Positions 1 to 64,000 of a stretch of 64,000 nt of DNA are shown piece after piece. The position numbers were made by a program, and so were the translations under genes. Below the pieces are notes generated by a model. It saw nothing but the letters and a program-made list of their open reading frames with translations, ran no database searches and was not told the origin of the DNA. Position 1 is the stretch's first letter; every line of letters begins with the position of its first letter. The stretch comes from Escherichia phage AV108, in the sequence record OR352938.1. One strand, given 5' to 3'.

Positions 1-174
1 TTTTTGAAATTAATTCTGCTTTGATTTCGCAGAGAACATCTAAAGATTTCTCGTCACCCGCTTTTGCTGCTTCTGCTTGCATTTTTGAAATGGCTTCAAT
101 GTCAGTGCAATTATAAGCCGCTTGAACTTTAGCTATTGCGATGATTGCCGATTCGATGGTTAAGTGTTTCATGT
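1..174 (-). CDS. hypothetical protein, partial (3' end runs off the window start)
   Basis: ATG at 172-174 preceded by GGAG RBS and promoter at 205-234; frame open to position 1. Confidence 0.4.
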
Positions 175-204
175 TTGATTCTCCTTTCGTTTCGGTATGT
201 GTGC

Positions 205-234
205 ATTATAGGGGATCACCGATCCCCCTGTCAA
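205..234 (-). promoter_or_regulatory. sigma70-type early promoter (TTGACA-N18-TATAAT on minus strand)
   Basis: + strand attata at 205-210 and tgtcaa at 229-234; spacer is the palindrome GGGGGATCGGTGATCCCC with two GATC sites. Confidence 0.6.
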
Positions 235-241
235 CAATTTT

Positions 242-760
242 TTAGTTATTTTTTAATTGCTCATCTTGCAATAGGGCAATCACATGCTGGCGATGTTCTT
301 CCGATTGAGGCACACCGAAAAAGTTTGTTTTGTAGAAATACTCTAATCGGTCTTCTCGTGTGCTCTCTTCCATCATGATCGCGGGTAGTCCGAGATTTCG
401 GAAACGTCGCTTTTCTGCTGGCGTAAAATCACTGTAATACAACATAGAATCATCATTACAAGCAATGCTAAACTCATCCTTCATAAAGGAGAATATTGCG
501 TTTAAACGCTGTTTACCGTCCACGATTTCGATCTCATAGCGAGAGCCATCATCAATCTTAGCCATTGCGATAGCACCAACCGGAAAATCATTAATCAGGT
601 TTTCGATAAACATACGTTTGTTTTCGGTGTCCCATACTAAAGGACGCTGATAATCTGGGTTCATGTTGATATAGCCATCTTCTAACCATGCATCATAAAC
701 AGAGATGACAAAGTTTTTAGTATTGGTATAGTAACGGCGTTTAGGCGTTAAACGGTTCAT
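242..760 (-). CDS. DUF262/ParB-like nuclease-domain protein
   Basis: DGxQR-type motif (IVDGKQRLNAI); ORF track 242..796, likely start is the ATG at 758-760 (MNRLTPK) with AGGAGA RBS, abutting the upstream gene stop. Confidence 0.5.
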   Translation of the reverse strand: MNRLTPKRRYYTNTKNFVISVYDAWLEDGYINMNPDYQRPLVWDTENKRMFIENLINDFPVGAIAMAKIDDGSRYEIEIVDGKQRLNAIFSFMKDEFSIACNDDSMLYYSDFTPAEKRRFRNLGLPAIMMEESTREDRLEYFYKTNFFGVPQSEEHRQHVIALLQDEQLKNN

Positions 761-761
761 G

Positions 762-1094
762 TTATAGTCTCCTGAATGGATCATCACGTAAATCAATATC
801 TTTTAAGAACTCAACCCATGAATGCCGGATATTGTTCTTAATTCTCCAGATAAGCGCAGGGATTGAACGCTCTCCCATCTGGAAGTATGGATCATATGAT
901 CCGTATGCCCAATATGCTACTACAATTCCACAATCAGCGCAATAGTATTCTATTTCACTTGCTGGCGACCAAAGTCCATCAATATGATCGGTGATCTTGC
1001 TTTCGATGTTATGGCTATGACAATCAGGGCAACGGATGCAATGACCTTGTTTATCGTAATTTGACGTTAGCGAATACTTAAACAATCTCATCAT
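762..1094 (-). CDS. Cys/His-rich zinc-ribbon protein
   Basis: CxxC...CxxC pattern (CIRCPDC ... CADCG); start overlaps upstream stop (ATGA); function unknown. Confidence 0.5.
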   Translation of the reverse strand: MMRLFKYSLTSNYDKQGHCIRCPDCHSHNIESKITDHIDGLWSPASEIEYYCADCGIVVAYWAYGSYDPYFQMGERSIPALIWRIKNNIRHSWVEFLKDIDLRDDPFRRL

Positions 1095-1807
1095 AGATCC
1101 TTATTGGCTTCAAATACTGCCTTTGCGAATCCTCGCGGGGTAAGTGACCTTATAGTCTTTGTTTTCGTTCCTTTCCCGCCTAGCTTAGAATGCTGTTTAC
1201 TGTACCCTTTATTAATCTGCAACGGTTTCTTTTCTGGCATTATAAAGCCTTGTCCGGTCCATAAGCAAGTCTTTTTCGGGTACATATCACGGGCGGCGAT
1301 ATACTCAGGAAAAGTAGGATGTTTATCATCTTCCGGCAAATAACCGCCATATTCCCACGGATGGAACATGTAATCAGGCTTACGCCACATACTAGAGATA
1401 ACGCTTACAGGATTCTCTATCATGTAGGGAACTCCTAGCCATTCACCCAAATAAGCGGTTATTTTAGCTGCCCTTACATCATGAACTTGAATCAATGGTC
1501 CTTGTTCTAGTTTCTTTCGTTCAAAGTGCGCAGCGCCACTAACAGCTAAATTGGTGCACGGTGGGAATGCAAAGATAATATCCGGTTTCCCCCATTCAAG
1601 GTCCATTGCTCTTTCCAGCCAATTCAAATCAATCCATGTGTTTACATAGGTAATGTTTGGATGTTCAAATCTGGTATTATACTTTTTGTATGTACCGTGG
1701 TCGGCGTCATCCGCATTAAAGCAGACTACCTTATGACCTGCTTTAGCCCATTCTAGCCCCATTATCCCCGATCCGTCAAAGTTGCAGAATATTAATTTTT
1801 GTTTCAT
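1091..1807 (-). CDS. compact C5-cytosine methyltransferase-like protein
   Basis: motif I-like FDGSGIMG, motif IV-like FPPC, motif VI-like IENP, motif IX-like RSLTPR; only 238 aa with no obvious target-recognition domain. Confidence 0.5.
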   Translation of the reverse strand: MKQKLIFCNFDGSGIMGLEWAKAGHKVVCFNADDADHGTYKKYNTRFEHPNITYVNTWIDLNWLERAMDLEWGKPDIIFAFPPCTNLAVSGAAHFERKKLEQGPLIQVHDVRAAKITAYLGEWLGVPYMIENPVSVISSMWRKPDYMFHPWEYGGYLPEDDKHPTFPEYIAARDMYPKKTCLWTGQGFIMPEKKPLQINKGYSKQHSKLGGKGTKTKTIRSLTPRGFAKAVFEANKDL

Positions 1808-2049
1808 ATACGACCCTTTAACCCAGCACAGATTTTAGTCGGTTCTTTACCGTGCCACATTAAGTAAAGTCCGTTAATGCGACCTTGTTTTGTGTGTGAT
1901 TCTTTTCTGATCTTCTTATAGTGTCGTGCTTCCTCAACTGATTGTTTAGAATACCAATCATAAAGGAAGAGGCACAAAGGCCAACCATTAGCGGCCTTAA
2001 TGCAGTTATTAAGAAATTCCTTATTGCGTTTAATTAATTTTCTTTTCAC
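1804..2049 (-). CDS. hypothetical protein
   Basis: 81-aa ORF, start and stop coupled to neighbours by ATGA overlaps in the same operon. Confidence 0.45.
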   Translation of the reverse strand: MKRKLIKRNKEFLNNCIKAANGWPLCLFLYDWYSKQSVEEARHYKKIRKESHTKQGRINGLYLMWHGKEPTKICAGLKGRI

Positions 2050-2297
2050 GCTGCCCCCATTGGTTTGATAGTAACAGAATCTAAAAGACCTTTGTTAGCC
2101 AGTTCTCGGCAAGTTTTCAGATCCGCAACTTCCCAGCCAGCCGCAATCAGGTTATCAATCAGGCTGTTAGCAACTTCTTCGCTCATGAAAGAGCACTGTT
2201 TGCCGATGGTGTAGCGCACACGCTGTAATTTCAGTTTACGGAAGCCTTTAACGTTCAGGTCTTTAGCGATTTTCTTTGCGGTTTCGATGTTAACCAT
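2046..2297 (-). CDS. hypothetical protein
   Basis: 83-aa ORF; AGGAGAATCAAACA-ATG leader; promoter at 2338-2366. Confidence 0.5.
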   Translation of the reverse strand: MVNIETAKKIAKDLNVKGFRKLKLQRVRYTIGKQCSFMSEEVANSLIDNLIAAGWEVADLKTCRELANKGLLDSVTIKPMGAA

Positions 2298-2337
2298 TGT
2301 TTGATTCTCCTAAGTGGTATCTCGTCTTGATGGTTGT

Positions 2338-2366
2338 ATTGTAGGGGAGTTATCCTCCCCTGTCAA
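2338..2366 (-). promoter_or_regulatory. sigma70-type early promoter
   Basis: tgtcaa at 2361-2366 (TTGACA), TACAAT-like -10, 17-nt palindromic spacer GGGGAGGATAACTCCCC. Confidence 0.5.
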
Positions 2367-2380
2367 CACTTTTTATAAAA

Positions 2381-2548
2381 TTATTTGTTAATTTCTGGTG
2401 CGTTGCTAGGATAGTAACCTTCTTTAACTCCGAGGTATTTCGCAACCATCCCTACAATCTTCTGTGCTACTACAATGTCAAATTTAAGATAATCTTCGCC
2501 GTGGGTTTCAATGATATATGCTTCACATGCTGCTTTAGTCTCGAACAT
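2381..2548 (-). CDS. small protein (55 aa), copy 1 of a duplicated gene
   Basis: ATG at 2546-2548 with GGAGAATCAAA leader, TAA at 2381-2383; translates MFETKAACEAYIIETHGEDYLKFDIVVAQKIVGMVAKYLGVKEGYYPSNAPEINK; below the ORF-track size cutoff. Confidence 0.5.
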   Translation of the reverse strand: MFETKAACEAYIIETHGEDYLKFDIVVAQKIVGMVAKYLGVKEGYYPSNAPEINK

Positions 2549-2581
2549 TTTGATTCTCCTATTTAGTTTCGTTATGTGTGC

Positions 2582-2610
2582 ATTATAGGGGATCTCCCGA
2601 TCCCCGTCAA
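2582..2610 (-). promoter_or_regulatory. sigma70-type early promoter
   Basis: attata 2582-2587 and cgtcaa 2605-2610; spacer palindrome GGGGATCGGGAGATCCCC. Confidence 0.55.
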
Positions 2611-2624
2611 CAACTTTTTTAAAA

Positions 2625-2906
2625 TTATTCGTGATTAGTTTCGATGTTGTGTATTTTGCACCAGTTCAGCCAATCGCCAAGATCCTGATAGTTGATGCTT
2701 TTATCTGCTGCCATCGTTTTTGTCTTGATACCCATATGTGCGTTATGGGTAAGCATTTTTACAGTGAACTCAATTTTATCGCCTTTAGCTTTAACATCAA
2801 CCAGTTTGGTCCACTGGCTACCAGCGCCTCGAATGTTCATACCAACGATGTTTCCGATGTATGCTTCTTTGTTTTTCAGGATTTCGGTTGCTTTGATGAA
2901 TTTCAT
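2625..2906 (-). CDS. hypothetical protein
   Basis: 93-aa ORF with GGAGAATC RBS; own promoter at 2940-2968. Confidence 0.55.
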   Translation of the reverse strand: MKFIKATEILKNKEAYIGNIVGMNIRGAGSQWTKLVDVKAKGDKIEFTVKMLTHNAHMGIKTKTMAADKSINYQDLGDWLNWCKIHNIETNHE

Positions 2907-2939
2907 TTTTGATTCTCCAGTTCGTTTCGGTATGGGTGT

Positions 2940-2968
2940 ATTATGCTATGTTCTTACTTTGGTGTCAA
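2940..2968 (-). promoter_or_regulatory. sigma70-type early promoter
   Basis: tgtcaa 2963-2968, CATAAT-like -10 at 2940-2945. Confidence 0.5.
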
Positions 2969-2976
2969 CAACTTTT

Positions 2977-3246
2977 TTAGATATTTTCAGAAATAAATTT
3001 TAAAACTTGACGTAAATGTTTCTCATCTTTGATAGTCGCCGGAAGTTCTTCTTTTACTTCCTGTGCAAGATAGATATTTCCGTTCCAAGTGAAAGATCCG
3101 TCTTCGTTTACGCGATAGCTGAACATCCACTCGCAATCATTTTCGATTTCATATACACACAGAAGGGTGTAATCGTTAAAGCTATTGATTTCAAGGTCGA
3201 AGCCGTGACGTTTTGCAAAGTTGGTAGTGGTTTTAGTCAGCGCCAT
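2977..3246 (-). CDS. hypothetical protein
   Basis: 89-aa ORF, AGGAGAATCAAACA-ATG leader, promoter at 3287-3315. Confidence 0.55.
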   Translation of the reverse strand: MALTKTTTNFAKRHGFDLEINSFNDYTLLCVYEIENDCEWMFSYRVNEDGSFTWNGNIYLAQEVKEELPATIKDEKHLRQVLKFISENI

Positions 3247-3286
3247 TGTTTGATTCTCCTAAGTGGTATCTCGTTTCGATGGGTGT

Positions 3287-3315
3287 ATTATGCTATAGGC
3301 GTGATCTGGTGTCAA
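3287..3315 (-). promoter_or_regulatory. sigma70-type early promoter
   Basis: tgtcaa 3310-3315, CATAAT-like -10 3287-3292, 17-nt spacer. Confidence 0.5.
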
Positions 3316-3340
3316 CAACTTTTTTAATTTTTTGGAAATA

Positions 3341-3366
3341 AAAAAGCCGACACTAAGGTCGGCTAA
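3341..3366 (-). terminator. rho-independent terminator
   Basis: hairpin AGCCGAC-N6-GTCGGCT followed by a U-run on the minus-strand transcript, just downstream of the 3372..3680 stop. Confidence 0.6.
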
Positions 3367-3371
3367 TAAAA

Positions 3372-3680
3372 TCATTTAGACAAATAATCATTCAGTGCAA
3401 TCCGGTCGGCGTATGCTGGTGTTACGTCAATCGCAATCACTTTAACGCGTGCTTTCTTGCGACCTGGGTTTTCTCGTAACCAGTGCTCATGACCGTGAAC
3501 ATTTTTATACTTTGATGCTTCTTCAAATGTACGGATCGGACCTGGATAATCTGCGTAAAGGATCTCTAGGTCTTCGGTGATGTAAAAATATACATCATAA
3601 TTACTGTTCTCTAGTTTAAGCAGAGACTTTCTGAACATTGGGAGATTTTCGCGGGTAAATTCAAAGATATTATCTTTCAT
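3372..3680 (-). CDS. small protein, HxHxW/V-x-A-I-D-V paralog family member A
   Basis: 102 aa; GAGGA RBS; motifs HGHEHW and VIAIDV shared with five other ORFs in 4103-6778. Confidence 0.55.
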   Translation of the reverse strand: MKDNIFEFTRENLPMFRKSLLKLENSNYDVYFYITEDLEILYADYPGPIRTFEEASKYKNVHGHEHWLRENPGRKKARVKVIAIDVTPAYADRIALNDYLSK

Positions 3681-3733
3681 AGTATTATCCTCAATAGTTT
3701 GATGAAAAGGGGTGGGGCTTAACGCCCCGTATA

Positions 3734-4021
3734 TTAAAACAGTCCTTCCTGTACACCGTAGTAGAGTTCATCGCTGATAATTTCATTAATGCGACGGTGT
3801 GCATATTCCTGATTTGCGAAGTTATCAGCAAGTTCTACTTTAGTTTCGCCGTCATGAGTCCATTTAGTGATAACTTTACCATCTGCAAATTTGAAGTTGA
3901 ACTCTTTAGCTACTGCATCACGTACCAGACGTGCGAACTTGTTGTTACGGATTGCATTATCGGTTTCGTGTGCAGCGTGAGCGAATTTATTAACTTTCAG
4001 AGTGATAGTAATGTATGCCAT
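3734..4021 (-). CDS. hypothetical protein
   Basis: 95-aa ORF with GGAGAATCAAC leader; promoter at 4068-4096. Confidence 0.55.
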   Translation of the reverse strand: MAYITITLKVNKFAHAAHETDNAIRNNKFARLVRDAVAKEFNFKFADGKVITKWTHDGETKVELADNFANQEYAHRRINEIISDELYYGVQEGLF

Positions 4022-4067
4022 AAGTTGATTCTCCTAGTTAGAAAGTGTATCTCGTTTCGATGGGTGT

Positions 4068-4096
4068 ATTATGCTATACACCCGATCTTATGTCAA
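4068..4096 (-). promoter_or_regulatory. sigma70-type early promoter
   Basis: tgtcaa 4091-4096, CATAAT-like -10 4068-4073, 17-nt spacer. Confidence 0.5.
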
Positions 4097-4102
4097 CACT
4101 TT

Positions 4103-4381
4103 TTATAAAATAATTTTTTGATATTTTTCTATGATGTTTGTGTAGGTCACGTCAACCGCTAGCACCGTTGCTTCGAATCCACCGTTTAACCAATGGCTAT
4201 GATCATGATCGTGAAAGAAACCTAGACCAGTACGAAGACCTTCTTTATATTCGGAGCGTACATTTAGATCATCATCGATAAACAGATAAAACCATGAATT
4301 TTTACTAGGATTGATGATACAACCTTTCAGATTAGGGAGAATATCACGACTAAGAATAAACTTATCACCTACTTTGAGCAT
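4103..4381 (-). CDS. small protein, paralog family member B
   Basis: ORF track 4103..4471; likely start ATG 4379-4381 (MLKVGDK) with GAGGAA RBS; motifs HDHDHSHW and VLAVDV. Confidence 0.5.
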   Translation of the reverse strand: MLKVGDKFILSRDILPNLKGCIINPSKNSWFYLFIDDDLNVRSEYKEGLRTGLGFFHDHDHSHWLNGGFEATVLAVDVTYTNIIEKYQKIIL

Positions 4382-4404
4382 AATATTTTCCTCACTTATA
4401 AAGT

Positions 4405-4704
4405 TTAACTGTTGTTTTTCTCGTAATGCTGAATGCGTGCTTGATCTGCTTCCGCTGGTGATAGATTCCATGCAACCACTACAACTTCTGACGCATCGTC
4501 ATCCGTTTTTGATACCCAATGATTGTGATTCATACAGTTATTTGCTATCGAGTGAGCAAATGATTTCATCACTGGAGACGTATAATCATAGTAACGGATT
4601 TTCAGATTTTCATCAACGTACAAATAGATCGTATAAGGTTTATATTCAGTAACCAGTAACAGACAGTTACGCAATTCTGGGAAAATCTTTTTAGTTAATT
4701 TCAT
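4405..4704 (-). CDS. small protein, divergent paralog family member E
   Basis: ORF track 4405..4785; likely start ATG 4702-4704 (MKLTKK) with GAGGA RBS; motif NHNHW and VVVVAW. Confidence 0.45.
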   Translation of the reverse strand: MKLTKKIFPELRNCLLLVTEYKPYTIYLYVDENLKIRYYDYTSPVMKSFAHSIANNCMNHNHWVSKTDDDASEVVVVAWNLSPAEADQARIQHYEKNNS

Positions 4705-4705
4705 T

Positions 4706-4945
4706 TTATAATCCTCGGTCGCGGCTATAGTACACGGTACGCCATACAATTTCATGTTTCGTGTCGCTCCAGCACACGATCTCATTTACTCTTAAATCTT
4801 TGTTATCAACAAAAGATGAACATTGTGACGCTTCTTTCATCATTTTATCTGCTGTTTTCTCATCAAATACAGCACAGATTTCTTTATACACTCGATAATC
4901 TTTGAATTGACTCTGGATACCCATAATTAACACCATTCCAACCAA
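4706..4945 (-). CDS. small protein, member of a second tandem paralog pair
   Basis: SQFKDYRVYKEICAVFDEKTADKMMKEASQC resembles the neighbouring 4884..5147 product; exact start uncertain. Confidence 0.4.
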   Translation of the reverse strand: MVGMVLIMGIQSQFKDYRVYKEICAVFDEKTADKMMKEASQCSSFVDNKDLRVNEIVCWSDTKHEIVWRTVYYSRDRGL

Positions 4946-5147
4946 TTGTTTTTGAGAAAACGTTTATCCACTGTTGAGTGTAGCATGTTTCTTTCCATGA
5001 TACAATACGAGTAGAATAATGGTTTTTGTTTCCAGAAAAGGACGGGCATTTTGATGCATCTTCCATCATCTTTTCGGCGAACTCTGGTGCGTATACTCGC
5101 AGGATCTGTTGATATGCTTTGTATTCTTTAAATTTGCTCATAATCAT
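4884..5147 (-). CDS. small protein, member of a second tandem paralog pair
   Basis: SKFKEYKAYQQILRVYAPEFAEKMMEDASKC resembles the 4706..4945 product. Confidence 0.45.
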   Translation of the reverse strand: MIMSKFKEYKAYQQILRVYAPEFAEKMMEDASKCPSFSGNKNHYSTRIVSWKETCYTQQWINVFSKTIGWNGVNYGYPESIQRLSSV

Positions 5148-5406
5148 TCACTACCTTATCAGCTTCTTTTGTTGTTTTTACATCAACTGCGATAACTCGT
5201 AAAGGTTCGTCATGGTTCCACCAGTGGTCATGAATATCAGCTTGTGATTTATCACCAAAGGAATCACGAATATCATTTTTACATTTATAGCTAATGTGAC
5301 CTTCATAGTCAACATAAAGGTAATTATCGAAAATCGGCGTTTTTAAGATCATACCGAAAAATCTTTCTTTGTGTGTCTTATCCAGCGTTGCAGTAATTCG
5401 CATCAT
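5128..5406 (-). CDS. small protein, paralog family member C
   Basis: AAGAGGAA RBS; motifs HDHWW and VIAVDV. Confidence 0.5.
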   Translation of the reverse strand: MMRITATLDKTHKERFFGMILKTPIFDNYLYVDYEGHISYKCKNDIRDSFGDKSQADIHDHWWNHDEPLRVIAVDVKTTKEADKVVNDYEQI

Positions 5407-5418
5407 AATATATTCCTC

Positions 5419-5598
5419 TTAGAAAGGGATGGTCATTTCTTGAGCTTGTACATTCTCGTTAGGATTAAACTTCATCCAACCGATATTGTCTACCAGCATA
5501 TGCACATTTTTATCATATCCTACGTGGGTAGTCAATACTGTATGTGCTTTACCTTCAATGATGAGTTCCATGTACTTCTGAACTTCGATAGCTTTCAT
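5419..5598 (-). CDS. small protein (59 aa), below the ORF-track cutoff
   Basis: ATG 5596-5598 with GGAGAATCAAA leader, TAA 5419-5421; MKAIEVQKYMELIIEGKAHTVL...; promoter 5631-5659. Confidence 0.4.
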   Translation of the reverse strand: MKAIEVQKYMELIIEGKAHTVLTTHVGYDKNVHMLVDNIGWMKFNPNENVQAQEMTIPF

Positions 5599-5630
5599 TT
5601 TGATTCTCCGTTTGTTGTCTTGATGGGAGT

Positions 5631-5659
5631 ATCTTACTACTCCCTTTAATCATTGTCAA
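5631..5659 (-). promoter_or_regulatory. sigma70-type early promoter (variant spacer)
   Basis: tgtcaa 5654-5659, TAAGAT-like -10 inside palindrome GGGAGTAGTAAGATACTCCC. Confidence 0.45.
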
Positions 5660-5662
5660 CTA

Positions 5663-5830
5663 TTATTTGTTAATTTCTGGTGCGTTGCTCGGATAGTAAC
5701 CTTCTTTAACACCAAGATATTTTGCAACCATTCCGGTGATCTTCTGTGCTACTACGATATCGAATTTCAGGTAGTCTTCACCGTGGTTTGCTACAATGTA
5801 CGCTTCGCATTCTGCTTTAGTCTGGAACAT
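5663..5830 (-). CDS. small protein (55 aa), copy 2 of a duplicated gene
   Basis: MFQTKAECEAYIVANHGEDYLKFDIVVAQKITGMVAKYLGVKEGYYPSNAPEINK; about 80 percent nt identity to 2381..2548 including leader; ORF track lists 5663..5896. Confidence 0.5.
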   Translation of the reverse strand: MFQTKAECEAYIVANHGEDYLKFDIVVAQKITGMVAKYLGVKEGYYPSNAPEINK

Positions 5831-5864
5831 TTTTGATTCTCCTATATCTCGTTGGTATGTGTGC

Positions 5865-5893
5865 ATTATAGGGGATCGGTGATCCCCTGTCAA
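5865..5893 (-). promoter_or_regulatory. sigma70-type early promoter
   Basis: attata 5865-5870, tgtcaa 5888-5893, spacer palindrome GGGGATCACCGATCCCC. Confidence 0.6.
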
Positions 5894-5898
5894 CAACT

Positions 5899-6192
5899 TT
5901 ATAATGCTTTATATGCGTATTTCATAAATTTGTCTGCCACTTCATTGGCATGTTCAGATTCTACGCCTGATTCGAGAACAATAGCTAGGTCGGTTTCGTC
6001 ATTCCCGCCGTACCAATGATTTGATGTTCGATTTTTTTCAATTGGAAATTGGTCACTTTTATCTGTGCGACAAAATACATCTAAATGCTCGTCGATGTAA
6101 AAGATCCAATCTTCATAAAGAATAACGGTATTAGCAAGATTTTTATTGCCTTCAACGAAAGGTTCGGCTACAAACAAATTAGTATGTTCCAT
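5899..6192 (-). CDS. small protein, divergent paralog family member F
   Basis: ORF track 5899..6249; likely start ATG 6190-6192 (MEHTNLF) with GAGGAA RBS; motif SNHW and AIVLESG. Confidence 0.45.
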   Translation of the reverse strand: MEHTNLFVAEPFVEGNKNLANTVILYEDWIFYIDEHLDVFCRTDKSDQFPIEKNRTSNHWYGGNDETDLAIVLESGVESEHANEVADKFMKYAYKAL

Positions 6193-6208
6193 AGTATTTT
6201 CCTCAAAA

Positions 6209-6400
6209 TTATACAGCTTCGTAAACTTCCCAATGTCCAACACCAGCACGCTTAACGAAAAGGTTTTCTTTGATGTTATTCATAAACGTCTGGATGGATT
6301 TAATGCGATTTGAAGGTTTCCAGTCTTCGTTGGCATTGCGTCGATACATCATAACATTACCAGTTCGCTTATATTCAGCAACCATTTTAAGACCACACAT
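6209..6400 (-). CDS. hypothetical protein
   Basis: 63-aa ORF with GAGGA RBS at the correct spacing. Confidence 0.45.
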   Translation of the reverse strand: MCGLKMVAEYKRTGNVMMYRRNANEDWKPSNRIKSIQTFMNNIKENLFVKRAGVGHWEVYEAV

Positions 6401-6457
6401 AATATTATCCTCAATTTGTGGGAGAGTATTACCCCTCCCAATGATTGTTATGTTATA

Positions 6458-6778
6458 TCACACAAAATGGCGTGTCAATGCTTCTTTTGCGGTTCCGCTA
6501 AGACTTTCGATCTCTCCTGGCATAACATCAACCGCCAGAACTTCTACAACATCCTCGGACCCTAACCAGTGAGTATGACCTTTGTAGAACTTAATAACCA
6601 GACTACCTTCCTCGTCCCATTTAACGCTATCGCTAGCCCACCACACATCACCGTCGATAAAGTTGATGTAAAGCACACTACGCCACATTGAATTAATTAC
6701 TTTCAATACTGCGCCTTTCATCTCTTCCACGGTATGGTCTTCCATTTTGAAGACCTCACCTACCTGAACTTTTGCCAT
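6458..6778 (-). CDS. small protein, paralog family member D
   Basis: GAGAGGTG RBS; motifs HTHW and VLAVDV. Confidence 0.5.
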   Translation of the reverse strand: MAKVQVGEVFKMEDHTVEEMKGAVLKVINSMWRSVLYINFIDGDVWWASDSVKWDEEGSLVIKFYKGHTHWLGSEDVVEVLAVDVMPGEIESLSGTAKEALTRHFV

Positions 6779-6795
6779 TTAGTCACCTCTCTTTA

Positions 6796-6975
6796 TTACA
6801 TAACAATCACGCCAGCCGTTGAAAGTTGATGTTTCAACTGAGCATTTTCTGCTACCGTCAAATCAATGATTTCTTGTGACGCTGCAATCATATAGCCATT
6901 GGTGATATTGTTTTGCATCAGTTCAATGGTTTCTTCGTTGTAGCGGATTTTAGCGATGATTTCGTTGAAGTTCAT
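6796..6975 (-). CDS. small protein (59 aa), below the ORF-track cutoff
   Basis: ATG 6973-6975 with AGGAGAATCAATT leader, TAA 6796-6798; MNFNEIIAKIRYNEETIELMQ... Confidence 0.4.
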   Translation of the reverse strand: MNFNEIIAKIRYNEETIELMQNNITNGYMIAASQEIIDLTVAENAQLKHQLSTAGVIVM

Positions 6976-7009
6976 AATTGATTCTCCTAGTTCGTTTCGG
7001 TATGTGTGT

Positions 7010-7038
7010 AGTATAGGGGATCACCGATCCCCTGTCAA
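7010..7038 (-). promoter_or_regulatory. sigma70-type early promoter
   Basis: tgtcaa 7033-7038, TATACT-like -10 7010-7015, spacer palindrome GGGGATCGGTGATCCCC. Confidence 0.55.
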
Positions 7039-7050
7039 CAACTTTTTGAA

Positions 7051-7527
7051 TTATTTTTCTTGATGCTCGCGATCGTACTTTTCGAAATAAAATTCTACTG
7101 GCTGGTCGTGGATTGACAGCAAGCCAAAGCGTTTAGCCGCTCGCAATCCCATATTGCGCTGAATGTACTTCTGGAAGTTCTCGCGTATACACTTACGCCA
7201 GGATTCTAAGCCCATGCAGCTTTTATAAAGATTGCATTGCACACATGCCGGATTCATGTTATCAAGTATATCATGCTCCGGTTTATGCATTCCTACAACC
7301 TTATACTTCCACGATCCATCATCATTACGGGCAATTCGTCCATTTTCATCATAGACAACCTTTGAGCGTCGTAATACTGGTTTGATATGGTCTGCGTGCC
7401 AGCGATCCCCTAGTTCCTCGCCACAATAGGCACAACGTCCACCGTATTTCATTTTCAGGATCTGACGTTGCTCTTTCTTTGACAATTTTTTAGGTTTAGG
7501 GGCTTTCGCCCCTTCATTATCACACAT
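7051..7527 (-). CDS. HNH endonuclease-domain protein
   Basis: CxxC ... HADHIKP ... CVQCN zinc-finger HNH pattern; starts immediately after the ligase stop. Confidence 0.6.
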   Translation of the reverse strand: MCDNEGAKAPKPKKLSKKEQRQILKMKYGGRCAYCGEELGDRWHADHIKPVLRRSKVVYDENGRIARNDDGSWKYKVVGMHKPEHDILDNMNPACVQCNLYKSCMGLESWRKCIRENFQKYIQRNMGLRAAKRFGLLSIHDQPVEFYFEKYDREHQEK

Positions 7528-9016
7528 CGAATACCTCTTTTACTGTATTTGCAGCGGTCTTGTCGTAGCGAATACGTTTGATGATCGGGAGAAATAAAGA
7601 GAACTCCGGTTCATCTTCTTTACGTGATTTGCTGCGAATGTACCCGTTGCATGTCATCTCGATGACTTTTCCAATCAGGTTATGACGGTCAGCCCATAAC
7701 ATTTCTCGGTCAAGTTCATTTCGACGATCGAACGGAATTACACGTTCGATACCATCATCACCTTTTTCGGTTGTAGTGTCGGTTAATCCCGATCCGGTGT
7801 TAGTCATCATTCGTCCACACGCACTACGGACAGTAAAACCGCCTACCTTATTGGGGTCTTTACTATGCGGATATACATCAACAATTTCCGCGTCGAAGTC
7901 AATCACTTCTTTAAATTTAACCTGATCTTTACTACGGCGATCTTCAAATACACCATGTAAATTTTTAAGGATAATACCTTCTAAGCCCATGTTGACATAA
8001 CGATGATATACTTCGCGAGCTTCATCGATATTGTTAACTACAGTGTTTTCGATGATCTGAACACGAGGATCGTTAAGTTCTTCAACAATCTGTTTTAGTT
8101 CTTCAAATCGATCTTTATATTGCTTCGTTGCTTTCTCGTTTCCGTAGTACACATCACGGTCGATAACATCCCAGACAGTGTAAACAATACATTGGGCTTC
8201 TTCTTTTGGAATAGTTCCTTTCAGTGATTTGTTGAGGATACCATTTCCGGTCTGACGGTCTGCAACAACGGATTCTTTCACTGCTTCCGCTACTGGCGTT
8301 AATGGCATTTCCTCTTCTTCAAATATCCATGACAGAGTACCATCATAAACGCTCTCAACGAAGTTCTGCGCTGGTGTTTGCGAAAGGGTAGGCATATATA
8401 CCAATTCACCATCTAGAACAATTCCACGGCCTCGTAGACGCTCTAAAACCGCAAACAAATCATCAAGTCCTTGATAGGTATTACCTGAGCGGGTATAGAT
8501 TGCTAATGTTTCCCCGTCAATATCAGCCATACCACGAGCGCCATCGCTTTTAAGTTGTGCATACGCCGGATACTTGATATTAGCAATAGTCTTATCAGAA
8601 CATGACGATGCAAGGTGACACGGTTGCTGGGGGATCAGTTTCTTCCATACCTTGTTTGCAGTGGTAGCGGAACAACCACATTCCAGATCACGATTCAGGA
8701 CCATCATTGCAACTTTAGCATCATCTTCTGACAAGCAAGTCAGAGTATCGGTAACTAGCTGTAATGCTGCGTTACCAGTTACTTGACGCGTGGCAAGTTT
8801 ATTTTTAAAGACCTGTAATGCACCGGATAAAGACAATACAGACGAATAGCGAGATGGTTTATCGTATTTCTTTACGCCAAACGTAACCTGTTTGCAATAT
8901 GCCAGATAAAAGCATTCTTTCAGTGTTTCATTGCTTGCAGATTCTTTCAGGATCTTTTCTTTCAGCGATGTTTTGTCGGTCGCTGCAAGCTGGTTAATGA
9001 TATTAAGAATTGACAT
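7520..9016 (-). CDS. 30: ATP-dependent DNA ligase
   Basis: collinear with the T4 ligase sequence as recalled (KADGAR active-site region, EGIILKN, C-terminal TVKEVF); ATG at 9014-9016 with GAGGTG RBS, ORF track extends to a GTG at 9022. Confidence 0.9.
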   Translation of the reverse strand: MSILNIINQLAATDKTSLKEKILKESASNETLKECFYLAYCKQVTFGVKKYDKPSRYSSVLSLSGALQVFKNKLATRQVTGNAALQLVTDTLTCLSEDDAKVAMMVLNRDLECGCSATTANKVWKKLIPQQPCHLASSCSDKTIANIKYPAYAQLKSDGARGMADIDGETLAIYTRSGNTYQGLDDLFAVLERLRGRGIVLDGELVYMPTLSQTPAQNFVESVYDGTLSWIFEEEEMPLTPVAEAVKESVVADRQTGNGILNKSLKGTIPKEEAQCIVYTVWDVIDRDVYYGNEKATKQYKDRFEELKQIVEELNDPRVQIIENTVVNNIDEAREVYHRYVNMGLEGIILKNLHGVFEDRRSKDQVKFKEVIDFDAEIVDVYPHSKDPNKVGGFTVRSACGRMMTNTGSGLTDTTTEKGDDGIERVIPFDRRNELDREMLWADRHNLIGKVIEMTCNGYIRSKSRKEDEPEFSLFLPIIKRIRYDKTAANTVKEVFDV

Positions 9017-9482
9017 TTTCACCTCGTTTTGTTAAACGTTCACGAATATCATTGAGGATACTACAAAATTCCGATTCAGTCAATATAGTCTTTAACGGAT
9101 CAGTTCCACCTATGCTATGACGCAATTTCTTATTTCCGGTAGCGAGTAATGCTTTACAAAATTCTGGGTTATTCCGTGCCATCGTAACAAATGCCAGATG
9201 TACCAGTCTGTAATAATGCTCACTCATTCGATGAATAGGGCGACCCTGAAAATATAACATGTGATTCTCAATCTTTTCAGTTCTTCCGGTTCTTTTTGCT
9301 TTGCCACCGTGCATCAAAAAGATTTCTCTTTGTCTCTGAGGGTTCTTAAATCTTAGCCCCTGTAAAAATCCTTCTGTGCTGTTAATATCGCAACCAAATA
9401 GACGGAATGGTCTTTTATTGAAATTACTCAATTCACCCGATGGATAAGGTCCACCCGCATAGATATCAATTTCAGAAGTCAT
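9003..9482 (-). CDS. NADAR (YbiA/DUF1768-like) domain protein
   Basis: by-eye similarity to E. coli YbiA: SNFxxxPF, T.E...Q..KF, LLATG, GG.D...ILT...N.LG segments. Confidence 0.55.
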   Translation of the reverse strand: MTSEIDIYAGGPYPSGELSNFNKRPFRLFGCDINSTEGFLQGLRFKNPQRQREIFLMHGGKAKRTGRTEKIENHMLYFQGRPIHRMSEHYYRLVHLAFVTMARNNPEFCKALLATGNKKLRHSIGGTDPLKTILTESEFCSILNDIRERLTKRGENVNS

Positions 9483-9636
9483 TGAAACTAATCTCGCTAA
9501 TCAGAGAGAACGGATCATAATCGTCATTAGGAATATCGATAGTAATCGAATGAGGGTTTACCCATACACCAAACTGGTCTTCTTCGGTTAATACTTCGGT
9601 ATGGATTTCGTGGATGTTTACATTCATAGTTTTCAT
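9472..9636 (-). CDS. small protein (54 aa), below the ORF-track cutoff
   Basis: ATG 9634-9636 with AAGGAAA RBS; stop overlaps the NADAR start by 11 nt. Confidence 0.35.
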   Translation of the reverse strand: MKTMNVNIHEIHTEVLTEEDQFGVWVNPHSITIDIPNDDYDPFSLISEISFNDF

Positions 9637-9719
9637 AATAAAATTTCCTTAATAATCAATAACTTACAAAATCATATAGTCAAAATATAGGCGGGATTAT
9701 TTCCCGCCGTTTAAAATCA

Positions 9720-10043
9720 TTAACCGTAAACTACCACAATATTCTGTTTGTGTGTTACAGTCCATTTCAGGTCGATCTCTTCTTCCTTCTTAACGCCGTT
9801 AATAACGTCTGGATGAGGAACTTTATTCATCTTGCCATGTGGCAGTAGAACAGTTTTACCCAGCAATTCTTTATCTACAGTCTCGCCAATATCAATAATC
9901 TTACCTACCAGCGGAATCTCACCCATAGTGCGCTTTTGCTCAATAATGATCCCCATAGAGCTTTTTACTTCGGTCCCTGCGCTTTCTGCTTTCGCTTCGA
10001 TAATTACATAATCACCAAGTGCTTTAGGAGTTTTAACGGTCAT
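9720..10043 (-). CDS. 31: GroES-like co-chaperonin
   Basis: 107 aa, GDYVII ... VPHP pattern resembling T4 gp31; position between cd and 30 as in T4; followed by hairpin 9691-9710. Confidence 0.65.
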   Translation of the reverse strand: MTVKTPKALGDYVIIEAKAESAGTEVKSSMGIIIEQKRTMGEIPLVGKIIDIGETVDKELLGKTVLLPHGKMNKVPHPDVINGVKKEEEIDLKWTVTHKQNIVVVYG

Positions 10044-10084
10044 AATTTTATTACCTCTTCAAATCAATACAGTTTAACGATGAA

Positions 10085-10405
10085 TTATTTATAAATTTCG
10101 ACGATCTGCGCTGGAGTCAGCCCGTCCACATTAATCAGACTATCAAGCCCAAAACTACGGAAACCTTCAACTGCAATTTCATATACTGGCAAAGATGTTT
10201 CTGATTCTTTACGCGGTTTTTCAACATTCGGAACTAACCACTTTTCGTATGTTTCGAAAGGCATCAGTGCCGGATCTCGCGTGGCGATCATCTCGCGGAC
10301 AGTACCATCTTTCTTAGTAAACTGCAAAGAGTGAGTACCAACCGAAAACATTTTCTTTAGTGCTTCACGAAGTGCGATATTATCAATTTGTTCGGTCATT
10401 ATCAA
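10085..10405 (-). CDS. hypothetical protein
   Basis: 106-aa ORF between cd and 31. Confidence 0.45.
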   Translation of the reverse strand: MIMTEQIDNIALREALKKMFSVGTHSLQFTKKDGTVREMIATRDPALMPFETYEKWLVPNVEKPRKESETSLPVYEIAVEGFRSFGLDSLINVDGLTPAQIVEIYK

Positions 10406-10898
10406 TACCCTTCAAATCTGTCAATAATGCTTTTGGAATACGCGTGATCGTAATATCTGCATTATTCAGAATATCAGCCCAATCACGCCCACCATTTCGA
10501 TCATATGTGTCGCAATAGTATAGATATTTAATTCCACTGTTTGCAATTGCTTTAGCGCAATCTGGACACGGTGAAGCAGTACACCACATACTAGCGCCTT
10601 CAATCGATACACCGCTACGGGCAGCAAACAAAATAGCATTTAATTCAGCGTGGATCTCGTTTTTCTGTGACCATGCACTATGCTCTGGTCGTTTTTCTGG
10701 GATCATTTTGCCGTCATCATCCAGCCAACCGTTTTTATGTGCATGACAGCTACAATTTACTTGCCCTGCTGGAGTTCCGTTAAATCCAGTAGAAATGATT
10801 CGCCCGTCTTTTTCGATCAGTGCGCCTACCTTCCACGAAACACATTTAGAGTTCTTTGCGATCAGATAGGCGATCTGCATGTAAGTTTGTGACAACAT
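10383..10898 (-). CDS. cd: dCMP deaminase
   Basis: HAELNAI and SPCPDCAKAI zinc-binding deaminase motifs; collinear with T4 Cd as recalled. Confidence 0.85.
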   Translation of the reverse strand: MLSQTYMQIAYLIAKNSKCVSWKVGALIEKDGRIISTGFNGTPAGQVNCSCHAHKNGWLDDDGKMIPEKRPEHSAWSQKNEIHAELNAILFAARSGVSIEGASMWCTASPCPDCAKAIANSGIKYLYYCDTYDRNGGRDWADILNNADITITRIPKALLTDLKGIDNDRTN

Positions 10899-10919
10899 AA
10901 TATAATCCTCACATATTAA

Positions 10920-11123
10920 TTAACCGTATACGCGAAAGTATTCTACTGATCCGTCGCTATACTGTTTTACATTGAATGTATTCACACCATGATTATTTCT
11001 CATGATGACATATACACTGCGACGTTCATCGCTAAACGGCATAACTGGCGCTGGTTCAATATCAACACTAAAACCACGTTTAGCAAGTGCTTCGCCTAAT
11101 TGCTTGAGTTTATCGGTAAACAT
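10920..11123 (-). CDS. hypothetical protein
   Basis: 67-aa ORF between pseT and cd. Confidence 0.4.
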   Translation of the reverse strand: MFTDKLKQLGEALAKRGFSVDIEPAPVMPFSDERRSVYVIMRNNHGVNTFNVKQYSDGSVEYFRVYG

Positions 11124-12001
11124 TAAAATTCTCCGTAGTTAACCTGAAAACATTCTACACCAATTGAGCGGTACATGTCAACCACTTGATCACGGTCATC
11201 TACCGCCAAAACAACATGATAACGCGGTGCAATTTCAGAGAAGAAGATCTCTTTCTTCACTTCATGATCAGGACGACGATCATTAGTTTCACGTTGAAAG
11301 TGATCACTAGGTTCAATACCCTGTTCACGCAACCATTGCAGAGTATCTTCTTCGCAAACATCTTCGCGTCCTGAGCATGTAATGATACGATAACCATTAT
11401 CACGATACAGTTTAAGCATTTCGATCACTTGCGGACGCGGTTTATCTTCTTTGACCTTTGTCCAGTCAAACGGATGACGACCGCCCTTATCCGCTAATGT
11501 TCCATCAATATCAAAGATCACTGCCTTCGGCAGCATGGTATTCGGTTTGTATACTTCTTGACCCATATATTCCTGCATCAGATAAAATTGGTTGCGCAAA
11601 TGAGAAAGTGGGATTGCTTTCTCTCCGCGATAGAAATTACGTTTCTTTAGTGTCTCAAATGATTCATTGAACACTTGTTCAGTATACACCGCGTTAAATT
11701 CTTTTGCAAGTTCTTTGTAGAATACACGATGTTTTTCTTTCAGGTTAGTATCAGAGATAATGATACTAAATCCGCGTGATAGAGTCTCACGAGCAATCAT
11801 TCTCTGAATAGACTCTACCAGCTTTTCTTTTTCCTTAGTATACTTGTATTTCAAATGTGAGTCAACACCAAACAACATAAGACGAAGATCATCACGATTC
11901 ACATTACGATAATTACTAAACCGTTTACATGTTTCCATAGCCCATGTAGTTTTACCAGACCCAGAACAACCAACGGTTAAAATCACTTCACATTTCGGCA
12001 T
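11123..12001 (-). CDS. pseT: polynucleotide 5'-kinase/3'-phosphatase
   Basis: Walker A GCSGSGKTTWA, DxDGT phosphatase motif (VIFDIDGTLA), C-terminal GVECFQV; start taken at ATG 11999-12001 (MPKCEVIL) by alignment to T4 Pnk; ORF track 11123..12022. Confidence 0.9.
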   Translation of the reverse strand: MPKCEVILTVGCSGSGKTTWAMETCKRFSNYRNVNRDDLRLMLFGVDSHLKYKYTKEKEKLVESIQRMIARETLSRGFSIIISDTNLKEKHRVFYKELAKEFNAVYTEQVFNESFETLKKRNFYRGEKAIPLSHLRNQFYLMQEYMGQEVYKPNTMLPKAVIFDIDGTLADKGGRHPFDWTKVKEDKPRPQVIEMLKLYRDNGYRIITCSGREDVCEEDTLQWLREQGIEPSDHFQRETNDRRPDHEVKKEIFFSEIAPRYHVVLAVDDRDQVVDMYRSIGVECFQVNYGEF

Positions 12002-12333
12002 TATTTCTCCTTCGGTTTGCACCGTTCCTCATTAATTTCTTTTCGATAATAACACATGATCAACTTACTTTCAAGTGTATATCTCTTAATATCCGCAAGC
12101 CAGACTCTGAATTTTTGGGAGTCCTCCCACGACATAGAAACTCTAGGTTTACCGTCTATTGTATCCACTTTCAGGTCAATGTCAACTTTTTCTATTGGTG
12201 CTGGTAGTGGAGGATGTAATTTCGGTTCCTGTGAATAATGGTCCATTGTACACGAAGAAAGCGCAAATACAATAGGCACAGCGAAGACGTGGATTATGGC
12301 GGTCTGGAAATTCTTATGTGCTTTCTTAAACAT
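12001..12333 (-). CDS. o-spanin-like outer-membrane lipoprotein
   Basis: from ATG 12331-12333: MFKKAHK n-region, hydrophobic core, lipobox LSSC; lies next to pseT where T4 has its spanin pair; the ORF track extends upstream to 12453. Confidence 0.5.
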   Translation of the reverse strand: MFKKAHKNFQTAIIHVFAVPIVFALSSCTMDHYSQEPKLHPPLPAPIEKVDIDLKVDTIDGKPRVSMSWEDSQKFRVWLADIKRYTLESKLIMCYYRKEINEERCKPKEK

Positions 12334-12449
12334 CCAGTGTATCACGAAAATTGAAAACACCATCAGGATAATAATGCTTGCACCTATCCACAGATAATCA
12401 ACCAGATTAAAATTGCTTATCTGCTCTTGTGTAGGCAATATTTCTATGC

Positions 12450-12773
12450 TCATTTAGTAGCCTCCTTTAATTCTTCGGTAAACTCCTTAAATGAGTCATT
12501 AAGCTGTTTCTCTACCAACTTGGGTTTTTGTGCTACTACATAGCCTCGTGTAGCGTCTTTCATTGCTTTGTTTTGTTCTTCCGCAAACTTAGTTCTTATT
12601 CCATACATCTCCTTTTGTAGTGAGTCTACGACCTTCATCTTTTCATCGGTCTTTTTCTTATACTCTGTAAATTCCTGATTCAGTCGATCTACCTCCTTTT
12701 TATTTTCCCACCACATATTACCACCTACCCCTAGCAACACAGAGATGATAACAATGTATATCAGCTTTGACAT
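12450..12773 (-). CDS. i-spanin-like protein
   Basis: from ATG 12771-12773: N-terminal TM LIYIVIISVLLGVGG then charged coiled-coil-like sequence; ORF track 12450..12824. Confidence 0.5.
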   Translation of the reverse strand: MSKLIYIVIISVLLGVGGNMWWENKKEVDRLNQEFTEYKKKTDEKMKVVDSLQKEMYGIRTKFAEEQNKAMKDATRGYVVAQKPKLVEKQLNDSFKEFTEELKEATK

Positions 12774-12817
12774 ATTACCCCCAACGACAAAAGGCGGGGA
12801 ACTAGCCCCGCTTATTA

Positions 12818-13987
12818 TTACCAATCAATCTTATCAGCCGGAATAAGTTTCTTATAATTCCGTAGATAGTAAGTTTTCATTGAATCCAGAATACGGTCAT
12901 AATCAAGACCATCAAATGCAATCATCAGACACATGAAAATATATGCTTGTGCATCACCATGTTTACGTGATTCGATAGTCGCATTGGATGCATATGTCTT
13001 TCTGTCTTCTCCCGCGTGTGCGTTATAAAATTCTGTTGCTGTCGTGAAGGCATTGCGAAGAATAGACCTGAATGCTTCCTCGAATAGCTCGATTCGTTCC
13101 AGTGCTTCCGGTTCGCCTTCATATGCAGCACGCAAATCATCGGTTTCGCTTTCTACGACATAGTAGATCAGGTTATTAGGAAACATCGATGTGTTTTTAA
13201 TGTTATGCACACCAATATACCATTCACTCTTCACTTTGAACATTTGACCGTCTTTAGTGCGTGCAACAATTCCTTCGATACCTTCTGCGGTCCGAACTTC
13301 ATCAAGAATATTGCTAAAACGCGCTGAATCAACCTGTAACGCATTTACCAGATGAGAACGTAGGATTGCGTCAGCAAATAGCATTTGATGCGGTACGTAC
13401 TCTCCTGTGACGTTATGGCGTACATTCAGAAGTGTTAGCGACGGTTCAGAATATTCTACAACAATTCGGTTGCTGGGCGCTGTATATTCAAAGTTGAAAG
13501 TATAATCAGACCCAATATCAGCAATCTTAGCGCGTAGATCCGCATACTTCTCTGAATACAGAAGACCGTTTGCTCTCTCTGCCTGGCTTGAGTACAAGGC
13601 CGCTTTAGACTTCAACTGAACATAGCCGTTATCAATGTAGGTGCTTACTAGACTACCGTCCATTTTGTCCATGACCATTTCCACATCTTCCGGCTTAAAG
13701 CGAGCGCGATCATTCTCGCCTAAATTAAAAAACTTCTCCATAGGACGAGATGCAATGCGGACCGGACGACCTTTATCGTCAATTTCAAACATGATCCCGC
13801 GACACTCTAACGCATCTGGTTTATTCCACATTTCCGGTTTGCTCAAGTACAGATAACTAAAAATGCGCATACGGGTTTGCATCGCCGTAATTTCATCTTT
13901 GTAATAGAACGTATCAGATCCGTCACATAGTGCCATCAGATTTTTGAACAATGCTAAAACTTTTTTGTTGTTTTCTTTTGTTGACAT
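12818..13987 (-). CDS. rnlA: RNA ligase 1
   Basis: near-identical blocks to T4 Rnl1 as recalled: PDALECRGIMFE, PVRIASRPMEKFFNL, FNFEYTAPSNRIV. Confidence 0.9.
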   Translation of the reverse strand: MSTKENNKKVLALFKNLMALCDGSDTFYYKDEITAMQTRMRIFSYLYLSKPEMWNKPDALECRGIMFEIDDKGRPVRIASRPMEKFFNLGENDRARFKPEDVEMVMDKMDGSLVSTYIDNGYVQLKSKAALYSSQAERANGLLYSEKYADLRAKIADIGSDYTFNFEYTAPSNRIVVEYSEPSLTLLNVRHNVTGEYVPHQMLFADAILRSHLVNALQVDSARFSNILDEVRTAEGIEGIVARTKDGQMFKVKSEWYIGVHNIKNTSMFPNNLIYYVVESETDDLRAAYEGEPEALERIELFEEAFRSILRNAFTTATEFYNAHAGEDRKTYASNATIESRKHGDAQAYIFMCLMIAFDGLDYDRILDSMKTYYLRNYKKLIPADKIDW

Positions 13988-14384
13988 AATTTGTGTTCCA
14001 TTCTGGTTTAAATTTGGTGATCAAAACAGGTTCTTCGATATCGGCAGTGCTTATAATATCCTTACCCGTTGGATTCTCGATGTACAACTCAAAGCACTGT
14101 CGGTAATAGAATGTTACTGTCTTACCTTCCTCTAGCGCCTTATGAATATTCTTACTCTTGCGAGTATCCGCTGTTGGTGTTTGTCTGTTAATGCTAGTCC
14201 GGTAATAATTGATCCGCTTTCTGAGATTGACAGTCTGACCAATGTATACCAGTTCATCATCAACAACAATAGCGTAAAGAACATTTAAACGGTTCTTCTG
14301 AGGCGGCAGAATCACATCACCATCTTTACACTCTAAACATGAATATTTAACGAATCCATAGTTTTCTATTAGCTCATTAATCAT
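13923..14384 (-). CDS. denA: GIY-YIG nuclease, endonuclease II-like
   Basis: VLYAIVV-N6-VYIGQT followed by RKR; size and position after nrdB fit T4 denA; gene symbol by position. Confidence 0.5.
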   Translation of the reverse strand: MINELIENYGFVKYSCLECKDGDVILPPQKNRLNVLYAIVVDDELVYIGQTVNLRKRINYYRTSINRQTPTADTRKSKNIHKALEEGKTVTFYYRQCFELYIENPTGKDIISTADIEEPVLITKFKPEWNTNYVNKRKQQKSFSIVQKSDGTM

Positions 14385-14434
14385 TATCCTTTCCTCACGT
14401 CACAACAAAGGCGGGATTTCTCCCGCCCACCTTA

Positions 14435-14833
14435 TTAACTTTCCAGAATATCGCGAGCTTCGTTACGCTCCTTGATGATTTTCAGGACAAATTCCAGTTT
14501 TTCTTTGTTCAGCGTTCCATTTTCCATTGCTTCTTTGACGGTAAACACTCCGCCACCTTGCCCGTATACAGTGACAGTGATTTCACCTAACATCGTGGTA
14601 TGAAAACCGCCAATTTTCGGTGATTCGAAAGAAACAATTACCTCGCGAACAGTATTACCGTCGTTGATTTCTGAGAGGGTAATGTCGTTTTTGTAGGCGG
14701 TTGCTTTAACCATACGGATCAGCATAGTCTGATCTGGGGAGATGGTCATTTTGTCCATTGCATGTTGCAATGCAGCGTAACCGAAAACTTTAACGAAGTC
14801 CAGAACATCTTTGCGAGTTTGAAATTTAATCAT
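14435..14833 (-). CDS. hypothetical protein
   Basis: 132-aa ORF; hairpin 14411-14428 downstream. Confidence 0.5.
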   Translation of the reverse strand: MIKFQTRKDVLDFVKVFGYAALQHAMDKMTISPDQTMLIRMVKATAYKNDITLSEINDGNTVREVIVSFESPKIGGFHTTMLGEITVTVYGQGGGVFTVKEAMENGTLNKEKLEFVLKIIKERNEARDILES

Positions 14834-14903
14834 CTTGATACTCCTTAGTTGTTTTGGTATGGGAGTATCTTACTAAGTATCTTACTACTCCCCAACTGCT
14901 TTT

Positions 14904-15053
14904 TTATGCAACCGCAAACATCAACATTTGAACATTCTTGGCTGTCTGGCTTTCAAAGTTCTGACATTCTTTGATAATGTCCTCTACTTTCTCGCCGGAG
15001 ATCTCCGCGTAAGTTTCGATTGCCATTTTCAGTACCGCGTCAAAGTTGTTCAT
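14904..15053 (-). CDS. small protein (49 aa), below the ORF-track cutoff
   Basis: ATG 15051-15053 with GGAGAATCAA leader; promoter 15086-15114. Confidence 0.35.
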   Translation of the reverse strand: MNNFDAVLKMAIETYAEISGEKVEDIIKECQNFESQTAKNVQMLMFAVA

Positions 15054-15085
15054 TTGATTCTCCTTTGTTTCGTTTCGATGGGGGT

Positions 15086-15114
15086 ATATTAATACCCCCG
15101 TTATTCAGTGTCAA
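15086..15114 (-). promoter_or_regulatory. sigma70-type early promoter
   Basis: tgtcaa 15109-15114, TAATAT -10 inside palindrome GGGGGTATTAATATACCCCC. Confidence 0.5.
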
Positions 15115-15121
15115 CTACTTT

Positions 15122-15394
15122 TTACTTGTTGTATTCATTCCACCATTGGGTGAGCTTATCAATTATTTTTGTGTTTCTATCCAACTTATCCCACCGTTTT
15201 CGAGGGTTTATCAACCGTAATAGGTAAGGTGTACTTGTTAAGTGAACTCGGTCAATATAGTGATTGATGTACTGTTTTTCGATTCTAAGTTTCATCTTTT
15301 TACGATGAAAATATGCAATGACTTGTTCTTCTGTTTCCATATGTTCCTCCGTTTCGATGTGTATTATGCTATGGCAAGATCCGATTGTCAACAC
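15122..15394 (-). CDS. hypothetical protein
   Basis: ORF track 90 aa; the promoter at 15363-15391 lies inside the 5' end, so the real start is probably the internal METEEQ. Confidence 0.4.
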   Translation of the reverse strand: MLTIGSCHSIIHIETEEHMETEEQVIAYFHRKKMKLRIEKQYINHYIDRVHLTSTPYLLRLINPRKRWDKLDRNTKIIDKLTQWWNEYNK

Positions 15395-15438
15395 CCAATA
15401 ACAAAAAAGTCGCCACTATGGGCGACTTTGAACAAACA

Positions 15439-15915
15439 TTAATCATGACCGTGATTTGCAATGTCCGCTCGCGTCTTATCTTTGTGATTTCCTACGTCAA
15501 AGACACGATAACCATTTTCACGCAAAACTTTAATCACTTCTGGGTTATCCTCAAAGACTCCGACAACTTCATCTTTATCAAAGGATTTAATTACCTCTAA
15601 TTTGATGTGATAGTCTTTACGGGAATCGGTACGGCCTCTCATAAAGATTTTATCAAAACACACCCCGTTAGAAATTAACCAATCAATTGTTTCCATGTAA
15701 GCATGTGAACTTCGTCCGGTGAGGATGTAAATCAAATGCCCGTTGTCGGAAAGAGCATTAATAACACGAATTACATCGTAAATGGGGGAATCTCCCCCAC
15801 ATGCCTTGTTATATTCGATCCATGACTCGACTTTATCAAGATTTTCGGTTGGCATCTTTGCTAGTCGATGTGTTGGATCTGTGATCGTAAAATCTAAATC
15901 GACAAAATATATCAT
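15439..15915 (-). CDS. HAD-superfamily phosphatase-like protein
   Basis: N-terminal DxDxT motif (VDLDFTIT) and small size. Confidence 0.5.
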   Translation of the reverse strand: MIYFVDLDFTITDPTHRLAKMPTENLDKVESWIEYNKACGGDSPIYDVIRVINALSDNGHLIYILTGRSSHAYMETIDWLISNGVCFDKIFMRGRTDSRKDYHIKLEVIKSFDKDEVVGVFEDNPEVIKVLRENGYRVFDVGNHKDKTRADIANHGHD

Positions 15916-17078
15916 AGATATTTCCCGAATCGGTTGTAGTCGTCATCTGTTAAATCGGTATTAACCTGAGATACCAGATACATAATCTCTACTTCCTGCG
16001 CTGCATTCTGTACTTCGTCAGAGTTCAACCATTTACGCATCCACGGTAACGGATGACGACGAACACTAAACGGGCTTTTCAGTCCGGCAGCACGCATACG
16101 GGAATCTGCCAGGTATTCTACATAGGTTTTCAGAATTTCCGGTGACAGGTTAGGAATTGCCCCCATTGCGAATAGGTGGTCTACCCATTCTTTTTCTTGC
16201 TCGACAACATCCAGAAAGATTTTCGTTGCTTCGCCTTCAAGTTCTTCCGCAATCTGTTTCCACTCATCACCATCAACCCCCGTTTGCCATTGACGAATAA
16301 TGTATTGTGTGCCTTTTAAGTGAAGTTGTTCATCACGCGCAATAAATTTCATGATCTTCGCGTTACCTTCCAGTAAACCACGTTCGGCAAAGCTGAAAGT
16401 ACATGCAAAGGACACATAAAAACGAATTGCTTCCAGTGCATTGACGCAGTGTGCACACAGATAAATCGAAGCCATCAGATCTCGTTTTGTATCTTCAAAA
16501 AATCTTCTTGCATCATCTAATGCTGTCTGGTCGTCTCGTTCTTCCCAATAGCGGAGATCTTCTTTTGCATTCTCATACTTACGAATCCAATAAAGAACAT
16601 CATCATAATATTTCCCGATAGATTCCGCTCGCTTCATGATAGCAGGGTTATCGATGATCTGGTCGAACTCACTAGCCGGATCAATGAAACAGTTACGCAT
16701 AATGTGTGTATAGCTTCGGCTATGAATCGTTTCGCTGAATGTCCATGTTTGCAACCATGTATCGAGAGTTGGATCAGATACAATTGGACCAAATGCTGCG
16801 GACGGTGCGCGACCTTGAATAGAATCAAGTAATGTCTGATACTTCAAGTTTTCAGTAAAGAAACGCTTTTCAACGTCACCCATATTAAGATATTGAATAC
16901 GGTCGGTTGCAAGTGAAATTTCTTCGGGGCGCCAAAAAAATGACAGAGATTTTTCAATTAGTTCTTCAAATACTTGATGACGCTGAATGTCATAACGAGC
17001 GATACCTAAACCGCTACCCAGAAACATCGGTTCATTCATAATATCAACGTGTTCACGATTAAATACCGTATTTCCCAT
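15912..17078 (-). CDS. nrdB: ribonucleotide reductase small subunit
   Basis: collinear with T4 NrdB as recalled (VDIMNEPMF, ARYDIQRH, FFWRPEE); uninterrupted ORF, so no intron. Confidence 0.9.
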   Translation of the reverse strand: MGNTVFNREHVDIMNEPMFLGSGLGIARYDIQRHQVFEELIEKSLSFFWRPEEISLATDRIQYLNMGDVEKRFFTENLKYQTLLDSIQGRAPSAAFGPIVSDPTLDTWLQTWTFSETIHSRSYTHIMRNCFIDPASEFDQIIDNPAIMKRAESIGKYYDDVLYWIRKYENAKEDLRYWEERDDQTALDDARRFFEDTKRDLMASIYLCAHCVNALEAIRFYVSFACTFSFAERGLLEGNAKIMKFIARDEQLHLKGTQYIIRQWQTGVDGDEWKQIAEELEGEATKIFLDVVEQEKEWVDHLFAMGAIPNLSPEILKTYVEYLADSRMRAAGLKSPFSVRRHPLPWMRKWLNSDEVQNAAQEVEIMYLVSQVNTDLTDDDYNRFGKYL

Positions 17079-17753
17079 TCACATATTCCTCATTTTACAG
17101 TTATCAAAGTGCCATCGTAGAGCATTGCCTTTATTGGTAATTTTACCGCAATGCGGACAAGGATCTGCCACTGTTGCTTCCTTTGTCCTTTGTGCAATCA
17201 GCTTTATCATTTCCTCGCTATGTGGTATTCCTTTAGTTGGCGATGGTTTCCCAAACATAGGATTTTTACTTCCCATTCTAGCTTTTGAAATGTTTAACGC
17301 GTGCTCCTTTGTTTTTGGCTTACGCATTTTAGCTTTTGTCTCTTCTGATTTCAACACACCTTTCGAAGATTCGCTAATCTTTCTTCGCGTTTCTTCTTTC
17401 ATCGGCTTGCCCTTTCTTTGTTCAGAGATAAGTACCCTAGCTTGTTCATATACCCTAGACGAAACAATATAATCTCTTTTATTGGTCTTCGCATTTTTTG
17501 CTAAACACATCATACCAAATGCTTGTGCCATAGGTCCACCATGAATTTTTGCTAGCAGATGATGAATCACGAAATGTTCTTTTGCTGTCAAATCAATCAG
17601 GTTATCAACTTCATCACCGCCACCCATAGATCTCGGTAAAATATGATGTGTTTCCTTATATCCTTCAACGGTTCCTCTTATCTTTGCTTTTTCTATGATT
17701 GCGTCATGTAATTTTTGTAAGTTCATGAATAAATCCTCGTTTCTGTATACCAT
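17079..17753 (-). CDS. mobE: HNH homing endonuclease (MobE-like by position)
   Basis: HNH core THHILPRSMGGGDEVDNLIDLTAKEH; C-terminal basic repeats and CPHCG zinc knuckle; inserted between nrdA and nrdB exactly where T4 carries mobE. Confidence 0.6.
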   Translation of the reverse strand: MVYRNEDLFMNLQKLHDAIIEKAKIRGTVEGYKETHHILPRSMGGGDEVDNLIDLTAKEHFVIHHLLAKIHGGPMAQAFGMMCLAKNAKTNKRDYIVSSRVYEQARVLISEQRKGKPMKEETRRKISESSKGVLKSEETKAKMRKPKTKEHALNISKARMGSKNPMFGKPSPTKGIPHSEEMIKLIAQRTKEATVADPCPHCGKITNKGNALRWHFDNCKMRNM

Positions 17754-17823
17754 TATTTATCAGGTATCCAGAAGAAGGATTAATTCACCTCACCATTATC
17801 CTACAACCTCAAAACATTTATCA

Positions 17824-18027
17824 TCAGGAAGAATCGCCCATTCTACAACCGTATTCATCCTCGACGTAGTAGCAAGTCCCATCATGTCGAGCATCATATT
17901 CATCACCAACAACAAAGCTATCAGCTAGCTCAAAATCTACAGCAACACATTTTAATTTGGTCATAATAAAATCCTCACTTGTTTTTGATGGTTGTATTAT
18001 AGCGGGGATTTCTCCCCGCGTCAACAC
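17824..18027 (-). CDS. hypothetical small protein
   Basis: promoter 17996-18024 lies within the listed 5' end, so the likely start is the internal MTKLK. Confidence 0.35.
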   Translation of the reverse strand: MLTRGEIPAIIQPSKTSEDFIMTKLKCVAVDFELADSFVVGDEYDARHDGTCYYVEDEYGCRMGDSS

Positions 18028-18032
18028 TTATT

Positions 18033-20276
18033 TTACAGCTTGCAAGATGAGCACTCGCTAGCGTCTTCCGTACCATCAGCACCGTCGCGAACGTTCGCAT
18101 AATACAGGGTTTTCAGACCGTAATATTGAGCAAACAACATATCATCTAACACATCAGCAATATCGACTTTACCAGTCTTATAAGTGCTTGGATCGTATGA
18201 TGTATTGGAACTAATCGCCTGATCCACAAACTTCTGCATGATCGCTGCCAGTGTCAGATAAGGCTTGTTACCTTTCTTGATCAGTGTCCAAAGCAGGTCA
18301 ATAACATCAGCATTATTCTCTACGTTCGGAATAACCTGATTAAATTGCCCTTCTTTCGATCCTTTAACCGATACAATACCGCGAGGCGGTTCAATACCGT
18401 TTGTGCTGTTAGATACCTGAGAAGACGACTCACAAGGCATCAGAGCCGAAAGCGTACTGTTACGAATGCCATATTTTTTCAGGTCTTCGCGCAGTTCTTC
18501 CCAATCCATCTCATATACCGGATCAACCAGTTCATCTACTGTCTTTTTGTACCAGTCGATAGGCAGTTCACCGCGTCCATAACGTGTTTCGTGCATCAGT
18601 TCGCAAGCACCCTTCTCTTTAGCCAGTTGCACACTAGCCTTAATCAGAGCATATTGCAAGCGTTCAAACGTTTTATGCGTAAACTCGTTAGCGTCTTCAT
18701 ATGTGAAGAAATTATCCGCGAGATACGATGCAAAGTTAGTCACCCCAACACCCAGAGAGCGACGTTTTTTGGATGTCAGAGCTTGCTCTACAGGATAATC
18801 CTGGTAATCTAACAGGTTGTCAAGTGCACGCACCATAACCATAGCAATGCGTTCTACTTCTTCCATATTTTCGATATCAAAGTTTCCTAAAACATATGCT
18901 GCCAAAGTACATAGGCTGATCTCTGAATCATCACGACCCATCGGTTTTGTAGGCAGAGCAATTTCACAACACAGGTTGGATTGTTTAATCGGTGCTACAT
19001 TACGAATAAACGCCCCGTGATTGTTCATGTTGTCTGTGAACGTTGGGTAGATTCGACCAGTGTTAAAACGTTCAATTGCCACCGCTAAAAACAGGTCTTC
19101 GGCTTTAACACGAGTTTTACGAACACTCGGATCTTTTTCCAGTTTTTCGTAAAGCTGGCGGAAACCTTCCTCATCTCGGAAGTATAGATCCCACAACAAG
19201 CCACCTGCAACATCTGGACTAAACAGAGTAATGTAATCCCGTTTAAGGAATCGCTCTACCATCAGGTTATTAATCTGTACGCCGTAATCAAGATGACGAA
19301 TGCGGTTATCTTCCACCCCCTTATTGTTCTTTAACACAATCAGACTTTCAAACTCTAAATGCCACATTGGGTAATAGAGAGTCGCCGCCCCGCCACGAAT
19401 ACCGCCTTGTGAGCATGACTTAACGGCAGTCTGAAAATGTTTCCAGAATGGGATAACGCCAGTATGACGAACTTCACCATGCCCGATCTTAGATCCTTCC
19501 GCGCGAATCATGCCAGCGTTGATACCGATACCAGCACGCTTGCTAATATACTTGATGATTGCATTTGCTGTTTCGTTGATGCCCTGCAATGAGTCATCAC
19601 TTTCAATCACCACACACGAACTAAATTGGCGTGTTGGGGTACGCACACCTGCCATAATCGGAGTAGGCAGAGAGATTTGCTTATTCGCAACAGCATTATA
19701 AAAATCAATCACATGTTCAAGTCTATTTTCGGTCTCTTCTTGATGCAAGCACATACCGATCAGCATATACGCAAATTGCGGTGTTTCGATGATTTTCTTA
19801 GTGCTGCGATCCTGAACAAGATATTTCTCTTTTAACTGCATCGCACCAGCATAGGTCATTTTAAAATCAAGTTTATGGTCGATGAATTTCTCCAGATATT
19901 CCACTTCTTCACGGGAATACTTTTGCAGAATTTCGCGATCATATTTTCCGATTGCAATATTACGCTCAATATGGCTATAAAAATCAATAGGTTGGAATTG
20001 ACCGTATACTGATTTACGAAGCGCGAACATTGCAAGGTTACTTGCTACATATTGATAATCGGGTGTTTCTACCGTGATGTTATCTGCGGCGACCTTAATC
20101 AATACTTTCTGGATATCATTGGTAGACATACCTTCTGTCAGAAGTGGTTCAACCATATCAAACAATTCATATGGATCAACGTTATGACCTTCGGCTGCCG
20201 CTTCCAGAATTTTCATTACTTTTTCTTTTTCAAACGGAACAGTCAGACCGGAAGACTTAACAACATTTTTAATCAT
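18033..20276 (-). CDS. nrdA: ribonucleotide reductase large subunit
   Basis: 747 aa, long identical blocks to T4 NrdA as recalled (GVIPFWKHFQTAVKSCSQGGIRGGAAT, NSTLSALMPCESSSQVSNSTNG). Confidence 0.92.
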   Translation of the reverse strand: MIKNVVKSSGLTVPFEKEKVMKILEAAAEGHNVDPYELFDMVEPLLTEGMSTNDIQKVLIKVAADNITVETPDYQYVASNLAMFALRKSVYGQFQPIDFYSHIERNIAIGKYDREILQKYSREEVEYLEKFIDHKLDFKMTYAGAMQLKEKYLVQDRSTKKIIETPQFAYMLIGMCLHQEETENRLEHVIDFYNAVANKQISLPTPIMAGVRTPTRQFSSCVVIESDDSLQGINETANAIIKYISKRAGIGINAGMIRAEGSKIGHGEVRHTGVIPFWKHFQTAVKSCSQGGIRGGAATLYYPMWHLEFESLIVLKNNKGVEDNRIRHLDYGVQINNLMVERFLKRDYITLFSPDVAGGLLWDLYFRDEEGFRQLYEKLEKDPSVRKTRVKAEDLFLAVAIERFNTGRIYPTFTDNMNNHGAFIRNVAPIKQSNLCCEIALPTKPMGRDDSEISLCTLAAYVLGNFDIENMEEVERIAMVMVRALDNLLDYQDYPVEQALTSKKRRSLGVGVTNFASYLADNFFTYEDANEFTHKTFERLQYALIKASVQLAKEKGACELMHETRYGRGELPIDWYKKTVDELVDPVYEMDWEELREDLKKYGIRNSTLSALMPCESSSQVSNSTNGIEPPRGIVSVKGSKEGQFNQVIPNVENNADVIDLLWTLIKKGNKPYLTLAAIMQKFVDQAISSNTSYDPSTYKTGKVDIADVLDDMLFAQYYGLKTLYYANVRDGADGTEDASECSSCKL

Positions 20277-20344
20277 ATTACCTCACTTCATATTTTAGCA
20301 GGAACAAGTTTATCCTCCATATTGGGGGCTTTCGCCCCCTTTGT

Positions 20345-21577
20345 TTATACTGCCATTTGAGCGGTGATCGCTGGATGGCTTTGATAGTTGTGAATTTTAA
20401 AGTCTTTCGGAGTCTTTGTCAATACCTCATCTAAAGATTTAAATTCCGGCAACTCAATTGTTGGTTTATCAAACGGAACACGGCTTAACTGTTCCATAAC
20501 TTGATCAAAGTGGTTTTTGTAAATGTGAGTATCTCCACCAGAGAAAATCAGTTCTCCTACCTCAAGATCACACATTTTCGCTATGATGTGAGTTAACAGC
20601 GCATAGCTGGCAACATTAAAGGGCAAGCCCAAAAAGCTGTCTACGCTTCGCTGAAACCACATACAAGACAGTTTACCTTCATTGACGTAGAATTGCACGA
20701 AAGGATGACATACACCCAATACAGCATTATGTGTTCCTTGTACGTTCCATGAGTCAATAATGATCCGGCGATCCGTTGGATTGTTTTTAATTTGTTCAAT
20801 CACGTTTTGTAACTGGTCTTCCCAAATCTTCGGGCGATAGACATATTCTTCATCGTCTTTAGTGCTCGATGTGTCTACGTCCATACTAGCAAAGATCGTG
20901 GTATCTGGTGCTAAAATATCCCCACCCAGATAATCACTATCAAGTAGATAACCGAAATAACCATCATCTACCCATTCCTGGAATCCCCACAAGCAATATG
21001 CATCATTAACAAAATTAGATTGAGTCTTCCAGTGATCTGCTACTAAGAATTGATTATATTCAGAATCAAACTCTTCATAACGCATACCACGCCAGATAGC
21101 ACATAAACGGTCTTCTGTGTCGTTGGTTGGCGTAAAGTCTTCTACCCACGGGTGCTTAAATGTATGTGCATATTTGCTCTTAACGCGCTTAATTTTGATT
21201 TCACCGTGTGGATGAATCGGTTTGCGTCGCCATGCCATACCATACATATTGCCGACATTATAACCATTGAATCGCAAAGGATTCTTTTCTTTCATATCAA
21301 GACAGTTGCCGCGCCAAATGTCGAAGGCTTCTTCGTCAAACTTACCGCGTGTAATTTCCTGTAAGCGACGGCGGTCAAGTGATCCCTCCATAAACCATAG
21401 CAATTCGCCAATTACAGAGGCTGTAGCCATCTTTTTAGTGGTCAGTAATGGGAAACCCTTGCTTAAATCAATTCGCATCTCTGCGCCGAATTTAGAGAGC
21501 GTACCTACCCCCGTGCGGTCTTCACGAGGCCAGCCATTATCAAGAACATCACGCAACAGTTTCAAATATTCTTTCAT
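20345..21577 (-). CDS. td: thymidylate synthase with a large internal insertion
   Basis: TS motifs DRTGVGT, RRIIIDSWNV, CHPFVQFYV, GLPFNVASYALL, GGDTHIYKNH; about 115 extra residues between YGMAWR and EDQLQNV; continuous frame. Confidence 0.88.
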   Translation of the reverse strand: MKEYLKLLRDVLDNGWPREDRTGVGTLSKFGAEMRIDLSKGFPLLTTKKMATASVIGELLWFMEGSLDRRRLQEITRGKFDEEAFDIWRGNCLDMKEKNPLRFNGYNVGNMYGMAWRRKPIHPHGEIKIKRVKSKYAHTFKHPWVEDFTPTNDTEDRLCAIWRGMRYEEFDSEYNQFLVADHWKTQSNFVNDAYCLWGFQEWVDDGYFGYLLDSDYLGGDILAPDTTIFASMDVDTSSTKDDEEYVYRPKIWEDQLQNVIEQIKNNPTDRRIIIDSWNVQGTHNAVLGVCHPFVQFYVNEGKLSCMWFQRSVDSFLGLPFNVASYALLTHIIAKMCDLEVGELIFSGGDTHIYKNHFDQVMEQLSRVPFDKPTIELPEFKSLDEVLTKTPKDFKIHNYQSHPAITAQMAV

Positions 21578-21839
21578 CCCACATCCCCTTTTTCTTTGCT
21601 TTCTTACGCAGTTTTGCTACTGTCTCGCTAATGTTAATAAAAATATCGTCTGGACCGAATACAGTAACAGGTCTTGATATATCGCTATTTTCTTGTACAG
21701 GAAACCATGACGCTTTCGATTCATCATAGAGATATTGCAACCCGTAAAGATCTTCTGCTACTGCGTAGTTTTCATTGGTTGCCGACCATAATCGAATAAT
21801 ACTGATTTTCATTATTGTTCCCGTCCGCAGTGTAAACAC
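21549..21839 (-). CDS. hypothetical protein
   Basis: 96-aa ORF between frd and td, 3' end overlaps the td start. Confidence 0.4.
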   Translation of the reverse strand: MFTLRTGTIMKISIIRLWSATNENYAVAEDLYGLQYLYDESKASWFPVQENSDISRPVTVFGPDDIFINISETVAKLRKKAKKKGMWDERIFETVA

Positions 21840-21905
21840 CGACTACCAGCAAACATCAAAGATTCACCACAATGTTTGCACTCATAATCTGTCAGAATTT
21901 TCATG

Positions 21906-22487
21906 TTACGCCTTCTTACGTTCTAAAATTTGTTCGCTGATCAGGTAATCATCAAGGAAGTAATTATGTTCTTCTTTTGTTGTAAAATCAAAATATAATT
22001 CCTGAATCATTTCCTTAGAGATGCCAACATCATATTCAAACGGATCATTAATTCCTGATCGTTGAACATACGTTAACACAATACGGTCCGCAAAGTCAAC
22101 TGCTTTTTCAATCAGGGAAGGTCCGCCAATAACGCTTACCAAACCTTGCAATTTCTCTATGACTTCTAATAATTCCTTCAATCCACCATCATTAGTAATC
22201 GCGGTATACACATCTGGTTGGTCGCCGTTTTTTGCTTTCGGTGCTGGCTTACTGGTATCGGTGCTAACAACCACATTCACACGACCTTCCAGTGCTTTAG
22301 GGAGACTTTCAAAGGTATTACGTCCCATTACAACCGCCGCAAGATCAACATCTCCCATAGTGCGCATTTTAAAGTTTTCCATGTCCTTTTTGATTGGACG
22401 TCCCCACGGTAAACCGCCTTTAAAACCAAAAGCCCAATTTTCATCTGACATTTTAGTGTCACCAATCGCAAATACACATTGAATCAT
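21906..22487 (-). CDS. frd: dihydrofolate reductase
   Basis: DHFR N-terminal pattern (FGxxGGLPWG) and frd-td-nrdA order as in T4. Confidence 0.85.
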   Translation of the reverse strand: MIQCVFAIGDTKMSDENWAFGFKGGLPWGRPIKKDMENFKMRTMGDVDLAAVVMGRNTFESLPKALEGRVNVVVSTDTSKPAPKAKNGDQPDVYTAITNDGGLKELLEVIEKLQGLVSVIGGPSLIEKAVDFADRIVLTYVQRSGINDPFEYDVGISKEMIQELYFDFTTKEEHNYFLDDYLISEQILERKKA

Positions 22488-22502
22488 AATATAAATCTCC
22501 CA

Positions 22503-22832
22503 TCAAATCAGTTTGAAATAGTTTTCGTTTACATTTTCTTCTGTGATTGCTGTCTTAAATTCTTGACCGTTATCCTGTGTGATGAAATAACGGTCAGAAT
22601 AATCACGAAAACGTTTTAAGTGAGATACCCCAACATTAACACCATTTTCCCAGAAACGAAAGGTAATCATTTTTGGTTCATATCGATAGTCGCTGGTTAA
22701 CACAGTACCATCCCCGCGACGGGCTTCATAAACCGTAATACATTCACGATTAGCGGCTTTAAGGCATTCTTCAATAGTGCCGCACGAGATAATACTTACT
22801 TTTTCATCTACGATTTGTTCTACAGTCCACAT
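22503..22832 (-). CDS. hypothetical protein
   Basis: ORF track 22503..22865; the promoter 22864-22891 overlaps that start, likely start ATG 22830-22832 with GAGAGG RBS. Confidence 0.45.
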   Translation of the reverse strand: MWTVEQIVDEKVSIISCGTIEECLKAANRECITVYEARRGDGTVLTSDYRYEPKMITFRFWENGVNVGVSHLKRFRDYSDRYFITQDNGQEFKTAITEENVNENYFKLI

Positions 22833-22863
22833 AATATAATCCTCTCTTTGTTTCGATATGTGC

Positions 22864-22891
22864 ATTATACACTATTGCGTTACGCTGTCAA
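22864..22891 (-). promoter_or_regulatory. sigma70-type early promoter
   Basis: tgtcaa 22886-22891 and attata 22864-22869. Confidence 0.45.
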
Positions 22892-24058
22892 CTCTTTTTC
22901 AAAAGATTTTACGATATACATGATGGTGCTCAATTCGGACGGCGCTACTGTCTCTGTGTAGCCATCCGGCATATCTTCTTTCGAGATATAGGAAGTTTTA
23001 CCTTTCATTACTTCCTTGATTTTGTTCTCTAATTCTAAGATCTTTTGACCGTCTTGTAAAGTCAATTCATAAAAGATCTCATGATCGAACTTTGAAACAC
23101 GAGATTGGTTTCTCATGCGCTCATGTGTTTCTTTGTTTGTTATTCCAAATTTCACGCCAACAAAGGAATCATTGTTGGTTAATTTCTGTATATAAAGAGT
23201 TCCTGTCTTTAATGCCTGATAACCATGCTTAGAACACAACGGGCAGCGTGTTCCGCGATTAACAAAATTATCAATAGTTACATCCCATTCATGGTTACGT
23301 TCGCATGTCAGAAGTATTCTTGTTAATGCACCTTTCCACTTTCCTGAAATCCCAATAAATTTTAGTCTGTTGGTTTCGCATATTTTTTCAATTTGTTTTA
23401 ATCGGTCACTTTTTGTTATTGGTGCTGTTCCGCTACATTTGCGACACCGACGACCTAGTTTGAACTTATCATAACTTTGTTCGTAAATGTGATTATTAGG
23501 ACACTCAAATTTAAGTTTAGTTTTTGTTCCTCTCCATTCCCCAATTATACCCAAAAATTTATAATCTCCTTTATTTTCATTTATATAAGATAAGGAATCT
23601 TCTTTATCATGCATCTTGCCCCCGTTACATAAAGGACATCTTGTTTTTTGATGAATGAAATCTGTATATGTTGGTTGGTATGTGTGTCCGTTTGTACAGT
23701 TCATAATGAGTCTTGTTCTGCTATTTTTATACTCCCCACCAACAAAACCAACAAATACATCGTTTGTTTCTTGTTTTATTCTTTCTATCACATTGTTTGG
23801 GTTTAATCTTTGAGAATCAACCACACATTTCTTACACGAAACGTTTTTCCTGATATTTGCTAGAGTTGATGTGTATTCATGCTTGTTATTACATAATATA
23901 AGAGCTTTTGTTTTGAGACCAGACCATTCTCCAACAAACCCCATGAAAGAATAACCAACTTCCAAACATGAATTTTTTACAACATTTTCCCAATAGAAGG
24001 GAGTTTTCGTGTTTCCTTTTATTTCTATACTAATCTCATGTGCTTGACGTACTAACAT
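22880..24058 (-). CDS. four-repeat Cys/His module protein with a GIY-YIG-like C-terminal segment
   Basis: four tandem modules of about 65 aa of form F-x-G-(F/I)-x-G-(E/K)-(W/Y)-x(4)-(T/R)-x(4)-C-x(2,3)-H-x(14,15)-C-x(2)-C; C-terminal LYIQKL-N9-VGVKFGIT; start taken at ATG 24056-24058 with GGAGGA RBS; ORF track to 24103. Confidence 0.5.
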   Translation of the reverse strand: MLVRQAHEISIEIKGNTKTPFYWENVVKNSCLEVGYSFMGFVGEWSGLKTKALILCNNKHEYTSTLANIRKNVSCKKCVVDSQRLNPNNVIERIKQETNDVFVGFVGGEYKNSRTRLIMNCTNGHTYQPTYTDFIHQKTRCPLCNGGKMHDKEDSLSYINENKGDYKFLGIIGEWRGTKTKLKFECPNNHIYEQSYDKFKLGRRCRKCSGTAPITKSDRLKQIEKICETNRLKFIGISGKWKGALTRILLTCERNHEWDVTIDNFVNRGTRCPLCSKHGYQALKTGTLYIQKLTNNDSFVGVKFGITNKETHERMRNQSRVSKFDHEIFYELTLQDGQKILELENKIKEVMKGKTSYISKEDMPDGYTETVAPSELSTIMYIVKSFEKELTA

Positions 24059-24088
24059 ATTTTTATCCTCCGTTGTTTCGATGATTGT

Positions 24089-24116
24089 ATTATACATTAC
24101 CACATCAGCATGTCAA
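24089..24116 (-). promoter_or_regulatory. sigma70-type early promoter
   Basis: tgtcaa 24111-24116, attata 24089-24094. Confidence 0.45.
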
Positions 24117-24142
24117 TACATTTTCATAAAATTTTAGGCAAT

Positions 24143-24168
24143 AAAAAAAGCCTTCCCGAAGGAAGGCT
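24143..24168 (-). terminator. rho-independent terminator after gene 32
   Basis: hairpin AGCCTTCC-cgaa-GGAAGGCT followed by a U-run on the minus-strand transcript. Confidence 0.65.
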
Positions 24169-24178
24169 TTAAAATTCA

Positions 24179-25147
24179 TTACATCCCTAACAGAGCGTCA
24201 AGATCATCCAGATCAGAAGCGGAGGAAGTACCGCCACCCAGGTCCAGAGATGCCATCAGGTCATCAGCGGAAGAATCTAACGCCGTGCTAGCTGCGTTAA
24301 TACCAACTACAGTGCTAGCTGCGGTAGTACCAGCGTCGAATGCATTCATCTGTGCGTCAAAATCATCAAGCTGGCTGTTAATCGCTGCCGCAGCACTGGA
24401 AGCCGCAGCACCAGCTACCATAGAAACGCCCATAGTTTTCTTAAATTTGGTTTCCAGTTCATCGAACGGTTTAAACTGGCTAGGCGCTACAATCTCACTC
24501 AGATCAACCATGTTTTCCATCAGATATTTCTGATATGCTTCGTCTTCAATTTTCGGAAGCTGTGATTGCTGCATGAAACGAGAATCATCATAGTTCTGGT
24601 GTTTATCAACCTTCTTAGCTTTCAGGAGGAAGTTAGCACCGGAGAACACACAAGTTACATCTACCGGAACTTCGCCCATGTCGGTATTCACGTTCACCAT
24701 TGCAACGATCTTATCATAAATTTTCTGACCGAAGCGGAATTTGAATACCTTACCTTCATTTTCTGGTGCTTGAGGATCTTTCAGTACCAGAATGTTTGCG
24801 TAGTAAGACGCTTTACGCTTAATCAGTTGCCATTCGGTTTTATCGGTATTGTATAGGTCTTTTTCGTTAATATATTTGCACACAGGGCAAGAATCAAAAT
24901 CACCGTGGGTGCTGGAGCAGTTTTCCCAATACCATTTACCATTAACTTTGAAGGAATGGTTTACCAGTTTCACAATCGGCAGACCGTCTTCTGTCTTAGA
25001 CGGCAGGAAGCGAATCAGGGCTTCACCGTTACCTGCTGCATCAGTCTTAATCTTCCACTCTTTCGGATCTTCTTTGGAGAAACCGTTGCCACCTTTCAGT
25101 GCGGCCAGTTGAGCTTGTAGTTTGGAAGAATCTTGGCGTTTAAACAT
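24179..25147 (-). CDS. 32: single-stranded DNA-binding protein
   Basis: collinear with T4 gp32 as recalled ([40 protein letters not shown]); Ala/Ser/Asp-rich acidic tail; start at MFKRQ (25145-25147). Confidence 0.92.
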
Positions 25148-25207
25148 ATTCACTATTCCTTCTTTTGATTGATTTACTAGACTATTATACAGATTTAAGT
25201 TTACTTG

Positions 25208-25888
25208 TCAACTATTTGTTTCTGCTTTTAATTGAGATATTTCTTTACACTCTTTAACTACTTTAACAAATAATGCTCTTGCTTTTGCGGCGTCAATAAC
25301 AAGTAGTTTCTTGTACGCCTTCATTTTAACACTATAAGTTTGCCAAATCAAGTCTTTGGCTACCTTGTCGTGTTCGTCGATTATATTTAGAAAGCTATCT
25401 AACAACATAAACGACTCAAACGATATAATCCGATTTTGCAGTAGTTTAAAGATACCGCTAGTTTCGGTTGCGGGATTATATGTAATTAGCTCTTTAAGAG
25501 TAACCCCGCGTTTCTCTGAGAAGTATACAAGACTTTTAATGTCATCGTCAAATCGTGTTGCCGCATCAGTGATTTTACCGATGTACTCCATGTAAAACCC
25601 GTATGCGTCAACATCGGTGATTTCACCTACCCATGCATCGGTATTAGCTACCAGATTGCTTAAGAATAGGAAGTATAATTCTCTTAGATTGTACTTTTCC
25701 GCTAATTTTGCGAAATAATACTTATCTCTGCGTTTATTGAATGCGGCATCAGACAACCGCATCCTCCAATTGTATTTTACGCAATCATAACGCCCGTTCA
25801 TATGAGCTTTCATCATGCAATATAACATATACACAGATTTAGCATTAATTCGCATATCTGGATCTGGAGGAAGACGGTTTCTGATCAT
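25208..25888 (-). CDS. 59: helicase loader
   Basis: collinear with T4 gp59 as recalled (KSVYMLYCMMKAHMNGRYD, KYNWRMRLSDAAFNKRRDKYYF, IISFESFMLLDSFLNIIDEHD). Confidence 0.9.
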   Translation of the reverse strand: MIRNRLPPDPDMRINAKSVYMLYCMMKAHMNGRYDCVKYNWRMRLSDAAFNKRRDKYYFAKLAEKYNLRELYFLFLSNLVANTDAWVGEITDVDAYGFYMEYIGKITDAATRFDDDIKSLVYFSEKRGVTLKELITYNPATETSGIFKLLQNRIISFESFMLLDSFLNIIDEHDKVAKDLIWQTYSVKMKAYKKLLVIDAAKARALFVKVVKECKEISQLKAETNS

Positions 25889-25897
25889 ACATACCCC

Positions 25898-26167
25898 TTA
25901 AATATCGAGAGTGTTGGTCGGTTCGTCGATCACTCCCTTCCTGAGCGTTCTATTTACTATACATTCTTGTGTGATCTTGTCAATGATGGACACCGGAATA
26001 TATTTCTGATAGTGACCATATTCTATAGAGTTTTCCTCTACAAACTGAGTTGTCGCTTCAAGATAAGTCAATCCCTCTTCAACAACCAGTTTTTCGATTG
26101 CAAGACCGTTTGCTGTTTTATTCGCGGCTTTTACCGCATGTTCATTAAGCATTGAACACCCGATCAT
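25898..26167 (-). CDS. 33: late-transcription co-activator gp33-like protein
   Basis: LTYLEATTQFVEENSI ... YIPVSIIDKI resembles recalled T4 gp33; position between 59 and rnh; real start may lie upstream of the listed ATG. Confidence 0.5.
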   Translation of the reverse strand: MIGCSMLNEHAVKAANKTANGLAIEKLVVEEGLTYLEATTQFVEENSIEYGHYQKYIPVSIIDKITQECIVNRTLRKGVIDEPTNTLDI

Positions 26168-26420
26168 AGAGTTCTACTGCTTCATCGCGTTCTGCTTCGA
26201 AGGTTTCGCGCTGTTGCTGGTGATACAGTTTAAACAGAATGCCCCACATTTTACCATCTACGCCTAATTCTTCTTTAGCACGCTGTTTGATCTCTTTGAT
26301 CTTATCGCCGTATGCTTCTTGAATGGTTTTCTGATCGCTGGCTTCTTTAATCAGTTGTGCCAGGGTATTTCCGTGTACATTTTCATCGAATACTACTTTT
26401 TCTTTTTTCTGTTCAGTCAT
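26145..26420 (-). CDS. hypothetical protein (DsbA-like by position and size only)
   Basis: 91 aa, lysine/glutamate rich, sits where T4 has dsbA. Confidence 0.35.
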   Translation of the reverse strand: MTEQKKEKVVFDENVHGNTLAQLIKEASDQKTIQEAYGDKIKEIKQRAKEELGVDGKMWGILFKLYHQQQRETFEAERDEAVELYDRVFNA

Positions 26421-26425
26421 AATAT

Positions 26426-27025
26426 TTAACCCTCTTTCGTCATTAATTGAAAACCACGTTCAGCTTTTGAAATTTCGCTAGGACTTAAATCGTCACCAAC
26501 ATATTCTAGCATCATTTCTCGGATAATGTCAAGTGCTTTTTCATCACCTGATTTTAACTCGAACTCAAGTTCATAATGAGCAGTGTTTCCCAATCCTTCG
26601 CCTACTTTGCCATAATAGAAAGTGTCTTTGCACATTTCCACTATACCACAACCCATATCTAGAGTCAATGACTTGCGATATGTCATTACTTGCATTATTG
26701 CAGTGATATAGTCGGAGTTTACCCCTAGACTATCAATAAAATGGACGAACTCATCCCAATTTGAAAATGTCATTTCCTCGCGGTTGAATAGTCCAGATTC
26801 ATTATCACCCATTTTGACCATGATCTCTGATTTTCTACAGTCAAGTCGTGCATAAATTCCTTTTTGACGTAGCGCATGATCTTCGGTATCATAATAAAAT
26901 TCGTGTTTTAATATGTTATCTCGGTCTAAGAGATTGTACCCGTCATACATTGCCACCCACAAATCACAGATGGTTTCGACGCCAATTTGTGAGTGTGCAT
27001 AGTATTTTAATTCAAGTTCTTTCAT
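26426..27025 (-). CDS. CYTH-like (triphosphate tunnel metalloenzyme) domain protein
   Basis: N-terminal ExExK (MKELELKYY), later R-rich segment and ELEFELK acidic pair; length about 200 aa. Confidence 0.4.
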   Translation of the reverse strand: MKELELKYYAHSQIGVETICDLWVAMYDGYNLLDRDNILKHEFYYDTEDHALRQKGIYARLDCRKSEIMVKMGDNESGLFNREEMTFSNWDEFVHFIDSLGVNSDYITAIMQVMTYRKSLTLDMGCGIVEMCKDTFYYGKVGEGLGNTAHYELEFELKSGDEKALDIIREMMLEYVGDDLSPSEISKAERGFQLMTKEG

Positions 27026-27035
27026 GTGTCAACCC

Positions 27036-27983
27036 TTAGAACTCACCAATTTTCTGTAACATTTTAACTAACGCATTTGTTACAAAATAGTTATAAATTT
27101 TACCGCGTGGTGCTGGTTTAGATTTTTCCCATGCTAACAAAATTTCATATTCGATGTTATCAGGAATAAATTCAAAATCAATAAGTTCGCGGTTTTCGTC
27201 AAAGCGTCGTGCTTCTTCCTCTGTCATCAAAGACTTTGGATCTTCGGCATCGAAAATTTGCTCTAACCATTTGGTTGCAATTGGTTTAGCTCGTTCTCCT
27301 TCCAGTCGTGAGATAATGAAATCACTACGGCACTTGATAGAAGCTACACCGTCTTTTGCGTCACCCTTAACACATTTTACCATAAGGTCTTTGTAAGGGC
27401 TACCATATTTGCATTTCTTCCACGCTTTCTGTACTGGCGACCACTGTTTCACGTTTTTGTATTTGTGCAACTGTGTGTAGTCACCATCGCCGGAGTTGAT
27501 TAGCACCTGGCGACCTTCTACAGAAAACTTTTTAGTTAATACAGCGATTATATCATCCGCTTCAACTTTGTCAACCTTAATAACGTGATAAGGCATGTTC
27601 TCTTTAAACTCTTCGGTGATCTTATTGATCGCAGCAAAGATCATCTCCCAATCACGCGGATCTGCGTCTCGTTTTTCTTTACGGTTGCGTTTATAGTAAG
27701 GTGCGATATCACGTCGCCAGTAACCTTTGCTTGAATCAAAGGCAAGTACCGTAATTGGGTATTGCTCTTTGAATTTTGTCATATTATAACGCATGGTGTC
27801 AAGGATAAGATGACGGATCATACCTTCATTAATAGGATCTTCCGGTTTAAAGGTATGTGAGATAGTAGCAATCATAAGCTGCGACATATCAATCAAATGC
27901 ACACCTTCCGGCAGTTTATCTTCTGGATCATCGAAGAAATCATTAAGTGTAGCGGTCGTTTTTGTAAATGGGTTATACGTCAT
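27036..27983 (-). CDS. rnh: RNase H / flap endonuclease
   Basis: collinear with T4 RNase H as recalled (GYWRRD, YYKRNR, VEADDIIAVL, DGDYTQLHKYKNVKQWSP, PRGKIYNYF). Confidence 0.85.
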   Translation of the reverse strand: MTYNPFTKTTATLNDFFDDPEDKLPEGVHLIDMSQLMIATISHTFKPEDPINEGMIRHLILDTMRYNMTKFKEQYPITVLAFDSSKGYWRRDIAPYYKRNRKEKRDADPRDWEMIFAAINKITEEFKENMPYHVIKVDKVEADDIIAVLTKKFSVEGRQVLINSGDGDYTQLHKYKNVKQWSPVQKAWKKCKYGSPYKDLMVKCVKGDAKDGVASIKCRSDFIISRLEGERAKPIATKWLEQIFDAEDPKSLMTEEEARRFDENRELIDFEFIPDNIEYEILLAWEKSKPAPRGKIYNYFVTNALVKMLQKIGEF

Positions 27984-27985
27984 AA

Positions 27986-28171
27986 TTAAGTTCTCTCCAC
28001 TCTCACAACAACATATTCGCCAAACGAGTTAGATACTTCACGGTCATACCCGTACTTCTCCATAACTCGCAGAATTGCATTGTTTAATTCGGCGCGGAAA
28101 TAATTGTAATCCTTATCAGGGATTCTGTCAACTACCCATTTTGCACCTTCTGACAAATCAACTTTAACCAT
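27986..28171 (-). CDS. hypothetical protein
   Basis: 61-aa ORF upstream of rnh. Confidence 0.4.
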   Translation of the reverse strand: MVKVDLSEGAKWVVDRIPDKDYNYFRAELNNAILRVMEKYGYDREVSNSFGEYVVVRVERT

Positions 28172-28209
28172 AATATATCATCCTCTTTTGTTTCTATCAA
28201 GCCTTATTT

Positions 28210-28217
28210 TATAAATA
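28210..28217 (+). promoter_or_regulatory. T4-type late promoter (TATAAATA)
   Basis: exact TATAAATA 29 nt upstream of the gene 34 start, followed by AAGGAG RBS. Confidence 0.6.
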
Positions 28218-28245
28218 TGAACATACTATAAAAGGAGACCCAATA

Positions 28246-31200
28246 ATGGCAGATTTTTCTCAACATTTCAAGGCCACATTTGGCTTTGACGCTGGTAATG
28301 AAAAGGTCGTCAATGTAGCATACGCAGATAAAAACACATCAACGGATGCGGTCAACGTTGAATTTTTCAATTACCATAATGGCATTACTCAGTATGACAC
28401 AACTCGCGGTTATGATCAATACGGAACTACAATCTATCAAAACCGTCCGTATTATGCAAAAGAAGATATCACAAAGCCAGCAGGTGATTTTGACCCGACT
28501 AAATGGCAAGCACTGCGCACGGACCCACGTTGGGATTATATTGCAGCAACTTCCGGTGATACTCCTTTACAGTCTGGTGATTATATCGCAGCAGATGGTC
28601 AATTTGCAAACTTGACTTTCTCTATGCCAACTAAACCAGCAGAGGGAGACACTATAACAGTAAAAGATATCGGTGGCAAGTGTGGTGTTAACGAATTATC
28701 GTTCTTGAGTACAGGACATGAGTTTTACCATAACGGTAATGTGTACAACCGAAAATGGTATTGCACTACCCCGTATGCAATGAACTATTTCATCTTTGTT
28801 CGTAATCGTTGGCATGTTTATCAGACAGGAACAGAGCCACGCGGTGTGTACGCACAGCCAGCGATTGATGCTATTCAAATGCAGAATGGTGATCAGGTAT
28901 TTCGTCGTAGTTCGTTGGGTAATATTACCTTAGTGCTTCCTAAGTTTGCCAACAATGGCGACATGATCCAGACTACAGACCTTGACGGATTAACCGCAAC
29001 CAACCACGTTACGGTTAAAGTTCATGAGCACGCAGAAGAACAATCAATTGGCACGTCCGGTCTAAAAGAGATTATCGGTAAGCGTAGCGGTCATGGTGTA
29101 TTCATCTTTGACAAGACGGAAAACTTATGGCGTTTGTGGGATGGTGATCAGTCTGTTCGTCTTAAACCGATCATCGATGACACTCGCTTGCAACCTAATA
29201 GCTATGTTGCTGTATTTGGTGATCGTGATGTTACTCTGACGCTGCCGACCAATGTCGAGCCGGGTGATCGTATTCAAGTTTCTATGCAGTATATGAACGG
29301 AAACCAGAATTGCCGTATTATCGCCGCCACAGAGGATACAAAAATCCTTATGCAGAAAAACATGGTTCAGTTTCCTAAGCGTAGCGAGTACCCATTCAAT
29401 GGGACCGATACATGGACGGGAGTATCTGAATTGTCTTTCAACGCTGCAAATGATTATGTACCTTATCTGGAGTTCTCTTATTCAGAAGGTGATGATGGTA
29501 AGAAATACTGGTTGGTGGCACATGCTCACCCGATTGTAGAACGAGTAGATCCGACTCGTAAAGATCGTGTTGGTGTAATTGCACTGGCTACCCAAACTGA
29601 AACGAATAAAAACCATGAAGAGAATCCTAGCGACGAAGTTGCAGTAACACCAAAAATGCTGGCTAATAAAACCGCCAACGAAACTCGACGCGGTATTGCT
29701 CGCATTGCGACTCAAGCGGAAACGCATCAAGATACTGGTTCCAACTTCCTGGATGATGTTATCGTTACGCCTAAAAAGTTAAATGACTGTGTTGCTACCG
29801 AAGCCCGTCGTGGTGTGATGGAAATTGCAACCCAGCACGAAACCAATGAAGGTTTAGACGATACCCGCGCTATTACTCCTAAGAAATTAGAAGAACGTCG
29901 CGCTTCCGAAGATCTCGCTGGTATTGCTGAAATTGTTCAGGCTGGCGGCAGTGCTGCCGCTCGACGTGGCGAAGCTGGTACAGGGATCTATAACATCAAT
30001 GACCATGCTAAAATTGTTACGCCAAAAAACATCAACGAAGTCAAGGCGACCGAAACTTCCCGTGGTGTTGGCTATCTGGCAACTGACGCGGAAGTGCAAG
30101 GGGCTACAGAATCAACCCCGCAAGATGCTTTACTCATCACGACTCGCACGCTAACGAAACGTACTGCTACCGAATCGCGCACTGGTATCGCTGAAATTGC
30201 AACTCAGGAAGAAACAAACTTAGGTCAAAGTGATAACCATATCATCACGCCTAAAAAGTTGCATACTCGCCGCGCAACGGAAACTTTACACGGTTTAGCA
30301 GAAATTGCAACTCAGCCGGAATTTGACGCAGGTCGTGACGATGATCGCATTTCTACCCCATTGAAGATTAAAACCTTCTTTGAGAATGCACAGCGTTTGA
30401 AAGTAGATCCGACTCAGGGGCTTAACCTTACTGGTGATTTGTGGCAAGGTATCATGATCAGCGGTCTGGATGCAACCGAAGATACAAAAGGTGTCGCTAA
30501 AGTTGCGACTACTCAGCTTACTGACGCTGGTCAAGATGATACTACAATCATCACGCCTAAAAAGCTGCAAGGCAAAAAGGCCACCGAAGGTAAAGAAGGT
30601 ATTATCCGAGTTGGTACTCAAGCCGAAACCGTGGCTGGTATTATGGACAATGTAGCAATTTCTCCGAAGAACTTCAAATATGTTGTTCAGACAGAGGATA
30701 CATGGAAAGCAACCGAAGCGCGTCGTGGATTCTTGAAAGTTGCTACTCAGGAAAACTGTTTTGTTGGTGATAATCTGCAAGGTTCTACTCAAGAACTAGG
30801 AAACTACCAGCATGACGGAATTGCTGTTACCCCTAAAGGATTAAACTACGCACTTGCTAATTTCTTACCTAAGATGGCAACCGCTCAGAATAGTTTGAAA
30901 TTGGGTAACGTAGAGGCCTCTAAATGGGCGCGTAGAGACATTGATCAGACCATAGAGAGCAATTACACGTTTAATAAAAACGTTAACGTGAAGGGCGATT
31001 TAGAGTGCTTAAAATCAGGTTCCTTTGAAACTCTGTCTGTGACTAAGAACTCGACCGATGTTCCGAGTAATGGTCATCTGGTGTTGGGTGAGCGTGGAGT
31101 TGACGGTCACACCGGAATTACTCTGCATGGCACAACCGCATCGGAAGGCATGAAAAACTCTTGGTCTATTATCGTTGGTGGTACTGGAACAGCGCAAGTT

Positions 31201-31986
31201 GTTGATAGTGATGCTATCGCTTTCGGTAAAATCAATGATGGTGGAGTCGTTGAGCATTACGCCTTTGCTATGAAACACAATGGCGACGCGACAGCATATA
31301 GAGACTTTATTGCAGGTCGTAACCTGTATGCGAAACAAGGCGGTTTATACATTGTTGACCAGTCTAATCCGGCAATGACTCGTTCCTCAGATGGTATGCT
31401 GAATATCGGTCACGGTGGAAGTGTTAACATCAAGGCAGGTCATCAAACGTTAACTACAGAGATCGCCGGACAGAAATATCAGATCGTACACGCAGGAAAC
31501 GCCGACGAAGTTCTTAACCGTCAGTTTGTTAAGAATGCTGGCGATACAATGGTCGGTAAGCTGACTATGGATAATGCGCCTATTGTTTCTGTTAAGCATG
31601 AAGCTAGCGCGGCAACCGCTCCGGCAATCGGTAACATCGGTTTCTGGAATATGCGAGTTACTACCCAGAACATCAAAGAAACTTATCCAGAGAAGAAAAA
31701 CGGTACTCTGATGCAATGGGGTACTGACGCGGACGGGCTTACCCAGCTTTGGTCCCCTGATGGTACTCATAAACATTATATCCGTTCCGGTACTGGTGGT
31801 CAATGGACCGCATGGGGTGAAATTTACACCAAACAGAATAAGCCTACCGCTCAGGAAATCGGGGCAGTAGTTGCAGAAGGTGGTTTAATGAACTCTATGA
31901 CGGTTCGTGATTGGATCAAAGTTGGTAATGTTAAAATCATCGCCAATAATCTGACTCGTACCGTAGACTTTATCTGGGAAGACTAA
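28246..31986 (+). CDS. 34: long tail fiber proximal subunit
   Basis: 1246 aa; collinear with T4 gp34 as recalled, including the repeated ATQxETNxG ... ITPKKL modules and C-terminal RDWIKVGNVKI. Confidence 0.92.
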   Translation: MADFSQHFKATFGFDAGNEKVVNVAYADKNTSTDAVNVEFFNYHNGITQYDTTRGYDQYGTTIYQNRPYYAKEDITKPAGDFDPTKWQALRTDPRWDYIAATSGDTPLQSGDYIAADGQFANLTFSMPTKPAEGDTITVKDIGGKCGVNELSFLSTGHEFYHNGNVYNRKWYCTTPYAMNYFIFVRNRWHVYQTGTEPRGVYAQPAIDAIQMQNGDQVFRRSSLGNITLVLPKFANNGDMIQTTDLDGLTATNHVTVKVHEHAEEQSIGTSGLKEIIGKRSGHGVFIFDKTENLWRLWDGDQSVRLKPIIDDTRLQPNSYVAVFGDRDVTLTLPTNVEPGDRIQVSMQYMNGNQNCRIIAATEDTKILMQKNMVQFPKRSEYPFNGTDTWTGVSELSFNAANDYVPYLEFSYSEGDDGKKYWLVAHAHPIVERVDPTRKDRVGVIALATQTETNKNHEENPSDEVAVTPKMLANKTANETRRGIARIATQAETHQDTGSNFLDDVIVTPKKLNDCVATEARRGVMEIATQHETNEGLDDTRAITPKKLEERRASEDLAGIAEIVQAGGSAAARRGEAGTGIYNINDHAKIVTPKNINEVKATETSRGVGYLATDAEVQGATESTPQDALLITTRTLTKRTATESRTGIAEIATQEETNLGQSDNHIITPKKLHTRRATETLHGLAEIATQPEFDAGRDDDRISTPLKIKTFFENAQRLKVDPTQGLNLTGDLWQGIMISGLDATEDTKGVAKVATTQLTDAGQDDTTIITPKKLQGKKATEGKEGIIRVGTQAETVAGIMDNVAISPKNFKYVVQTEDTWKATEARRGFLKVATQENCFVGDNLQGSTQELGNYQHDGIAVTPKGLNYALANFLPKMATAQNSLKLGNVEASKWARRDIDQTIESNYTFNKNVNVKGDLECLKSGSFETLSVTKNSTDVPSNGHLVLGERGVDGHTGITLHGTTASEGMKNSWSIIVGGTGTAQVVDSDAIAFGKINDGGVVEHYAFAMKHNGDATAYRDFIAGRNLYAKQGGLYIVDQSNPAMTRSSDGMLNIGHGGSVNIKAGHQTLTTEIAGQKYQIVHAGNADEVLNRQFVKNAGDTMVGKLTMDNAPIVSVKHEASAATAPAIGNIGFWNMRVTTQNIKETYPEKKNGTLMQWGTDADGLTQLWSPDGTHKHYIRSGTGGQWTAWGEIYTKQNKPTAQEIGAVVAEGGLMNSMTVRDWIKVGNVKIIANNLTRTVDFIWED

Positions 31987-31991
31987 TTAAA

Positions 31992-32007
31992 GGGGGCGAA
32001 AGCCCCC
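31992..32007 (+). other. intercistronic GNRA-tetraloop hairpin GGGGGCGAAAGCCCCC
   Basis: perfect 6-bp stem with GAAA loop between genes 34 and 35; the same 16-mer recurs in mRNA sense at 20324-20339 and in part at 7499-7512. Confidence 0.5.
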
Positions 32008-32019
32008 TATGGGGTTATT

Positions 32020-33159
32020 ATGACACAAGATATAGAATTACGCAATACTGGAATTAGGTTTGCGCATTTCGACGAAGACTCTGCGACATTTACCAGCATT
32101 TCAGAAAATAACTCTGTGATGTATAAGCTGGAAGTGCGCGGATCTAATGCGGATTCTACCAAACCAGCAAGGATTAGATTTAATGGAGTGGAGATCGTTG
32201 GCACTGGCTATGAAAATGGCCTAAATTTTAAAGTTCTTACTCCAACTGGACAACTACACGAAGAAAAGGTATTCTATGGTCGCGGTGCTGTTTTGGCAAT
32301 GCGTGATTATCTTTCTTTGCTGAAAGGTGACTATATCATTGCGATGGCAACGCATGGAGAATTGTTTGCAGATCCGATCAGTGATGGTGTATTCTCTAAG
32401 CTGGGATCTGTATCATTCCCGAATCACATTTTGCTACAGCAAATGCCTCGTGTATCATATGCAGCAATTTATTCTACTAAAATGGGTAAAATTGTGTGCG
32501 AAGGGATGCAAGCAACTCACGGGGAAGGACAAGATTCATCTATACAAATTGAGAAAGTCTATGATACTATAGATGATCTTGCTATAACAGGAACACCACA
32601 ACGATTTTTAGATTATCCGGTTGAGTATGTTAGCGAAGATGCCGAACATTTCGAGCTAATACAATGGCCTCATGATGAGACCAGCGCCCCACTTGAGGAT
32701 TTTAACATAAAGGCAGGTGACAAACTATCAATATCCTTTGAATTGTTCCGTGATAGTGCCGCAGCCGCAGCCAACGTAACAGCGCGTTTCTATCACAACT
32801 ACTTCACCGATGGACAATATCAAACTGGTGTTCGATACAATGCCAGCAAAAAAGACCAATGGGAAAAGTTTGAAGCCGTCTATACCGTACCGGAAGGAGT
32901 TGATAGTGTAGTAACTGGTTGTATCAGATATCCAACCAACTCCAATGAAGGTATTGTTAAAATTAGAAACATACTAATAACGCCGATCAGTGGAGTCGTC
33001 AAAACTACTGGTCCTACTTCATTTGGTGTTAATGGTGTTAGAACAACTCATATTCAGGATAACGGTGATTTTACTAACCCTGTAATGAGTCTTCTTAAAC
33101 TACCCAGAGATAATAAACACATCACATCCAACAACTTTAAAGAGTTCGATGTTGATTAA
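32020..33159 (+). CDS. 35: long tail fiber hinge protein
   Basis: 379 aa, by size and position between 34 and 36. Confidence 0.7.
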   Translation: MTQDIELRNTGIRFAHFDEDSATFTSISENNSVMYKLEVRGSNADSTKPARIRFNGVEIVGTGYENGLNFKVLTPTGQLHEEKVFYGRGAVLAMRDYLSLLKGDYIIAMATHGELFADPISDGVFSKLGSVSFPNHILLQQMPRVSYAAIYSTKMGKIVCEGMQATHGEGQDSSIQIEKVYDTIDDLAITGTPQRFLDYPVEYVSEDAEHFELIQWPHDETSAPLEDFNIKAGDKLSISFELFRDSAAAAANVTARFYHNYFTDGQYQTGVRYNASKKDQWEKFEAVYTVPEGVDSVVTGCIRYPTNSNEGIVKIRNILITPISGVVKTTGPTSFGVNGVRTTHIQDNGDFTNPVMSLLKLPRDNKHITSNNFKEFDVD

Positions 33160-33169
33160 CATTTTTAAC

Positions 33170-33200
33170 AAGCCGATCCATGTGGTCGGCTTTATTTTTA
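33170..33200 (+). terminator. rho-independent terminator after gene 35
   Basis: hairpin AGCCGA-N9-TCGGCT followed by TTTATTTTT. Confidence 0.55.
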
Positions 33201-33320
33201 TACAGTTGGTTAAATTGTAACCAAAACGAAGAAAGATCTTTAGAATAATAGAAAATTTGTTTCGGTTAAAAAGTAGTCAGTGCCTACGGCACGTCGCGAA
33301 GCGATATTTTGTTAACATTC

Positions 33321-33328
33321 TATAAATA
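33321..33328 (+). promoter_or_regulatory. T4-type late promoter (TATAAATA)
   Basis: exact TATAAATA 33 nt upstream of the gene 36 start. Confidence 0.6.
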
Positions 33329-33361
33329 CTCGGAACTATAACTAATTTTTGAGGTTACTTT

Positions 33362-34852
33362 ATGGCAGATTTGAAATATGGATCTACTGTAGGTGGATCT
33401 CCCATTTGGACGCAAGGAAACTTGACGATCCAGCCAGCGGGGGATCAGCTTTTCTACAAAGGTCATAAAATCTATACCGCTTTTGATAGACCTTCGGCTA
33501 CCGATTTTGATGCTGTTAGTGCATCCGAAGGTGGCACATTTCAAAAGCAAGTTCATTTCGAGGAAGGTTTAAGCGTAGGTAGCGCATCGGCTGGAGAAAC
33601 CAAAAAGAATGGTATCTTTAAAGGTCAGAGCGACGCTGCTAATTTTGACGGCGTAAGCTGGGGTTTGCATTCATGGAAGTCAATCGGCTTTGTTAATGCC
33701 CGTGATGGCGTTATTATGGCGTATATTGACACCACAACGGGCGAATTTAAGTCTAAAGGGACTATCGAAGGGACAACCATTAAAGACACAGGTCAACGTG
33801 TCTATAGCCCTGTTAATAAACCAACGAATAATGATTTGGATTTAGTTTCCCGTCGCGGTGATACTCTCTCAGGAACGTATAATTTAAACACTGTCACTGT
33901 TAAACTATCGGTTGATTCGAAATTAATTGCAAGGGAACGTGATTTAATTAATTTTGATGCGACTAAGATCTATTATGGTAACGTTCTTGATACGTTGGTC
34001 TTCCGAAGTAAAGATGAGCCTACCATTTTTGTTAATGGCAGAGAAGGTCGTTTTTATCACACCAACAATAAACCAACTAAAGACGATGTTGGACTAGGCA
34101 ATGTCACCAATGATGCACAGGTTAAACGTGCTGGTGATATTATGGAAGGTAACTTGCAAGCGCCTAGAATGTTGGCGACAAACGATCCCGCTGGTCCTAA
34201 TGAATTGGTTCGTTTGAGCTACTTTGAGAAAAAATCAATGGTGGCAAATCCAACCATCATTGGAAATGTTGATTGGAACACTCTTATTAATCGCGGTATC
34301 TATCGTGTGGAAAATGCTGGGTCTGGTACTAATAAACCGTCTGATAGCTATTATAACGGCGTTTTGATGGTATATCGCCCAGAAGATGCGGTCGGTACTC
34401 GTCGAATTGTTCAGGTGTATTATCCTGAATCTATTGACCATCCTATGTGCTGGCGTTCGTGTTCTAATGAATCCTGGACTGCATGGAACTATGTAGATCA
34501 CCGTAAATTAGCCGATATTCGCTATGTTAACGTAACTGGCGATACCATGACAGGACCGTTAACTGTTCCGGCTGCAAATGGCGTTAGAACAGCTAAAACT
34601 AACTATAACGGGGATAACTGTTATGCGGCGTTAAGCGGTGCTGATGGTACTGCTATGATTCACCGCATTAGTGATATTAAAGGGACCGAAAAGCTGGGGA
34701 TCACCCACGACTCAAAGGTCGTGTTTTTCCGTTCTAGAAACAATACTCAAACCGTGGACCGCTATCAGCTTTATCATGAAGGTAATAAACCTACTCCGGC
34801 TGATGTTGGAGCGGTTCCACTTAATGCGGTGATTGATTTTGGTACTTTCTAA
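33362..34852 (+). CDS. 36: long tail fiber distal subunit (small), enlarged
   Basis: N-terminus MADLKYGSTVGGSPIWTQGN matches T4 gp36 as recalled; 496 aa against 221 aa in T4. Confidence 0.8.
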   Translation: MADLKYGSTVGGSPIWTQGNLTIQPAGDQLFYKGHKIYTAFDRPSATDFDAVSASEGGTFQKQVHFEEGLSVGSASAGETKKNGIFKGQSDAANFDGVSWGLHSWKSIGFVNARDGVIMAYIDTTTGEFKSKGTIEGTTIKDTGQRVYSPVNKPTNNDLDLVSRRGDTLSGTYNLNTVTVKLSVDSKLIARERDLINFDATKIYYGNVLDTLVFRSKDEPTIFVNGREGRFYHTNNKPTKDDVGLGNVTNDAQVKRAGDIMEGNLQAPRMLATNDPAGPNELVRLSYFEKKSMVANPTIIGNVDWNTLINRGIYRVENAGSGTNKPSDSYYNGVLMVYRPEDAVGTRRIVQVYYPESIDHPMCWRSCSNESWTAWNYVDHRKLADIRYVNVTGDTMTGPLTVPAANGVRTAKTNYNGDNCYAALSGADGTAMIHRISDIKGTEKLGITHDSKVVFFRSRNNTQTVDRYQLYHEGNKPTPADVGAVPLNAVIDFGTF

Positions 34853-34862
34853 TTTTAGCGGG

Positions 34863-34882
34863 GATTATCTCCCCGCTTTTCT
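34863..34882 (+). other. stem-loop between genes 36 and 37
   Basis: AGCGGGGA-ttat-CTCCCCGCT then U-run; gene 37 has no TATAAATA of its own. Confidence 0.45.
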
Positions 34883-34922
34883 AAATAATATTATTCTAAT
34901 AACCGTTTAAGGATTTTATAAA

Positions 34923-37844
34923 ATGGCAGATTTAAGCAGAATCCAATTTAAACGCACTAGCACTAAAGGTCGTAAACCGGATGCTAGTACGATGAATCCG
35001 GGGGAATTGGCAATCAACCTTGCGGATCAATATCTTCTTACTAAAAATGATTCCGGTGATATTATCAATTTAAGTTGTCCTCCGGTGTATGACCGCGATG
35101 TTACAATGGCGGGTAAGGTTAAAGGTAATAATTATATCTTAAGTAAAACCGCTAACTATCTGGAAGATCAGACAGCGAGAGATCTTAACTACTTTGGCGC
35201 TTTCCGTACCAATGGTCTTGATGGTCTTCTCGAACTCACGCTAAACGTTCCTCACTCTTACGGCGTCCAACATGGTCGAGGATTTACTTTCCAATATGGG
35301 CACACTGGATCGCGTGTAGAAACTTATGGATACAATAAAGAAGGTCAAAAAGCATTTAGCTATAAAATGTATCACGAAGGTGATAAACCTACTCCCTCAG
35401 AATTGAACGTTTATAGCAAACAAGAAATTGACAGAATGTTTATTAAAAACGTTAAAATGTCTGTTCCTTCCGGTGACGCAACTCGTGGTTACTTTAAGAT
35501 CGCGACCGCAATGATTCCTCAGAATAATGGTCGAATGGCATTTTTACGGATTTACGGCGGAAACGGATATAATGTTAACTCCTACGATCAGGTGGAGTTC
35601 CTTGAAATTGTGATTCGTGGTGGTAATAATAACCCTAAAGGTGTTAGTATTGCTGCATATCGTCGTAATTCTTTGAACGTCCATGAAGTATTTGCAATTA
35701 ATACTTCCGGTGATAACTATGACATTTATGTTAACTATGGTCGTTACACCGATAACGTTATTGTAGAGTTTGGAAAAACTGTTGATGTTGCATTGACTGT
35801 TCACGATGTTCCTGAATTTTCGGCGACTAAACCCGCAACCGGAACTAAATTTGATGCTCGTGTTATTACGATGTTCAACACCGAAAACAAAGCCGGAACG
35901 TTGATGTTTGATAATAACGGTCAAGGAACATATGATATTATCAGCTTGAATAACTCGACTGATATCAATAAAAAATATCTTCGTAAGTTTCGTAGCAAAT
36001 CCACAGAAACAATATGGCATGAGGTTGTCGAGGGTAGCGTATATCGTTTAGCTACTGGCGTTACTGATCAGTCAGACCAACTAAAAATTGATTTTAATGG
36101 GGTTACTGTAAATCGTCTTTTCGTTAAGGGAAATAATGCTATCAGAATGGAGCGTAGAGACGGACAAAGTAATTACCTAGAATTTTATGATTATCGTTCC
36201 GGTGCTAACCGCCGTCAAGGTTATCTAGGGTATGGTGACGGTACTACTAACACCGTACAGTTAGTAAATGAATTAACGGAAGGTAATAACTCATTAAGAC
36301 TGGATGATACTGGTCAGGTTACGTTGTCTGTAGGCAAAACAAAAATTGTATATACCAACGGACAATATTATTCCGCTAACTCTGATGCATATCGTATGAT
36401 CTATGGCAATTACGGTGCATTCTGGCGCAATGACGGGACTAAAGTTTATCTTCTTTCCACCGAAGAAAATGACCATTTTGGTGGATGGAACGGCAACCGA
36501 CCATTCATTTACGATTTGACGACTGGTAAAGTTACTTTAGGTGGTGACGGTAACGAAGGTGCATTAGTTCTTGAAAGAGATAGCCGTGCTGCTAGATTTG
36601 CTGGCGACATTTACGTTGGCAAAGGGATGTTAACATTTGATGCCGGACGATTAAATTCTCGTGATTACTTCCGGTTTAACCATTGGGGCGATAGCAATAA
36701 CGCTCGTGATAACATCTTACAGCTTGACGATAGCAAAGGCGCACACTTCACCACTGAACGTACTTTAGCAACTGGTGCAATTAAAACTAAATTCTTCGGT
36801 GATTTGGAATCTGCTGGTCAAATTAAATGGGGTAAAGGGACCGCCACATCTACGTTTACTCTACGTGTATGGGGTAACGATAGTCGTAAACAAATATTTG
36901 AATGCGGCGATGAAAGCGGGTGGCATTGGTATACCCAACGAGCGGGGGGTCCTGGTACAAATGATATTATATTCAATGTTAACGGGAAATTTCAATCTCA
37001 GGGTTTTGAGACTTCCGGTAATATTAAGATAACTGGTCCAGACCTTGAGTTTCGTCGCACTGGTAATAAGCATATCTGGTTTAGAGATCCAAACGGCTTA
37101 GAGTTAGGCGTGATGTACTGCGATGATGCTGGTGCTATTCGCTTCCGTGGTCAGAAACAAGCCCAGTCGTGGAAATTTGCAGATAAAATGATCCAGTTGG
37201 AATCTGGTACTGTATCCGGTGGCGGTAATGGCCTGATTCGTGGTGAAGTTGCTGGCGGTAGTTGGGCTAGCTGGCGTGACCGTGCTGCTGGCCTTATGGT
37301 TGGGTGTCCTCAATCAACCAATTCCGCTCATAACATCTGGAAAGCTACTCATTGGGGTAAATATCACATCGCAGCAATGGGTGTACACGTTCCTAGCGGT
37401 ACTATCGGTAATGCTATAGCTCGCCTAAACGTTCATGACGCCAACTTTGACTTTAGCGCCTCCGGTGACATGTCGGCAGGGCGTAACGGTTCGTTTAACG
37501 ATGTGTACATTCGTTCTGATGCTCGCCTGAAAATCAATAAGGAAGAGTATAAAGAGAATGCCACCGATAAAGTTAATCGCTTGACGGTATACACCTATGA
37601 CAAGGTTAAATCTTTAACCGACCGTACTGTCATTGCTCATGAAGTTGGTATTATTGCTCAGGATCTTGAAAAAGAATTGCCGGAAGCCGTAACAACTTCT
37701 AAGATCGGAGATCCAGATAATCCAGAAGAGATCTTAACAATTTCTAACTCTGCTGTCAACGCTCTTTTAATTAAGGCGTTTCAGGAAATGAGCGAAGAAT
37801 TGAAAGCCGTTAAAGCTGAACTAGCGGAACTTAAAAAGAATTAA
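34923..37844 (+). CDS. 37: long tail fiber distal subunit (large), with a C-terminal chaperone-like domain
   Basis: N-terminus MADLSRIQFKRTSTKGRKP matches T4 gp37 as recalled; C-terminal 130 aa carry an SDARLK motif and coiled-coil tail like peptidase S74 intramolecular chaperones. Confidence 0.85.
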   Translation: MADLSRIQFKRTSTKGRKPDASTMNPGELAINLADQYLLTKNDSGDIINLSCPPVYDRDVTMAGKVKGNNYILSKTANYLEDQTARDLNYFGAFRTNGLDGLLELTLNVPHSYGVQHGRGFTFQYGHTGSRVETYGYNKEGQKAFSYKMYHEGDKPTPSELNVYSKQEIDRMFIKNVKMSVPSGDATRGYFKIATAMIPQNNGRMAFLRIYGGNGYNVNSYDQVEFLEIVIRGGNNNPKGVSIAAYRRNSLNVHEVFAINTSGDNYDIYVNYGRYTDNVIVEFGKTVDVALTVHDVPEFSATKPATGTKFDARVITMFNTENKAGTLMFDNNGQGTYDIISLNNSTDINKKYLRKFRSKSTETIWHEVVEGSVYRLATGVTDQSDQLKIDFNGVTVNRLFVKGNNAIRMERRDGQSNYLEFYDYRSGANRRQGYLGYGDGTTNTVQLVNELTEGNNSLRLDDTGQVTLSVGKTKIVYTNGQYYSANSDAYRMIYGNYGAFWRNDGTKVYLLSTEENDHFGGWNGNRPFIYDLTTGKVTLGGDGNEGALVLERDSRAARFAGDIYVGKGMLTFDAGRLNSRDYFRFNHWGDSNNARDNILQLDDSKGAHFTTERTLATGAIKTKFFGDLESAGQIKWGKGTATSTFTLRVWGNDSRKQIFECGDESGWHWYTQRAGGPGTNDIIFNVNGKFQSQGFETSGNIKITGPDLEFRRTGNKHIWFRDPNGLELGVMYCDDAGAIRFRGQKQAQSWKFADKMIQLESGTVSGGGNGLIRGEVAGGSWASWRDRAAGLMVGCPQSTNSAHNIWKATHWGKYHIAAMGVHVPSGTIGNAIARLNVHDANFDFSASGDMSAGRNGSFNDVYIRSDARLKINKEEYKENATDKVNRLTVYTYDKVKSLTDRTVIAHEVGIIAQDLEKELPEAVTTSKIGDPDNPEEILTISNSAVNALLIKAFQEMSEELKAVKAELAELKKN

Positions 37845-37885
37845 GGAAAATCCCAGGGAAGGGAAACTACTAAGGAGAAACGGCT

Positions 37886-38125
37886 ATGGTCTATAATATC
37901 GTCATTGGTGCTTTGTCTAGTTTCGGAATGAAACTATTATCAAAGTTAATTAGTGAAAAGATGCTCACTAAAATTTTCTTCTATTGCGCTCGTCGTCTTG
38001 CGGCCTATACCAATACGCCAATTGATGATCGTTTCGTGGAAGAACTTTATAAGGAGTTTAATAAAGATCAGTCAGAAGATAGTAACGAGCAAGATAAACC
38101 TAGTGATAGTCAAGTACCTAAATAA
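37886..38125 (+). CDS. hypothetical small protein at the gene 38 position
   Basis: 79 aa, AAGGAG RBS, hydrophobic N-terminus; no resemblance to T4 gp38 seen. Confidence 0.4.
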   Translation: MVYNIVIGALSSFGMKLLSKLISEKMLTKIFFYCARRLAAYTNTPIDDRFVEELYKEFNKDQSEDSNEQDKPSDSQVPK

Positions 38126-38158
38126 GAGTACACTGTCATAGTTATCTTAGGGCATTAT

Positions 38159-38815
38159 ATGCAAGTTTCTGAAAAAGGGAAAGACTTTGCTATCTCAAAT
38201 GTCCTGCGCGCTATTTTCACAACTAAAAGCACGGAGTTGCTCGTACTTCGTGTTTTTGCTGCCGTCGTGTTGTCCATATTGGCATTTGTCGTTTATAGTA
38301 AAAACGAGTTATTTGCGCTTTATAAAGAGACTCGTTATGAGACTTATGCTCACATTCTCCAGGTAGAGAAAGACCGCAATTTTGATAATGCAGCACAGGA
38401 GCAGTTACAGATAGTTCATGTGTCGGCTGATGCCGATTTTTCTGCTGTTTTTAGTTTTCGTCCGAAAAACCTAAACTATTTTGTTGATTTGGTGGCATAT
38501 GAAGGAAAGCTACCGCATACAATCGATGAAAAAAATTTAGGCGGATTCCCTATCAATAAAACGAGTGAAGAATATCGTAGGCATCTTTTAGGTAAATCAT
38601 ATTTTACCGATAAAGATTTCCAGTATATTCCATCAAGAGAAAAGAAATTAGAGAATATCGATATAGGTTTCATGTATTCTTGTCCTATATTCAATCTCGA
38701 TAATGTCTATTCTGGTAGTATCGCCATTTCATGGAAGAATAAACCGGATATTGACATTGAGAATTTAGATACTCTTTGCAATCAATCTGCCAGAATCCTC
38801 GGAAGGATTAGATAA
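38159..38815 (+). CDS. t: holin
   Basis: 218 aa, collinear with T4 holin T as recalled (EQLQIVHVSADADFSAVFSFRPKNLNYFVDLVAYEGKLP, MYSCPIFNLDNVY, ARILGR). Confidence 0.88.
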   Translation: MQVSEKGKDFAISNVLRAIFTTKSTELLVLRVFAAVVLSILAFVVYSKNELFALYKETRYETYAHILQVEKDRNFDNAAQEQLQIVHVSADADFSAVFSFRPKNLNYFVDLVAYEGKLPHTIDEKNLGGFPINKTSEEYRRHLLGKSYFTDKDFQYIPSREKKLENIDIGFMYSCPIFNLDNVYSGSIAISWKNKPDIDIENLDTLCNQSARILGRIR

Positions 38816-38821
38816 CTTAAA

Positions 38822-38852
38822 GGGGAAGCCTTTCGGCCTCCCCTTCTTTTTA
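38822..38852 (+). terminator. terminator between convergent genes
   Basis: GGGGAAGCC-tttc-GGCCTCCCC hairpin with flanking T/A runs between t (+) and the minus-strand ORF ending at 38850. Confidence 0.55.
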
Positions 38853-39098
38853 TTGGCGCATAGACGCGCCTGAATCGCATTTTGACGCTGTATGATGAAA
38901 ACAGGTAGCGTACCAGTCATCGGCTTGTTTGTCTTCGTCAGAAAACGCGTAATTGCGTTGTATGCCGTTTTCTACTTTGACCAGTGCAATAGCTGTTTCT
39001 GGAAGATCAATCAATCGGACAAAATCGCCATCTTCCCATTCTACACGAGCAATATCATAACCCATCTCAAAATAAACAATCGCTTGCTCTAATCTCAT
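38850..39098 (-). CDS. hypothetical protein
   Basis: 82-aa ORF, last gene of the minus-strand early block. Confidence 0.4.
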   Translation of the reverse strand: MRLEQAIVYFEMGYDIARVEWEDGDFVRLIDLPETAIALVKVENGIQRNYAFSDEDKQADDWYATCFHHTASKCDSGASMRQ

Positions 39099-39445
39099 TC
39101 TGGAAACTTCCCGTAAACATTCTCTGCCAACTTACGTGCATCGCTAATAATATCTTTCATGTGATGGTCGTATTGCTTTGCCATAATAAGAATACAATCA
39201 ATGAAGAATGAATAACGTCTAGAATTTACTAAAAAGTTTTTACCTAGTGAATCAAACGGATCTGGATCATCAAGTTCGATAGATTCTCTAACTTTAGACA
39301 ATTCTTTCATTACAAGGTTTACATCGTTTATAATATCTTTTGATTTATATGCGCCTTTCTTTAACAATATGGCGGTCAATTCTGACGCAGTTTCTTGAAA
39401 TTCTTTCTGATAAGCTGAGTTTACATCATCATCGATATTAAACAT
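39095..39445 (-). CDS. hypothetical protein, tandem paralog 1
   Basis: starts MFNIDDD and ends ENVYGKFPE, like the neighbouring 39455..39787 product. Confidence 0.5.
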   Translation of the reverse strand: MFNIDDDVNSAYQKEFQETASELTAILLKKGAYKSKDIINDVNLVMKELSKVRESIELDDPDPFDSLGKNFLVNSRRYSFFIDCILIMAKQYDHHMKDIISDARKLAENVYGKFPE

Positions 39446-39454
39446 AATCGCCTC

Positions 39455-39787
39455 TCAAATATTGCCGTAAATGTTTTCAGTCATGGTTCTTGCTTCTTCC
39501 AGCATTTTGGTCATGCTCATGGTGTAGTTGTTATCTCGTACAGACTTAATAACGACAAGCAAGGAATCTAGGAAAACTTTATATACTCTCCATTTTACGC
39601 TATTGTTGAATAGTTTTATATCTTCTACTTTATCGATCAGATAACCTAAAACAGATAGCGCCTCGTTCACTTCTTCCGTTACTTTACTGCCACTAAACCA
39701 GATGGGGTAAAGCTGGATTGACAGCGACCGTGCTGCCTCTTTCAGTTCGGTCGCCTTCCATGATTCATATTGATCAAAGTTAAACAT
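39455..39787 (-). CDS. hypothetical protein, tandem paralog 2
   Basis: starts MFNFDQ and ends ENIYGNI; similar length to paralog 1. Confidence 0.5.
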   Translation of the reverse strand: MFNFDQYESWKATELKEAARSLSIQLYPIWFSGSKVTEEVNEALSVLGYLIDKVEDIKLFNNSVKWRVYKVFLDSLLVVIKSVRDNNYTMSMTKMLEEARTMTENIYGNI

Positions 39788-39799
39788 TATAGAATACCA

Positions 39800-40132
39800 T
39801 TACAGATGAAAACCTGTTACGATCACCGCATCGATCATACCGCTAGGAATAAACGGTTCGCCCTCTTTTATTTCAACTTTGAATTGATGCCATTTCGCTA
39901 ATACTTCTTCCGGTACACCCAGCGATTTGGCGTCTGCTTTAGTTTCATCCATAATCCAACTAGGCTGCATGAGAGCATAGTTTACATAGTCCATTTCTGG
40001 GGTCATGTCATCAATGTTAATATATTTGCAGTTGACGCGTTTCAGAATTTCAAATTCTTTATTGTCAACCTGTACCATGTATAATTCAGTAGTTTCTGGA
40101 ATCAGTTCCCACACAATCAGTACATTTTTCAT
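39800..40132 (-). CDS. hypothetical protein
   Basis: 110-aa ORF. Confidence 0.45.
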   Translation of the reverse strand: MKNVLIVWELIPETTELYMVQVDNKEFEILKRVNCKYINIDDMTPEMDYVNYALMQPSWIMDETKADAKSLGVPEEVLAKWHQFKVEIKEGEPFIPSGMIDAVIVTGFHL

Positions 40133-40140
40133 AGTTCACC

Positions 40141-40509
40141 TCACTTAACAAAGATTTTCTTTAATGCTTTCAGGATCGTTGCTTCCGGCGCTTCTTCCGG
40201 TGGAGGAAGCAATTCTACCACTTCCTCTTCCAACTCGATATAGTCTACCAGATATTCTACATAGAATGCAAGTGCTTCCATGAAATTAGATGCTACATCC
40301 GATTCACCACAAGCGCCTACATGCATTGTATAAACATCACTGCGATCAAGTTTGTGGATGCTTCCCAGATAGTTTCGGTTATACCAAACTTCCCACACTT
40401 TCAGCTTTCCGGTTTTAGTCGCTGTTTTATAATCGGTTTCGTAATGATGCAATTGACGTTGCAGATCATTGATAATAACACATTTTTCGTAATTGTTTTG
40501 AATTTCCAT
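40141..40509 (-). CDS. hypothetical protein
   Basis: 122-aa ORF with acidic Pro/Glu-rich C-terminus. Confidence 0.45.
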   Translation of the reverse strand: MEIQNNYEKCVIINDLQRQLHHYETDYKTATKTGKLKVWEVWYNRNYLGSIHKLDRSDVYTMHVGACGESDVASNFMEALAFYVEYLVDYIELEEEVVELLPPPEEAPEATILKALKKIFVK

Positions 40510-40519
40510 GATGTAATCC

Positions 40520-40711
40520 TCACTTATCGTTAAGAAGTTCTAAAACCTTCTGTCGTACTTTATCAATATTAGTTGATTCAAAAACTGTACGGTATCCCCA
40601 GCTTTGACCGTATGAGCGCGAGCAATCCCCATATCCCCATTGTTCAACCTGATAATATTCAAGGAATGGATGTTGTCGAACTATGATACCATCGCGATTA
40701 AAAATTACCAT
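40520..40711 (-). CDS. hypothetical protein
   Basis: 63-aa ORF. Confidence 0.35.
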   Translation of the reverse strand: MVIFNRDGIIVRQHPFLEYYQVEQWGYGDCSRSYGQSWGYRTVFESTNIDKVRQKVLELLNDK

Positions 40712-40734
40712 GATATAATCCTCACGTCAACAAC

Positions 40735-41016
40735 TTATTTTCTGTTGTACTTCTGCCACTTTCTGTAATACTGCTTGTAAAATTGTTTAATGTTTGGTGG
40801 TTCGTCACTATACATGTTATCAACCATCATGTCAATAAGACCTTCCGGTGTTTGATAGTTACCCGCTCGAATGAGTTCCTTAATCAAAAGATCTTGTGCC
40901 GCTTTATACTTGACAATAACAACTGTCTTTTCTGCCTTTCCAATTCCGATCCGGTCGTTAGCTCTCATAGCATCCCACCAATCTTTTTTAAACTTCATGT
41001 TGTTAAATTTCATCAT
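40735..41016 (-). CDS. hypothetical protein
   Basis: 93-aa ORF abutting the stop of the upstream gene. Confidence 0.45.
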   Translation of the reverse strand: MMKFNNMKFKKDWWDAMRANDRIGIGKAEKTVVIVKYKAAQDLLIKELIRAGNYQTPEGLIDMMVDNMYSDEPPNIKQFYKQYYRKWQKYNRK

Positions 41017-41816
41017 TAACCCTTCTTATATTCGCAAACATATTGAGTACCATAATCATAGCTAATGCGACCTTTCTCGATGACTTCAAAGCGGATTTCA
41101 TCGTTTTCCCCTACCCACATTTTGTACTCGTTGAAGTATCCTGCTACATCCGGTTTGCTCATACCAACAACCATATTTTTATATTGTTTGCTGCGTGTCA
41201 GATTTGATTTAAACACTTCGCGCTCATCAACATATACGAAAGAAGACAATTCACCTTCGGTCATGGTCATTTTCAGCTTGCCGCCCTTATTGCCATAAGT
41301 AGAGTTGCCATACAATGGATCTTTGCGGCTGTCTGTTTCAATACCATCAATGATTTTCCATGTAAATTTTGCAATGCACTGATAAGTGATAGATCCAGAG
41401 ATTTTCTCTTCTTTCTTCTGTTCTTCCACCACTTTTTCTTCCTGTTTCGGTTGTTCTTCTTCAACCTTCGCAGAAGTCTCTGAATCGCTTTCTGACGCGG
41501 TTTCTTCTTTAGGTAATACATTCATCAAGTTTTGGATTTGAGCGTTGTATACAGCCTCCAGTGGCTGAATCTGCCCGATATTGATCATTGTGTCACGAAC
41601 AGTTTTATTCCAGTTTCGTTGCTCTTGTTTCAGAGACGGATCAATCTTAACAGCCTTAACATACACCTCATGAAGTTTAGAGTCCAGTGCGGAGATAGAC
41701 TCATTAGCACAAATAAACTTCTCTGATTTGGTAGTAGCTTTAGCGCAATCAAAGGACGCAGCGTTAGCACCGAAAGCAGTAGCAGAAAGAACGATAGCAG
41801 CGATAATGTTTTTCAT
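41016..41816 (-). CDS. secreted DUF1311 (LprI-like N-terminal domain) protein
   Basis: signal peptide MKNIIAAIVLSATAFGANA; FDCAKATTKSEKFICANESISALDSKLHEVY and EQRNWNKTVRD fit the DUF1311 signature; acidic linker; promoter 41850-41878. Confidence 0.55.
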   Translation of the reverse strand: MKNIIAAIVLSATAFGANAASFDCAKATTKSEKFICANESISALDSKLHEVYVKAVKIDPSLKQEQRNWNKTVRDTMINIGQIQPLEAVYNAQIQNLMNVLPKEETASESDSETSAKVEEEQPKQEEKVVEEQKKEEKISGSITYQCIAKFTWKIIDGIETDSRKDPLYGNSTYGNKGGKLKMTMTEGELSSFVYVDEREVFKSNLTRSKQYKNMVVGMSKPDVAGYFNEYKMWVGENDEIRFEVIEKGRISYDYGTQYVCEYKKG

Positions 41817-41849
41817 AATATATTCCTCAATGTTTTTCTTGATGGGAGT

Positions 41850-41878
41850 ATCTTACTACTCCCTTAATCCGGTGTCAA
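41850..41878 (-). promoter_or_regulatory. sigma70-type early promoter (variant spacer)
   Basis: tgtcaa 41873-41878; -10 inside palindrome GGGAGTAGTAAGATACTCCC. Confidence 0.45.
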
Positions 41879-41885
41879 CTACTTT

Positions 41886-42098
41886 TTAATTTTTACCCGC
41901 TCGTGCATTAATACGCATTTTCTGCATAGCCATGATCTGGTTTACTGCTTCTTCTTTACGTTCTTGCGTGATAACGTGACCAGATTCAGCAAACTCTCCC
42001 GCAACTTCTTCTACGATCTCGCGAACTTGAGAACGTCCAAAGATGCGGTTTCCTTCGTAGCTCATAAATTCAGTCACTACTTGCTCAATAGATTTCAT
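41886..42098 (-). CDS. hypothetical protein
   Basis: ORF track 41886..42143; likely start ATG 42096-42098 (MKSIEQ) with AAGGAGAATCAC leader; promoter 42127-42155. Confidence 0.45.
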   Translation of the reverse strand: MKSIEQVVTEFMSYEGNRIFGRSQVREIVEEVAGEFAESGHVITQERKEEAVNQIMAMQKMRINARAGKN

Positions 42099-42126
42099 GT
42101 GATTCTCCTTTAGTTTGGTATGGGAG

Positions 42127-42155
42127 TATAATACTACTCCCATTTCTTTACGTCA
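42127..42155 (-). promoter_or_regulatory. sigma70-type early promoter
   Basis: cgtcaa 42150-42155, TATTAT -10 inside palindrome GGGAGTAGTATTATACTCCC. Confidence 0.45.
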
Positions 42156-42159
42156 ACAA

Positions 42160-42390
42160 CTATTTTAAATTATTTTCGACCTTCATCCATTCCGCGTATT
42201 CTTGCGCGGCTACTTTCGGATTTAGTCCGTCTTCGTACATTGCTTCAAGTAATTCTTCGTCGGTGGGCTTATATCCTAGATAAGCCTCCACCTGATTTTT
42301 CCAAATTTTATACCAGTTCATATTATCACCAATCAAGAGCGCGTGTCTCTGCGTCTTCCCATGCTTGATCCATAACAGCCTTGAAAACAT
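42160..42390 (-). CDS. hypothetical protein
   Basis: 76-aa ORF; real start may be the internal MNWYK at 42321. Confidence 0.35.
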   Translation of the reverse strand: MFSRLLWIKHGKTQRHALLIGDNMNWYKIWKNQVEAYLGYKPTDEELLEAMYEDGLNPKVAAQEYAEWMKVENNLK

Positions 42391-42598
42391 ATTCTAGAGT
42401 ATCATCTTTAGAGAATCCGAAGACCTTAGACGGGATATCTTCAATTGCTACTCCCGCAACTTCTGCATTACGCGCTTGGCAATAATGCAACTCTAAGTTA
42501 TCGAGATAGCGACCGCCTAATTTATCCATATCATCCCAGCATTTCCAGTAACCTACTTGATCTGCAATTGCTAACACTTTGCTGTTTTTGTTGCTCAT
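42326..42598 (-). CDS. hypothetical protein
   Basis: ORF track 42326..42661; likely start ATG 42596-42598 (MSNKNSK) with AAGGAGAATCAAAG leader; promoter 42630-42658. Confidence 0.45.
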   Translation of the reverse strand: MSNKNSKVLAIADQVGYWKCWDDMDKLGGRYLDNLELHYCQARNAEVAGVAIEDIPSKVFGFSKDDTLEYVFKAVMDQAWEDAETRALDW

Positions 42599-42672
42599 CT
42601 TTGATTCTCCTTTTGTTTGGTATGGGTGTATTATGCAATGCTGGATTTGTGAAGTCAACAACTTTTTAAAAT

Positions 42673-42698
42673 AAAAAAGCCGACCACAAGGATCGGCT
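42673..42698 (-). terminator. rho-independent terminator
   Basis: AGCCGATCC-N5-GGTCGGCT hairpin then U-run on the minus transcript, downstream of the 42709..43101 stop. Confidence 0.55.
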
Positions 42699-42708
42699 TA
42701 ATAATCAG

Positions 42709-43101
42709 TTACTTACTAAATTTCTTTTTGGCTTCGTCTACTGCATGAGATGCCAGTACCGCAGCCGCATGTGCACTTTTATCTGTGTTACATAGAACAC
42801 CCAGATAAACATCACGCCAAAGTTTAATCATCTCGTAGATCATATCAATATCATTTTCTTGTTTGTTGGTGATGCTATTCGTCGTTATCTGGTAAGGTAA
42901 CGGCTTAATCTGTACTGGTTCCGCCATCGGGCTAAACGGTTTCTGATCAGTCATCGGATTAATTGGTGGCGATGTTTTCCATACGTCATTATTCCACGGT
43001 TTAATCGTTGTATCGTAAAGTTTATAAGGATTTTTGTCCGGGTCAACCATCCATGCATGATGAGTACCCAAACCATTTGAAGTGATGCGTCGTTCAGTCA
43101 T
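42709..43101 (-). CDS. hypothetical protein
   Basis: 130-aa ORF. Confidence 0.5.
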   Translation of the reverse strand: MTERRITSNGLGTHHAWMVDPDKNPYKLYDTTIKPWNNDVWKTSPPINPMTDQKPFSPMAEPVQIKPLPYQITTNSITNKQENDIDMIYEMIKLWRDVYLGVLCNTDKSAHAAAVLASHAVDEAKKKFSK

Positions 43102-43104
43102 AAT

Positions 43105-43308
43105 TTATTTCCTCTCTGAAAATTCTTTCATCAAGCTGTCGATCTTTGCTCTGTGTTCTGGTGTGTTTGTTATCTCTGCTAACTTATTCAGAGATTCAAT
43201 AGTGATCCGGTTGGCTTCTTCCATAGTCTCAACGACCATTGGCACAATCTTTTTATTGTTGTACACAAATGCAATATAACCGCCTTCTGGATATTCTTTC
43301 ATAATCAA
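43105..43308 (-). CDS. hypothetical protein
   Basis: 67-aa ORF directly downstream of gene 52. Confidence 0.4.
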   Translation of the reverse strand: MIMKEYPEGGYIAFVYNNKKIVPMVVETMEEANRITIESLNKLAEITNTPEHRAKIDSLMKEFSERK

Positions 43309-44666
43309 CCCTTCTTAAGTTCTTTAAGATCTTTCTTATATTCCTTCATTGCTGTCGTCTTTGTCCAATACTCATATTCACTATGATGTTTATCGGCATC
43401 TTTGACCAGTCGATCATACTCTTCTTGAGTAACGCTATACAATGGCATAGAAACTAGCTTATCGGCGTATGGACGCAGTTTTTCGTGTCCATTGATGGAT
43501 TGCATTACCTCGGCCTTTTTCTTGCCCTGTAGCTCGATTTCGCCCTTAATTACGCGGTCGATAAATTCAGCTTTAGCCATTGCATAATTGTATGCTTCCA
43601 GCGTTTCCGCTTGCATCAATTCAATGCGTTTATCTACATAGCCTAATCGGATTTCGACGAATCGACGGATCAGATCGCTCGCTTTCTCGAATACTTCTAC
43701 TAAACCACGTTCGTTAACTACTACGATATTCTGGGCTACTAACTGCGTTAGTTTAAAATCCTTCATGATTTGCTCATGTCGAGCGGATTCATCTTCGCTT
43801 TTGAAATAATCGCGTTTCAGTGTTACTTCAAATCTGAATCCGTCCTTAGAGCAACGGTCATTATACGATACAATCAGATCTTTTTCTTCCAGTGCATCAA
43901 GTACCGCTACATATTCTTCACGGTCGAACTTATAAGGAACTTCTGATATTGTCAGCTTAGTCTTGCCGTTTAGTTCATATGTACCCTCAAGAATCACACC
44001 ATCGCGATCATCTCGCGGGATAACTTTACCCGTGAATTTCGGGAATTGAACACTAGGTTCTTTATCCAGTTTTCCGGCAAGTGCTAGCTCTGTGCATTCA
44101 ATGAGGCTTTCCAGTGAATGCGGTAAAATGTCAGTTTTATACCCTGTAGCAATACCACTAATACCATTAGCCAATACCATTGGCACAACTGGCAAGTAGA
44201 ACGCTGGCGGGATGTGTTCCAGATCTTCGTGCTTGGGTGCGCAATTCATATCTTTATAGATTTTAAAGAAGTTTTCATGCACGCGAGCAAAGATATAACG
44301 TGCCGCACCTGCTTTCTGGACTAAACGCGATCCGAAGTTACCTTGACCGTCAAGCAGTGGAGTATTATTGCTCCATGTATTCGCCATAAGTGATCCGGCT
44401 TCTACGGCATTAGTTTCCCCGTGGTGATACCCCAACTCAGCGACACCAGATCCAATATCTGCCATCTTACGGAATTTCTTACGGTCGCCTTTACTCTTTT
44501 GCAAAGCACATTCCATAACAAAGCGTTGCACTGGTTTAAGACCATCAACTAATTGAGGAATCCCGCGTTCCTCAGCAGAATAGATCGCATATTCCTTAGC
44601 TTCATTATGTACAATGCTTTCAAAGCTGCGGTAAGTAACTGATTTATTCATCTTCACCTCATACAC
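43305..44666 (-). CDS. 52: topoisomerase II medium subunit (GyrA-like)
   Basis: collinear with T4 gp52 as recalled (DGLKPVQRFV, LLDGQGNFGSR, AARYIFAR, PAFYLPVVP). Confidence 0.9.
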   Translation of the reverse strand: MYEVKMNKSVTYRSFESIVHNEAKEYAIYSAEERGIPQLVDGLKPVQRFVMECALQKSKGDRKKFRKMADIGSGVAELGYHHGETNAVEAGSLMANTWSNNTPLLDGQGNFGSRLVQKAGAARYIFARVHENFFKIYKDMNCAPKHEDLEHIPPAFYLPVVPMVLANGISGIATGYKTDILPHSLESLIECTELALAGKLDKEPSVQFPKFTGKVIPRDDRDGVILEGTYELNGKTKLTISEVPYKFDREEYVAVLDALEEKDLIVSYNDRCSKDGFRFEVTLKRDYFKSEDESARHEQIMKDFKLTQLVAQNIVVVNERGLVEVFEKASDLIRRFVEIRLGYVDKRIELMQAETLEAYNYAMAKAEFIDRVIKGEIELQGKKKAEVMQSINGHEKLRPYADKLVSMPLYSVTQEEYDRLVKDADKHHSEYEYWTKTTAMKEYKKDLKELKKG

Positions 44667-45021
44667 GCTTACAAATCACATTCTTTACTTTATCAGATTT
44701 ATCAGCCCAATCCAATAGCCATTTTAACGGAAGGATTGAAACAATAAACGGGGCAGCAATCAAAGCAAACATGATACACCGGATAATCAGGAAAGTGCAA
44801 GTAACAAAGCTAGCGATACTGATCCCGACAAAACAAAATACCATAGAAAACAGAGTAATGATATAGAAAGGCCAGAATACCCACTCCCGCATCTTAACGC
44901 CTTTGTATTCTCTGAATTGCTTAAAATCTACAAACAACTCTCGGATAGACGCGTACAGGACCGAAAAATCATCTTTCATTGCTCTGAATGAGCAATCTTC
45001 TATTTTAGAATGACCTAGCAT
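44659..45021 (-). CDS. membrane protein
   Basis: two or three hydrophobic helices; exact start uncertain. Confidence 0.4.
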   Translation of the reverse strand: MLGHSKIEDCSFRAMKDDFSVLYASIRELFVDFKQFREYKGVKMREWVFWPFYIITLFSMVFCFVGISIASFVTCTFLIIRCIMFALIAAPFIVSILPLKWLLDWADKSDKVKNVICKRV

Positions 45022-45023
45022 TA

Positions 45024-45317
45024 TTAACCGCCTTTCATCATTGATACTGGAATTGTTTTCTGATTTGTGTATAATTGGCCTACTTCAATTTTTTCTTGAA
45101 TCACCACGACGTTACAATATCCACTATCTTTAAGTTTTCTGATAATGACTCGCTTTTGTTCGTCGGTGATAGGATTGACTGTTCTCACCAATTCACCGCA
45201 AATAATAGCACCATCTTTACAATTACCAGTAACTTTCATGCTACGACCGTGAACAACAACCACATCACCGTAAATCACATTTTCGTCGTCGTATTTGGTA
45301 ATAACCGTGACCGTCAT
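45024..45317 (-). CDS. hypothetical protein
   Basis: 97-aa ORF; hairpin GGCCGC-gcaaa-GCGGCC just upstream at 45330-45350. Confidence 0.45.
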   Translation of the reverse strand: MTVTVITKYDDENVIYGDVVVVHGRSMKVTGNCKDGAIICGELVRTVNPITDEQKRVIIRKLKDSGYCNVVVIQEKIEVGQLYTNQKTIPVSMMKGG

Positions 45318-45362
45318 AATGTATTCCCTCTAAGAAAGGCCGCGCAAAGCGGCCTATGTTTA

Positions 45363-45695
45363 TTATTGTTCTACAGTATAACCGTTGTTTTCAAGCCATG
45401 CAATAACAATCTTTTCGCCAATTTCATCGAGCATTTCATCAGAGCCATATTCTTTGATGAAAATCGATGGATCGTTATTGCTTACTACGTGCTGGATCAC
45501 AACATGTTCAGGAATTGCGTCTAGCAGTTCGCTATGATCATACTCATTAACGATATCTTCAACACTAACATTATTAACCAAATCAACATCATCCATAGTC
45601 ACAGTAACGCGACCGGACGGACGCAATGAATATTGGCTACTTTCAACTTCAACATGTGCACTTTCGCAAGTAACTTTCATATCAACCATAATCAA
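45363..45695 (-). CDS. strongly acidic small protein (DNA-mimic candidate)
   Basis: 110 aa with about 23 Asp/Glu against about 5 Lys/Arg. Confidence 0.45.
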   Translation of the reverse strand: MIMVDMKVTCESAHVEVESSQYSLRPSGRVTVTMDDVDLVNNVSVEDIVNEYDHSELLDAIPEHVVIQHVVSNNDPSIFIKEYGSDEMLDEIGEKIVIAWLENNGYTVEQ

Positions 45696-45703
45696 TTCCT
45701 CTG

Positions 45704-46705
45704 TTAGTAATGGCTAAAACCTTCGGTCACATCTTCAACCACATAGTAACGATGACAGCGCATTTTGGCATTTGCATAATCTTTCGGGATACTTACAACG
45801 TGACGCGGATCAACTTTGCATTTAATGATTCGGCCTCGTCCACCGCCATAGTGAGGAATATAGTGTTTCGCTGCAACGTGGAGGCCATTAGAGCAAGTGC
45901 GATCATCATCTGGGTCCACGTCTTTACGCTTCATTTTAACCGTGCGCCCTGGGCTATTATCAAACGTATGCGTAAAGAAATCTTTATAATCAACATCAAC
46001 ACGTTTCCATGCATAGAAACAACCATCTTCCCCGATCTCAATGTCGTTGTGCTCTAAGAAGTCAAACAGACGATCTACGGCCTTACGGCTAGGGTTTTTC
46101 TTGCACTTCTCAAAGAAGTTCAGATAGTGCGTATATGGCTTATTCTCTTTAATCGACTCCACAACTCGACGAGTCAGATTATTATCAAGAACAATATTAT
46201 GATAATACACAATACCATTTTCGATACGGAAAGCGCCGTGATAATATACTTCAACCGCTTTCTTAATGTCAATCAGCGTAATTGCTTTAATAAAATCATT
46301 CTGCTTAACTGCTTCCAGTGCTTCATTAAAGTTAACATGCGACGGATCAGCAGTATAAACAATGTCACCACATGTAATAGTAATAAACTTAGTTGAGGCT
46401 ATTGCTACGATTTTTGAGGAAGTAGTCACGGGCTTTTTTGCGCGTTCACCGCCTTTTCCTTTACTGGTTTTACGGCGTGCTTTACGTTTTTCTAGTGCCT
46501 TGCGGCCTTCCGCTACTGCGTCTTTCTGGATCAATAATACACGGGAGGCAGTGCGACGAGATACACCAAATGCTGCCGCAAGTGCTTCGCGGGTAGTAAA
46601 CTTACCTTCGCCCCACTGTTTAGCCAGTTTGATTTGTTTCGCAGAATCCAGGCATTGAACGTTACGGTCAGAGACGGTGATTTTTGCTTTAGTCATAGTA
46701 TTCAT
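45704..46705 (-). CDS. rIIB: rIIB membrane-associated protein
   Basis: C-terminal blocks match T4 rIIB as recalled (SRKAVDRLFDFL, NDIEIGEDGCFYAWK, FDNSPGRTVKM, VVSIPKDYANAKMR, YVVEDVTE). Confidence 0.88.
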   Translation of the reverse strand: MNTMTKAKITVSDRNVQCLDSAKQIKLAKQWGEGKFTTREALAAAFGVSRRTASRVLLIQKDAVAEGRKALEKRKARRKTSKGKGGERAKKPVTTSSKIVAIASTKFITITCGDIVYTADPSHVNFNEALEAVKQNDFIKAITLIDIKKAVEVYYHGAFRIENGIVYYHNIVLDNNLTRRVVESIKENKPYTHYLNFFEKCKKNPSRKAVDRLFDFLEHNDIEIGEDGCFYAWKRVDVDYKDFFTHTFDNSPGRTVKMKRKDVDPDDDRTCSNGLHVAAKHYIPHYGGGRGRIIKCKVDPRHVVSIPKDYANAKMRCHRYYVVEDVTEGFSHY

Positions 46706-46758
46706 TCCTCTATTAGTTGGGCGACTATCGCCGCCCGATTCACATCATTATACCAGAA

Positions 46759-46890
46759 TTATTTTGCTTCGACAACCTTTCGGATTGTGCGGTCTGATAC
46801 ATTATAGATTCGTGCCAGTTCGCCTTTAGTCAAGCCGCGAGCGTATTGTTTACGGATGGTTTCTTTCTGGATAGCGGTCAGTTTAGTCAT
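46759..46890 (-). CDS. small helix-turn-helix protein (43 aa) between rIIA and rIIB
   Basis: ATG 46888-46890 with AAGAGGTG RBS; MTKLTAIQKETIRKQYARGLTKGELARIYNVSDRTIRKVVEAK; below the ORF-track cutoff. Confidence 0.45.
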   Translation of the reverse strand: MTKLTAIQKETIRKQYARGLTKGELARIYNVSDRTIRKVVEAK

Positions 46891-46901
46891 AATATCACCT
46901 C

Positions 46902-49010
46902 TTAAAATTTAACATTCTTAACCAGTTTCATAAAGTCTTGTGCGCGTTTGTCGTTATGCAGAATACGATACCAGTTATCTACAATATCATACAGTAACGG
47001 GCTATTATCTTTAAACTTCGCACAAACTGCTTTAATTCGTTCGTTTGCTGCCGTGAATTTTTCATCACAGATCTTTTTAGTTTCTTCGTCCATAATCCAA
47101 CGAGTATGAAGGAGTAACTTGGAAACCTCTTTATTATAATGACGACCGTACAGTCTGTCAATAAATTCTGGAACACAGCGTTCTAGTTCATCGTCATGAA
47201 ACAACATAGTGATCACACCCAGATATTCGCCATACCCCAGATGATTGGTCTTAACCTTCTTAGCCAGACCAGCCAGCTTACCGCGAACAAATTCTAGCGC
47301 ACATTCCAATTGTTCGTCAACGAGATATTTTTGTGTCTCGTTACGAGTAATAATATACTTTGTTACCCCGAAGTAGTCAAGCGCCGTGTGTAATGTATTT
47401 TCACTATAGATCGATTTACGACTACGGCTTTCGAATGCATCACCTACGCGGAACATGTGCAAGCCTGATAACTCGCGAATCTCTGCCGCTTTCATGTGAT
47501 GGCTGGTTTTATGCCAACTGTCACCAATCTTTTCCATAATATACACGTTAGGCAGCTTAGGAGTCGCTTCACGTTGTGTACGCTCGGTCTTCTCCGGTTT
47601 AACTGCTTTAGCACGCAGATCATCGGCCTCTGATACTTTAATAACGGTCATTTCAGAATCATCATAATACTGTTTGATGTACTCGAAAGTCTCCATATGT
47701 TTTTCGTTGTTCTGACGGAACACCAGTACCTTTTTATTGATGCCGTATTCCTGGACCATGCCGTTAAGAGTCAGTGCACGCAGTTTCGGTTTATCGGTAT
47801 CATCAATAAGACACGTAATATCTTCTTTATGCATCCATACAAAATGCGTAATATTGTATTGACTGCTAACGAAAGCAGGTCGCAATTTGCTGATTGTGTG
47901 TCGATGATGATACAGAGTATACACCTGACCTTCTACGTCATTAGGCGAATCTTTACCCGCATTCACAAACTTATTATAGATTGCTACCGGATCATCCCAC
48001 TGTCCGATCTTACCCATCTTGCTAATAATATTGCGTTGCGTCGATGAATACTCGCTCATAAATTGCGCAAGTTTACGCTCTGTTTTAATGTTGGCGATCT
48101 TCTCTTTAACCTTTTCCAACATCATTTCATTGATTTCTGCAATGCGTTTTTCGATGTTCGCTTTAGTCTCAATTGACAAGTGAACTTCTTCACGCGATGG
48201 CATCAGGTCCAGATCACCCAACTCAAAATTAATGTAAATGGTCTGGTGCTGGCGGTTTACAGCTTCTAACCATGTTCCGCGAACATATTCATACGGGATC
48301 GGATACTGGATCTTACCCATGATTGCATATACGACATAGGAATCGTTGTCACGCCCATTACACACATAATAATTATCAAAGCTAGGGAAATAATTAATTT
48401 CGATTGCATTGATATTTGGTTTGTGTTCCCCAAAGTGACGCAGTACAAATTGCGCTTCTCTATGCCATGTCTGAATATCTTTTTCTTTCACTGGAATAGT
48501 GATTTTCAGACCATTGTCTTCATAGGTCGGTTCGTCAAAAATCTGCACCATTTTCGGCATAGAGTTTTGCACAAATGCCGTAAAGCCATAAGCGCGACCA
48601 TTGTAATAGTTTACGATTGTAAAGGTGTCGGTATAGCTATAAGCAGACTTCGCACCCAAACCAAAAGACCCGATATAGTCATTAGTCTGGTCTTTTGTTG
48701 ATTCAAAGTAAACCGTAAACAGTTGTTCTAATTCTTTCTTAGACGGAATACCAGTACCATAATCACGCACAGAAAAATACGGTTCGATTGCAGTCGGTAA
48801 ATGAATATCAAACGGACGATCTAAGGTTCCGGCTTCTTTGTGAGTGTCGGTAGCATTGCACGAATACTCACGGACGCAAGCACGTTCACAATATTGATAA
48901 GTGTTCTTAGAAAGCACCATAAAAGCCTTGCTACTTGCTTTCAGTGAAAAATCAACCGCACCGCTCAAGTCACTGCCAAATACTTCTTCATTATCAATAT
49001 GCATTTTCAT
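46902..49010 (-). CDS. rIIA: rIIA protein
   Basis: collinear with T4 rIIA as recalled (EPYFSVRDYGTGIPS, FTVYFESTKDQTNDYIGSFGLG, YGFTAF); 702 aa. Confidence 0.88.
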   Translation of the reverse strand: MKMHIDNEEVFGSDLSGAVDFSLKASSKAFMVLSKNTYQYCERACVREYSCNATDTHKEAGTLDRPFDIHLPTAIEPYFSVRDYGTGIPSKKELEQLFTVYFESTKDQTNDYIGSFGLGAKSAYSYTDTFTIVNYYNGRAYGFTAFVQNSMPKMVQIFDEPTYEDNGLKITIPVKEKDIQTWHREAQFVLRHFGEHKPNINAIEINYFPSFDNYYVCNGRDNDSYVVYAIMGKIQYPIPYEYVRGTWLEAVNRQHQTIYINFELGDLDLMPSREEVHLSIETKANIEKRIAEINEMMLEKVKEKIANIKTERKLAQFMSEYSSTQRNIISKMGKIGQWDDPVAIYNKFVNAGKDSPNDVEGQVYTLYHHRHTISKLRPAFVSSQYNITHFVWMHKEDITCLIDDTDKPKLRALTLNGMVQEYGINKKVLVFRQNNEKHMETFEYIKQYYDDSEMTVIKVSEADDLRAKAVKPEKTERTQREATPKLPNVYIMEKIGDSWHKTSHHMKAAEIRELSGLHMFRVGDAFESRSRKSIYSENTLHTALDYFGVTKYIITRNETQKYLVDEQLECALEFVRGKLAGLAKKVKTNHLGYGEYLGVITMLFHDDELERCVPEFIDRLYGRHYNKEVSKLLLHTRWIMDEETKKICDEKFTAANERIKAVCAKFKDNSPLLYDIVDNWYRILHNDKRAQDFMKLVKNVKF

Positions 49011-49024
49011 AATATAATCCTCAC

Positions 49025-49282
49025 TTAATTAAAATCTTCTTTGTCCATCTCTGCGTAGATTGCATCCCACGCCCATAAATCAATAAACGCATTATATGTC
49101 ACGGTGCAATCGTTGTCAATCACTTCTTTCGCATATTTCTTGATGTTTTCGTAGGAAACTTGCGGATCAATTTTGTGTTTACGAAGGTGTGTATATTCAT
49201 ACCTCAAACATTTCATAAACAGGTCCATCGATTTCTTTTCTCGATGAGACTTGGCGATCAGAAAATCAAAACTTCGACTCAT
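49025..49282 (-). CDS. hypothetical protein
   Basis: 85-aa ORF with AAGGAG RBS. Confidence 0.5.
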   Translation of the reverse strand: MSRSFDFLIAKSHREKKSMDLFMKCLRYEYTHLRKHKIDPQVSYENIKKYAKEVIDNDCTVTYNAFIDLWAWDAIYAEMDKEDFN

Positions 49283-49292
49283 TTTCTACTCC

Positions 49293-49487
49293 TTATACAT
49301 TTTCAATCACCCATTGCAGATGGGCTTCTGCGTCAACCAGTTCAGCTCGGCTTTTCTCTAAGCACTTGCTGTATTCTTTACGTTCCCAATCAGCAATTTC
49401 GTTTTTCAGGACTTCTTCATAGTAAGCAATTACGCCTTTCAGGTCTGAAACTTTACGGCTTGCCAGTTCGATGTAATGGTTACGCAT
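49293..49487 (-). CDS. hypothetical protein
   Basis: 64-aa ORF with AGGAGAATCAAA leader; promoter 49704-49732. Confidence 0.45.
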   Translation of the reverse strand: MRNHYIELASRKVSDLKGVIAYYEEVLKNEIADWERKEYSKCLEKSRAELVDAEAHLQWVIENV

Positions 49488-49703
49488 TTTGATTCTCCTT
49501 TGTTACTAGATAACGAATTTGGTCTTGCATTGCGATCAGTTCCCAGCGTGCTACTTTCATCATAGAAACTGACTCTTTGAACATAATATTAGCTTTTTCC
49601 TTTTCCCCTGTCAAGTAGATTTCTGCAATTTTTCACAAAATTTTTGAGTTTCTTCATTCTTAAACGGTTTCATATAAGTCAACCTTTTGTTTTCGATGGG
49701 GAT

Positions 49704-49732
49704 ATTATGATATATCCCCGATCCAGTGTCAA
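49704..49732 (-). promoter_or_regulatory. sigma70-type early promoter
   Basis: tgtcaa 49727-49732, CATAAT -10, palindromic spacer GGGGATAT...ATATCCCC. Confidence 0.5.
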
Positions 49733-49740
49733 CGGATTTT

Positions 49741-50040
49741 TTAATCTTTTTTCAGTGCATCCATTACTCGCTCTGCGATCAGTTCTCTTAAGCACTGATA
49801 ACCATGATATTTGATGGCAATGTCACGCAGATCATTAACCAGTTCCCGTACTTCATGGTCTTTCAGATCGTCTCTGTATTTCGATTTAATCGTATCTTTA
49901 GGTGGATTGCGGATAACCTGAAAACCTTGTTCTGCAATCACTGCGGCTTCGCGCTGGCGTTCATGTTGTACTGTATTTTTGATCAGGTCTGCTTCCATGA
50001 ACTTTGTCATACTCATCATCATGTTATTCTTTTTGCTCAT
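49741..50040 (-). CDS. hypothetical protein
   Basis: ORF track 49741..50121 overlaps the gene 39 stop; likely start ATG 50038-50040 (MSKKNN) with GAGGA RBS. Confidence 0.45.
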   Translation of the reverse strand: MSKKNNMMMSMTKFMEADLIKNTVQHERQREAAVIAEQGFQVIRNPPKDTIKSKYRDDLKDHEVRELVNDLRDIAIKYHGYQCLRELIAERVMDALKKD

Positions 50041-50105
50041 TATTAAATCCTCATAAAAGAAAAGGGAGACTCCCATTATAGAGAATCTCCCTTGTATGTC
50101 AAGTG

Positions 50106-51929
50106 TTATGATTGCATCCAAATTTTGCGTTGATCTGCATCTTCACTATAGAGCAAATCGAATAGCTCTTTATAGTTTTCCGGTAACGTGATGATCTCCA
50201 TTACAGGATCGTTGATCACGCGATGATAATCGGATTCTGTGAGCGATGCCAACCCTTTGATATATCGAATGTTATAACCTTTGATATTATCTCGGTCGTT
50301 CTCGAAATCTTCTAGGTCATAATACCATCGAACATCATCACCTTTCTTTGGTTCCGCAATGATAATAGGTGTTTTGATAAACCTGATTCGTCCATCTTCG
50401 AACAATTCAGGCCAACGTGCAAAGAAAGAGATCAGACTAGGTTTAATAGACCCGATCCCGTCAGTATCAGCGTCTGTCATAATCGCAATATTTTTGTATT
50501 GCATAACTTCCAATGCATCAACACCAAATTGCAAGCCAGTGATCGCCATGATGTTAAAAATTTCGGCGTTCTTAACGATCTTTGCCTCCGGTTGTTCCCA
50601 CGTTGTAAGAGTTTTGCCTCGCAACGGGAAACCGCCATGTAAATCTTGATCACGTACAGAGATCAGATAGTTGATTGCGGAATCACCTTCTGTCAAAAAC
50701 AGGGTAGTTTCTGCGTCAGTTCCAATAAGGTTAGCTTTAACGTGTTTTGCTACCTTAGCCCGTTTCGCTGCCTTCGCTGCCTTAGTCGCTGCCGCTTTAT
50801 CTGCTGCCTCTTTGCGTGCCAGGACTACAGCAATAATAGGCATAATAATGTTTTCTTTCTTCGCAATGACTTTAGCCAGCTTTTTAAAATCAAGATCAAT
50901 ATGACGCTTGATATCACCAGTTGGATTAGTCAAGCGTTCTTTTGTCTGTGAATCAAAACGGAGGTTAGGCAATTCACGAACAATCAAAATACAGGTCAAT
51001 CCAGACTTAACCGCAGCTTTAGTAACATCAACCTTATATTCTTTCTTGATTCGTTTTACAATCTCTTCACAAAGATCATCTGTCACGTAGTCTACGTGTG
51101 TTCCCCCGTTTTTGGTAAACAGACCATTAGCAAAGGATACTGATTTAAAACCTTCTCCCTCGACCGCCGGAACTAGAGCAAGTGAAAAGTTTTTATCTTC
51201 AATGACAAACGGATCATCATTGTATAGTTTAGCATAATCCTTGAACTTACTAACAATACGTTTACCATTAAACTTAAACGTGATCTTAGGAAAGATTACG
51301 CTCAATGATTGCAGACGATCATGAACAATATCTAAAACAGAGTTGTCCATCATATAACCTTCGAAGTGGTCGAAGTCTGGGCAAAATGTAACCTTTGTTC
51401 CCTTCAATTTTGATGGTTTTGACGACCATGTGATATTTTCAGCGCCGTTTGTGCACTGTACGGTCATTTCTGTTTCGCCGTCACATGTTACACCAGTAAA
51501 CCAATCGCTAAAGAAATTTGACAACGACGACCCCACACCGTTCATCCCTTGCGTTAATCGATTGGTATCATCAAAGTTAGACCCTGCTTTTGTTCGTGTC
51601 CATGCGGCTACAGGTTGCGGAATCTGCGTACCCTCTGGGGTAGTAACCATATGTTGAGGAATACCGCGACCATTGTCTGTTACCGTAACAATATTGTTTT
51701 GGATATCGACGCTAATCACATTGGCAAATTCAAAGTTAGTGCGGATCGCCTCGTCTACAGAGTTGTCGATGATCTCATCAATGATTTTAACCAGTCCAGG
51801 AACATATGAAATTTTTGTCCACTTACCGAACAGGAAACGTTGATGTTCTTCGTAAGTTGTTGATCCTATGTACATTCCTGCACGCTTAAGGACATGTTCA
51901 CGATCAGATAAAATGCGAAACTCACTCAT
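50106..51929 (-). CDS. 39: topoisomerase II large subunit (GyrB-like ATPase), fused 39+60 form
   Basis: N-terminus MSEFRILSDREHVLKRAGMYIGS matches T4 gp39 as recalled; 607 aa single frame covers what T4 splits into genes 39 and 60. Confidence 0.9.
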   Translation of the reverse strand: MSEFRILSDREHVLKRAGMYIGSTTYEEHQRFLFGKWTKISYVPGLVKIIDEIIDNSVDEAIRTNFEFANVISVDIQNNIVTVTDNGRGIPQHMVTTPEGTQIPQPVAAWTRTKAGSNFDDTNRLTQGMNGVGSSLSNFFSDWFTGVTCDGETEMTVQCTNGAENITWSSKPSKLKGTKVTFCPDFDHFEGYMMDNSVLDIVHDRLQSLSVIFPKITFKFNGKRIVSKFKDYAKLYNDDPFVIEDKNFSLALVPAVEGEGFKSVSFANGLFTKNGGTHVDYVTDDLCEEIVKRIKKEYKVDVTKAAVKSGLTCILIVRELPNLRFDSQTKERLTNPTGDIKRHIDLDFKKLAKVIAKKENIIMPIIAVVLARKEAADKAAATKAAKAAKRAKVAKHVKANLIGTDAETTLFLTEGDSAINYLISVRDQDLHGGFPLRGKTLTTWEQPEAKIVKNAEIFNIMAITGLQFGVDALEVMQYKNIAIMTDADTDGIGSIKPSLISFFARWPELFEDGRIRFIKTPIIIAEPKKGDDVRWYYDLEDFENDRDNIKGYNIRYIKGLASLTESDYHRVINDPVMEIITLPENYKELFDLLYSEDADQRKIWMQS

Positions 51930-52028
51930 TATTAAACCTCTTCATAACATAACCATAACTTACTGCAACCGCCACAAAGACGGCTGCAACAATCATATTA
52001 AAAATTGAGTGATTGTCAAGTATATGAC

Positions 52029-52202
52029 TCATGACACGCGCACATTTTTATCATAGTACCCGCCATTAATCCCGCGCGGGGCAGTTAATCCCTGTTTGCA
52101 TTCTTTACCACATTCAGGGCATTCTGCCTTTTCACGTTCGGAAATTTTGCGGATTTTCTGAAATTGACCGTGTTCTTCACAAGAATAATCATATAATGGC
52201 AT
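52029..52202 (-). CDS. FmdB-type zinc-ribbon protein
   Basis: MPLYDYSCEEHGQF ... CPECG; likely start ATG 52200-52202 with AAGGGGA RBS; ORF track 52029..52283. Confidence 0.5.
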   Translation of the reverse strand: MPLYDYSCEEHGQFQKIRKISEREKAECPECGKECKQGLTAPRGINGGYYDKNVRVS

Positions 52203-52203
52203 A

Positions 52204-52872
52204 TTATCCCCTTTGTTTCTTAACTGAATTTGGATCTGGATTTTCGGGCAAGTCTTCCAGACCCATAGCATAACGTTGTGCATAGATTAGCATAAGAATA
52301 TCGCGAGCGCAATCATGAATTGCATCATGCGCGATAAACCCGTCTAGCGTACCCATTGGTAACGGGCATTCACACATACCACGATGCATCAATGTACGCT
52401 CAATGGCGGTGCGAACGTCTCGGATGTTCCAGAATCGCACAGGTTCAAGATTGAACGTCTCACGGGTATTGTGTGCACGGCGGATCATATCAACTAGTAA
52501 CGGAATATCAAACGCATTACCGCGTGACCACATTACTGATTTAACCGGATCTACCCCTACGGCTTCACAGAATGCGTTAAAACGCGCTAAACCTTCTTTA
52601 GTTGATACTTCCGTACCATTTGTGATTAATTGCTTTCTCATGCCTTCTGAGGCGGTATTCTTCCACCATTCAACCACACCATGATCAAAGATCCTTACAC
52701 CTTTCTGGGAAGGAATATCAAATTTTACCAGAAAGGAATTGTCAACCAGTTCTTTAAATGTAGGTGGATTGTGCGGATCTTCTTTAAATCCGATTGCCGC
52801 CATATTGATCACCGCCCCATCAGGCGGATAACCTAAACTTTCAAAGTCAATCATTAAATCCACTGGAAGCAT
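52204..52872 (-). CDS. dexA: exonuclease A (DEDD 3'-5' exonuclease)
   Basis: collinear with T4 DexA as recalled (IDFESLG, VEWWKN, FDIPLLVDMIRR, GTLDGFIAHDAIHDCARDILMLIYAQRYAMGLED). Confidence 0.88.
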   Translation of the reverse strand: MLPVDLMIDFESLGYPPDGAVINMAAIGFKEDPHNPPTFKELVDNSFLVKFDIPSQKGVRIFDHGVVEWWKNTASEGMRKQLITNGTEVSTKEGLARFNAFCEAVGVDPVKSVMWSRGNAFDIPLLVDMIRRAHNTRETFNLEPVRFWNIRDVRTAIERTLMHRGMCECPLPMGTLDGFIAHDAIHDCARDILMLIYAQRYAMGLEDLPENPDPNSVKKQRG

Positions 52873-52873
52873 T

Positions 52874-53125
52874 TTAAATATCCTCCGCGATGTGTCGGAA
52901 CAACTCCAGGTCGTTTTTATCTAACACTAGATTGCATTTGGTTGACCGATAATTGCAAACATTAATCAGTAAACTTTCCATCGCCTGTACCGACTGTACT
53001 TTATGTCGAAAAGACATTACATGTTGTGCATAATCAGCGTGAATTTTATCACGATGGAATGTTACGATGGCATCTAAACATAACAGTTTATCAAGTTCAT
53101 CAATAATCATCATATCAGGAACCAC
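52874..53125 (-). CDS. hypothetical protein
   Basis: 83-aa ORF abutting dexA. Confidence 0.4.
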   Translation of the reverse strand: MVPDMMIIDELDKLLCLDAIVTFHRDKIHADYAQHVMSFRHKVQSVQAMESLLINVCNYRSTKCNLVLDKNDLELFRHIAEDI

Positions 53126-53282
53126 GCTTAGTGAAGTGATCTATCATGGAATTAATACAATCGGCCTCGCTGATTCCAGATATACCCCATCCGTAGTTAC
53201 CCCACCTGAAATGCATGTATACACATTCGCCATGATACGATACTTTCACTTCGTCAAATTCTGGGATACTTCGCATAATCAT
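53115..53282 (-). CDS. hypothetical small protein
   Basis: ATG 53280-53282 with GAGGAA RBS; the ORF-track entry 53115..53297 uses an upstream TTG. Confidence 0.4.
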   Translation of the reverse strand: MIMRSIPEFDEVKVSYHGECVYMHFRWGNYGWGISGISEADCINSMIDHFTKRGS

Positions 53283-53293
53283 AATAATATTCC

Positions 53294-53375
53294 TCAAATA
53301 TAGTCTACACGATACCGTGCACGGGTAACACCCACATATAATAACTGCATTGCCAATTCAAAGTCAACATTATCT
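53294..53375 (-). other. dda: dda C-terminal segment (helicase motif VI) in the -1 frame
   Basis: frame starting at the G of the dda stop reads DNVDFELAMQLLYVGVTRARYRVDYI then stop. Confidence 0.6.
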
Positions 53376-54675
53376 AAGGGGTATACAGGAACACGCGGTC
53401 TACGCTGATTCCTTGTGACTTATGAATAGTGCAAGCTGGTAATGCTTTTACATTCAAGAACATACGCTTCATCGTCCAGAAAGAATCCCAATCCGGTTTA
53501 AAATTCGGATTCTCTTTCTTCATTTCGCGATATTGTCCGGCGACCGTATTCAGATAGATAGAGAAAATGTTCTTCTGACGTTGTTCTGTCAGAATGTTGA
53601 TTTCTACTAAATCTGGTTTATCTGTAGTGATTCCGACTGCATCTAAACCGACTTTCTGATTTAGGATTTCTTTGTCTTCGTCATCATCGACGCTTTCCAC
53701 TTTCAGAGTATAGCCTAAAACTGGTTGCGGATCTACCCCCGTGCAACGTAATGTAAATTCGCGCGGTATAACCTCTTTAACTCGGATCATCTCACCATTG
53801 TTAAAAATAACATTGGGGATCTTCTTCCCGCGTTCATCTCGCAGATATTCGATCAATGGTTCCTGAGTAACCAGAATTTCATCTACAATCACTGGTTCAT
53901 CGGTGTTATAAACGCGCTTACGTACAATTTCATTGAGTTTTTCGACGCTCTTGTTAGTGTAGGCCAGAATACGGTTTTCTAGAAGGTCTTCCGGCGTTTT
54001 AACGGTTTCGAAATAATGCTTCATAAACTCCGGCAGAGTTGAGCTATGGAATACACCCTCGTTACCGCACTGCTTTTCGAATACCCATTTACCATTACGG
54101 ACAGCGGTCGCCACATCAATTATTGGCGCATTAGATCGTTTAATCTCTGTAAGTTCTACATTCTGAAACCTTTCATCGGTGAAGAAAGGAGAGATCGACG
54201 TTGCGCCGCTCGGATCAACTGGTCGTAACTGGTACAGATCACCCACGGCAATAATAACAATTCGACCGTTGATACTCTTCATGAGAATATCAAATAGTTT
54301 CTTATCGACCATACTCGCTTCATCAACAATGATGATCTGAACATCATCTAGCTTAGGAGTATCTTTTTGCTCAAATACTTGAGTATCTTCATAGTTGGTC
54401 GGGTTTAGTCGCAGTAGTGCATGTAAAGTAAATGCTTGACGACCTACCGCTTTACTCAAAACTTTTTTAGCCTGGTGGGTAGGCGTTGCCAAAACCACAC
54501 CAGTTACACCACGGCGGACCATTTCCTGAACAATGAATTTCATCATTGCGGTTTTACCAGTACCCGCCGCACCACGGACAGTTGTATGCTTCTTTTGTTC
54601 AATGCGTTTCATTAGAACATCAAAAGCATGTTTTTGCCCGTCTGTTAACATATCGAAAGTTAATACTCTGCTCAT
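53374..54675 (-). CDS. dda: Dda SF1B DNA helicase, main frame ending before motif VI
   Basis: collinear with T4 Dda as recalled (GAAGTGKT, ATPTHQAKK, IIVDEASM, ELTEIKRSNAPIIDVATAVRNGKW, TIHKSQG); main frame stops after VDRVFLYTP. Confidence 0.85.
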   Translation of the reverse strand: MSRVLTFDMLTDGQKHAFDVLMKRIEQKKHTTVRGAAGTGKTAMMKFIVQEMVRRGVTGVVLATPTHQAKKVLSKAVGRQAFTLHALLRLNPTNYEDTQVFEQKDTPKLDDVQIIIVDEASMVDKKLFDILMKSINGRIVIIAVGDLYQLRPVDPSGATSISPFFTDERFQNVELTEIKRSNAPIIDVATAVRNGKWVFEKQCGNEGVFHSSTLPEFMKHYFETVKTPEDLLENRILAYTNKSVEKLNEIVRKRVYNTDEPVIVDEILVTQEPLIEYLRDERGKKIPNVIFNNGEMIRVKEVIPREFTLRCTGVDPQPVLGYTLKVESVDDDEDKEILNQKVGLDAVGITTDKPDLVEINILTEQRQKNIFSIYLNTVAGQYREMKKENPNFKPDWDSFWTMKRMFLNVKALPACTIHKSQGISVDRVFLYTP

Positions 54676-54989
54676 TATCCTAAAATCCTCACCTTGCGAA
54701 CACAGATAGTATTGAGTTCTCGCCGTACCCGTTCTTTTTCATATTCAGGAATTTTATATTCGATACCATCCCGAACAATTTCAGAAGACCGGATTATGCC
54801 AAATTTTCGTTTAGGTACAACCTTGTATTTCGGTTCACCCGCCAATAGACTCTCACAATAATCTATCTGATCACACATTGACGCTAACGCAGCATCATGT
54901 GTTTCGCAAGTTAGGACGCGACCTTTCGCGTCCACTGAGTATTGAAAGAATCCGTCTTTATCACGATAACATACAGCAAATACATGCAT
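54675..54989 (-). CDS. hypothetical protein
   Basis: 104-aa ORF coupled to dda. Confidence 0.45.
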   Translation of the reverse strand: MHVFAVCYRDKDGFFQYSVDAKGRVLTCETHDAALASMCDQIDYCESLLAGEPKYKVVPKRKFGIIRSSEIVRDGIEYKIPEYEKERVRRELNTICVRKVRILG

Positions 54990-55744
54990 TATAAACCTAC
55001 CTTCGCTTTCATCAATTCAATCCACGACGCATCAATCGGAAGCCCGTATTTCACGCGTTCTTTTTGTGCTGGCGTTAAGTTCTCATACTTAGAAAGAGAT
55101 TCAATCAAAACGCTGGTATATTTTAGCACGATTTCGGTATTGTTTGCAATAGCCTTAAGTTTTTCTTCTTTCTTGTTGATTTCGCTAAGGGCTTGCTTGA
55201 GATCTGCAATTTTCTGATAACGTTCTTCCATACGGAAGAGAGTATTTTTAATCGCTCGCTCGGCTGCCTCTGCTTTCTCCGGTTCGTTGTGTTTTTTATG
55301 GCGCTCGATTGCTAATTTCTTTTCTTCGATTGCCATTTCCTGATTTTTGATGCGATTCTCGTTAAGTTCGATCCACTCGATGTACTTCGCACGTAGGGCA
55401 ATTTCATCATCAGAAAGTTTACCTTTAGTTCCCAGTTCCTGGATCTCTTTAAGAGATTCGATAGTGTGATTGCCACGGAAAGAATTATATTTCAGTTTAA
55501 CCGGAATTACATTGCCATCAACATATCCCAGATTGCAATCAATGCGCTCTAAGGAGAGTCCGTCATCACCTTCACCAAACGCTTCACCTGAATATGCGCA
55601 ATGAGTCTGACGGTAAATGTTACGCACAGTGACTAAGCTCATAGAGAAGTCTTTGTTGCGACGTGAAGCGCCAGCCATGATAGAGTTCAGACGGAAAACA
55701 ACCAGCGCCAATTCTTCGTTAGATTTAAAAGCAAACAGTTTCAT
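54989..55744 (-). CDS. hypothetical protein with Cys-containing N-terminal domain and coiled-coil C-terminus
   Basis: 251 aa; HCAYSGE ... ERIDCNLGY ... KYNSFRGN loosely HNH-like but lacks the catalytic His; size and position after dda would also fit T4 srd, unverified. Confidence 0.45.
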   Translation of the reverse strand: MKLFAFKSNEELALVVFRLNSIMAGASRRNKDFSMSLVTVRNIYRQTHCAYSGEAFGEGDDGLSLERIDCNLGYVDGNVIPVKLKYNSFRGNHTIESLKEIQELGTKGKLSDDEIALRAKYIEWIELNENRIKNQEMAIEEKKLAIERHKKHNEPEKAEAAERAIKNTLFRMEERYQKIADLKQALSEINKKEEKLKAIANNTEIVLKYTSVLIESLSKYENLTPAQKERVKYGLPIDASWIELMKAKVGL

Positions 55745-55773
55745 AATTGATTCTCCTTAGTTGGTATGTGTGT

Positions 55774-55802
55774 ATTATTGTCTATCTGGTTTGTGCTGTC
55801 AA
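55774..55802 (-). promoter_or_regulatory. sigma70-type early promoter
   Basis: tgtcaa 55797-55802, AT-rich -10. Confidence 0.4.
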
Positions 55803-55805
55803 CAC

Positions 55806-56309
55806 TTAAATTAAAGAAAATTTGTAAATCTCTATCAGATCGCCGTTACACGCGTAAACTTCCTCGATCTCATCAAGGATCATGGTCGTCCCTGTCTTGT
55901 ATATGCACTCGCGCTCATCTGCCAACATAGCATACAAAGACAGTCGAGTAGTCGGATTGTCATACTCTTTAGACACCACTCGGTCAATAGCATGTTCGTA
56001 ATAATTCATGCAAGGCTTGGTAGGTTTTATTGCAATAATCTTTCCTGTTGCATAAACATCGGTTGCAAAGTCCTCTGCTGTTGATTGCAGTGGCGTAAAG
56101 CTCATAGGACGCTCTACAACGAAAGAATCACCTACAATTAAGGTATCCAGCTTACGACCTTCTCTTTTGCTCACACCGCGATACAAGGCTTCATGATGCA
56201 CTAACCGTTCAGTCTTTTCGATCAATCCATTAAGGATCGACATATCGATATTTTCTTTAGAGTTCATCACTTCATCAATGATGTTAAGTTCTTCTGGTGT
56301 AAATTGCAT
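55806..56309 (-). CDS. ADP-ribosyltransferase-like protein (ModA/ModB-like R-S-ExE pattern)
   Basis: YRG ... STAED ... DERE spacing fits arginine-specific ADP-ribosyltransferases; position between dda and 56 as for T4 modA/modB. Confidence 0.4.
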   Translation of the reverse strand: MQFTPEELNIIDEVMNSKENIDMSILNGLIEKTERLVHHEALYRGVSKREGRKLDTLIVGDSFVVERPMSFTPLQSTAEDFATDVYATGKIIAIKPTKPCMNYYEHAIDRVVSKEYDNPTTRLSLYAMLADERECIYKTGTTMILDEIEEVYACNGDLIEIYKFSLI

Positions 56310-56316
56310 AATAAAA

Positions 56317-56342
56317 AAGCCTCCAATCTTTCGACAGGAGGC
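56317..56342 (-). promoter_or_regulatory. 5' leader hairpin enclosing the RBS of the ADP-ribosyltransferase-like gene
   Basis: GCCUCC-N12-GGAGGC in mRNA sense; the GGAGG RBS is the 3' arm, followed by UUUUUUAUU-AUG. Confidence 0.4.
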
Positions 56343-56371
56343 ATAATAAAACCATTATAGAGTAGTGTCAA
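56343..56371 (-). promoter_or_regulatory. sigma70-type early promoter
   Basis: tgtcaa 56366-56371, TATTAT -10 at 56343-56348. Confidence 0.45.
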
Positions 56372-56378
56372 CTAATTT

Positions 56379-56897
56379 TTAGTAGCCGCGTTCTTGACGG
56401 GCGAAGTTTTCAGCATTTTTCAGATAGTACAGCTTGAAGATATCCTTAGCGGTTAAACCTAAGCCCAGCATTTTAATCAGCACAAAATGCCAGATATCGA
56501 TCAATTCCATCACAATTTCGGTTTTATCGTCATCTGACAGATCAGCAAATTTACGCGCTCGTGCTTCGCCGTGGTTCTTCTTCCACACTTTAGTAATTGC
56601 GCTTGCATCTTTGCCATTTGACATGCCACCCAGGGCAACATAAAGTTCTCGTGTCTCGTCGTCGATTGCGTCATCCCACAACTTCATCCAGTCAAGGATC
56701 TCCCCGCAAGTTTCCAGCTTATCAGGATGCATTACCCACTCAAATTTATCAGCTAGTGCGACCTGTAATCCTTTTTGCATATCTAACATTACTTGCAGCG
56801 GATCTTTACCGCTAGTGATTGCCTCGGAATACGCAATACCAGCTTTAGACATAGTTTCATCATTAACAAGACCAGCACAAGAATTAAATTCACTCAT
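56379..56897 (-). CDS. 56: dCTP pyrophosphatase-like all-alpha NTP pyrophosphohydrolase
   Basis: MazG-like ELIDIWHFVL helix, about 172 aa from ATG 56895-56897 with GAGAGG RBS; position next to 61 as T4 gene 56; ORF track to 56960. Confidence 0.6.
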   Translation of the reverse strand: MSEFNSCAGLVNDETMSKAGIAYSEAITSGKDPLQVMLDMQKGLQVALADKFEWVMHPDKLETCGEILDWMKLWDDAIDDETRELYVALGGMSNGKDASAITKVWKKNHGEARARKFADLSDDDKTEIVMELIDIWHFVLIKMLGLGLTAKDIFKLYYLKNAENFARQERGY

Positions 56898-56907
56898 AAT
56901 AAACCTC

Positions 56908-57471
56908 TCAAATAACATTAAACACTGCAAATTCACCGTGATACTTATACGCATAGTCATTATATACTATTGCGGCGTCTATTTCTAGGTCAAATTGTCC
57001 TATATAGACTTTATTTCCTTCATTGTCCCTTATCTGGGCGACCCATTTACCCGAACGACTATTATAATGCACTCCTTTAAAATTGCTAGTTTTAGTTTGG
57101 TTGTTTCTTCTCATATTTTGGGTATTCTGTTTTTGTGTCGCCTCTCTTAAGTTTGGAGGATCGTTGTTCTCTGGATTCCCGTCAATATGGTCAATGACAG
57201 GTGGGCAATACCCATGCTCTAAGAAGAATACTATTCTATGCACAAGCTCAAAATATTGTTTTCCTTCAAAAGAAAATGAGACTTTTAGGTGTCCGGCTGT
57301 GACTTTAGATACCTTTACTATATCACCAACCTTATAAAACTGGCCTTCTTTCGTCGTTCGGCTTGCTTTGCTGTTTGTTTTATGAATCAATATACCCCTT
57401 TCGTGTCTATATCTTCGACGTATTTCATCCTTTAATTCATCGCTCCATTCTTTGGCTTTCCTTACCCTCAC
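56908..57471 (-). CDS. HNH endonuclease with AP2 DNA-binding domain
   Basis: HNH core VHRIVFFLEHGYCPPVIDHIDGNPENN ... NLREATQKQN; AP2-like FKGVHYNSRSGKWVAQI ... YIGQFD ... AAIVYNDYA. Confidence 0.65.
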   Translation of the reverse strand: MRVRKAKEWSDELKDEIRRRYRHERGILIHKTNSKASRTTKEGQFYKVGDIVKVSKVTAGHLKVSFSFEGKQYFELVHRIVFFLEHGYCPPVIDHIDGNPENNDPPNLREATQKQNTQNMRRNNQTKTSNFKGVHYNSRSGKWVAQIRDNEGNKVYIGQFDLEIDAAIVYNDYAYKYHGEFAVFNVI

Positions 57472-57488
57472 AATACAACCCTCATTAA

Positions 57489-58517
57489 TTAAAATTTACA
57501 ATATTTCATAAACCGCATTTTAGCCATCAGACCTTGTACGGTGTTCTCTTTGATATATTCCATGATCTGGTCGCGTGTAGCGCCCTCGTCCTGAATCATG
57601 GCGTTAACGTCTTTAGAATGCCACGGGCAACGATCCCACAATACAATCTTTTCCCCTGCATTGATAAACTTTTCCAGTCGGTGCATTGTATCGGCAGACC
57701 GTGGTTCCGCATCAAGTACAAACACTCGCTGGTCTGGGAAAGGGATTTCATCTAATCCCAAAGTACCGCCAGTAATTGCACACCCGTTATCAATAAACAA
57801 TGAATCGATCGGACCTTCTAAGAAATACACTGGTTTACTCGGATCGGCGCGTTCAAGACCATAGACCTTACTCGCTAACTCGTGAGTTTTAATCGTCATA
57901 TATTTGGTCTTTCCGTAATCCTTTCTCAATGCTCGCCCCTGAATGGATTCTATCTTGTTCTCGCGGTTAAAGATAGGAATCACTAAACGCGGTTCAGGTT
58001 GTGGATTCTTGAAAGTATCCGCCTTAATGTGATTTGCTACCTTTTGCCATTCTCTCGTGAAATACAGAAGATCCCATTTATCGTGAGGAATACAGCGATC
58101 ACTGACATACTTTATTATAGGATGATTAGCCGGAAGAGTATCTAATCTCTCGCAGAAAGGCAATGTTTGCACTTTCTTAATCTCCGGCTTTTCTACCTTT
58201 TTCAGTGGCTTGAACGTGGTGTTCTTGTGGTCGCCTTGTTCCTTCCGTCGTTCCATAAGCCATTCCCTGAATAGGTCCGGCTTATACTGTTTGAGAAATT
58301 CACCTAACGGCTGATTGTAGTTACAGTTGAAACAGCCGCAACGCAAACTATCCTTATAGGTATAGATACGGAATCGCGCCATTGTGCTATTCTTTTTGGA
58401 ATCTCCGCAGATCGGACAACTTGCTACTAACGTAAATGAGTTAGTATGTAACCGCTTGAAATTTCGTTCGCCGTATATGGCTTTTTCCGCTATTTCATAA
58501 TCTGCGTAGTAAATCAT
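57489..58517 (-). CDS. 61: DNA primase
   Basis: 342 aa as T4 gp61; zinc ribbon CPICGDS ... CGCFNCNY and TOPRIM-like region. Confidence 0.85.
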   Translation of the reverse strand: MIYYADYEIAEKAIYGERNFKRLHTNSFTLVASCPICGDSKKNSTMARFRIYTYKDSLRCGCFNCNYNQPLGEFLKQYKPDLFREWLMERRKEQGDHKNTTFKPLKKVEKPEIKKVQTLPFCERLDTLPANHPIIKYVSDRCIPHDKWDLLYFTREWQKVANHIKADTFKNPQPEPRLVIPIFNRENKIESIQGRALRKDYGKTKYMTIKTHELASKVYGLERADPSKPVYFLEGPIDSLFIDNGCAITGGTLGLDEIPFPDQRVFVLDAEPRSADTMHRLEKFINAGEKIVLWDRCPWHSKDVNAMIQDEGATRDQIMEYIKENTVQGLMAKMRFMKYCKF

Positions 58518-58526
58518 AATAACCTC

Positions 58527-58730
58527 TTATAGCTCAAATTTCATGAAAGTTCCTACACTTTCATTTTCATTCTCTCCGTTTTCATCTAAGCCAAATTTGT
58601 AGACACTACCATCTGGCGATGTGTAAGAGAATACACGAAAACGGCCTACCGGATCAAGTTCCATGAACTCATATTCTTTTCCGGCTTCAAAAAGTGCATA
58701 TGTGCTTTTAAGACATTTCATCGTAATCAT
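58527..58730 (-). CDS. hypothetical protein
   Basis: 67-aa ORF. Confidence 0.4.
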   Translation of the reverse strand: MITMKCLKSTYALFEAGKEYEFMELDPVGRFRVFSYTSPDGSVYKFGLDENGENENESVGTFMKFEL

Positions 58731-59050
58731 TTAAGTGCCACCGACAACAGAATGAGAACTACACCAACATACATTGTGATCTCGGATAACTTTTCTGTTT
58801 TTGTTTTGTGTCCAGATAATCCGAAAACAACAACACCGATAATAGCGGACAGCAAGCCAACGATAAACATGATGATACTAAGCACCGTCTTTCTCCTTTT
58901 TGCGTTTTTCTTTACCCGCTACACTAGGTCCACGATTGGTAATAGATCCGTTCGTTTCACCTGCTGCGATTTTCTCAGGATTGCCGCCAGCATCGCCAGC
59001 GGTCATATCTTCTTTGAGTTTATTTTCTTCAACAAACTGTTTAAATCCAA

Positions 59051-59428
59051 TCATAGAATAATCTCTTTCAGTAAGTCAACAATCTGGTCTTTCGTCAGTT
59101 TATCCTGATTCTCTACAATCTTGATAACACAAGCATTAACATCTTTTCGAGTCACGCGGGAGATCGTTTTAATACGATGAAACGGTTCGTAGAAATATAC
59201 TGCTTCATTATAGAGAGCGGATACTTTACGACGCATTTGATCTTTATCTGACAAGAAAACAAGTGCTGTTTTATGACCTTCTACACCCGCCACGTTATAT
59301 AGTTCAGCAACACCCCAGCGACCTTCCGGTTCAATCATTCCGGCGTGTTTACCGTCGATAAAAATAAGAATATCTCCGTTGAATGCGGTTTTGAATGCTA
59401 CATCTTCCGGCGTAATCATATTTTTCAT
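59051..59428 (-). CDS. hypothetical protein
   Basis: 125-aa ORF between 41 and 61. Confidence 0.45.
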   Translation of the reverse strand: MKNMITPEDVAFKTAFNGDILIFIDGKHAGMIEPEGRWGVAELYNVAGVEGHKTALVFLSDKDQMRRKVSALYNEAVYFYEPFHRIKTISRVTRKDVNACVIKIVENQDKLTKDQIVDLLKEIIL

Positions 59429-59458
59429 AATATAGTCTCCTTAGAGTTTCATTATAGA

Positions 59459-60094
59459 TCAAGCGAATGTAGAAAGCAAATGTTTTGTTTCTTTCAGTTG
59501 TCGTTCAAGATCTTTGCGTTTCTCTTTAAGTTGCATTTTAGCATTATTTCGCTGTTTTTCAACATCTTTATCAATGCTCTTATTCCAGTTATCAATATCA
59601 GAATAAGTTGGCATACCCAATTCTAGACCTAATGCGGTTGGATACAGGGTAACAGTCCATAAACCGCTAATCTTCTTAAATAGGTCTGGGTGTAGTGTAC
59701 TATCTACATCTTCCGGTGTCAACTCTTTTTCTTCTTTCAGTGGTGGGATCTCGTCATATGGTTCCAGTGCATTTACTTTAATATCAGATACCTCATCAAA
59801 GAATCCGCGTACATCCGCAGGAAATACACAAGCAATTTCCCAACCGTGATCACGCAGAGAAGTAATATTTTTCACTCCCCCACCATGTGTGATGATTGAT
59901 GTGACATTGCCATCAAGGTCCACCGAATTTACGAGAAATGGCTTATCGTCTGTCAGATCATTATAAAACTGTGCTTCGGCTGTAGTCATCTCCAGAAACA
60001 GATCTCGGATCGGACGACCATCAGGTGCGTTACCTTCCTTGAGAGTATAAAAGCGACTTACGATCCATTTTGGCGGTAAAGCATTAGCGATCAT
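59459..60094 (-). CDS. hypothetical protein
   Basis: 211-aa ORF with an ITHGGGV motif and a Lys/Glu-rich C-terminal tail. Confidence 0.45.
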   Translation of the reverse strand: MIANALPPKWIVSRFYTLKEGNAPDGRPIRDLFLEMTTAEAQFYNDLTDDKPFLVNSVDLDGNVTSIITHGGGVKNITSLRDHGWEIACVFPADVRGFFDEVSDIKVNALEPYDEIPPLKEEKELTPEDVDSTLHPDLFKKISGLWTVTLYPTALGLELGMPTYSDIDNWNKSIDKDVEKQRNNAKMQLKEKRKDLERQLKETKHLLSTFA

Positions 60095-60144
60095 GTTATA
60101 TCTCCTATCAAATCATTCACCAGCGCCCCGCAGGGCGCATTTTA

Positions 60145-61557
60145 TTAGAAAGTCATGTTATTTGCTAGCTCGTCGAGTTTTTCTCGTTTCTCGGCTTGCT
60201 GTGCGCTTTGTGGTTTAACTTGTGCATTCTCCTGATCTGCGATCTGGTTTGGTACTTCATACCAACGCTGATTGCCTTTCTTCACACCAACGTTAAACCG
60301 TGAATAATAGTTCTTGTCACCGTAACGAGACTTGATCTGCTTCATGAGTTGGACGCCCATTTTAGCCAGGTCTTCGGTTTCGATAACACCCAACATAAAG
60401 TCGGCAGTAGCCGGAAGACCTGCTGATTCAGCGGTATCACTCATGTTAAGGTCGGAAGCATCCCAACCCGCGCGGGTAGTCTGTGCCGCAGTCCAACCAA
60501 CAACATCCCACTTAACAAAAAATCCTCGCAGTTCTTCCGCAATCGCCTTAACTAGTGTGTAACTATTTTCAGAGTATACACGCAAGCGAGACGATGCGCA
60601 AATCCCCAGATAGTCAACAATCACAACATCAGGTTTAAACTGTTTCTTGAGTCGCAATTCATTCATTAACGCCTCAAAGTGATTGGAGTTCGCGCCACCA
60701 GTCGGATACTGCTTGATCATCAATTTTCCAACCGGACGATCTCCGATCTTCTTATTCTTAACACGCTTCATGCGTGCGGAATATTCCGCAAAAGAAACAT
60801 TACCATTATCCAATTCATCTAATGTAATGTCAAGCAAGTTTGCGTCGATACGTTTTGCTACTACATGCTCCGCCATCTCCATTGAGATATACAATACATC
60901 ATAACCACATTCCATATAATCCGCAGCAAGAGAACACAAGCCAAGCGATTTACCAACGTTTACACCAGCAAGCAACACATTTAGCGTTTTTCTTTCCGCC
61001 CCTCCTTTCGTGATTTTATTCAACATCGGCAGCTTAAACGGGATCTTATTCGCCTTAGTCTGATATAGCAAGAATCGTTTTTCAAAGTCATTAAACCAGT
61101 CATGACCTACATCAGAATCAAACGTAATGGATAGTGCTTCCTGCATGATCTCAGGAATAGCACCCTCACTCGGCAATTTCTTATTCTGTTTCTCTTTTGG
61201 TAGTTGTGCGTTCGCCTGAATCTCTAGCGCCCGTGACATTGCATTATACATAGCGCGGTCACGAATAAATTTTTCGGTTTCCTTCATTAACCAATCAAGG
61301 TCTTCCGGTGTATTCTCCAGCGAATCGAGAAGAGTTTTCGCCCCTTCATATGTTGTCTGATTTCCTCTCTCCTTGTCTAAAGCAATCTGTAATGCAGTTG
61401 GCGTAGGAATATTGGAATATTCGTCTACGTGCTTTTTAATCAGCTTATAAATCAGTTTTTCTTCGTCTTCGGTGAAGTAGTCCGCTTTAAGGTGAGGCCA
61501 TACATTCGTAAAGAATGCGCCATTGTAAATCAACTGTGAAAAGATAGTTTTAATCAT
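60145..61557 (-). CDS. 41: replicative DNA helicase (DnaB-like)
   Basis: long identical blocks to T4 gp41 as recalled (VPFKL, LNKITKGGAE, LNVLLAGVNVGKSLGLCSLAADY, VLYISMEMAE, ESAGLPATADFML, SRYGDKN). Confidence 0.92.
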   Translation of the reverse strand: MIKTIFSQLIYNGAFFTNVWPHLKADYFTEDEEKLIYKLIKKHVDEYSNIPTPTALQIALDKERGNQTTYEGAKTLLDSLENTPEDLDWLMKETEKFIRDRAMYNAMSRALEIQANAQLPKEKQNKKLPSEGAIPEIMQEALSITFDSDVGHDWFNDFEKRFLLYQTKANKIPFKLPMLNKITKGGAERKTLNVLLAGVNVGKSLGLCSLAADYMECGYDVLYISMEMAEHVVAKRIDANLLDITLDELDNGNVSFAEYSARMKRVKNKKIGDRPVGKLMIKQYPTGGANSNHFEALMNELRLKKQFKPDVVIVDYLGICASSRLRVYSENSYTLVKAIAEELRGFFVKWDVVGWTAAQTTRAGWDASDLNMSDTAESAGLPATADFMLGVIETEDLAKMGVQLMKQIKSRYGDKNYYSRFNVGVKKGNQRWYEVPNQIADQENAQVKPQSAQQAEKREKLDELANNMTF

Positions 61558-61871
61558 ACATAGCCCCCAACTACACGCATAACAAAGGTCTTGAGTTTAT
61601 ACCAGAAAGTTTCTTTTTTCAACTTTTCTTCTGCTTCTTTGATCTGCGCGGTTAACGCCTTAATGACGTGTGGATATACCACATCACGATCTGACGGCGT
61701 GGAGTAGTCGACCACAATACCTTTAGTGTCTGGATCGTATTCAACATTATGAATATAGACAATATGATGCTCTCCCTCTTCATCAACAATTATCAATTCC
61801 TGAATAACTGTCTTCATTGCTTCTTGAATCAAGCTGTGTGCTTCTTCTAAACTTGTTGGTTTCTTATCCAT
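61554..61871 (-). CDS. hypothetical protein at the gene 40 position
   Basis: 105-aa ORF between uvsX and 41; assignment by position only. Confidence 0.4.
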   Translation of the reverse strand: MDKKPTSLEEAHSLIQEAMKTVIQELIIVDEEGEHHIVYIHNVEYDPDTKGIVVDYSTPSDRDVVYPHVIKALTAQIKEAEEKLKKETFWYKLKTFVMRVVGGYV

Positions 61872-61926
61872 AATATAATCCTCTCTAGATATGAAAAAGG
61901 GGCACGTAGCCCCTTTACTACCATTG

Positions 61927-62997
61927 TTATGCTAACATATCTTCGATTTCTTTGTCAACTGCTTCGTCGCTGATCACTTGCCCCAGCTTATAATGATCGT
62001 TGATTGCTTCGTTAAACTTATCGTTTGTCAGAAGTGGTTTCCAGAACTCAATGCTATTGGTTTCTTTAGCACGGAACTTGCGTTCTTCGGTTTCCATCTC
62101 TCCGGTCTCGGTATTCAGGATTGAACGAGAATACCAGCCGTTTGACGGTTTCACTACCCAGCCTAACTCTACAGCCAACTCCAGCAAACCGGAATAAGGA
62201 TCGATGCCACCGCTAAATGTTACGCTAATCGGGAACTTAGATTTTTCTTTAACGGTTCGTGATTTTTCCGCATTCAGGATAAAATCATAACCAGTAATTT
62301 CGGTTCCTTCTTTCTGCTGACGACGACCAATAATGAAAACTTCATTGGCTGAATACATCGCGCCAGTACCGCCGGACATAACGGTCTTACTAAACATTTC
62401 TTGCGTTTCGTAAGTGTGGTTAATAGCGATGCACGGGATATCATTCATAGTCAGATACGGCGTAACCATACGGAACAAGCCTTTAAGTGCTTTCGCTCGC
62501 GTCATATCCTGTGCGGATTTCTCATTAATCGCGTCTTCAACTTCTTTTTTACTTGCTAAGTTACCGATTGAGTCAATAAAGATGATCACTTTATCTTCAC
62601 GGGTAATTTGCTCAAGCTGGTTCATGATTTCAAATTTAAGTTCTTCGATGTTCTTGATTGGAACATGCACCACGCGATCAGGATCTACACCCATAGATTC
62701 CAGATATGCGGAAGTAATGCCAAACTCAGAATCAAAGAACAAGCACGCCGCATCAGGATTCTGTTTCATGTATGAACTAACACAAGTTAATCCCATGTTT
62801 GATTTAAAGTGCTTAGATGGACCAGCAAAGAAAATCAGACCAGATTGAAAGCCTTTTTTAAGATCACCTGAAAACGCAATATTCAGCATCGGGATCTTAG
62901 TGCGAGTATTTGTTTTTTCGTTAAAGAAGCTGGATTTAGACAGTACCGCAGTAGTTTTCAGGGTAGAGTTCTTTTTCAGTTTTTCCAGTACAGACAT
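61927..62997 (-). CDS. uvsX: UvsX recombinase (RecA-like)
   Basis: collinear with T4 UvsX as recalled (RTKIPMLNIAFSG, GPSKHFKSN, CIAINHTYETQEMFSKTVM, KSRTVKEKSKF). Confidence 0.9.
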   Translation of the reverse strand: MSVLEKLKKNSTLKTTAVLSKSSFFNEKTNTRTKIPMLNIAFSGDLKKGFQSGLIFFAGPSKHFKSNMGLTCVSSYMKQNPDAACLFFDSEFGITSAYLESMGVDPDRVVHVPIKNIEELKFEIMNQLEQITREDKVIIFIDSIGNLASKKEVEDAINEKSAQDMTRAKALKGLFRMVTPYLTMNDIPCIAINHTYETQEMFSKTVMSGGTGAMYSANEVFIIGRRQQKEGTEITGYDFILNAEKSRTVKEKSKFPISVTFSGGIDPYSGLLELAVELGWVVKPSNGWYSRSILNTETGEMETEERKFRAKETNSIEFWKPLLTNDKFNEAINDHYKLGQVISDEAVDKEIEDMLA

Positions 62998-63008
62998 TAT
63001 TAATACCT

Positions 63009-63236
63009 CTATTCAGTTAATCCGTAATACTTTAATTGCTTCATTGTTATTCGATCTTTGTAGTGCTCTTGAATTAACTTTTTCATCGCATCAACATCGA
63101 TCGTCACAAATACTTCGTTGCTGTGATTTCCGTGAACTTTCTTGAAATGCTCTATGCCTTCCTCACGTTCACGTTTAATCTTTTCAATGTCTCTCATAGT
63201 ATATTTCTCACGTTGGCGGGTATCGTCACCCAACAC
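63009..63236 (-). CDS. hypothetical protein
   Basis: 75-aa ORF, the only gene between 43 and uvsX; hairpin GGCGGGT-N13-ACCCGCC at 63215-63241. Confidence 0.4.
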   Translation of the reverse strand: MLGDDTRQREKYTMRDIEKIKREREEGIEHFKKVHGNHSNEVFVTIDVDAMKKLIQEHYKDRITMKQLKYYGLTE

Positions 63237-63258
63237 CCGCCATTATACACACTTTATC

Positions 63259-64000
63259 TTAAATGTCAAACAGGTCAGTCAGAGAAGCAACTTTTTCATA
63301 TTGCAGCTTTGCAGCCGTGGTAATGTTCTCCAGTGGTTTGACGAAAGTCTTATTAAACAACAAAGGCCAGTCTAACCACTTTAACACCTCTGATTCAATT
63401 TCTGGTGGAATACGAGTACCAGACAACCAACCAAAACAGATTTCTCCAAACGGATTTCGATCTTTAAGCGGTACAATCATAACCTTCTCGCCTTCACGAA
63501 TCGGATCTAGTCCGAATTTTCGAGCATTACGATTATAACACAATACACTCTTAACCGCATACGGACAACCCTTAATCGGATACCCGTTTGAATCGCTGTA
63601 TTTCTGTAGGTTGTTTGCAGATGATACCGCAGCAACCTCAAGATAGTCAAGTTTTCTAAACTCTTGCTCAAAAATACCGTAGTATTCCTGCAATGACTCT
63701 TCCCCTTCCTGCAACATACGGCGAATACATTCTTTCAGTGATTTCTGACATGCTTTAGGGGTAGAGCTACGTTGCGTTTCCAATCCCATGATTTTTAGCT
63801 TAGGTTCAGCAAAGCGCGTTCCTTCCATATCCCAAACATTAAGAGCATAGCGTTTTTTACCCGTCCAGAATCCACCGATACCCGCAGATTTCAACGGAGG
63901 ACCAGCAATTGCCTCACGGTCCATAAACATCAAGTGCTCGTAGTTGTTCATGTACTCGCATAACTCGCGATATCCCTTGTCGATAATAGGTTCCATTCGA
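63259..64000 (-). CDS. 43: DNA polymerase, C-terminal part (5' end outside the window)
   Basis: matches the recalled T4 gp43 C-terminus (GIGGFWTGKKRYALNVWDMEGTR, AEPKLKIMGLETQ, NPFGE) ending in a clamp-binding-type tail KVASLTDLFDI. Confidence 0.85.
   Translation of the reverse strand, partial: RMEPIIDKGYRELCEYMNNYEHLMFMDREAIAGPPLKSAGIGGFWTGKKRYALNVWDMEGTRFAEPKLKIMGLETQRSSTPKACQKSLKECIRRMLQEGEESLQEYYGIFEQEFRKLDYLEVAAVSSANNLQKYSDSNGYPIKGCPYAVKSVLCYNRNARKFGLDPIREGEKVMIVPLKDRNPFGEICFGWLSGTRIPPEIESEVLKWLDWPLLFNKTFVKPLENITTAAKLQYEKVASLTDLFDI

Follow-up and report, generated by a model that had tools for sequence, protein, structure and literature searches.

A conserved 67-residue leader with a predicted extra transmembrane helix precedes the lipobox of PseT.2, the T4-type o-spanin of Krischvirus coliphages

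The pseT.3/pseT.2 spanin genes of phage T4 complement lambda Rz/Rz1 amber mutants, disrupting the outer membrane at lysis (PMC6139136). Two cysteines of the T4 o-spanin, C87 and C98, are essential (Kongari et al. 2018, PMC6139136). In SpaninDB (2018), the o-spanins of phages RB49, Phi1 and JSE, which overlap their i-spanin genes by 4 bases (given as -4), are flagged 'Too long signal sequence'; the curators guessed that translation begins at a downstream start and left the start unsettled (PMC6139136). The main text of Kongari et al. 2018 is silent on these too-long signal sequences (PMC6139136). The o-spanin analysed here, PseT.2 of Escherichia phage AV108, is the same protein as those of RB49, Phi1 and JSE. 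A literature search found no report of lambda Rz/Rz1 complementation by any Krischvirus pair.

The window, that is, the whole stretch of 64,000 nucleotides that was analysed (record OR352938.1), comes from a Krischvirus, an RB49/Phi1-like T4-type coliphage. Its spanin locus is 99% identical to that of Krischvirus genomes, in which the two genes are annotated as pseT.3 and pseT.2. The genes are carried by the minus strand in the order rnlA, terminator, pseT.3, pseT.2 and pseT (Table 1); unlike in T4, alc and pseT.1 are missing. The terminator hairpin between rnlA and pseT.3 is conserved across the related lineages without exception, the short-form sister L025 among them, and is annotated as a terminator in the record of phage G2494. 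It is directly followed by the Shine-Dalgarno (SD) sequence GGGGG of pseT.3, whose true start is the ATG at 12773; the boundary at 12824 given in the original prediction belongs to a TTG-extended open reading frame.

Table 1. Features of the AV108 spanin locus (positions in the window).
Feature	Position	Strand	Basis or remarks
pseT, polynucleotide kinase/phosphatase	11123..12001	-	downstream neighbour of pseT.2
pseT.2, o-spanin precursor, 150 codons + stop	12001..12453	-	phrog_812 on residues 53-150; PF26831 on homologues
Mature o-spanin, residues 68-150 (83 aa)	12004..12252	-	starts at predicted lipidated Cys68, Thr at +2
Second hydrophobic segment (h-region) and lipobox L-S-S, residues 52-67	12253..12300	-	
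Basic loop KKAHKNFQT, residues 43-51	12301..12327	-	net charge +3; predicted cytoplasmic; counterpart of the lipoprotein-signal n-region
Leader TM1, residues 20-42	12328..12396	-	extra, strongly hydrophobic helix (hydropathy, AF2)
Internal Met41 codon	12331..12333	-	candidate start for a short o-spanin
Leader N-tail, residues 1-19	12397..12453	-	net charge -3, conserved motif LP..FNL; predicted periplasmic
pseT.3, i-spanin, 107 aa	12450..12773	-	phrog_739 match, hydropathy; annotated pseT.3 / Rz-like spanin in Phi1
Shine-Dalgarno AAGGAGG of pseT.2	12461..12467	-	inside the 3' end of pseT.3
Intrinsic-terminator-like hairpin	12794..12811	-	GCGGGGC..GCCCCGC then T run; between rnlA and pseT.3

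As a pair, the two proteins form an ordinary T4-type spanin that had been annotated before. Both proteins are homologous to those of T4 (phrog_739, phrog_812, PF26831), and the locus has the other hallmarks of the T4 system: an ATGA-coupled 'separated' pair, a lipobox with its Cys, and a position beside pseT and rnlA. The product of pseT.3, which is somewhat shorter than that of T4 (117 aa), matches phrog_739 'Rz-like spanin' with an E-value of 7.8e-27. Its hydropathy profile reveals an N-terminal transmembrane helix (about residues 1-22), then a charged helical periplasmic body, and the protein is, as judged from its sequence, a type II inner-membrane protein with a helical periplasmic domain. 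In the product of pseT.2, the matched residues align with phrog_812 'Rz-like spanin' with an E-value of 3.5e-32, and PF26831 (Phage_T4_Spanin) is recorded on its homologues. T6, RB69-like, Moon and Klebsiella phages were among the 1118 phage records that a tblastn search with the o-spanin matched. No match was found among solved structures. The mature domain, the most conserved part of the protein, keeps both essential cysteines: C134 and C145 are invariant and lie 11 residues apart, like C87 and C98 of T4, in the motif ..MCYYRKE.NEERC... The original prediction, which had placed a spanin pair next to pseT with an i-spanin made of an N-terminal helix and a charged body, is thus borne out by both family matches.

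It is the leader, not the mature protein, that departs from the T4 type. The other T4-like phages that were examined all have the same gene junction, but their o-spanins have a signal peptide of 16-21 residues; in T6, Mosigvirus, Moon, Dhakavirus and Klebsiella phages it is 16-17 residues long. In contrast, 67 residues precede the Cys in PseT.2, instead of a short signal peptide (about 15-25 residues) right after the start, and they include an extra transmembrane helix and an acidic N-tail. The other 'long SS' entries of SpaninDB also differ from AV108, since they have charged n-regions of 33-48 residues without any transmembrane helix. The leader of AV108 consists of an acidic tail, TM1, a basic loop, a second hydrophobic segment and the lipobox, the sequence of residues 41-68 being MFKKAHKNFQTAIIHVFAVPIVFALSSC. 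LSSC, which the original prediction had recognized as the lipobox of this frame, is the sole lipobox-like match in the precursor. Followed by Thr, it conforms to the pattern [LVI][ASTVI][GAS]C with a residue other than Asp at +2, as read from the sequence only. LSSC and Cys68 are invariant across all long-form lineages. The hydrophobic segment that had been noticed in codons 1-40 (12334-12453) is confirmed: the Kyte-Doolittle mean over 17 residues reaches 2.68 near residues 22-38 and the Hessa-scale sum over 19 residues is -2.55. The second helix is less hydrophobic, with Hessa sums over 13 residues of +0.6 to +2.5 vs -0.75 for the T6 signal peptide, and its His55 and Pro60 are nearly invariant. 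An AF2 model of the precursor, of moderate confidence (mean pLDDT 67.6), shows one helix from residue 17 to 44 and another from 47 to 67, interrupted at the loop.

The ATG of pseT.2 (12451-12453) overlaps the stop of pseT.3 by 4 bases (ATGA), and the pseT.2 stop in turn overlaps the pseT start (TAATG). The SD/anti-SD duplex at this ATG amounts to -11.6 kcal/mol in the window and -8.2 to -11.7 kcal/mol across all lineages; the window and all five of the more diverged metagenomic lineages that carry the extension combine the ATGA overlap with an SD of -8 to -12 kcal/mol. Moreover, none of the 58 Krischvirus records has a disrupted extension. Its indels are all multiples of three, for instance a single-codon insertion inside TM1 in phage G2494, and its other two reading frames are full of stops. 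The layout persists at extension identities down to about 30%, with an N-tail of net charge -1 to -3, TM1 and LSSC, and each of the six lineages has a loop charge of +2 to +3.

Within the genus, the extension displays 5 synonymous and 8 nonsynonymous changes, which are too few to decide dN/dS and indicate only mild constraint on its exact sequence. The substitution analysis was carried out on the diverged metagenomic lineages instead. Between the window and lineage L019, codons 1-40 have a pS of 0.80 and a pN of 0.25, with 12/7/25 differences at the first, second and third codon positions; the signal part (residues 41-67), with a pN of 0.087, is as conserved as the mature domain. Over the six lineages, the extension has a pN/pS of 0.50, the transmembrane helix of the i-spanin 0.40, and the signal part, which is not unusually conserved, 0.375; synonymous sites are saturated and these ratios are bounds only. 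Being intact throughout the genus and in five further lineages with coding-type substitutions, the hydrophobic extension is, on this comparative evidence, not a product of chance. The same data argue firmly for a leader that is truly translated and maintained by selection, and against a mis-called start or a separate gene.

The searches for a source of the extension returned only pseT.2 itself or noise. Tblastn and blastn against all 64 kb of the window gave only the self-match, and tblastn against 50,697 phage records, with the extension of the window and the most diverged one (P0011) as queries, gave only Krischvirus pseT.2. With residues 1-67 as query, phmmer recovered from 1.84 billion representatives nothing but long forms of pseT.2 and three noise matches in large proteins. 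A profile built from the aligned extensions of the six lineages (A2) recovered nothing at E <= 0.1, not even the known members, and carries no weight as a negative. Comparison of the leader with PHROGs and Pfam gave only sub-threshold matches, mostly to membrane-protein families. The extension might have arisen by duplication of the i-spanin transmembrane helix or of the signal peptide, but this idea was rejected, as local alignment scores did not exceed those of shuffled sequences (p 0.05 to 0.96).

The original prediction had left two alternatives: an o-spanin with an unusually long N-terminus, or a gene for a small membrane peptide lying between the spanin genes. The former is supported. 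The latter, which might have been a class II holin or a pinholin (about 70 aa, two transmembrane segments), was discarded: the frame starts at the ATGA and contains neither a stop nor a second ribosome-binding site, and no family is matched. A separate o-spanin transcript made from an internal promoter was also dropped, as neither a sigma-70-like promoter within 12334-12453 nor a T4 late promoter (TATAAATA) near the extension was found. As for Met41, its SD duplex is +0.5 kcal/mol, i.e., no SD, and none precedes codon 41 in any lineage. The codon is ATG in most Krischvirus isolates and in lineages L019, L027 and L028, and it is TTG in JSE and FL20, ATA in Makalu_003 and L022, and ATT in L020. 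The ATG was thus lost in at least three independent lineages, the gene being retained. Since Met41 has no SD and its codon is variable, a free membrane peptide could arise only post-translationally, as a remnant of signal peptidase II processing. The comparison argues that the 150-codon call of pseT.2 is right and that shortened calls should not be adopted.

We propose the following account, to which we give a probability of about 0.7. Ribosomes would start at the ATG at 12453, by coupling to the end of pseT.3, and make a 150-residue prolipoprotein with a 67-residue leader, in which an acidic N-tail and a strong TM1 are followed by the basic loop, the less hydrophobic second segment and the lipobox LSSC. 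Because of the positive-inside rule, this precursor would insert as a helical hairpin, its N-tail being periplasmic and its KKAHK loop cytoplasmic. The second helix would then run in-to-out like a normal signal peptide and bring Cys68 to the periplasmic face. There, Lgt would add the lipid to this residue, and the precursor would be cut in front of it by signal peptidase II (LspA). The Lol system would take the resulting o-spanin (83 residues, Thr at +2) to the outer membrane, where it would pair with the i-spanin, and the cleaved two-helix leader would remain in the inner membrane. From the hydrophobicity sums, our best guess is that TM1 supplies membrane targeting and insertion for the second helix, which is weak alone because of the conserved His and Pro within it. 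The comparison establishes the architecture, the translation of the extension, the selection on it and the absence of an internal start; the topology, the LspA cleavage, this helper role and the fate of the leader are inferred.

Helical-hairpin insertion with both ends outside is known from E. coli leader peptidase (H1-P1-H2) and M13 procoat. The topology predicted for the AV108 precursor resembles theirs, with a translocated N-tail that is acidic or neutral, a basic cytoplasmic loop and an exporting second helix; however, the second helix of leader peptidase is uncleaved, whereas that of PseT.2 ends in a lipobox. The leaders of autotransporters and two-partner secretion proteins with an extended signal peptide region (ESPR) also have a long bipartite n1-h1-n2-h2-c layout. 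Hiss & Schneider 2009 (PMC2805444) is the reference for this type of leader. They share with the AV108 leader this layout only, and the outer-membrane destination of their cargo: the ESPR has a short h1 that does not amount to a full membrane helix, as well as a conserved motif of its own, and cleavage is by signal peptidase I, whereas the AV108 lipobox implies signal peptidase II. In sequence, no ESPR model in Pfam matched the AV108 leader and no relationship was found. A literature search found no precedent for a lipobox located behind an internal signal or an extra transmembrane helix. Cleavage at such a site is an assumption, since LipoP reportedly fails on the full-length form: the supplementary curator notes of Kongari et al. 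2018 record a good result from the MFKKA start and none for the full-length protein (PMC6139136).

Among the alternatives, the one that fares best extends the proposed account. One frame would give two membrane products, the o-spanin and a selected 67-residue two-helix peptide; the latter would stay on in the inner membrane and would itself take part in lysis or in its timing. Colicin and cloacin release lipoproteins offer a precedent, since the signal peptide that LspA releases from the pCloDF13 BRP is stable in the inner membrane and is active in its own right. Like PseT.2, the BRP is a small lysis-related lipoprotein; however, its leader is of normal length with a single helix, whereas that of AV108 has two. 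The BRP studies (van der Wal et al. 1994 and 1995) are among the references in PMC5727409. The purifying selection on the extension, the conservation of LP..FNL in the predicted periplasmic tail, the near invariance of His55 and Pro60 and the low pN of the signal part between the window and L019 would fit such a function. However, the demands of insertion and processing may by themselves account for the selection, no known family is matched by the leader, and its signal part is not unusually conserved over the six lineages. We therefore regard a functional leader as a tentative idea and rather doubtful.

A dual-start gene is less probable. Phage lysis genes are known to use this device, as in lambda S105/S107, and the ATG at codon 41 in most isolates and three other lineages would allow products of 150 and 110 residues, the long form modulating the short one. 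However, a holin/antiholin-type arrangement does not agree with a codon 41 that is devoid of SD everywhere and is not ATG in five lineages, nor with the repeated loss of this ATG without loss of the gene; besides, Met is a common residue at helix ends. We consider this reading unlikely.

Slightly less likely still is that all or a fraction of the precursor stays uncleaved, as a two-helix inner-membrane 'anti-spanin' that is inactive or inhibitory and holds the i-spanin until some trigger. The LipoP result noted by the curators and the weak h-region with its His and Pro would agree with it, as would the finding that Rz1 retained in the inner membrane binds Rz and does not support lysis (PMC6139136). 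However, LSSC and Cys68 are invariant across lineages, and the mature domain is the most conserved part with both essential cysteines kept. Furthermore, there is no second o-spanin gene at the pseT.3/pseT.2 locus to provide the outer-membrane partner, and the phage therefore needs the pseT.2 product to be lipidated and sorted.

Finally, a mis-called start, with the o-spanin beginning at Met41 (MFKKAHK...) behind 40 untranslated codons that are open by chance, would explain the textbook lipoprotein signal of the short form and a phrog_812 match that begins at residue 53, but it is largely refuted by the SD duplexes (+0.5 vs -11.6 kcal/mol), by codon 41 being ATA, ATT or TTG in five lineages, by a 'spacer' with third-position bias, pN well below pS and in-frame indels only, and by a layout of transmembrane helix and charges conserved at about 30% identity, and is very improbable.

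The start of pseT.2 in Krischvirus, which the spanin database had left open, is thus settled by comparison in favour of 150 codons. If the precursor is processed as proposed, this would widen the known range of Lgt and LspA substrates and what LipoP-like predictors should recognise. The locus also raises the testable idea of a signal-peptide remnant as the second product of a lysis gene. If two products are indeed made, a functional gene product would be hidden inside a lipoprotein signal sequence, and LspA would be able to process a lipobox behind an extra transmembrane helix. Moreover, Krischviruses serve as therapeutic coliphages, for which correct models of the lysis genes are useful.

We show that pseT.2, the o-spanin gene, encodes a 150-residue precursor. 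A match to the o-spanin family phrog_812 spans residues 53-150, and no family in the searched libraries covers residues 1-52. The precursor starts with an N-tail (residues 1-19) of net charge -3, followed by a strongly hydrophobic stretch (residues 20-42, called TM1 here). A basic loop, KKAHKNFQT (net +3), separates TM1 from a second hydrophobic stretch (residues 52-64), which precedes the lipobox LSSC; Cys68 is followed by Thr at position +2. This layout bears out the original prediction of a lipoprotein signal behind a separate hydrophobic segment, a feature that is real and was correctly located. The AlphaFold2 model, of moderate confidence and built from a 10-sequence alignment, contains two helices (17-44 and 47-67) interrupted at the loop (mean pLDDT 67.6), then a beta hairpin (94-107) and a long helix (109-144).

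Two explanations had been proposed for the first 40 codons (the extension): a long o-spanin N-terminus or a small membrane peptide encoded between the two spanins. The latter does not hold, as there is a single frame, in which no stop codon separates the first hydrophobic segment from the lipoprotein signal. The long N-terminus is upheld by this uninterrupted frame, whose ATG overlaps the pseT.3 stop (ATGA) and is preceded, seven bases before, by AAGGAGG. The ATGA junction is common to T6, a Mosigvirus, Citrobacter phage Moon, a Dhakavirus and a Klebsiella phage, and in these five phages a signal peptide of 16-17 residues directly follows the start codon, e.g. MIKLSAVILSIGLLVGC. By this comparison, Krischvirus has about 50 additional codons, which follow the conserved coupled start and precede the signal peptide.

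An internal start at Met41 was rejected. In every lineage, the SD/anti-SD duplex before ATG1 has an energy between -8.2 and -11.7 kcal/mol; the values before codon 41 are +0.5 to +2.7 kcal/mol, with one of -3.3. Furthermore, the codon at position 41 reads TTG in JSE and FL20, ATA in Makalu_003 and L022 and ATT in L020 (both metagenomic); in several of these phages, o-spanin synthesis cannot begin at this codon, although the rest of the gene is intact. A search for promoter-like sites inside the extension found none. The start site can be regarded as settled by comparison.

Several sequence features show translation of the extension and selection acting on it. In a comparison of the window with L019, a Krischvirus-like scaffold, 80% of synonymous sites of codons 1-40 differ vs 25% of nonsynonymous ones; the differences at codon positions 1, 2 and 3 number 12, 7 and 25 (chi-square of about 11.8, 2 degrees of freedom, our own arithmetic). 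The mean pN/pS across all 15 pairwise comparisons of six lineages, in which synonymous sites are saturated, is 0.50 in the extension and 0.375 in the signal part (residues 41-67), vs 0.40 in the membrane helix of the i-spanin and 0.20 in the mature domain. The constraint on the extension thus about equals that on the bona fide membrane anchor of the neighbouring gene. Moreover, all length changes in the extension are whole codons (one in phage G2494; one in L019, L027 and L028; four in L020 and L022), and stops are abundant in both alternative frames. At about 30% identity, the leader (residues 1-67) keeps its architecture: an acidic N-tail with the motif LP..FNL, TM1 and a loop holding two or three Lys/Arg. 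Almost no variation is seen at His55 and Pro60, and none at LSSC-Cys, across long-form lineages.

The spanin pair is also a local divergence hotspot (window 12004-12773 vs L019 5681-6456). Nucleotide identity is 65-80% over pseT.3 and pseT.2, the minimum of 65% lying over the leader, vs 82-97% for rnlA and 87-95% for pseT and cd; the spanins have a pS of 0.65-0.9, pseT one of 0.29. These values indicate either fast evolution or module exchange.

By tblastn with residues 1-51 against 50,697 phage records, the extension was found only in Krischvirus, at full length and at least 94% identity in 58/58 records. A full HMMER pass with residues 1-67 against 1.84 billion representatives and a whole-protein word-indexed search added diverged long forms, all from metagenomes (see the table). 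The metagenomic forms are flanked by rnlA plus i-spanin on one side and, in all but L025, by pseT on the other. Since all outgroups are short, the most likely scenario is a gain of the extension in the Krischvirus lineage. A Krischvirus-like sister lineage (L025, 2192-2808, and L026), whose P0013 came up in those searches too, combines a 107-aa i-spanin with a 98-aa o-spanin, which is followed by a 72-aa ORF then cd instead of pseT. Its first o-spanin residues, M-IWRGL, faintly resemble ..LWNGL.., which the 155-aa long forms carry close to the N-terminus; the insertion may have occurred just after the original N-terminus, this match being too short to weigh. P0001, a 108-aa metagenomic copy on an ENA contig, matches the leader at 93% and is unrelated beyond residue 79, probably owing to a frameshift or an assembly error on the 3-kb contig.

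By the positive-inside rule, the acidic N-tail would be translocated, TM1 would run out-to-in, the basic loop would be cytoplasmic and the second helix would run in-to-out. The second helix would then be oriented like an ordinary signal peptide, placing Cys68 at the periplasmic face. Lgt, LspA and Lnt would process the precursor at Cys68, and Lol would carry the 83-residue lipoprotein to the outer membrane to function as T4 PseT.2 does; we infer this from three features: the lipobox is invariant, Thr occupies +2, and the mature domain is conserved and retains both essential cysteines. The requirement for cysteines in the T4 o-spanin has been described (PMC6139136). The T6 signal peptide exceeds the second helix in hydrophobicity, so we favour TM1 as the element targeting and inserting the hairpin. 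After cleavage, a two-helix peptide of 67 residues would remain in the inner membrane, to be either degraded or functional.

The i-spanin-like gene of the original prediction was confirmed: the 107-residue pseT.3 product has a hydrophobic N-terminus and a charged body, and matches the PHROG i-spanin family phrog_739. Public annotations of the pair are inconsistent. In RB49, JSE and MIZ2 the i-spanin is annotated from an internal Met (88 aa), losing the membrane helix; in KMB43 (L003) it also starts at an internal Met and the o-spanin lacks any annotation. The 107-aa call is the one with a TM helix and an SD. A juxtamembrane motif of the i-spanin, N-M-W-W-E-N-K-K (residues 19-26; window 12700-12715), is conserved in long-leader lineages and missing from the short-leader sister L025 and the T4-type i-spanins examined; this co-occurrence represents one evolutionary event only, from which no conclusion can be drawn.

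The 1 kb around the pair shares 98-99% identity with 58 phage records, every one a Krischvirus (RB49, Phi1, JSE and relatives). Since Phi1 coordinates are those of the window offset by a constant 116,613, the Phi1 annotation is directly transferable. The minus-strand order is denA, rnlA, terminator-like hairpin, pseT.3, pseT.2, pseT, cd.2, cd. Compared with the T4-type phages examined (L006-L010), Krischvirus (window 12001-13987) lacks alc between rnlA and pseT.3, as well as pseT.1 and small ORFs between pseT.2 and pseT. The hairpin (GCGGGGC-loop-GCCCCGC plus a T run) lies directly between the rnlA stop and the pseT.3 GGGGG Shine-Dalgarno (region 12774-12812 of the window) and is kept in every lineage, at the same position in L019-L028, with a variable loop. 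As no promoter-like site was found between the hairpin and pseT.3, the spanins seem to be expressed by read-through or from a type of promoter outside the scan's coverage.

Features of the spanin locus and related forms
Feature	Record	Position	Strand	Description
rnlA	window	12818-13987	minus	
terminator-like hairpin	window	12794-12811	minus	
pseT.3	window	12450-12773	minus	i-spanin
pseT.2	window	12001-12453	minus	o-spanin
pseT	window	11123-12001	minus	
P0002	L019, 170-kb Krischvirus-like scaffold			151 aa long form
P0009 and P0010	L027 and L028			151 aa long forms
P0011 and P0012	L020-L024			155 aa long forms
P0013, sister form	L025 and L026			98 aa, normal 21-residue signal peptide
internal-Met i-spanin calls	L015 (JSE), L016 (RB49), L017 (MIZ2)	438-704		public annotation

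The spanin identification itself is ordinary and was previously annotated. In every respect tested, the Krischvirus pair conforms to the T4 spanin family, save for the short signal peptide. The long leader was noticed earlier, as 'Too long signal sequence' in the SpaninDB working table of Kongari et al. (PMC6139136); the main text of that paper does not address it. The other long-signal entries of the table differ in being charged n-regions of 33-48 residues without a TM helix. Autotransporter extended signal peptides have a similar n1-h1-n2-h2-c layout (PMC2805444), and the predicted topology of the leader resembles that of leader peptidase. As a possible second product, the leader can be likened to the stable signal peptide of colicin-release lipoproteins (references in PMC5727409). 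The leader has no sequence relationship to autotransporter leaders, leader peptidase or the colicin-release signal peptide. The long leader is a genuine, selected, genus-level variant.

Follow-up and report, generated by a model that had tools for sequence, protein, structure and literature searches.

An insert in the thymidylate synthase of Krischvirus phages as a probable in-frame, unspliced remnant of an IPA-HNH homing endonuclease

Introduction

To our knowledge, homing endonucleases located in essential genes are thought to survive only within self-splicing introns or inteins, or else between genes. The endonuclease may be lost with time, as in mini-inteins, which are Hint inteins deprived of the nested homing endonuclease. 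The thymidylate synthase inteins of actinophages found in IPR003669 presumably belong to ThyX, a different enzyme.

The systems closest to the one described here have been reported only recently. Barth, Dunham & Seed (2023) gave the name IPA-HNH to a family that includes gp59, gp115-116 and gp209 of Vibrio phage ICP1 (PMC10448857). Its members contain a divergent HNH-like N-terminal domain, which is not seen by the Pfam HNH_3 model and is often combined with AP2, and they are enriched in Barbaviruses; T4 has no IPA-HNH genes, and thymidylate synthase is not mentioned in that paper (PMC10448857). The family is defined bioinformatically, and the nuclease activity of its proteins is presumed from their sequences. 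Among the closest known systems are also the HNH/ββα-metal nucleases PacI and Hpy99I, as well as the MH1 domain of SMAD, a ββα-metal domain that binds DNA and is catalytically dead (PMC3384342). The second system is ShiLan, which interrupts a DNA methylase of a mycobacteriophage in frame and does not splice (Arsenault, Gosselin & Gogarten 2025, PMC11855218). For coliphage RB49, the absence of group I introns and the presence of a free-standing AP2-HNH gene were reported, the latter elsewhere than in td, which was passed over without remark (Nolan et al. 2006, PMC1524935). In the openly searchable literature (T4 mobile-element reviews, surveys of inteins and one of jumbo phages, and the IPA-HNH paper) we found no description of an endonuclease-type domain inserted in frame without splicing.

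Here, we describe such an arrangement in the td gene of Escherichia phage AV108 (OR352938.1), in a stretch of 64,000 nucleotides referred to below as the window. It is likely that the insert carried by the Td protein is a decayed remnant of an IPA-HNH module which entered the gene in frame, is never removed from the product by splicing and lies in a surface loop of a working enzyme.

The td gene and its product

The gene order around td is of the T4 type: nrdA lies on one side, and on the other come a small ORF and then frd (Table 1). The td DNA is 97-99% identical to that of the RB49-like coliphages (genus Krischvirus), FL37 being the best match (99.4%) and RB49 itself showing 98.1% identity. 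Full-length td is present in 58 out of 58 matching Krischvirus records, where it is labelled td or thyA, a plain thymidylate synthase.

The product matches PHROG 160 (4e-101), the ThyA chains of the PDB (1e-68) and Pfam PF00303 (1e-84); the Pfam match, which scores 284 bits where the cut-off is 24.3, is split into two stretches, one on each side of the insert. Residues 1-82 of E. coli ThyA align to Td residues 1-82 and residues 110-264 to Td residues 254-410 (1.9e-47), the latter stretch being also aligned to residues 120-286 of T4 Td (1tis_A), i.e., enzyme homology flanks the insert on both sides. The active-site set of Td is complete: Cys290-His291, Arg21, Glu58, Tyr112, Arg270/271, Arg310-Ser311-Asp313 and His351/Tyr353, and the invariant synthase residues of the N-terminal core (R21, E58, Y112, W116 and R117) are all in place. 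Asn versus Asp at the pyrimidine-discriminating position separates thymidylate synthase from dCMP hydroxymethylase, and Td keeps Asn321 of GLPFNVASY at this position. As judged from these residues, Td is a thymidylate synthase, probably a working one, and not a dCMP hydroxymethylase, which is what the first-pass annotation of the window had concluded from the same Cys and Asn.

Boundaries, continuity and selection of the insert

In Td, WR and DQ are separated by 136 aa, as compared to 10 aa in E. coli ThyA and to the 5-11 aa usual for standard phage enzymes; YGMAWR occupies Td residues 112-117 and EDQLQNV begins at residue 253. The total difference in length from T4 Td is just 124 aa because the T4 enzyme is longer elsewhere. 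The first-pass annotation had correctly noticed that the 410-aa Td is longer than that of T4, that the extra segment is in frame and contains Trp (6 in 136 residues), and that it follows YGMAWR in a surface region; its estimate of about 115 residues was too low, since the net gain at the WR|DQ loop is ~130 aa. The same annotation had argued that td has no group I intron and that the insert lacks intein boundary residues, and both points hold, as detailed below.

It could be supposed that the segment is removed after all, through an unrecognised intron or an intein-like reaction, or that it covers a hidden out-of-frame gene of the ShiLan type. The td gene of T4 does contain a group I intron, and in-frame insertions that hide an out-of-frame HNH gene exist (PMC11855218). 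Against this stands the Rfam search, in which the whole window gave no group I intron and no other RNA family at the gathering score, and the region 20000-22000 gave no RNA family at E<=1; therefore, there is no group I intron in the continuous frame of td. Pfam finds no Hint/intein domain in Td and the inserts, and the residues at the two junctions, WR|RKP … KIWE|DQL, do not resemble those of inteins. The ORF list of the window contains no alternative-frame ORF of >70 aa overlapping the insert, and in the homologous insert of Klebsiella phage KP13-7 (see below) the sole ORF in an alternative frame is an antisense one of 78 aa, located at the edge. An intron, an intein and a hidden ORF of the ShiLan type were rejected on these Rfam, domain/junction and ORF checks.

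The pattern of substitutions and the predicted folding of the domain in the td frame (see below) also speak against removal. Among seven Krischvirus td genes, ω of the insert is 0.07-0.33 in most pairs and that of the core is 0.01-0.17; two higher insert values, 0.51 and 0.62, have ~10 substitutions behind each. Since insert ω is mostly 0.1-0.3, the insert evolves as a translated protein. The sole length polymorphism among the seven genes is an indel of four codons (SEYN), which falls in the loop modelled with the lowest confidence. In more distant relatives the insert diverges at ~1.3-1.7x the core rate, and in relatives that retain it the insert identity goes down to 37-56%. These comparisons argue that the insert is a translated and constrained protein segment under purifying selection in the td frame, and on all of the above grounds its removal is very unlikely.

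No module-less synthase more than ~57% identical to Td was found in a collection of 5.8 billion proteins; the nearest one being only ~57% identical, the insert must be old and fixed in the Krischvirus lineage. No further copy of the module was found inside the window.

Table 1. Features of the td region of the window (positions are those of the 64,000-nucleotide stretch; residues are those of Td)
Feature	Position	Strand	Residues and remarks	Basis
nrdA	18033-20276
td, 410-aa thymidylate synthase	20345..21577	(-)	including stop codon	ORF list, Pfam, PHROG, annotated relatives
Synthase core, N-terminal part	21227..21577	(-)	1-117, last residues YGMAWR	E. coli ThyA alignment
In-frame insert	20819..21226	(-)	118-253, 136 aa	alignment-based boundaries
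β-stalk, N-terminal strand	21188..21226	(-)	118-130, RKPIHPHGEIKIK, basic	model strand
Linker	21131..21187	(-)	131-149; ~70-aa β-barrel of intact modules deleted here
IPA-HNH-homologous core	20888..21130	(-)	150-230; three helices and a β-hairpin
Four codons, SEYN	21053..21064	(-)	172-175; missing in JSE, GEC-3S and JK32
Degenerate L-D-K-D motif, LLDSD	20933..20947	(-)	211-215
Acidic coil	20846..20884	(-)	232-244; replaces ββα helix and C-terminal subdomain
β-stalk, C-terminal strand	20816..20845	(-)	245-254, EYVYRPKIWE-D, back into synthase
Synthase core, C-terminal part	20348..20818	(-)	254-410	E. coli ThyA alignment
Catalytic Cys	20708-20710		290
Asn of GLPFNVASY	20615-20617		321
frd	21906-22487

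Homologous inserts in other phage thymidylate synthases

When the whole protein was used as a query, ~25 long thymidylate synthases (401-613 aa) were obtained, in which the additional residues occupy the same loop and can be aligned to the insert of Td. The inserts at the WR|DQ loop are 127-284 aa long, with that of the window at the short end; in the long ones the first-helix region is longer, and the shared core is preceded by a ~70-aa β-barrel and followed by a C-terminal subdomain consisting of a β-hairpin and a helix. A word-indexed protein search with the insert only gave no match, whereas a profile built from inserts alone and run against 1.84 billion representatives collected 14,046 proteins at a threshold of E<=1e-3, of which 4,720 reach E<=1e-10. 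The best 148 of the 14,046 comprise 64 thymidylate synthases, in which the module falls between positions ~105 and ~108 of the E. coli enzyme, 51 free-standing proteins of <=300 aa, 26 proteins with two copies and without synthase, and 7 others.

In the sample examined, at least 79 clusters of full-length thymidylate synthases from phages have homologous inserts. The cultured phages with long embedded modules include Klebsiella phages KP13-7 and phiKp_21, E. coli phage UE-S1, Vibrio phages D69, D148 and D181, and Bacillus phage 015DV002; E. coli phage ph0011, also among the matches, is a further candidate. One module-bearing synthase ascribed to a bacterial MAG (P0023) is actually encoded on a T4-like phage contig, and there is therefore no evidence of the module in cellular ThyA. 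By the terms of the first-pass annotation, its reading would fail if such an insert were common in ordinary ThyA enzymes: this is not the case for the cellular ones, but among the phage enzymes the insert is not idiosyncratic.

In the public records, the synthase of Vibrio phage D181 is labelled 'HNH endonuclease', and the module-bearing copy of phiKp_21, a close relative of KP13-7, is labelled 'hypothetical protein'; both misannotations are flagged here.

Relationship to IPA-HNH proteins

When a profile of six short-clade inserts was compared by hhalign with a profile of 30 free-standing proteins, including ICP1 gp59, and the long inserts were left out of both, the two were aligned with a probability of 97.7% and E of 1.3e-12 over 78 columns, covering insert residues 33-113. 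The window's insert matches the HMM of embedded modules at 3e-36, a value that is partly circular, as the profile contains this very insert. The long inserts match PHROGs annotated as HNH endonuclease (1.7e-33, 5e-24 and 2e-20), and the window's insert has a weak match (E 0.16) in the same profile region to phrog_2081, 'HNH endonuclease'. In Pfam, the six inserts gave no meaningful match even at E<=10, and ICP1 gp59 together with two AP2-like relatives gave nothing, so that the AP2 assignment rests on the published description (PMC10448857).

The free-standing protein P0163 matches 1,459 phage records, 803 of Vibrio phages and 115 of Rheinheimera phages among them. These records are without any synthase and bear the labels HNH endonuclease, DNA-binding, AP2 protein or hypothetical. 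In Vibrio phage ICP1 the match is the gene formerly called gp59, which adjoins the DNA polymerase gene. The motif of the module, L-D-K-D…Y-S..T-C.F…N, has a spacing resembling the D-H…N of ββα-metal fingers, and D164/K165/D166 are conserved in ~90% of 211 embedded and free-standing copies; most embedded copies therefore retain whatever the module does. Searched against the PDB by sequence profile, the inserts gave 0 matches at E<=10, and Foldseek found nothing significant there, with SH3/Tudor-like noise for the small β-barrel. In a viral structure library the best match was another module-bearing thymidylate synthase, followed by free-standing phage proteins, several of which are named homing endonucleases. 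The models are thus consistent, if weakly so, with the assignment of an HNH/ββα-metal-like fold to the module. Its properties fit the description of IPA-HNH (PMC10448857), and by the profile comparisons given above the window's insert is homologous to the IPA-HNH homing-endonuclease domain. The identity of the insert, which the first-pass annotation had left unnamed, is that of a degenerate module of this kind.

This homology bears upon another explanation, according to which the insert is not mobile and is a lineage-specific elaboration of the small domain of the synthase, like the ~50-residue insert of the Lactobacillus casei enzyme. The region does vary among thymidylate synthases, the L. 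casei enzyme having 316 aa and that of E. coli 264 aa. However, the insert of the L. casei enzyme precedes YG.QWR and is thus outside the WR|DQ loop, and the insert of Td is homologous to free-standing genes of the 1,459 synthase-less phage records. An L. casei-type small-domain insert was rejected as an explanation because of the different site, and an elaboration of this kind has, in our opinion, almost no chance of accounting for the insert. An origin from an IPA-HNH module remains the preferred reading.

Predicted structure and state of the insert

An AlphaFold2 model of Td built on a 41-sequence alignment has a pLDDT of 93.4 and a pTM of 0.91, and the insert is modelled as confidently as the core (pLDDT mostly 89-98, with 73 for block 171-180). 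It is predicted to fold into a domain in which a long two-strand β-stalk bears a knob made of three helices and a β-hairpin. Both stalk flanks, P.PHG…I.RK and V.RPKI, are conserved in embedded modules, and the net charge of the first 26 insert residues is +7.4.

Compared to intact modules, the window's copy lacks the N-terminal β-barrel, a part of the first-helix region, the ββα helix and the whole C-terminal subdomain. The linker corresponds to a gap versus the long inserts in two alignments, where the model of a long insert has the β-barrel strands (residues 39-71). Similarly, the coil comes after strand 228-231 in the model of Td, and the intact-module model has there a helix (183-190) and then strands and a helix (197-216). 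The motif has been reduced to LLDSD…LA..TT.F, with Ser for Lys, LA for YS, TT for TC and the Asn of the helix gone; in the closest relatives, LSCD, LTQK and LSLV are the counterparts of LDKD. Among 188 copies, none has a core as acidic as that of this insert, whose net charge is -13.9, the median being +2.3 for embedded and +1.1 for free-standing copies, and no region of the 136-aa insert corresponds to AP2 or another DNA-binding module.

The homology to IPA-HNH, the retention of the finger β-hairpin and the three helices, and the mosaic td block of JSE and GEC-3S, which starts immediately downstream of the insert, could be taken to mean that the insert remains active as a site-specific endonuclease or a DNA binder and drives td homing in Krischvirus. 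Given the loss of the Lys of LDKD, of YS, TC and the helix Asn, the absence of the helix itself, the deletion of both flanking subdomains and the extreme acidity of the core, and with no empty allele left as a target for homing, we consider this highly improbable. The copy present in the window is probably a fixed, nuclease-dead fossil that no longer cuts or binds DNA.

Whether the fossil acquired a new role is a separate matter. The remnant may have been exapted as an acidic knob that interacts with proteins or mimics nucleic acids, docking Td (for example, in a dNTP-synthesis complex) or regulating the enzyme. Low ω with a single in-frame indel among the seven genomes would fit such a role, as would the retention of the insert in all Krischvirus records and in relatives down to the lowest identities cited above, the confident folding of the predicted domain, the combination of an extreme negative charge with a basic stalk, and the block DAYCLWGFQEWVD, which is invariant in the short clade. 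However, the invariant residues belong mostly to the hydrophobic and aromatic core, as fold maintenance alone predicts; no partner, ligand or motif was identified; and independent lineages (P0010, P0013 and P0020) show similar decay through different deletions, which points to erosion and not to adaptation. Exaptation is therefore regarded as rather unlikely, and we return to the reading of the insert as an eroded IPA-HNH module.

Mobility and decay of embedded modules

The synthase core of a module-bearing enzyme (P0024, 552 aa) is 92% identical to that of a module-less one (P0056, 299 aa) and only ~54% identical to the core of the window's enzyme. The genes of the pair lie on syntenic phage contigs and are homologous over nt 1-357 and 1208-1659, with 850 nt in one where the other has 92 nt. 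At the level of sequence, such a presence/absence pair is as expected of a mobile cassette. A search for a second pair of this kind among cultured jumbo phages gave no informative case, as the module-less synthases nearest to that of KP13-7 (from Muenster and CMSTMSU) are just 61-65% identical to it.

The nearest neighbour of an embedded module is itself embedded in 84 cases out of 90, and the stalk flanks are common to embedded modules and missing from most free-standing copies; this assortment, together with the shared flanks, would fit a td-specific lineage. A neighbour-joining tree of 90 module columns does not support or contradict the monophyly of embedded modules. Of the free-standing copies, P0144 bears the greatest resemblance to the embedded modules, and it is located directly downstream of a td gene, and on another contig td is a frameshifted N-terminal fragment and the module ORF looks intact, with the motif kept.

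Decay has also occurred independently and in parallel in a jumbo-phage-like lineage, in which an intact protein of 517 aa (P0012) is followed by one of 505 aa with LSKE and a deleted loop (P0020) and by truncated proteins of 417-418 aa (P0010 and P0013). By analogy, this series matches the pattern of invasion, fixation and degeneration known for homing endonucleases. It departs from that pattern in one respect: precise loss of the module is hard because the element is a part of an essential protein.

Proposed history of the insert

We propose the following scenario. A cassette of the IPA-HNH type, bringing along a two-strand β-stalk, would have entered td at the WR|DQ loop, and as the enzyme tolerated it, no splicing was needed. 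The cassette presumably spread between td genes by cleavage of empty alleles and their repair from the filled allele. In the Krischvirus lineage, it would have been fixed and then degenerated, with deletion of both flanking subdomains, loss of the ββα helix, replacement of the Lys of LDKD with Ser and acquisition of a strongly acidic core. The leftover would be a compact folded knob on a stalk that is probably neither a nuclease nor a DNA binder. The purifying selection acting on it is probably explained by the damage that misfolding or imprecise deletion would cause to an essential enzyme.

A more general possibility, which we put forward tentatively and hold to be somewhat short of probable, is that a homing-endonuclease domain inserted in frame and never spliced constitutes a third strategy beside introns and inteins, with intact copies cutting module-less td. 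A double-strand cut would need two nuclease domains, and these could be provided by the enzyme dimer. Judging by their sequences, the candidates for still-active intact copies include those of KP13-7, UE-S1, D69, D148, D181, 015DV002 and many metagenomic phages.

In the td genes considered here, an endonuclease-type domain is simply tolerated as a part of an enzyme. A single type of locus shows the stages to be expected of such an element: apparently intact copies, a presence/absence pair in near-identical hosts, point-mutated and truncated copies, and a fixed fossil in RB49-like coliphages. The idea is directly testable, as cultured phages and a well-understood enzyme are available, and the IPA-HNH family, so far defined by bioinformatics, would gain a biochemical handle. 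The 410-aa Td, a long-standing oddity of RB49-group annotations, would also be explained.

Comparison with known systems

The element in td shares its domain with the IPA-HNH genes (PMC10448857): in both cases the domain is the same by sequence, phage-borne, HNH-like and invisible to Pfam, is found near genes of nucleotide metabolism and replication, and is abundant in Vibrio and Rheinheimera (Barba) phages. In contrast to the IPA-HNH genes, which are free-standing ORFs usually equipped with a C-terminal AP2, the td module resides inside an enzyme and is without AP2; the window's copy is, in addition, truncated, has lost the conserved motif and is fixed in 58/58 Krischvirus records, whereas other lineages are variable, as seen in P0024 and P0056.

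An extra surface segment is also tolerated in the same general region by the L. casei enzyme and those of other Gram-positive bacteria (~50 aa). That insert is located between WDEWA and YGDLG…YGSQWR, with a WR|DQ loop of normal length (10 aa), and, unlike the module, it is unrelated to proteins of mobile elements. The intron of T4 td that encodes I-TevI occupies the same host gene and is likewise an element with a homing endonuclease, but its site is different, the endonuclease belongs to the GIY-YIG family and the element is removed at the RNA level.

Inteins and mini-inteins provide a parallel in that an in-frame parasite occupies a conserved site of a nucleotide-metabolism enzyme and passes through invasion, fixation and decay of its endonuclease. 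Unlike inteins, the td insert lacks both a Hint domain and the Cys/Ser…His-Asn junctions; it is not spliced and thus stays in the enzyme. Among spliceless in-frame insertions, ShiLan comes closest as a precedent: it is also of the homing type, keeps the frame of its host gene, has no features of introns or inteins and presumably persists as a hairpin that protrudes from the mature protein. The HNH of ShiLan, however, is out of frame and its in-frame product is only a loop in a dispensable methylase, whereas the module of td is itself in frame and folded and is a part of an essential enzyme.

Mosaicism of td within Krischvirus

The td genes of the Krischvirus phages JSE and GEC-3S match that of the window at 88-100% nucleotide identity over codons 1-260, a region that includes the insert, and again over codons 361-410, versus only 50-77% at codons 261-360, with the lowest-identity bin at codons 301-320. 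The td gene is thus a mosaic among Krischvirus phages, in which some 300 nt, starting just downstream of the insert, were exchanged for sequence from a diverged td. The exchanged block probably lies near the map position of the T4 td intron and I-TevI target.

Features located in the window and in other DNA records
Feature	Location	Strand	Remarks
Exchanged td block	window 20498-20797		codons 261-360
96-aa ORF	window 21549-21839	-	counterpart of RB49ORF236c
407-aa ORF	window 22880-24103	-	counterpart of RB49ORF239c
477-aa module-bearing thymidylate synthase	L001 2644-4077		Vibrio phage D181, OZ196140.1
P0144, free-standing IPA-HNH gene	L015 99-893		L015 1-1560, Logan SRR24204718 contig
Broken td with module ORF	L016 4465-5584		Logan SRR28495928 contig

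Neighboring ORFs

The 96-aa ORF shares 29 nt with the td start codon region, an overlap that is likewise annotated in RB49, JSE, GEC-3S, JK32, SSG23 and ECD7. The 407-aa ORF contains a tandem array of about five units, which are roughly 60 aa long and bear paired CxxC-like motifs (F.GF.GEW.G..TK…C…H.Y…C..C), and it has a C-terminal segment, GTLYIQK…VGVKFGIT, that recalls GIY-YIG/T5orf172 nucleases. For RB49ORF239c, DUF723 was reported at E 0.098 (Nolan 2006, PMC1524935). The 407-aa ORF may be another homing-endonuclease-like gene close to td.

Modules outside an intact synthase

On L015, the td 3' end (nt 1-75, translating to …DFLLQNYEHHGTIKAPLSVG and a stop) directly precedes P0144, which still has stalk-like flanks and is followed by an exonuclease/polymerase-like ORF. 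P0144 may represent a link between the free-standing and embedded IPA-HNH forms. On L016, only about 76 N-terminal residues of td are left, in a frameshifted fragment overlapped by the seemingly intact 287-aa module ORF P0186, which retains the IDKD…N motif; the C-terminal half of td was not found downstream of P0186 on this contig.

Annotation and other architectures

Public annotation of module-bearing synthases is inconsistent: the 477-aa protein of Vibrio phages D181, D148 and D69 is labeled "HNH endonuclease", versus "hypothetical protein" for the 517-aa synthase of Klebsiella phage phiKp_21 (LC768484.1). Besides the module, some module-bearing synthases (P0137, P0138, P0185, P0201, P0206, P0208, P0234, P0261 and P0268) have another insertion, about 20-55 aa long and located near E. 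coli position 155, which divides their C-terminal core match.

Two tandem IPA-HNH modules within one polypeptide lacking a synthase (P0126, P0128, P0131, P0132, P0142 and others) were found in 26 of the 148 best representatives. By analogy, such proteins could be single-chain pseudo-dimers comparable to tandem LAGLIDADG enzymes.

Follow-up and report, generated by a model that had tools for sequence, protein, structure and literature searches.

Homing endonuclease genes (HEGs) that combine a T5orf172 nuclease domain with CapR repeats form an already published class (Netter 2021; Barth 2023; PMC10448857). Its members include ICP1 gp174, gp165, gp121, gp53 and gp130, together with genes of T5-like, Plateaulake and VpaJT-like phages (Barth, Dunham & Seed 2023, PMC10448857). 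In these proteins, repeated CapR, DUF723 or DUF4379 fingers form an N-terminal array ahead of a C-terminal nuclease; the genes are free-standing, adjoin essential genes, vary in presence, occur as frameshifted copies and swap domains between alleles (PMC10448857). T4 itself carries no T5orf172 genes (PMC10448857), and a text search of the same paper found no mention of RB49 or Krischvirus. Homing by a T5orf172 HEG is a matter on which our literature search found no demonstration for any member (PMC10448857). Hef of phage U5, considered as a possible family member, gained no support from the literature search.

Two of the constituent modules have been characterized biochemically. CapR of PLE (Netter et al. 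2021, PMC8096241), the namesake of Pfam family PF21817, is a single DNA-binding protein of ~15.5 kDa that represses the capsid operon; its conserved cysteines are required for DNA binding, as Cys-to-Ser mutants lose binding in EMSA (PMC8096241). ICP1 Odn (Gp88; Barth et al. 2021, PMC8263062) carries a C-terminal T5orf172 nuclease that cleaves DNA in vitro, an activity abolished by E180A; among T5orf172 proteins, sequence-directed dsDNA cleavage has been demonstrated for Odn alone, as has metal-dependent cleavage. Odn is a domesticated, non-homing enzyme, unlike the role proposed below. PeSL cassettes, known from phages RB49, phi1 and JSE, are a further point of comparison. In these promoter-early stem-loop cassettes (Arbiol et al. 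2010, PMC2839356; Comeau et al. 2014, PMC4122927), strong early promoters bracket the cargo with a terminator upstream, homology between alleles stops in the interval from the -10 box to the start codon, and close relatives differ by insertion, deletion and replacement.

Gene context and expression signals

Escherichia phage AV108 (OR352938.1) is an RB49-like (Krischvirus) T4-type phage, a lineage unlike those of the T5orf172 HEGs described in PMC10448857. The window analyzed here is a 64-kb stretch of its DNA. Within this window, the ORF at 22880..24103 (minus strand, as are all domain and signal coordinates below) encodes 407 aa if begun at GTG. The likely start is the ATG at 24058-24056, preceded 7 nt upstream by a strong Shine-Dalgarno motif, GGAGGA (24066..24071). 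From this ATG to the TAA at 22882-22880, the CDS (22880..24058) encodes a 392-aa CapR-repeat/T5orf172-type endonuclease, matching the length given by an earlier sequence-only reading, and the same 1179-bp CDS is annotated in GEC-3S. The gene lies just downstream of gene 32 (24179-25153), with frd (21906-22487) on the other side and one 120-aa ORF (ORF120, 22503-22865) separating it from frd. The resulting order is 59 - 32 - nuclease gene - ORF120 - frd; the earlier placement between gene 32 and frd thus agrees with the ORF map, with ORF120 also present in that interval.

A promoter scan identified an early sigma-70 promoter of the nuclease gene at 24089..24116 (TTGACA, 16 nt, TATAAT). It matches the consensus at 12/12 positions, is annotated as a promoter in GEC-3S and is kept in phage KMB43, in which the site is empty. 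Between this promoter and gene 32, a terminator scan found an intrinsic terminator stem-loop 3' of gene 32 (24147..24170; AAAGCCTTCC-TTCG-GGAAGGCTTT followed by a T run), also a terminator according to the GEC-3S annotation, which forms the stem-loop half of a PeSL-type element upstream of the nuclease gene. A second perfect sigma-70 promoter (22864..22891; TTGACA, 16 nt, TATAAT), found by the promoter scan and likewise annotated in GEC-3S, overlaps the 3' end of the nuclease gene, including its last codons and stop, and is predicted to drive ORF120. In a three-way alignment with the upstream copy and the KMB43 empty site, it and the promoter-leader stretch 5' of the gene form a direct repeat whose copies have diverged.

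Orthologues 98.8-100% identical to the 392-aa protein occur in GEC-3S, GoldenSnicker, G37-3 and Makalu_001. The protein matches phrog_681, 'endonuclease' (E 2e-100), which is also the RefSeq label of the GEC-3S and RB49 orthologues. No paralogue was found in the 64-kb window by tblastn, and searches of NCBIfam and PADLOC with the protein returned nothing meaningful, and membership of a known defence system was rejected.

A four-finger array joined to a GIY-YIG-fold domain

Four modules with a period of ~65 aa, with ligand cores at residues 56-78, 121-144, 186-208 and 252-275, occupy the N-terminal part of the protein. The whole protein matches Pfam CapR (PF21817) in four stretches with a score of 102.5 bits, far above chance against a gathering cut-off of 24.2 bits, and scores 44.2 bits with DUF4379. 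Taken singly and delimited by repeat HMM envelopes, the modules match CapR as follows: module 1 (23822..23977; aa 28-79; ligands C56, H60, C75, C78) at E 1.9e-4 and 22.0 bits, slightly below the cut-off; module 2 (23624..23785; aa 92-145; C121, H125, C141, C144) at E 1.7e-6 and 28.5 bits; module 3 (23432..23587; aa 158-209; C186, H190, C205, C208) at E 6e-10 and 39.6 bits; and module 4 (23231..23389; aa 224-276; C252, H256, C272, C275) at E 8e-13 and 48.8 bits. Module 4 also scores 26.8 bits with DUF4379, and its AF2 model has a pLDDT of 83.8.

Pairwise identity among the modules is 24-36%, and the ligand set C-x3-H...(14-15)...C-x2-C is kept in all four. An alignment of 100 repeats shows no variation at C55 and C58 and at least 90% conservation at C35. 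These ligands differ from the CxxC...CxC of the T5orf172 HEG fingers (PMC10448857) and of CapR (PMC8096241); the latter is a homologous zinc-finger DNA-binding module present there as a single protein, whereas here four modules are joined to a nuclease. The sequence-only reading had recognized four tandem Cys/His modules of about 65 aa, and each resembles this DNA-binding family. Its strict module pattern fits three of the four, as module 2 has an extra Gly, and its C-x(2,3)-H should read C-x3-H throughout. By homology, the four modules probably bind zinc and DNA.

The C-terminal nuclease domain (22883..23203; aa 286-392) is of the GIY-YIG-fold, T5orf172/MUG113 type. The AV108 sequence itself fails the Pfam cut-off for MUG113 (PF13455; E 0.1, 13.6 bits versus 22.3) and gives no match to T5orf172 (PF10544), a divergence that sets it apart from the published T5orf172 HEGs (PMC10448857). 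Its C-terminus aligns with those of the homologues P0043 (E 8.5e-26), which passes T5orf172 (23.2 bits versus a cut-off of 20), and P0052 (E 4e-21), which passes MUG113 (22.7 bits versus 22.3). Among the aligned homologues, 12 of 23 match T5orf172 and 15 of 23 match MUG113, with a best E of about 2e-5. Transitive sequence homology therefore assigns the domain, on these comparisons, to the T5orf172/MUG113 branch. The wider homologues were found with the full-length query, which was required for this purpose; when the query was cut to the C-terminal 117 aa, a word-indexed search returned only eight near-identical proteins.

Because a profile of the domain matched no PDB sequence up to E 10, a comparison of folds was needed. 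The AF2 model of the domain (pLDDT 94.6) has the order beta-beta-alpha-beta-alpha-alpha, that is, the beta hairpin, helix, strand and two helices of the GIY-YIG alpha/beta fold. This bears out the earlier description of the C-terminus as GIY-YIG-like, although the motif spacing is LYIQKL-N6-VGVKFGIT and not N9 as then given. Residues Y289, K303, F304, G305, R314, E344, G366, T368, E369 and T370 are invariant in the nuclease-domain family, and Y289, R314, E344 and E369 remain so across 23 diverse homologues with as little as 20% identity. Phe takes the place of the second GIY-YIG tyrosine (KFG). As in Odn, a C-terminal nuclease domain with conserved Arg and Glu is present (PMC8263062), and Y289, R314 and E369 and/or E344 probably make up the catalytic set of a protein expected to cleave DNA; E344 and E369 are both candidates for the counterpart of I-TevI E75 and Odn E180. 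Two outcomes had been named beforehand as counting against a modular-finger nuclease (neither a GIY-YIG nor a zinc-ribbon fold; a clear match to another family), and neither clearly emerged: a GIY-YIG fold is predicted, and the modules match CapR. The finger array and the GIY-YIG-type domain of that proposal stand; the architecture itself had already been published.

Polymorphism of the slot beside gene 32

Our locus survey covered 58 Krischvirus records. The slot beside gene 32 is empty in five phages, holds an unrelated 109-aa ORF in ~24 records, and carries HEG alleles in ~28. KMB43 and JSE have the empty site, Makalu_003 the 109-aa cassette, and Phi1 and RB49 other alleles of the nuclease gene. 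The 109-aa ORF cassette is bracketed by the same flanks as the nuclease gene. Frameshifted copies occur in FL15 (+1 A) and in MIZ4, which has a frameshifted version of the Sf20 allele. The genomes bearing the alleles are otherwise ~95% identical.

Comparison of 34 alleles gives ~97% identity over the C-terminal 65 aa but a median of only ~34% for the finger arrays, which have two to six repeats each. Between alleles, no pair of modules exceeds 50% identity, which makes simple divergence of the arrays in situ unlikely; collinear orthology of modules between alleles was rejected on the same observation. Related phages thus bear dozens of finger arrays on one cutting domain at a single site, a feature that is new relative to the T5orf172 HEGs described previously (PMC10448857). 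The ~200-bp 3' conservation could partly reflect the embedded promoter and flank homogenization instead of selection on catalysis.

Boundaries of identity coincide with the gene. Between AV108 and GEC-3S, positions 22400-25400 (downstream ORF, HEG and gene 32) are 98-100% identical, and the frd and td windows are 75-87% identical; between AV108 and Skers, identity drops from 98% to 80-88% at the 3' end of the nuclease gene. On the 5' side, allele homology ends precisely in the interval from the -10 box to the ATG (24056-24061); the 3' exchange boundary among the alleles lies within the coding sequence of the nuclease domain and not at the downstream promoter. The slot is bracketed in PeSL fashion by recurring promoter elements: the stem-loop and a 12/12 promoter upstream, and a 12/12 promoter with the shared leader ATCGAAACAA downstream. 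At the downstream element, the terminator scan found no stem-loop. Bracketing early promoters with a terminator upstream, 5' allele boundaries between the -10 box and the ATG, and insertion, deletion and replacement among close relatives are all shared with the PeSL cassettes (PMC2839356; PMC4122927). Two differences are apparent: the PeSL cargo discussed there consists mostly of ORFans in hyperplastic regions, whereas the nuclease gene sits in the core replication-gene block, and a 3' boundary inside the coding sequence is unlike PeSL.

The locus also bears the signature of HEGs, with presence/absence polymorphism, degenerate copies, its own expression signals, an essential-gene neighbour and a mosaicism boundary at the gene. 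Free-standing position, N-terminal array, C-terminal nuclease, frameshifted copies and allele domain swapping are likewise common to this gene and the published class (PMC10448857). A search of flank polymorphisms for a target site identified none, junction differences being confounded by the variable gp32 C-terminus and promoter duplication.

Proposed homing, possible cassette exchange and their meaning

We consider the gene, with a probability of roughly 0.7, to be free-standing and of HEG type, its product being a site-specific DNA endonuclease from the T5orf172 branch of the GIY-YIG superfamily. The CapR and nuclease-domain homologies, the phrog_681 match, the gene's own expression signals, the adjoining essential gene 32, the polymorphic slot, the frameshifted copies and the identity breakpoints at the gene support this assignment; the failure of the AV108 protein to reach the nuclease Pfam cut-offs, the KFG motif and the lack of an identified target site weaken it. 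On this proposal, the gene would be transcribed early from its own consensus sigma-70 promoter, and the four CapR-type Zn(Cys3His) modules would lie as beads on a string, jointly reading a long stretch of target DNA in a related phage that co-infects the cell and does not carry this allele. The C-terminal domain would then cut near the target, and recombination-dependent repair would copy the gene and adjacent markers, on the gene 32 and frd sides, from the carrier into the cut genome. Homing, and a target at such a location, are what we infer from these features. Since the promoter-flanked slot offers shared promoter and leader DNA 5' and nuclease-domain DNA 3', homologous recombination in these stretches could in addition move complete finger arrays from one genome to another.

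Without any nuclease, PeSL-mediated recombination could also generate the observed pattern of presence, absence and replacement (PMC2839356). Possibly, though we think it unlikely, the gene is passive PeSL cargo encoding a competitive or defensive nuclease and moves or is replaced solely through homologous recombination at the promoter/terminator repeats on either side, in the manner of PeSL shuffling and mini-circles; it is similarly doubtful that the phage gains by cutting competitor phage or satellite DNA, in the manner of ICP1 Odn, and not by self-copying. The near-identical early promoter and leader repeats at both ends, with the stem-loop upstream, favour such an account, as do the crossovers of Arbiol et al., which map to the same -10-to-ATG interval (PMC2839356), the unrelated ORF between the same flanks, and the domestication of T5orf172 domains as anti-satellite nucleases (PMC8263062). 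The PADLOC result offers it nothing, however, the frameshifted copies in FL15 and MIZ4 and the empty sites speak against a strongly beneficial function, and an essential-gene neighbour with an identity breakpoint is typical HEG placement. The homing and PeSL readings are mutually compatible.

I-TevI, a homing endonuclease, also autorepresses, and it is conceivable but improbable that the finger array binds phage DNA, such as its own or neighbouring early promoters, to repress or tune transcription, with an inert C-terminal domain. The non-canonical KFG motif would fit such a role, and CapR is itself an HEG-derived repressor (PMC8096241). CapR lacks a nuclease domain, however, whereas the 392-aa protein retains one as its best conserved part, with Y, R and E residues invariant out to relatives of 20% identity; a regulatory target that stays fixed among 95%-identical genomes also fits poorly with hypervariable arrays. 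Still less credible, to the point of near-dismissal, is a Seg-type GIY-YIG enzyme that corresponds to T4 SegG in position and function. Both I-TevI and the T4 Seg proteins share the superfamily fold and a modular nuclease/DNA-binding design with the 392-aa protein, and Seg genes are also free-standing beside conserved genes, SegG adjoining gene 32. The T4 order is 59 - segG - 32 - frd.3 - frd.2 - frd.1 - frd, so the segG position is on the other flank of gene 32, and the synteny drawn in the sequence-only reading was off by one gene; in other Krischviruses, the true segG position holds an HNH gene. No sequence similarity was detected (hhalign against SegG and I-TevI gave probabilities of 0.2-0.3%), PF01541 did not match, and the DNA-binding modules are different. 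The reversed domain order noted earlier is real: the GIY-YIG domain of I-TevI is N-terminal (residues 3-90), and here the nuclease is C-terminal. Assignment to the Seg family is thus refuted, and survives only in the general sense of a GIY-YIG-superfamily HEG near gene 32.

Taken alone, the gene is an ordinary case of a published class, and public records already say 'endonuclease'. The locus is of wider use. Cultured coliphages exist for each state of the site (empty, alternative or occupied), which makes the locus a test bed for homing by T5orf172 HEGs, and dozens of natural arrays on an essentially identical nuclease domain make it one for DNA targeting by CapR-type arrays; in genomes ~95% identical, they amount to a near-ideal natural swap experiment. 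Should DNA reading by the CapR module prove modular and decodable, these proteins would form a naturally occurring set of programmable monomeric nucleases. The presence of a nuclease gene in a PeSL slot further connects homing with promoter-repeat shuffling, both of which have been proposed to drive T4-type genome mosaicism. On a speculative and rather improbable reading, the slot next to gene 32 serves the Krischvirus population as a library, in which the multi-zinc-finger arrays would be exchangeable and the T5orf172 nuclease domain constant. Its alleles (at least 34, with two to six modules and an array identity of about 34%) would target one another or empty sites, which would maintain the library and lead to reciprocal marker exclusion and HEG turnover, and new specificities would arise through recombination in the shared promoter and nuclease-domain DNA.

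Domain architecture and class of the nuclease gene

AV108 belongs to the RB49/GEC-3S group of T4-type phages (Krischvirus), and GoldenSnicker, G37-3, Makalu_001 and GEC-3S are 95–98% identical to the window over 7 kb around the nuclease gene. All genes here lie on the minus strand, in the order gene 59 (25208–25888), gene 32 (24179–25153), the nuclease gene, a 120-aa ORF (22503–22865), frd (21906–22487), a small ORF and td (20345–21577). The ORF list places the nuclease gene at 22880–24103 with a GTG start (407 aa); the likely start, an ATG at 24058, 7 nt 3' of GGAGGA, yields 392 aa, and an identical 1179-bp CDS is annotated in GEC-3S. Upstream, also on the minus strand, are an intrinsic terminator (24170–24147) and a perfect promoter, TTGACA-16-TATAAT (24116–24089), while a second perfect promoter (22891–22864) lies across the gene's final codons and belongs to the ORF that follows.

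The Pfam family CapR (PF21817) matches the protein in four stretches (E 1.4e-29), with a further match to DUF4379 (E 2e-11). Scanned separately, the modules match CapR with E values of 1.9e-4, 1.7e-6, 6e-10 and 8e-13, and each carries a ligand core of the form C-x3-H-x14/15-C-x2-C (residues 56–78, 121–144, 186–208 and 252–275). The modules share only 24–36% pairwise identity and are therefore old repeats rather than products of a recent duplication. Across a set of 100 non-redundant repeats drawn from homologues, the final two cysteines never vary and the first is conserved in at least 90%. For module 4, AF2 predicts (pLDDT 83.8) the topology helix-strand-strand-strand-helix, with the C/H pair at the turn between strands 2 and 3 and the CxxC after the second helix. 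In CapR, all four cysteines are needed for DNA binding (PMC8096241); by homology to CapR, the modules are predicted to bind zinc and DNA.

The C-terminal sequence of the window protein alone gives a sub-threshold match to MUG113 (E 0.1), and a search of PDB sequences with this domain returned no match. Among 23 aligned homologues of the domain, T5orf172 is matched in 12 and MUG113 in 15; one homologous protein, P0043, scores above the T5orf172 gathering threshold and its C-terminus matches that of the window protein with E 8.5e-26. The AF2 model built from this alignment is confident (pLDDT 94.6) and runs hairpin, helix, strand, helix, long loop, helix. Residues Y289, K303-F304-G305, R314, E344 and G366-x-T368-E369-T370 are invariant, which fits the T5orf172 pattern of a retained arginine and glutamate; Odn, a member of the T5orf172 family, no longer cleaves DNA once it carries E180A (PMC8263062). 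No sequence relation to T4 I-TevI or SegG was detectable, and whereas I-TevI carries its GIY-YIG domain at residues 3–90, the nuclease domain here is C-terminal. The sequence-only reading, which described a protein of about 392 aa with four Cys/His modules and an only GIY-YIG-like C-terminus, is confirmed with small corrections.

That reading was right at its core and wrong on novelty: the gene belongs to an already published class. PHROGs assigns it to phrog_681 'endonuclease' (E 2e-100), RefSeq labels the GEC-3S, Phi1 and RB49 orthologues 'endonuclease', and the Skers orthologue is a 'putative GIY-YIG nuclease family protein'. The origin of CapR has been traced to N-terminal domains of putative T5orf172 homing endonuclease genes (HEGs) (Netter et al. 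2021, PMC8096241). Barth et al. (2023, PMC10448857) found at least one CapR, DUF723 or DUF4379 finger, often repeated, in 87% of 229 T5orf172 HEGs, and documented domain swapping among them; they noted that homing by these HEGs is not verified and that T4 lacks T5orf172 genes, and did not mention RB49 or Krischvirus.

Two nuclease slots beside gene 32

The sequence-only reading had also placed the gene at the position of T4 segG. The T4 order is 59–segG–32–frd.3–frd.2–frd.1–frd, so segG is found on the opposite side of gene 32, and this synteny does not hold. At the true segG position, between genes 59 and 32, Skers and MIZ4 carry a gene for an HNH endonuclease of ~198 aa (sequences L013, 8212–8808, and L004, 4849–5445), which is absent from that junction in the window (~25150–25210). 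Thus, two independent nuclease slots flank gene 32 in this phage group.

The slot between gene 32 and the 120-aa ORF is polymorphic. A 401-bp probe spanning the empty site of KMB43 matched 58 Krischvirus records: the slot is uninterrupted in five phages (KMB43, LF73P4, FL20, JSE and PHB13), holds an insert of ~380 bp in about 24 records, and is split by more than 0.7 kb, corresponding to a nuclease allele, in about 28. Those ~380 bp carry an unrelated 109-aa ORF without a Pfam match in place of the nuclease gene, as with Makalu_003 gene 239 (sequence L008, 615–944) in the slot that corresponds to window 22866–24058. Three metagenomic alleles that were examined, P0019, P0030 and P0035, lie in this slot too, in the order gp32–X–109 aa–DHFR–ThyA.

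The three slot states share their flanks: upstream, a terminator, TTGACA...TATAAT and the leader ATCGAAACAA(C)GGAGGA; downstream, the second promoter and ATCGAAACAAAGAGAGGATTATATTATG before the next ORF. These match the promoter-early stem-loop (PeSL) elements described for RB49, phi1 and JSE (PMC2839356), where ORFs are gained, lost or exchanged by recombination between the PeSLs on either side, with crossovers mapped to the interval from the -10 box to the ATG. On the 5' side, homology between alleles stops exactly at the ATG (24056–24061).

Mosaic alleles and other loci in the window

From the downstream flank, the DNA match of other alleles extends a variable distance into the nuclease gene, ending at about 23203 (Phi1), 23194 (RB49), 22988 (Sf20 and MIZ4) and several other points; the nuclease fold starts with the codon at 23203. 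Across the finger-array region (23204–24055), nucleotide similarity between alleles was undetectable. Among 34 full-length 90%-cluster representatives, median identity is 97% for the last 65 aa, 60% for the first 52 aa of the nuclease segment and 34% for the arrays; alleles range from 262 to 541 aa, with 2–6 modules. The window modules are each at most 50% identical to any module of other alleles and show no collinearity with them; the arrays thus seem to have arrived by import or exchange and not by divergence in situ, in agreement with the domain shuffling described by Barth et al. (PMC10448857).

Identity to GEC-3S is 98–100% at 22400–25400 and 75–87% in the frd and td segments, and identity to Skers falls from 98–99% inside the nuclease gene to 80–88% directly downstream; the gene therefore lies at a boundary of genetic exchange. 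The FL15 copy (sequence L007) is identical except for a single additional A in the A6 run at ~23389, which splits it into two annotated ORFs; this is incipient pseudogenisation or else a sequencing error in the homopolymer, and such an error could also explain the frameshifted version of the Sf20 allele in MIZ4.

In another mosaic patch, identity dips sharply at 26600–27199 (56–73% to Skers, 86–91% to GEC-3S), where an ORF (26426–27025, minus strand) has homologues recorded as adenylate cyclase, inorganic triphosphatase or CYTH-domain protein. In the 410-aa Td, only residues 1–117 and 254–410 align to T4 Td; the ~136-aa insert (residues 118–253), which matches no Pfam family, diverges more between close relatives than any other stretch (75% identity at 20600–20899 versus 98% in adjoining segments), and all Krischvirus td genes seen are of about the same length. 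Between nrdB (15912–17078) and nrdA (18033–20276), the position used by T4 for mobE, a 224-aa ORF (17079–17753, minus strand) contains two NUMOD3 motifs (Pfam E 7e-9) together with an HNH-like sequence, HHILPRS...DNLIDLTAKEHFVIHH, and has the appearance of a second free-standing gene of the homing-endonuclease type. Neither GEC-3S nor Skers aligns there; GEC-3S annotates three small ORFs instead.

Homing, PeSL recombination and function

The best-supported account is that the gene encodes an early-expressed site-specific endonuclease. The four-module zinc-finger array would pick out an extended target in a related phage infecting the same cell, the T5orf172 domain would cut nearby, and recombinational repair would then copy the gene and its flanks. 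The analysis itself establishes the domain identities, the fold of the nuclease domain, the expression signals, the polymorphism of the slot and the mosaic pattern of conservation; zinc and DNA binding, catalysis, the position of the target and homing are inferred. A search of the literature after Barth et al. (2023) yielded no demonstration of homing by a T5orf172 HEG. The chief alternative attributes the distribution to PeSL-mediated recombination alone and gives the nuclease a role in competition between phages or against satellites, like that of Odn; homing and PeSL exchange can coexist. That no other part of the protein is as well conserved as the nuclease domain makes a purely regulatory, nuclease-dead role unlikely. 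For a class already described, the added interest is modest, and lies in the allelic series at a single locus and its PeSL context.
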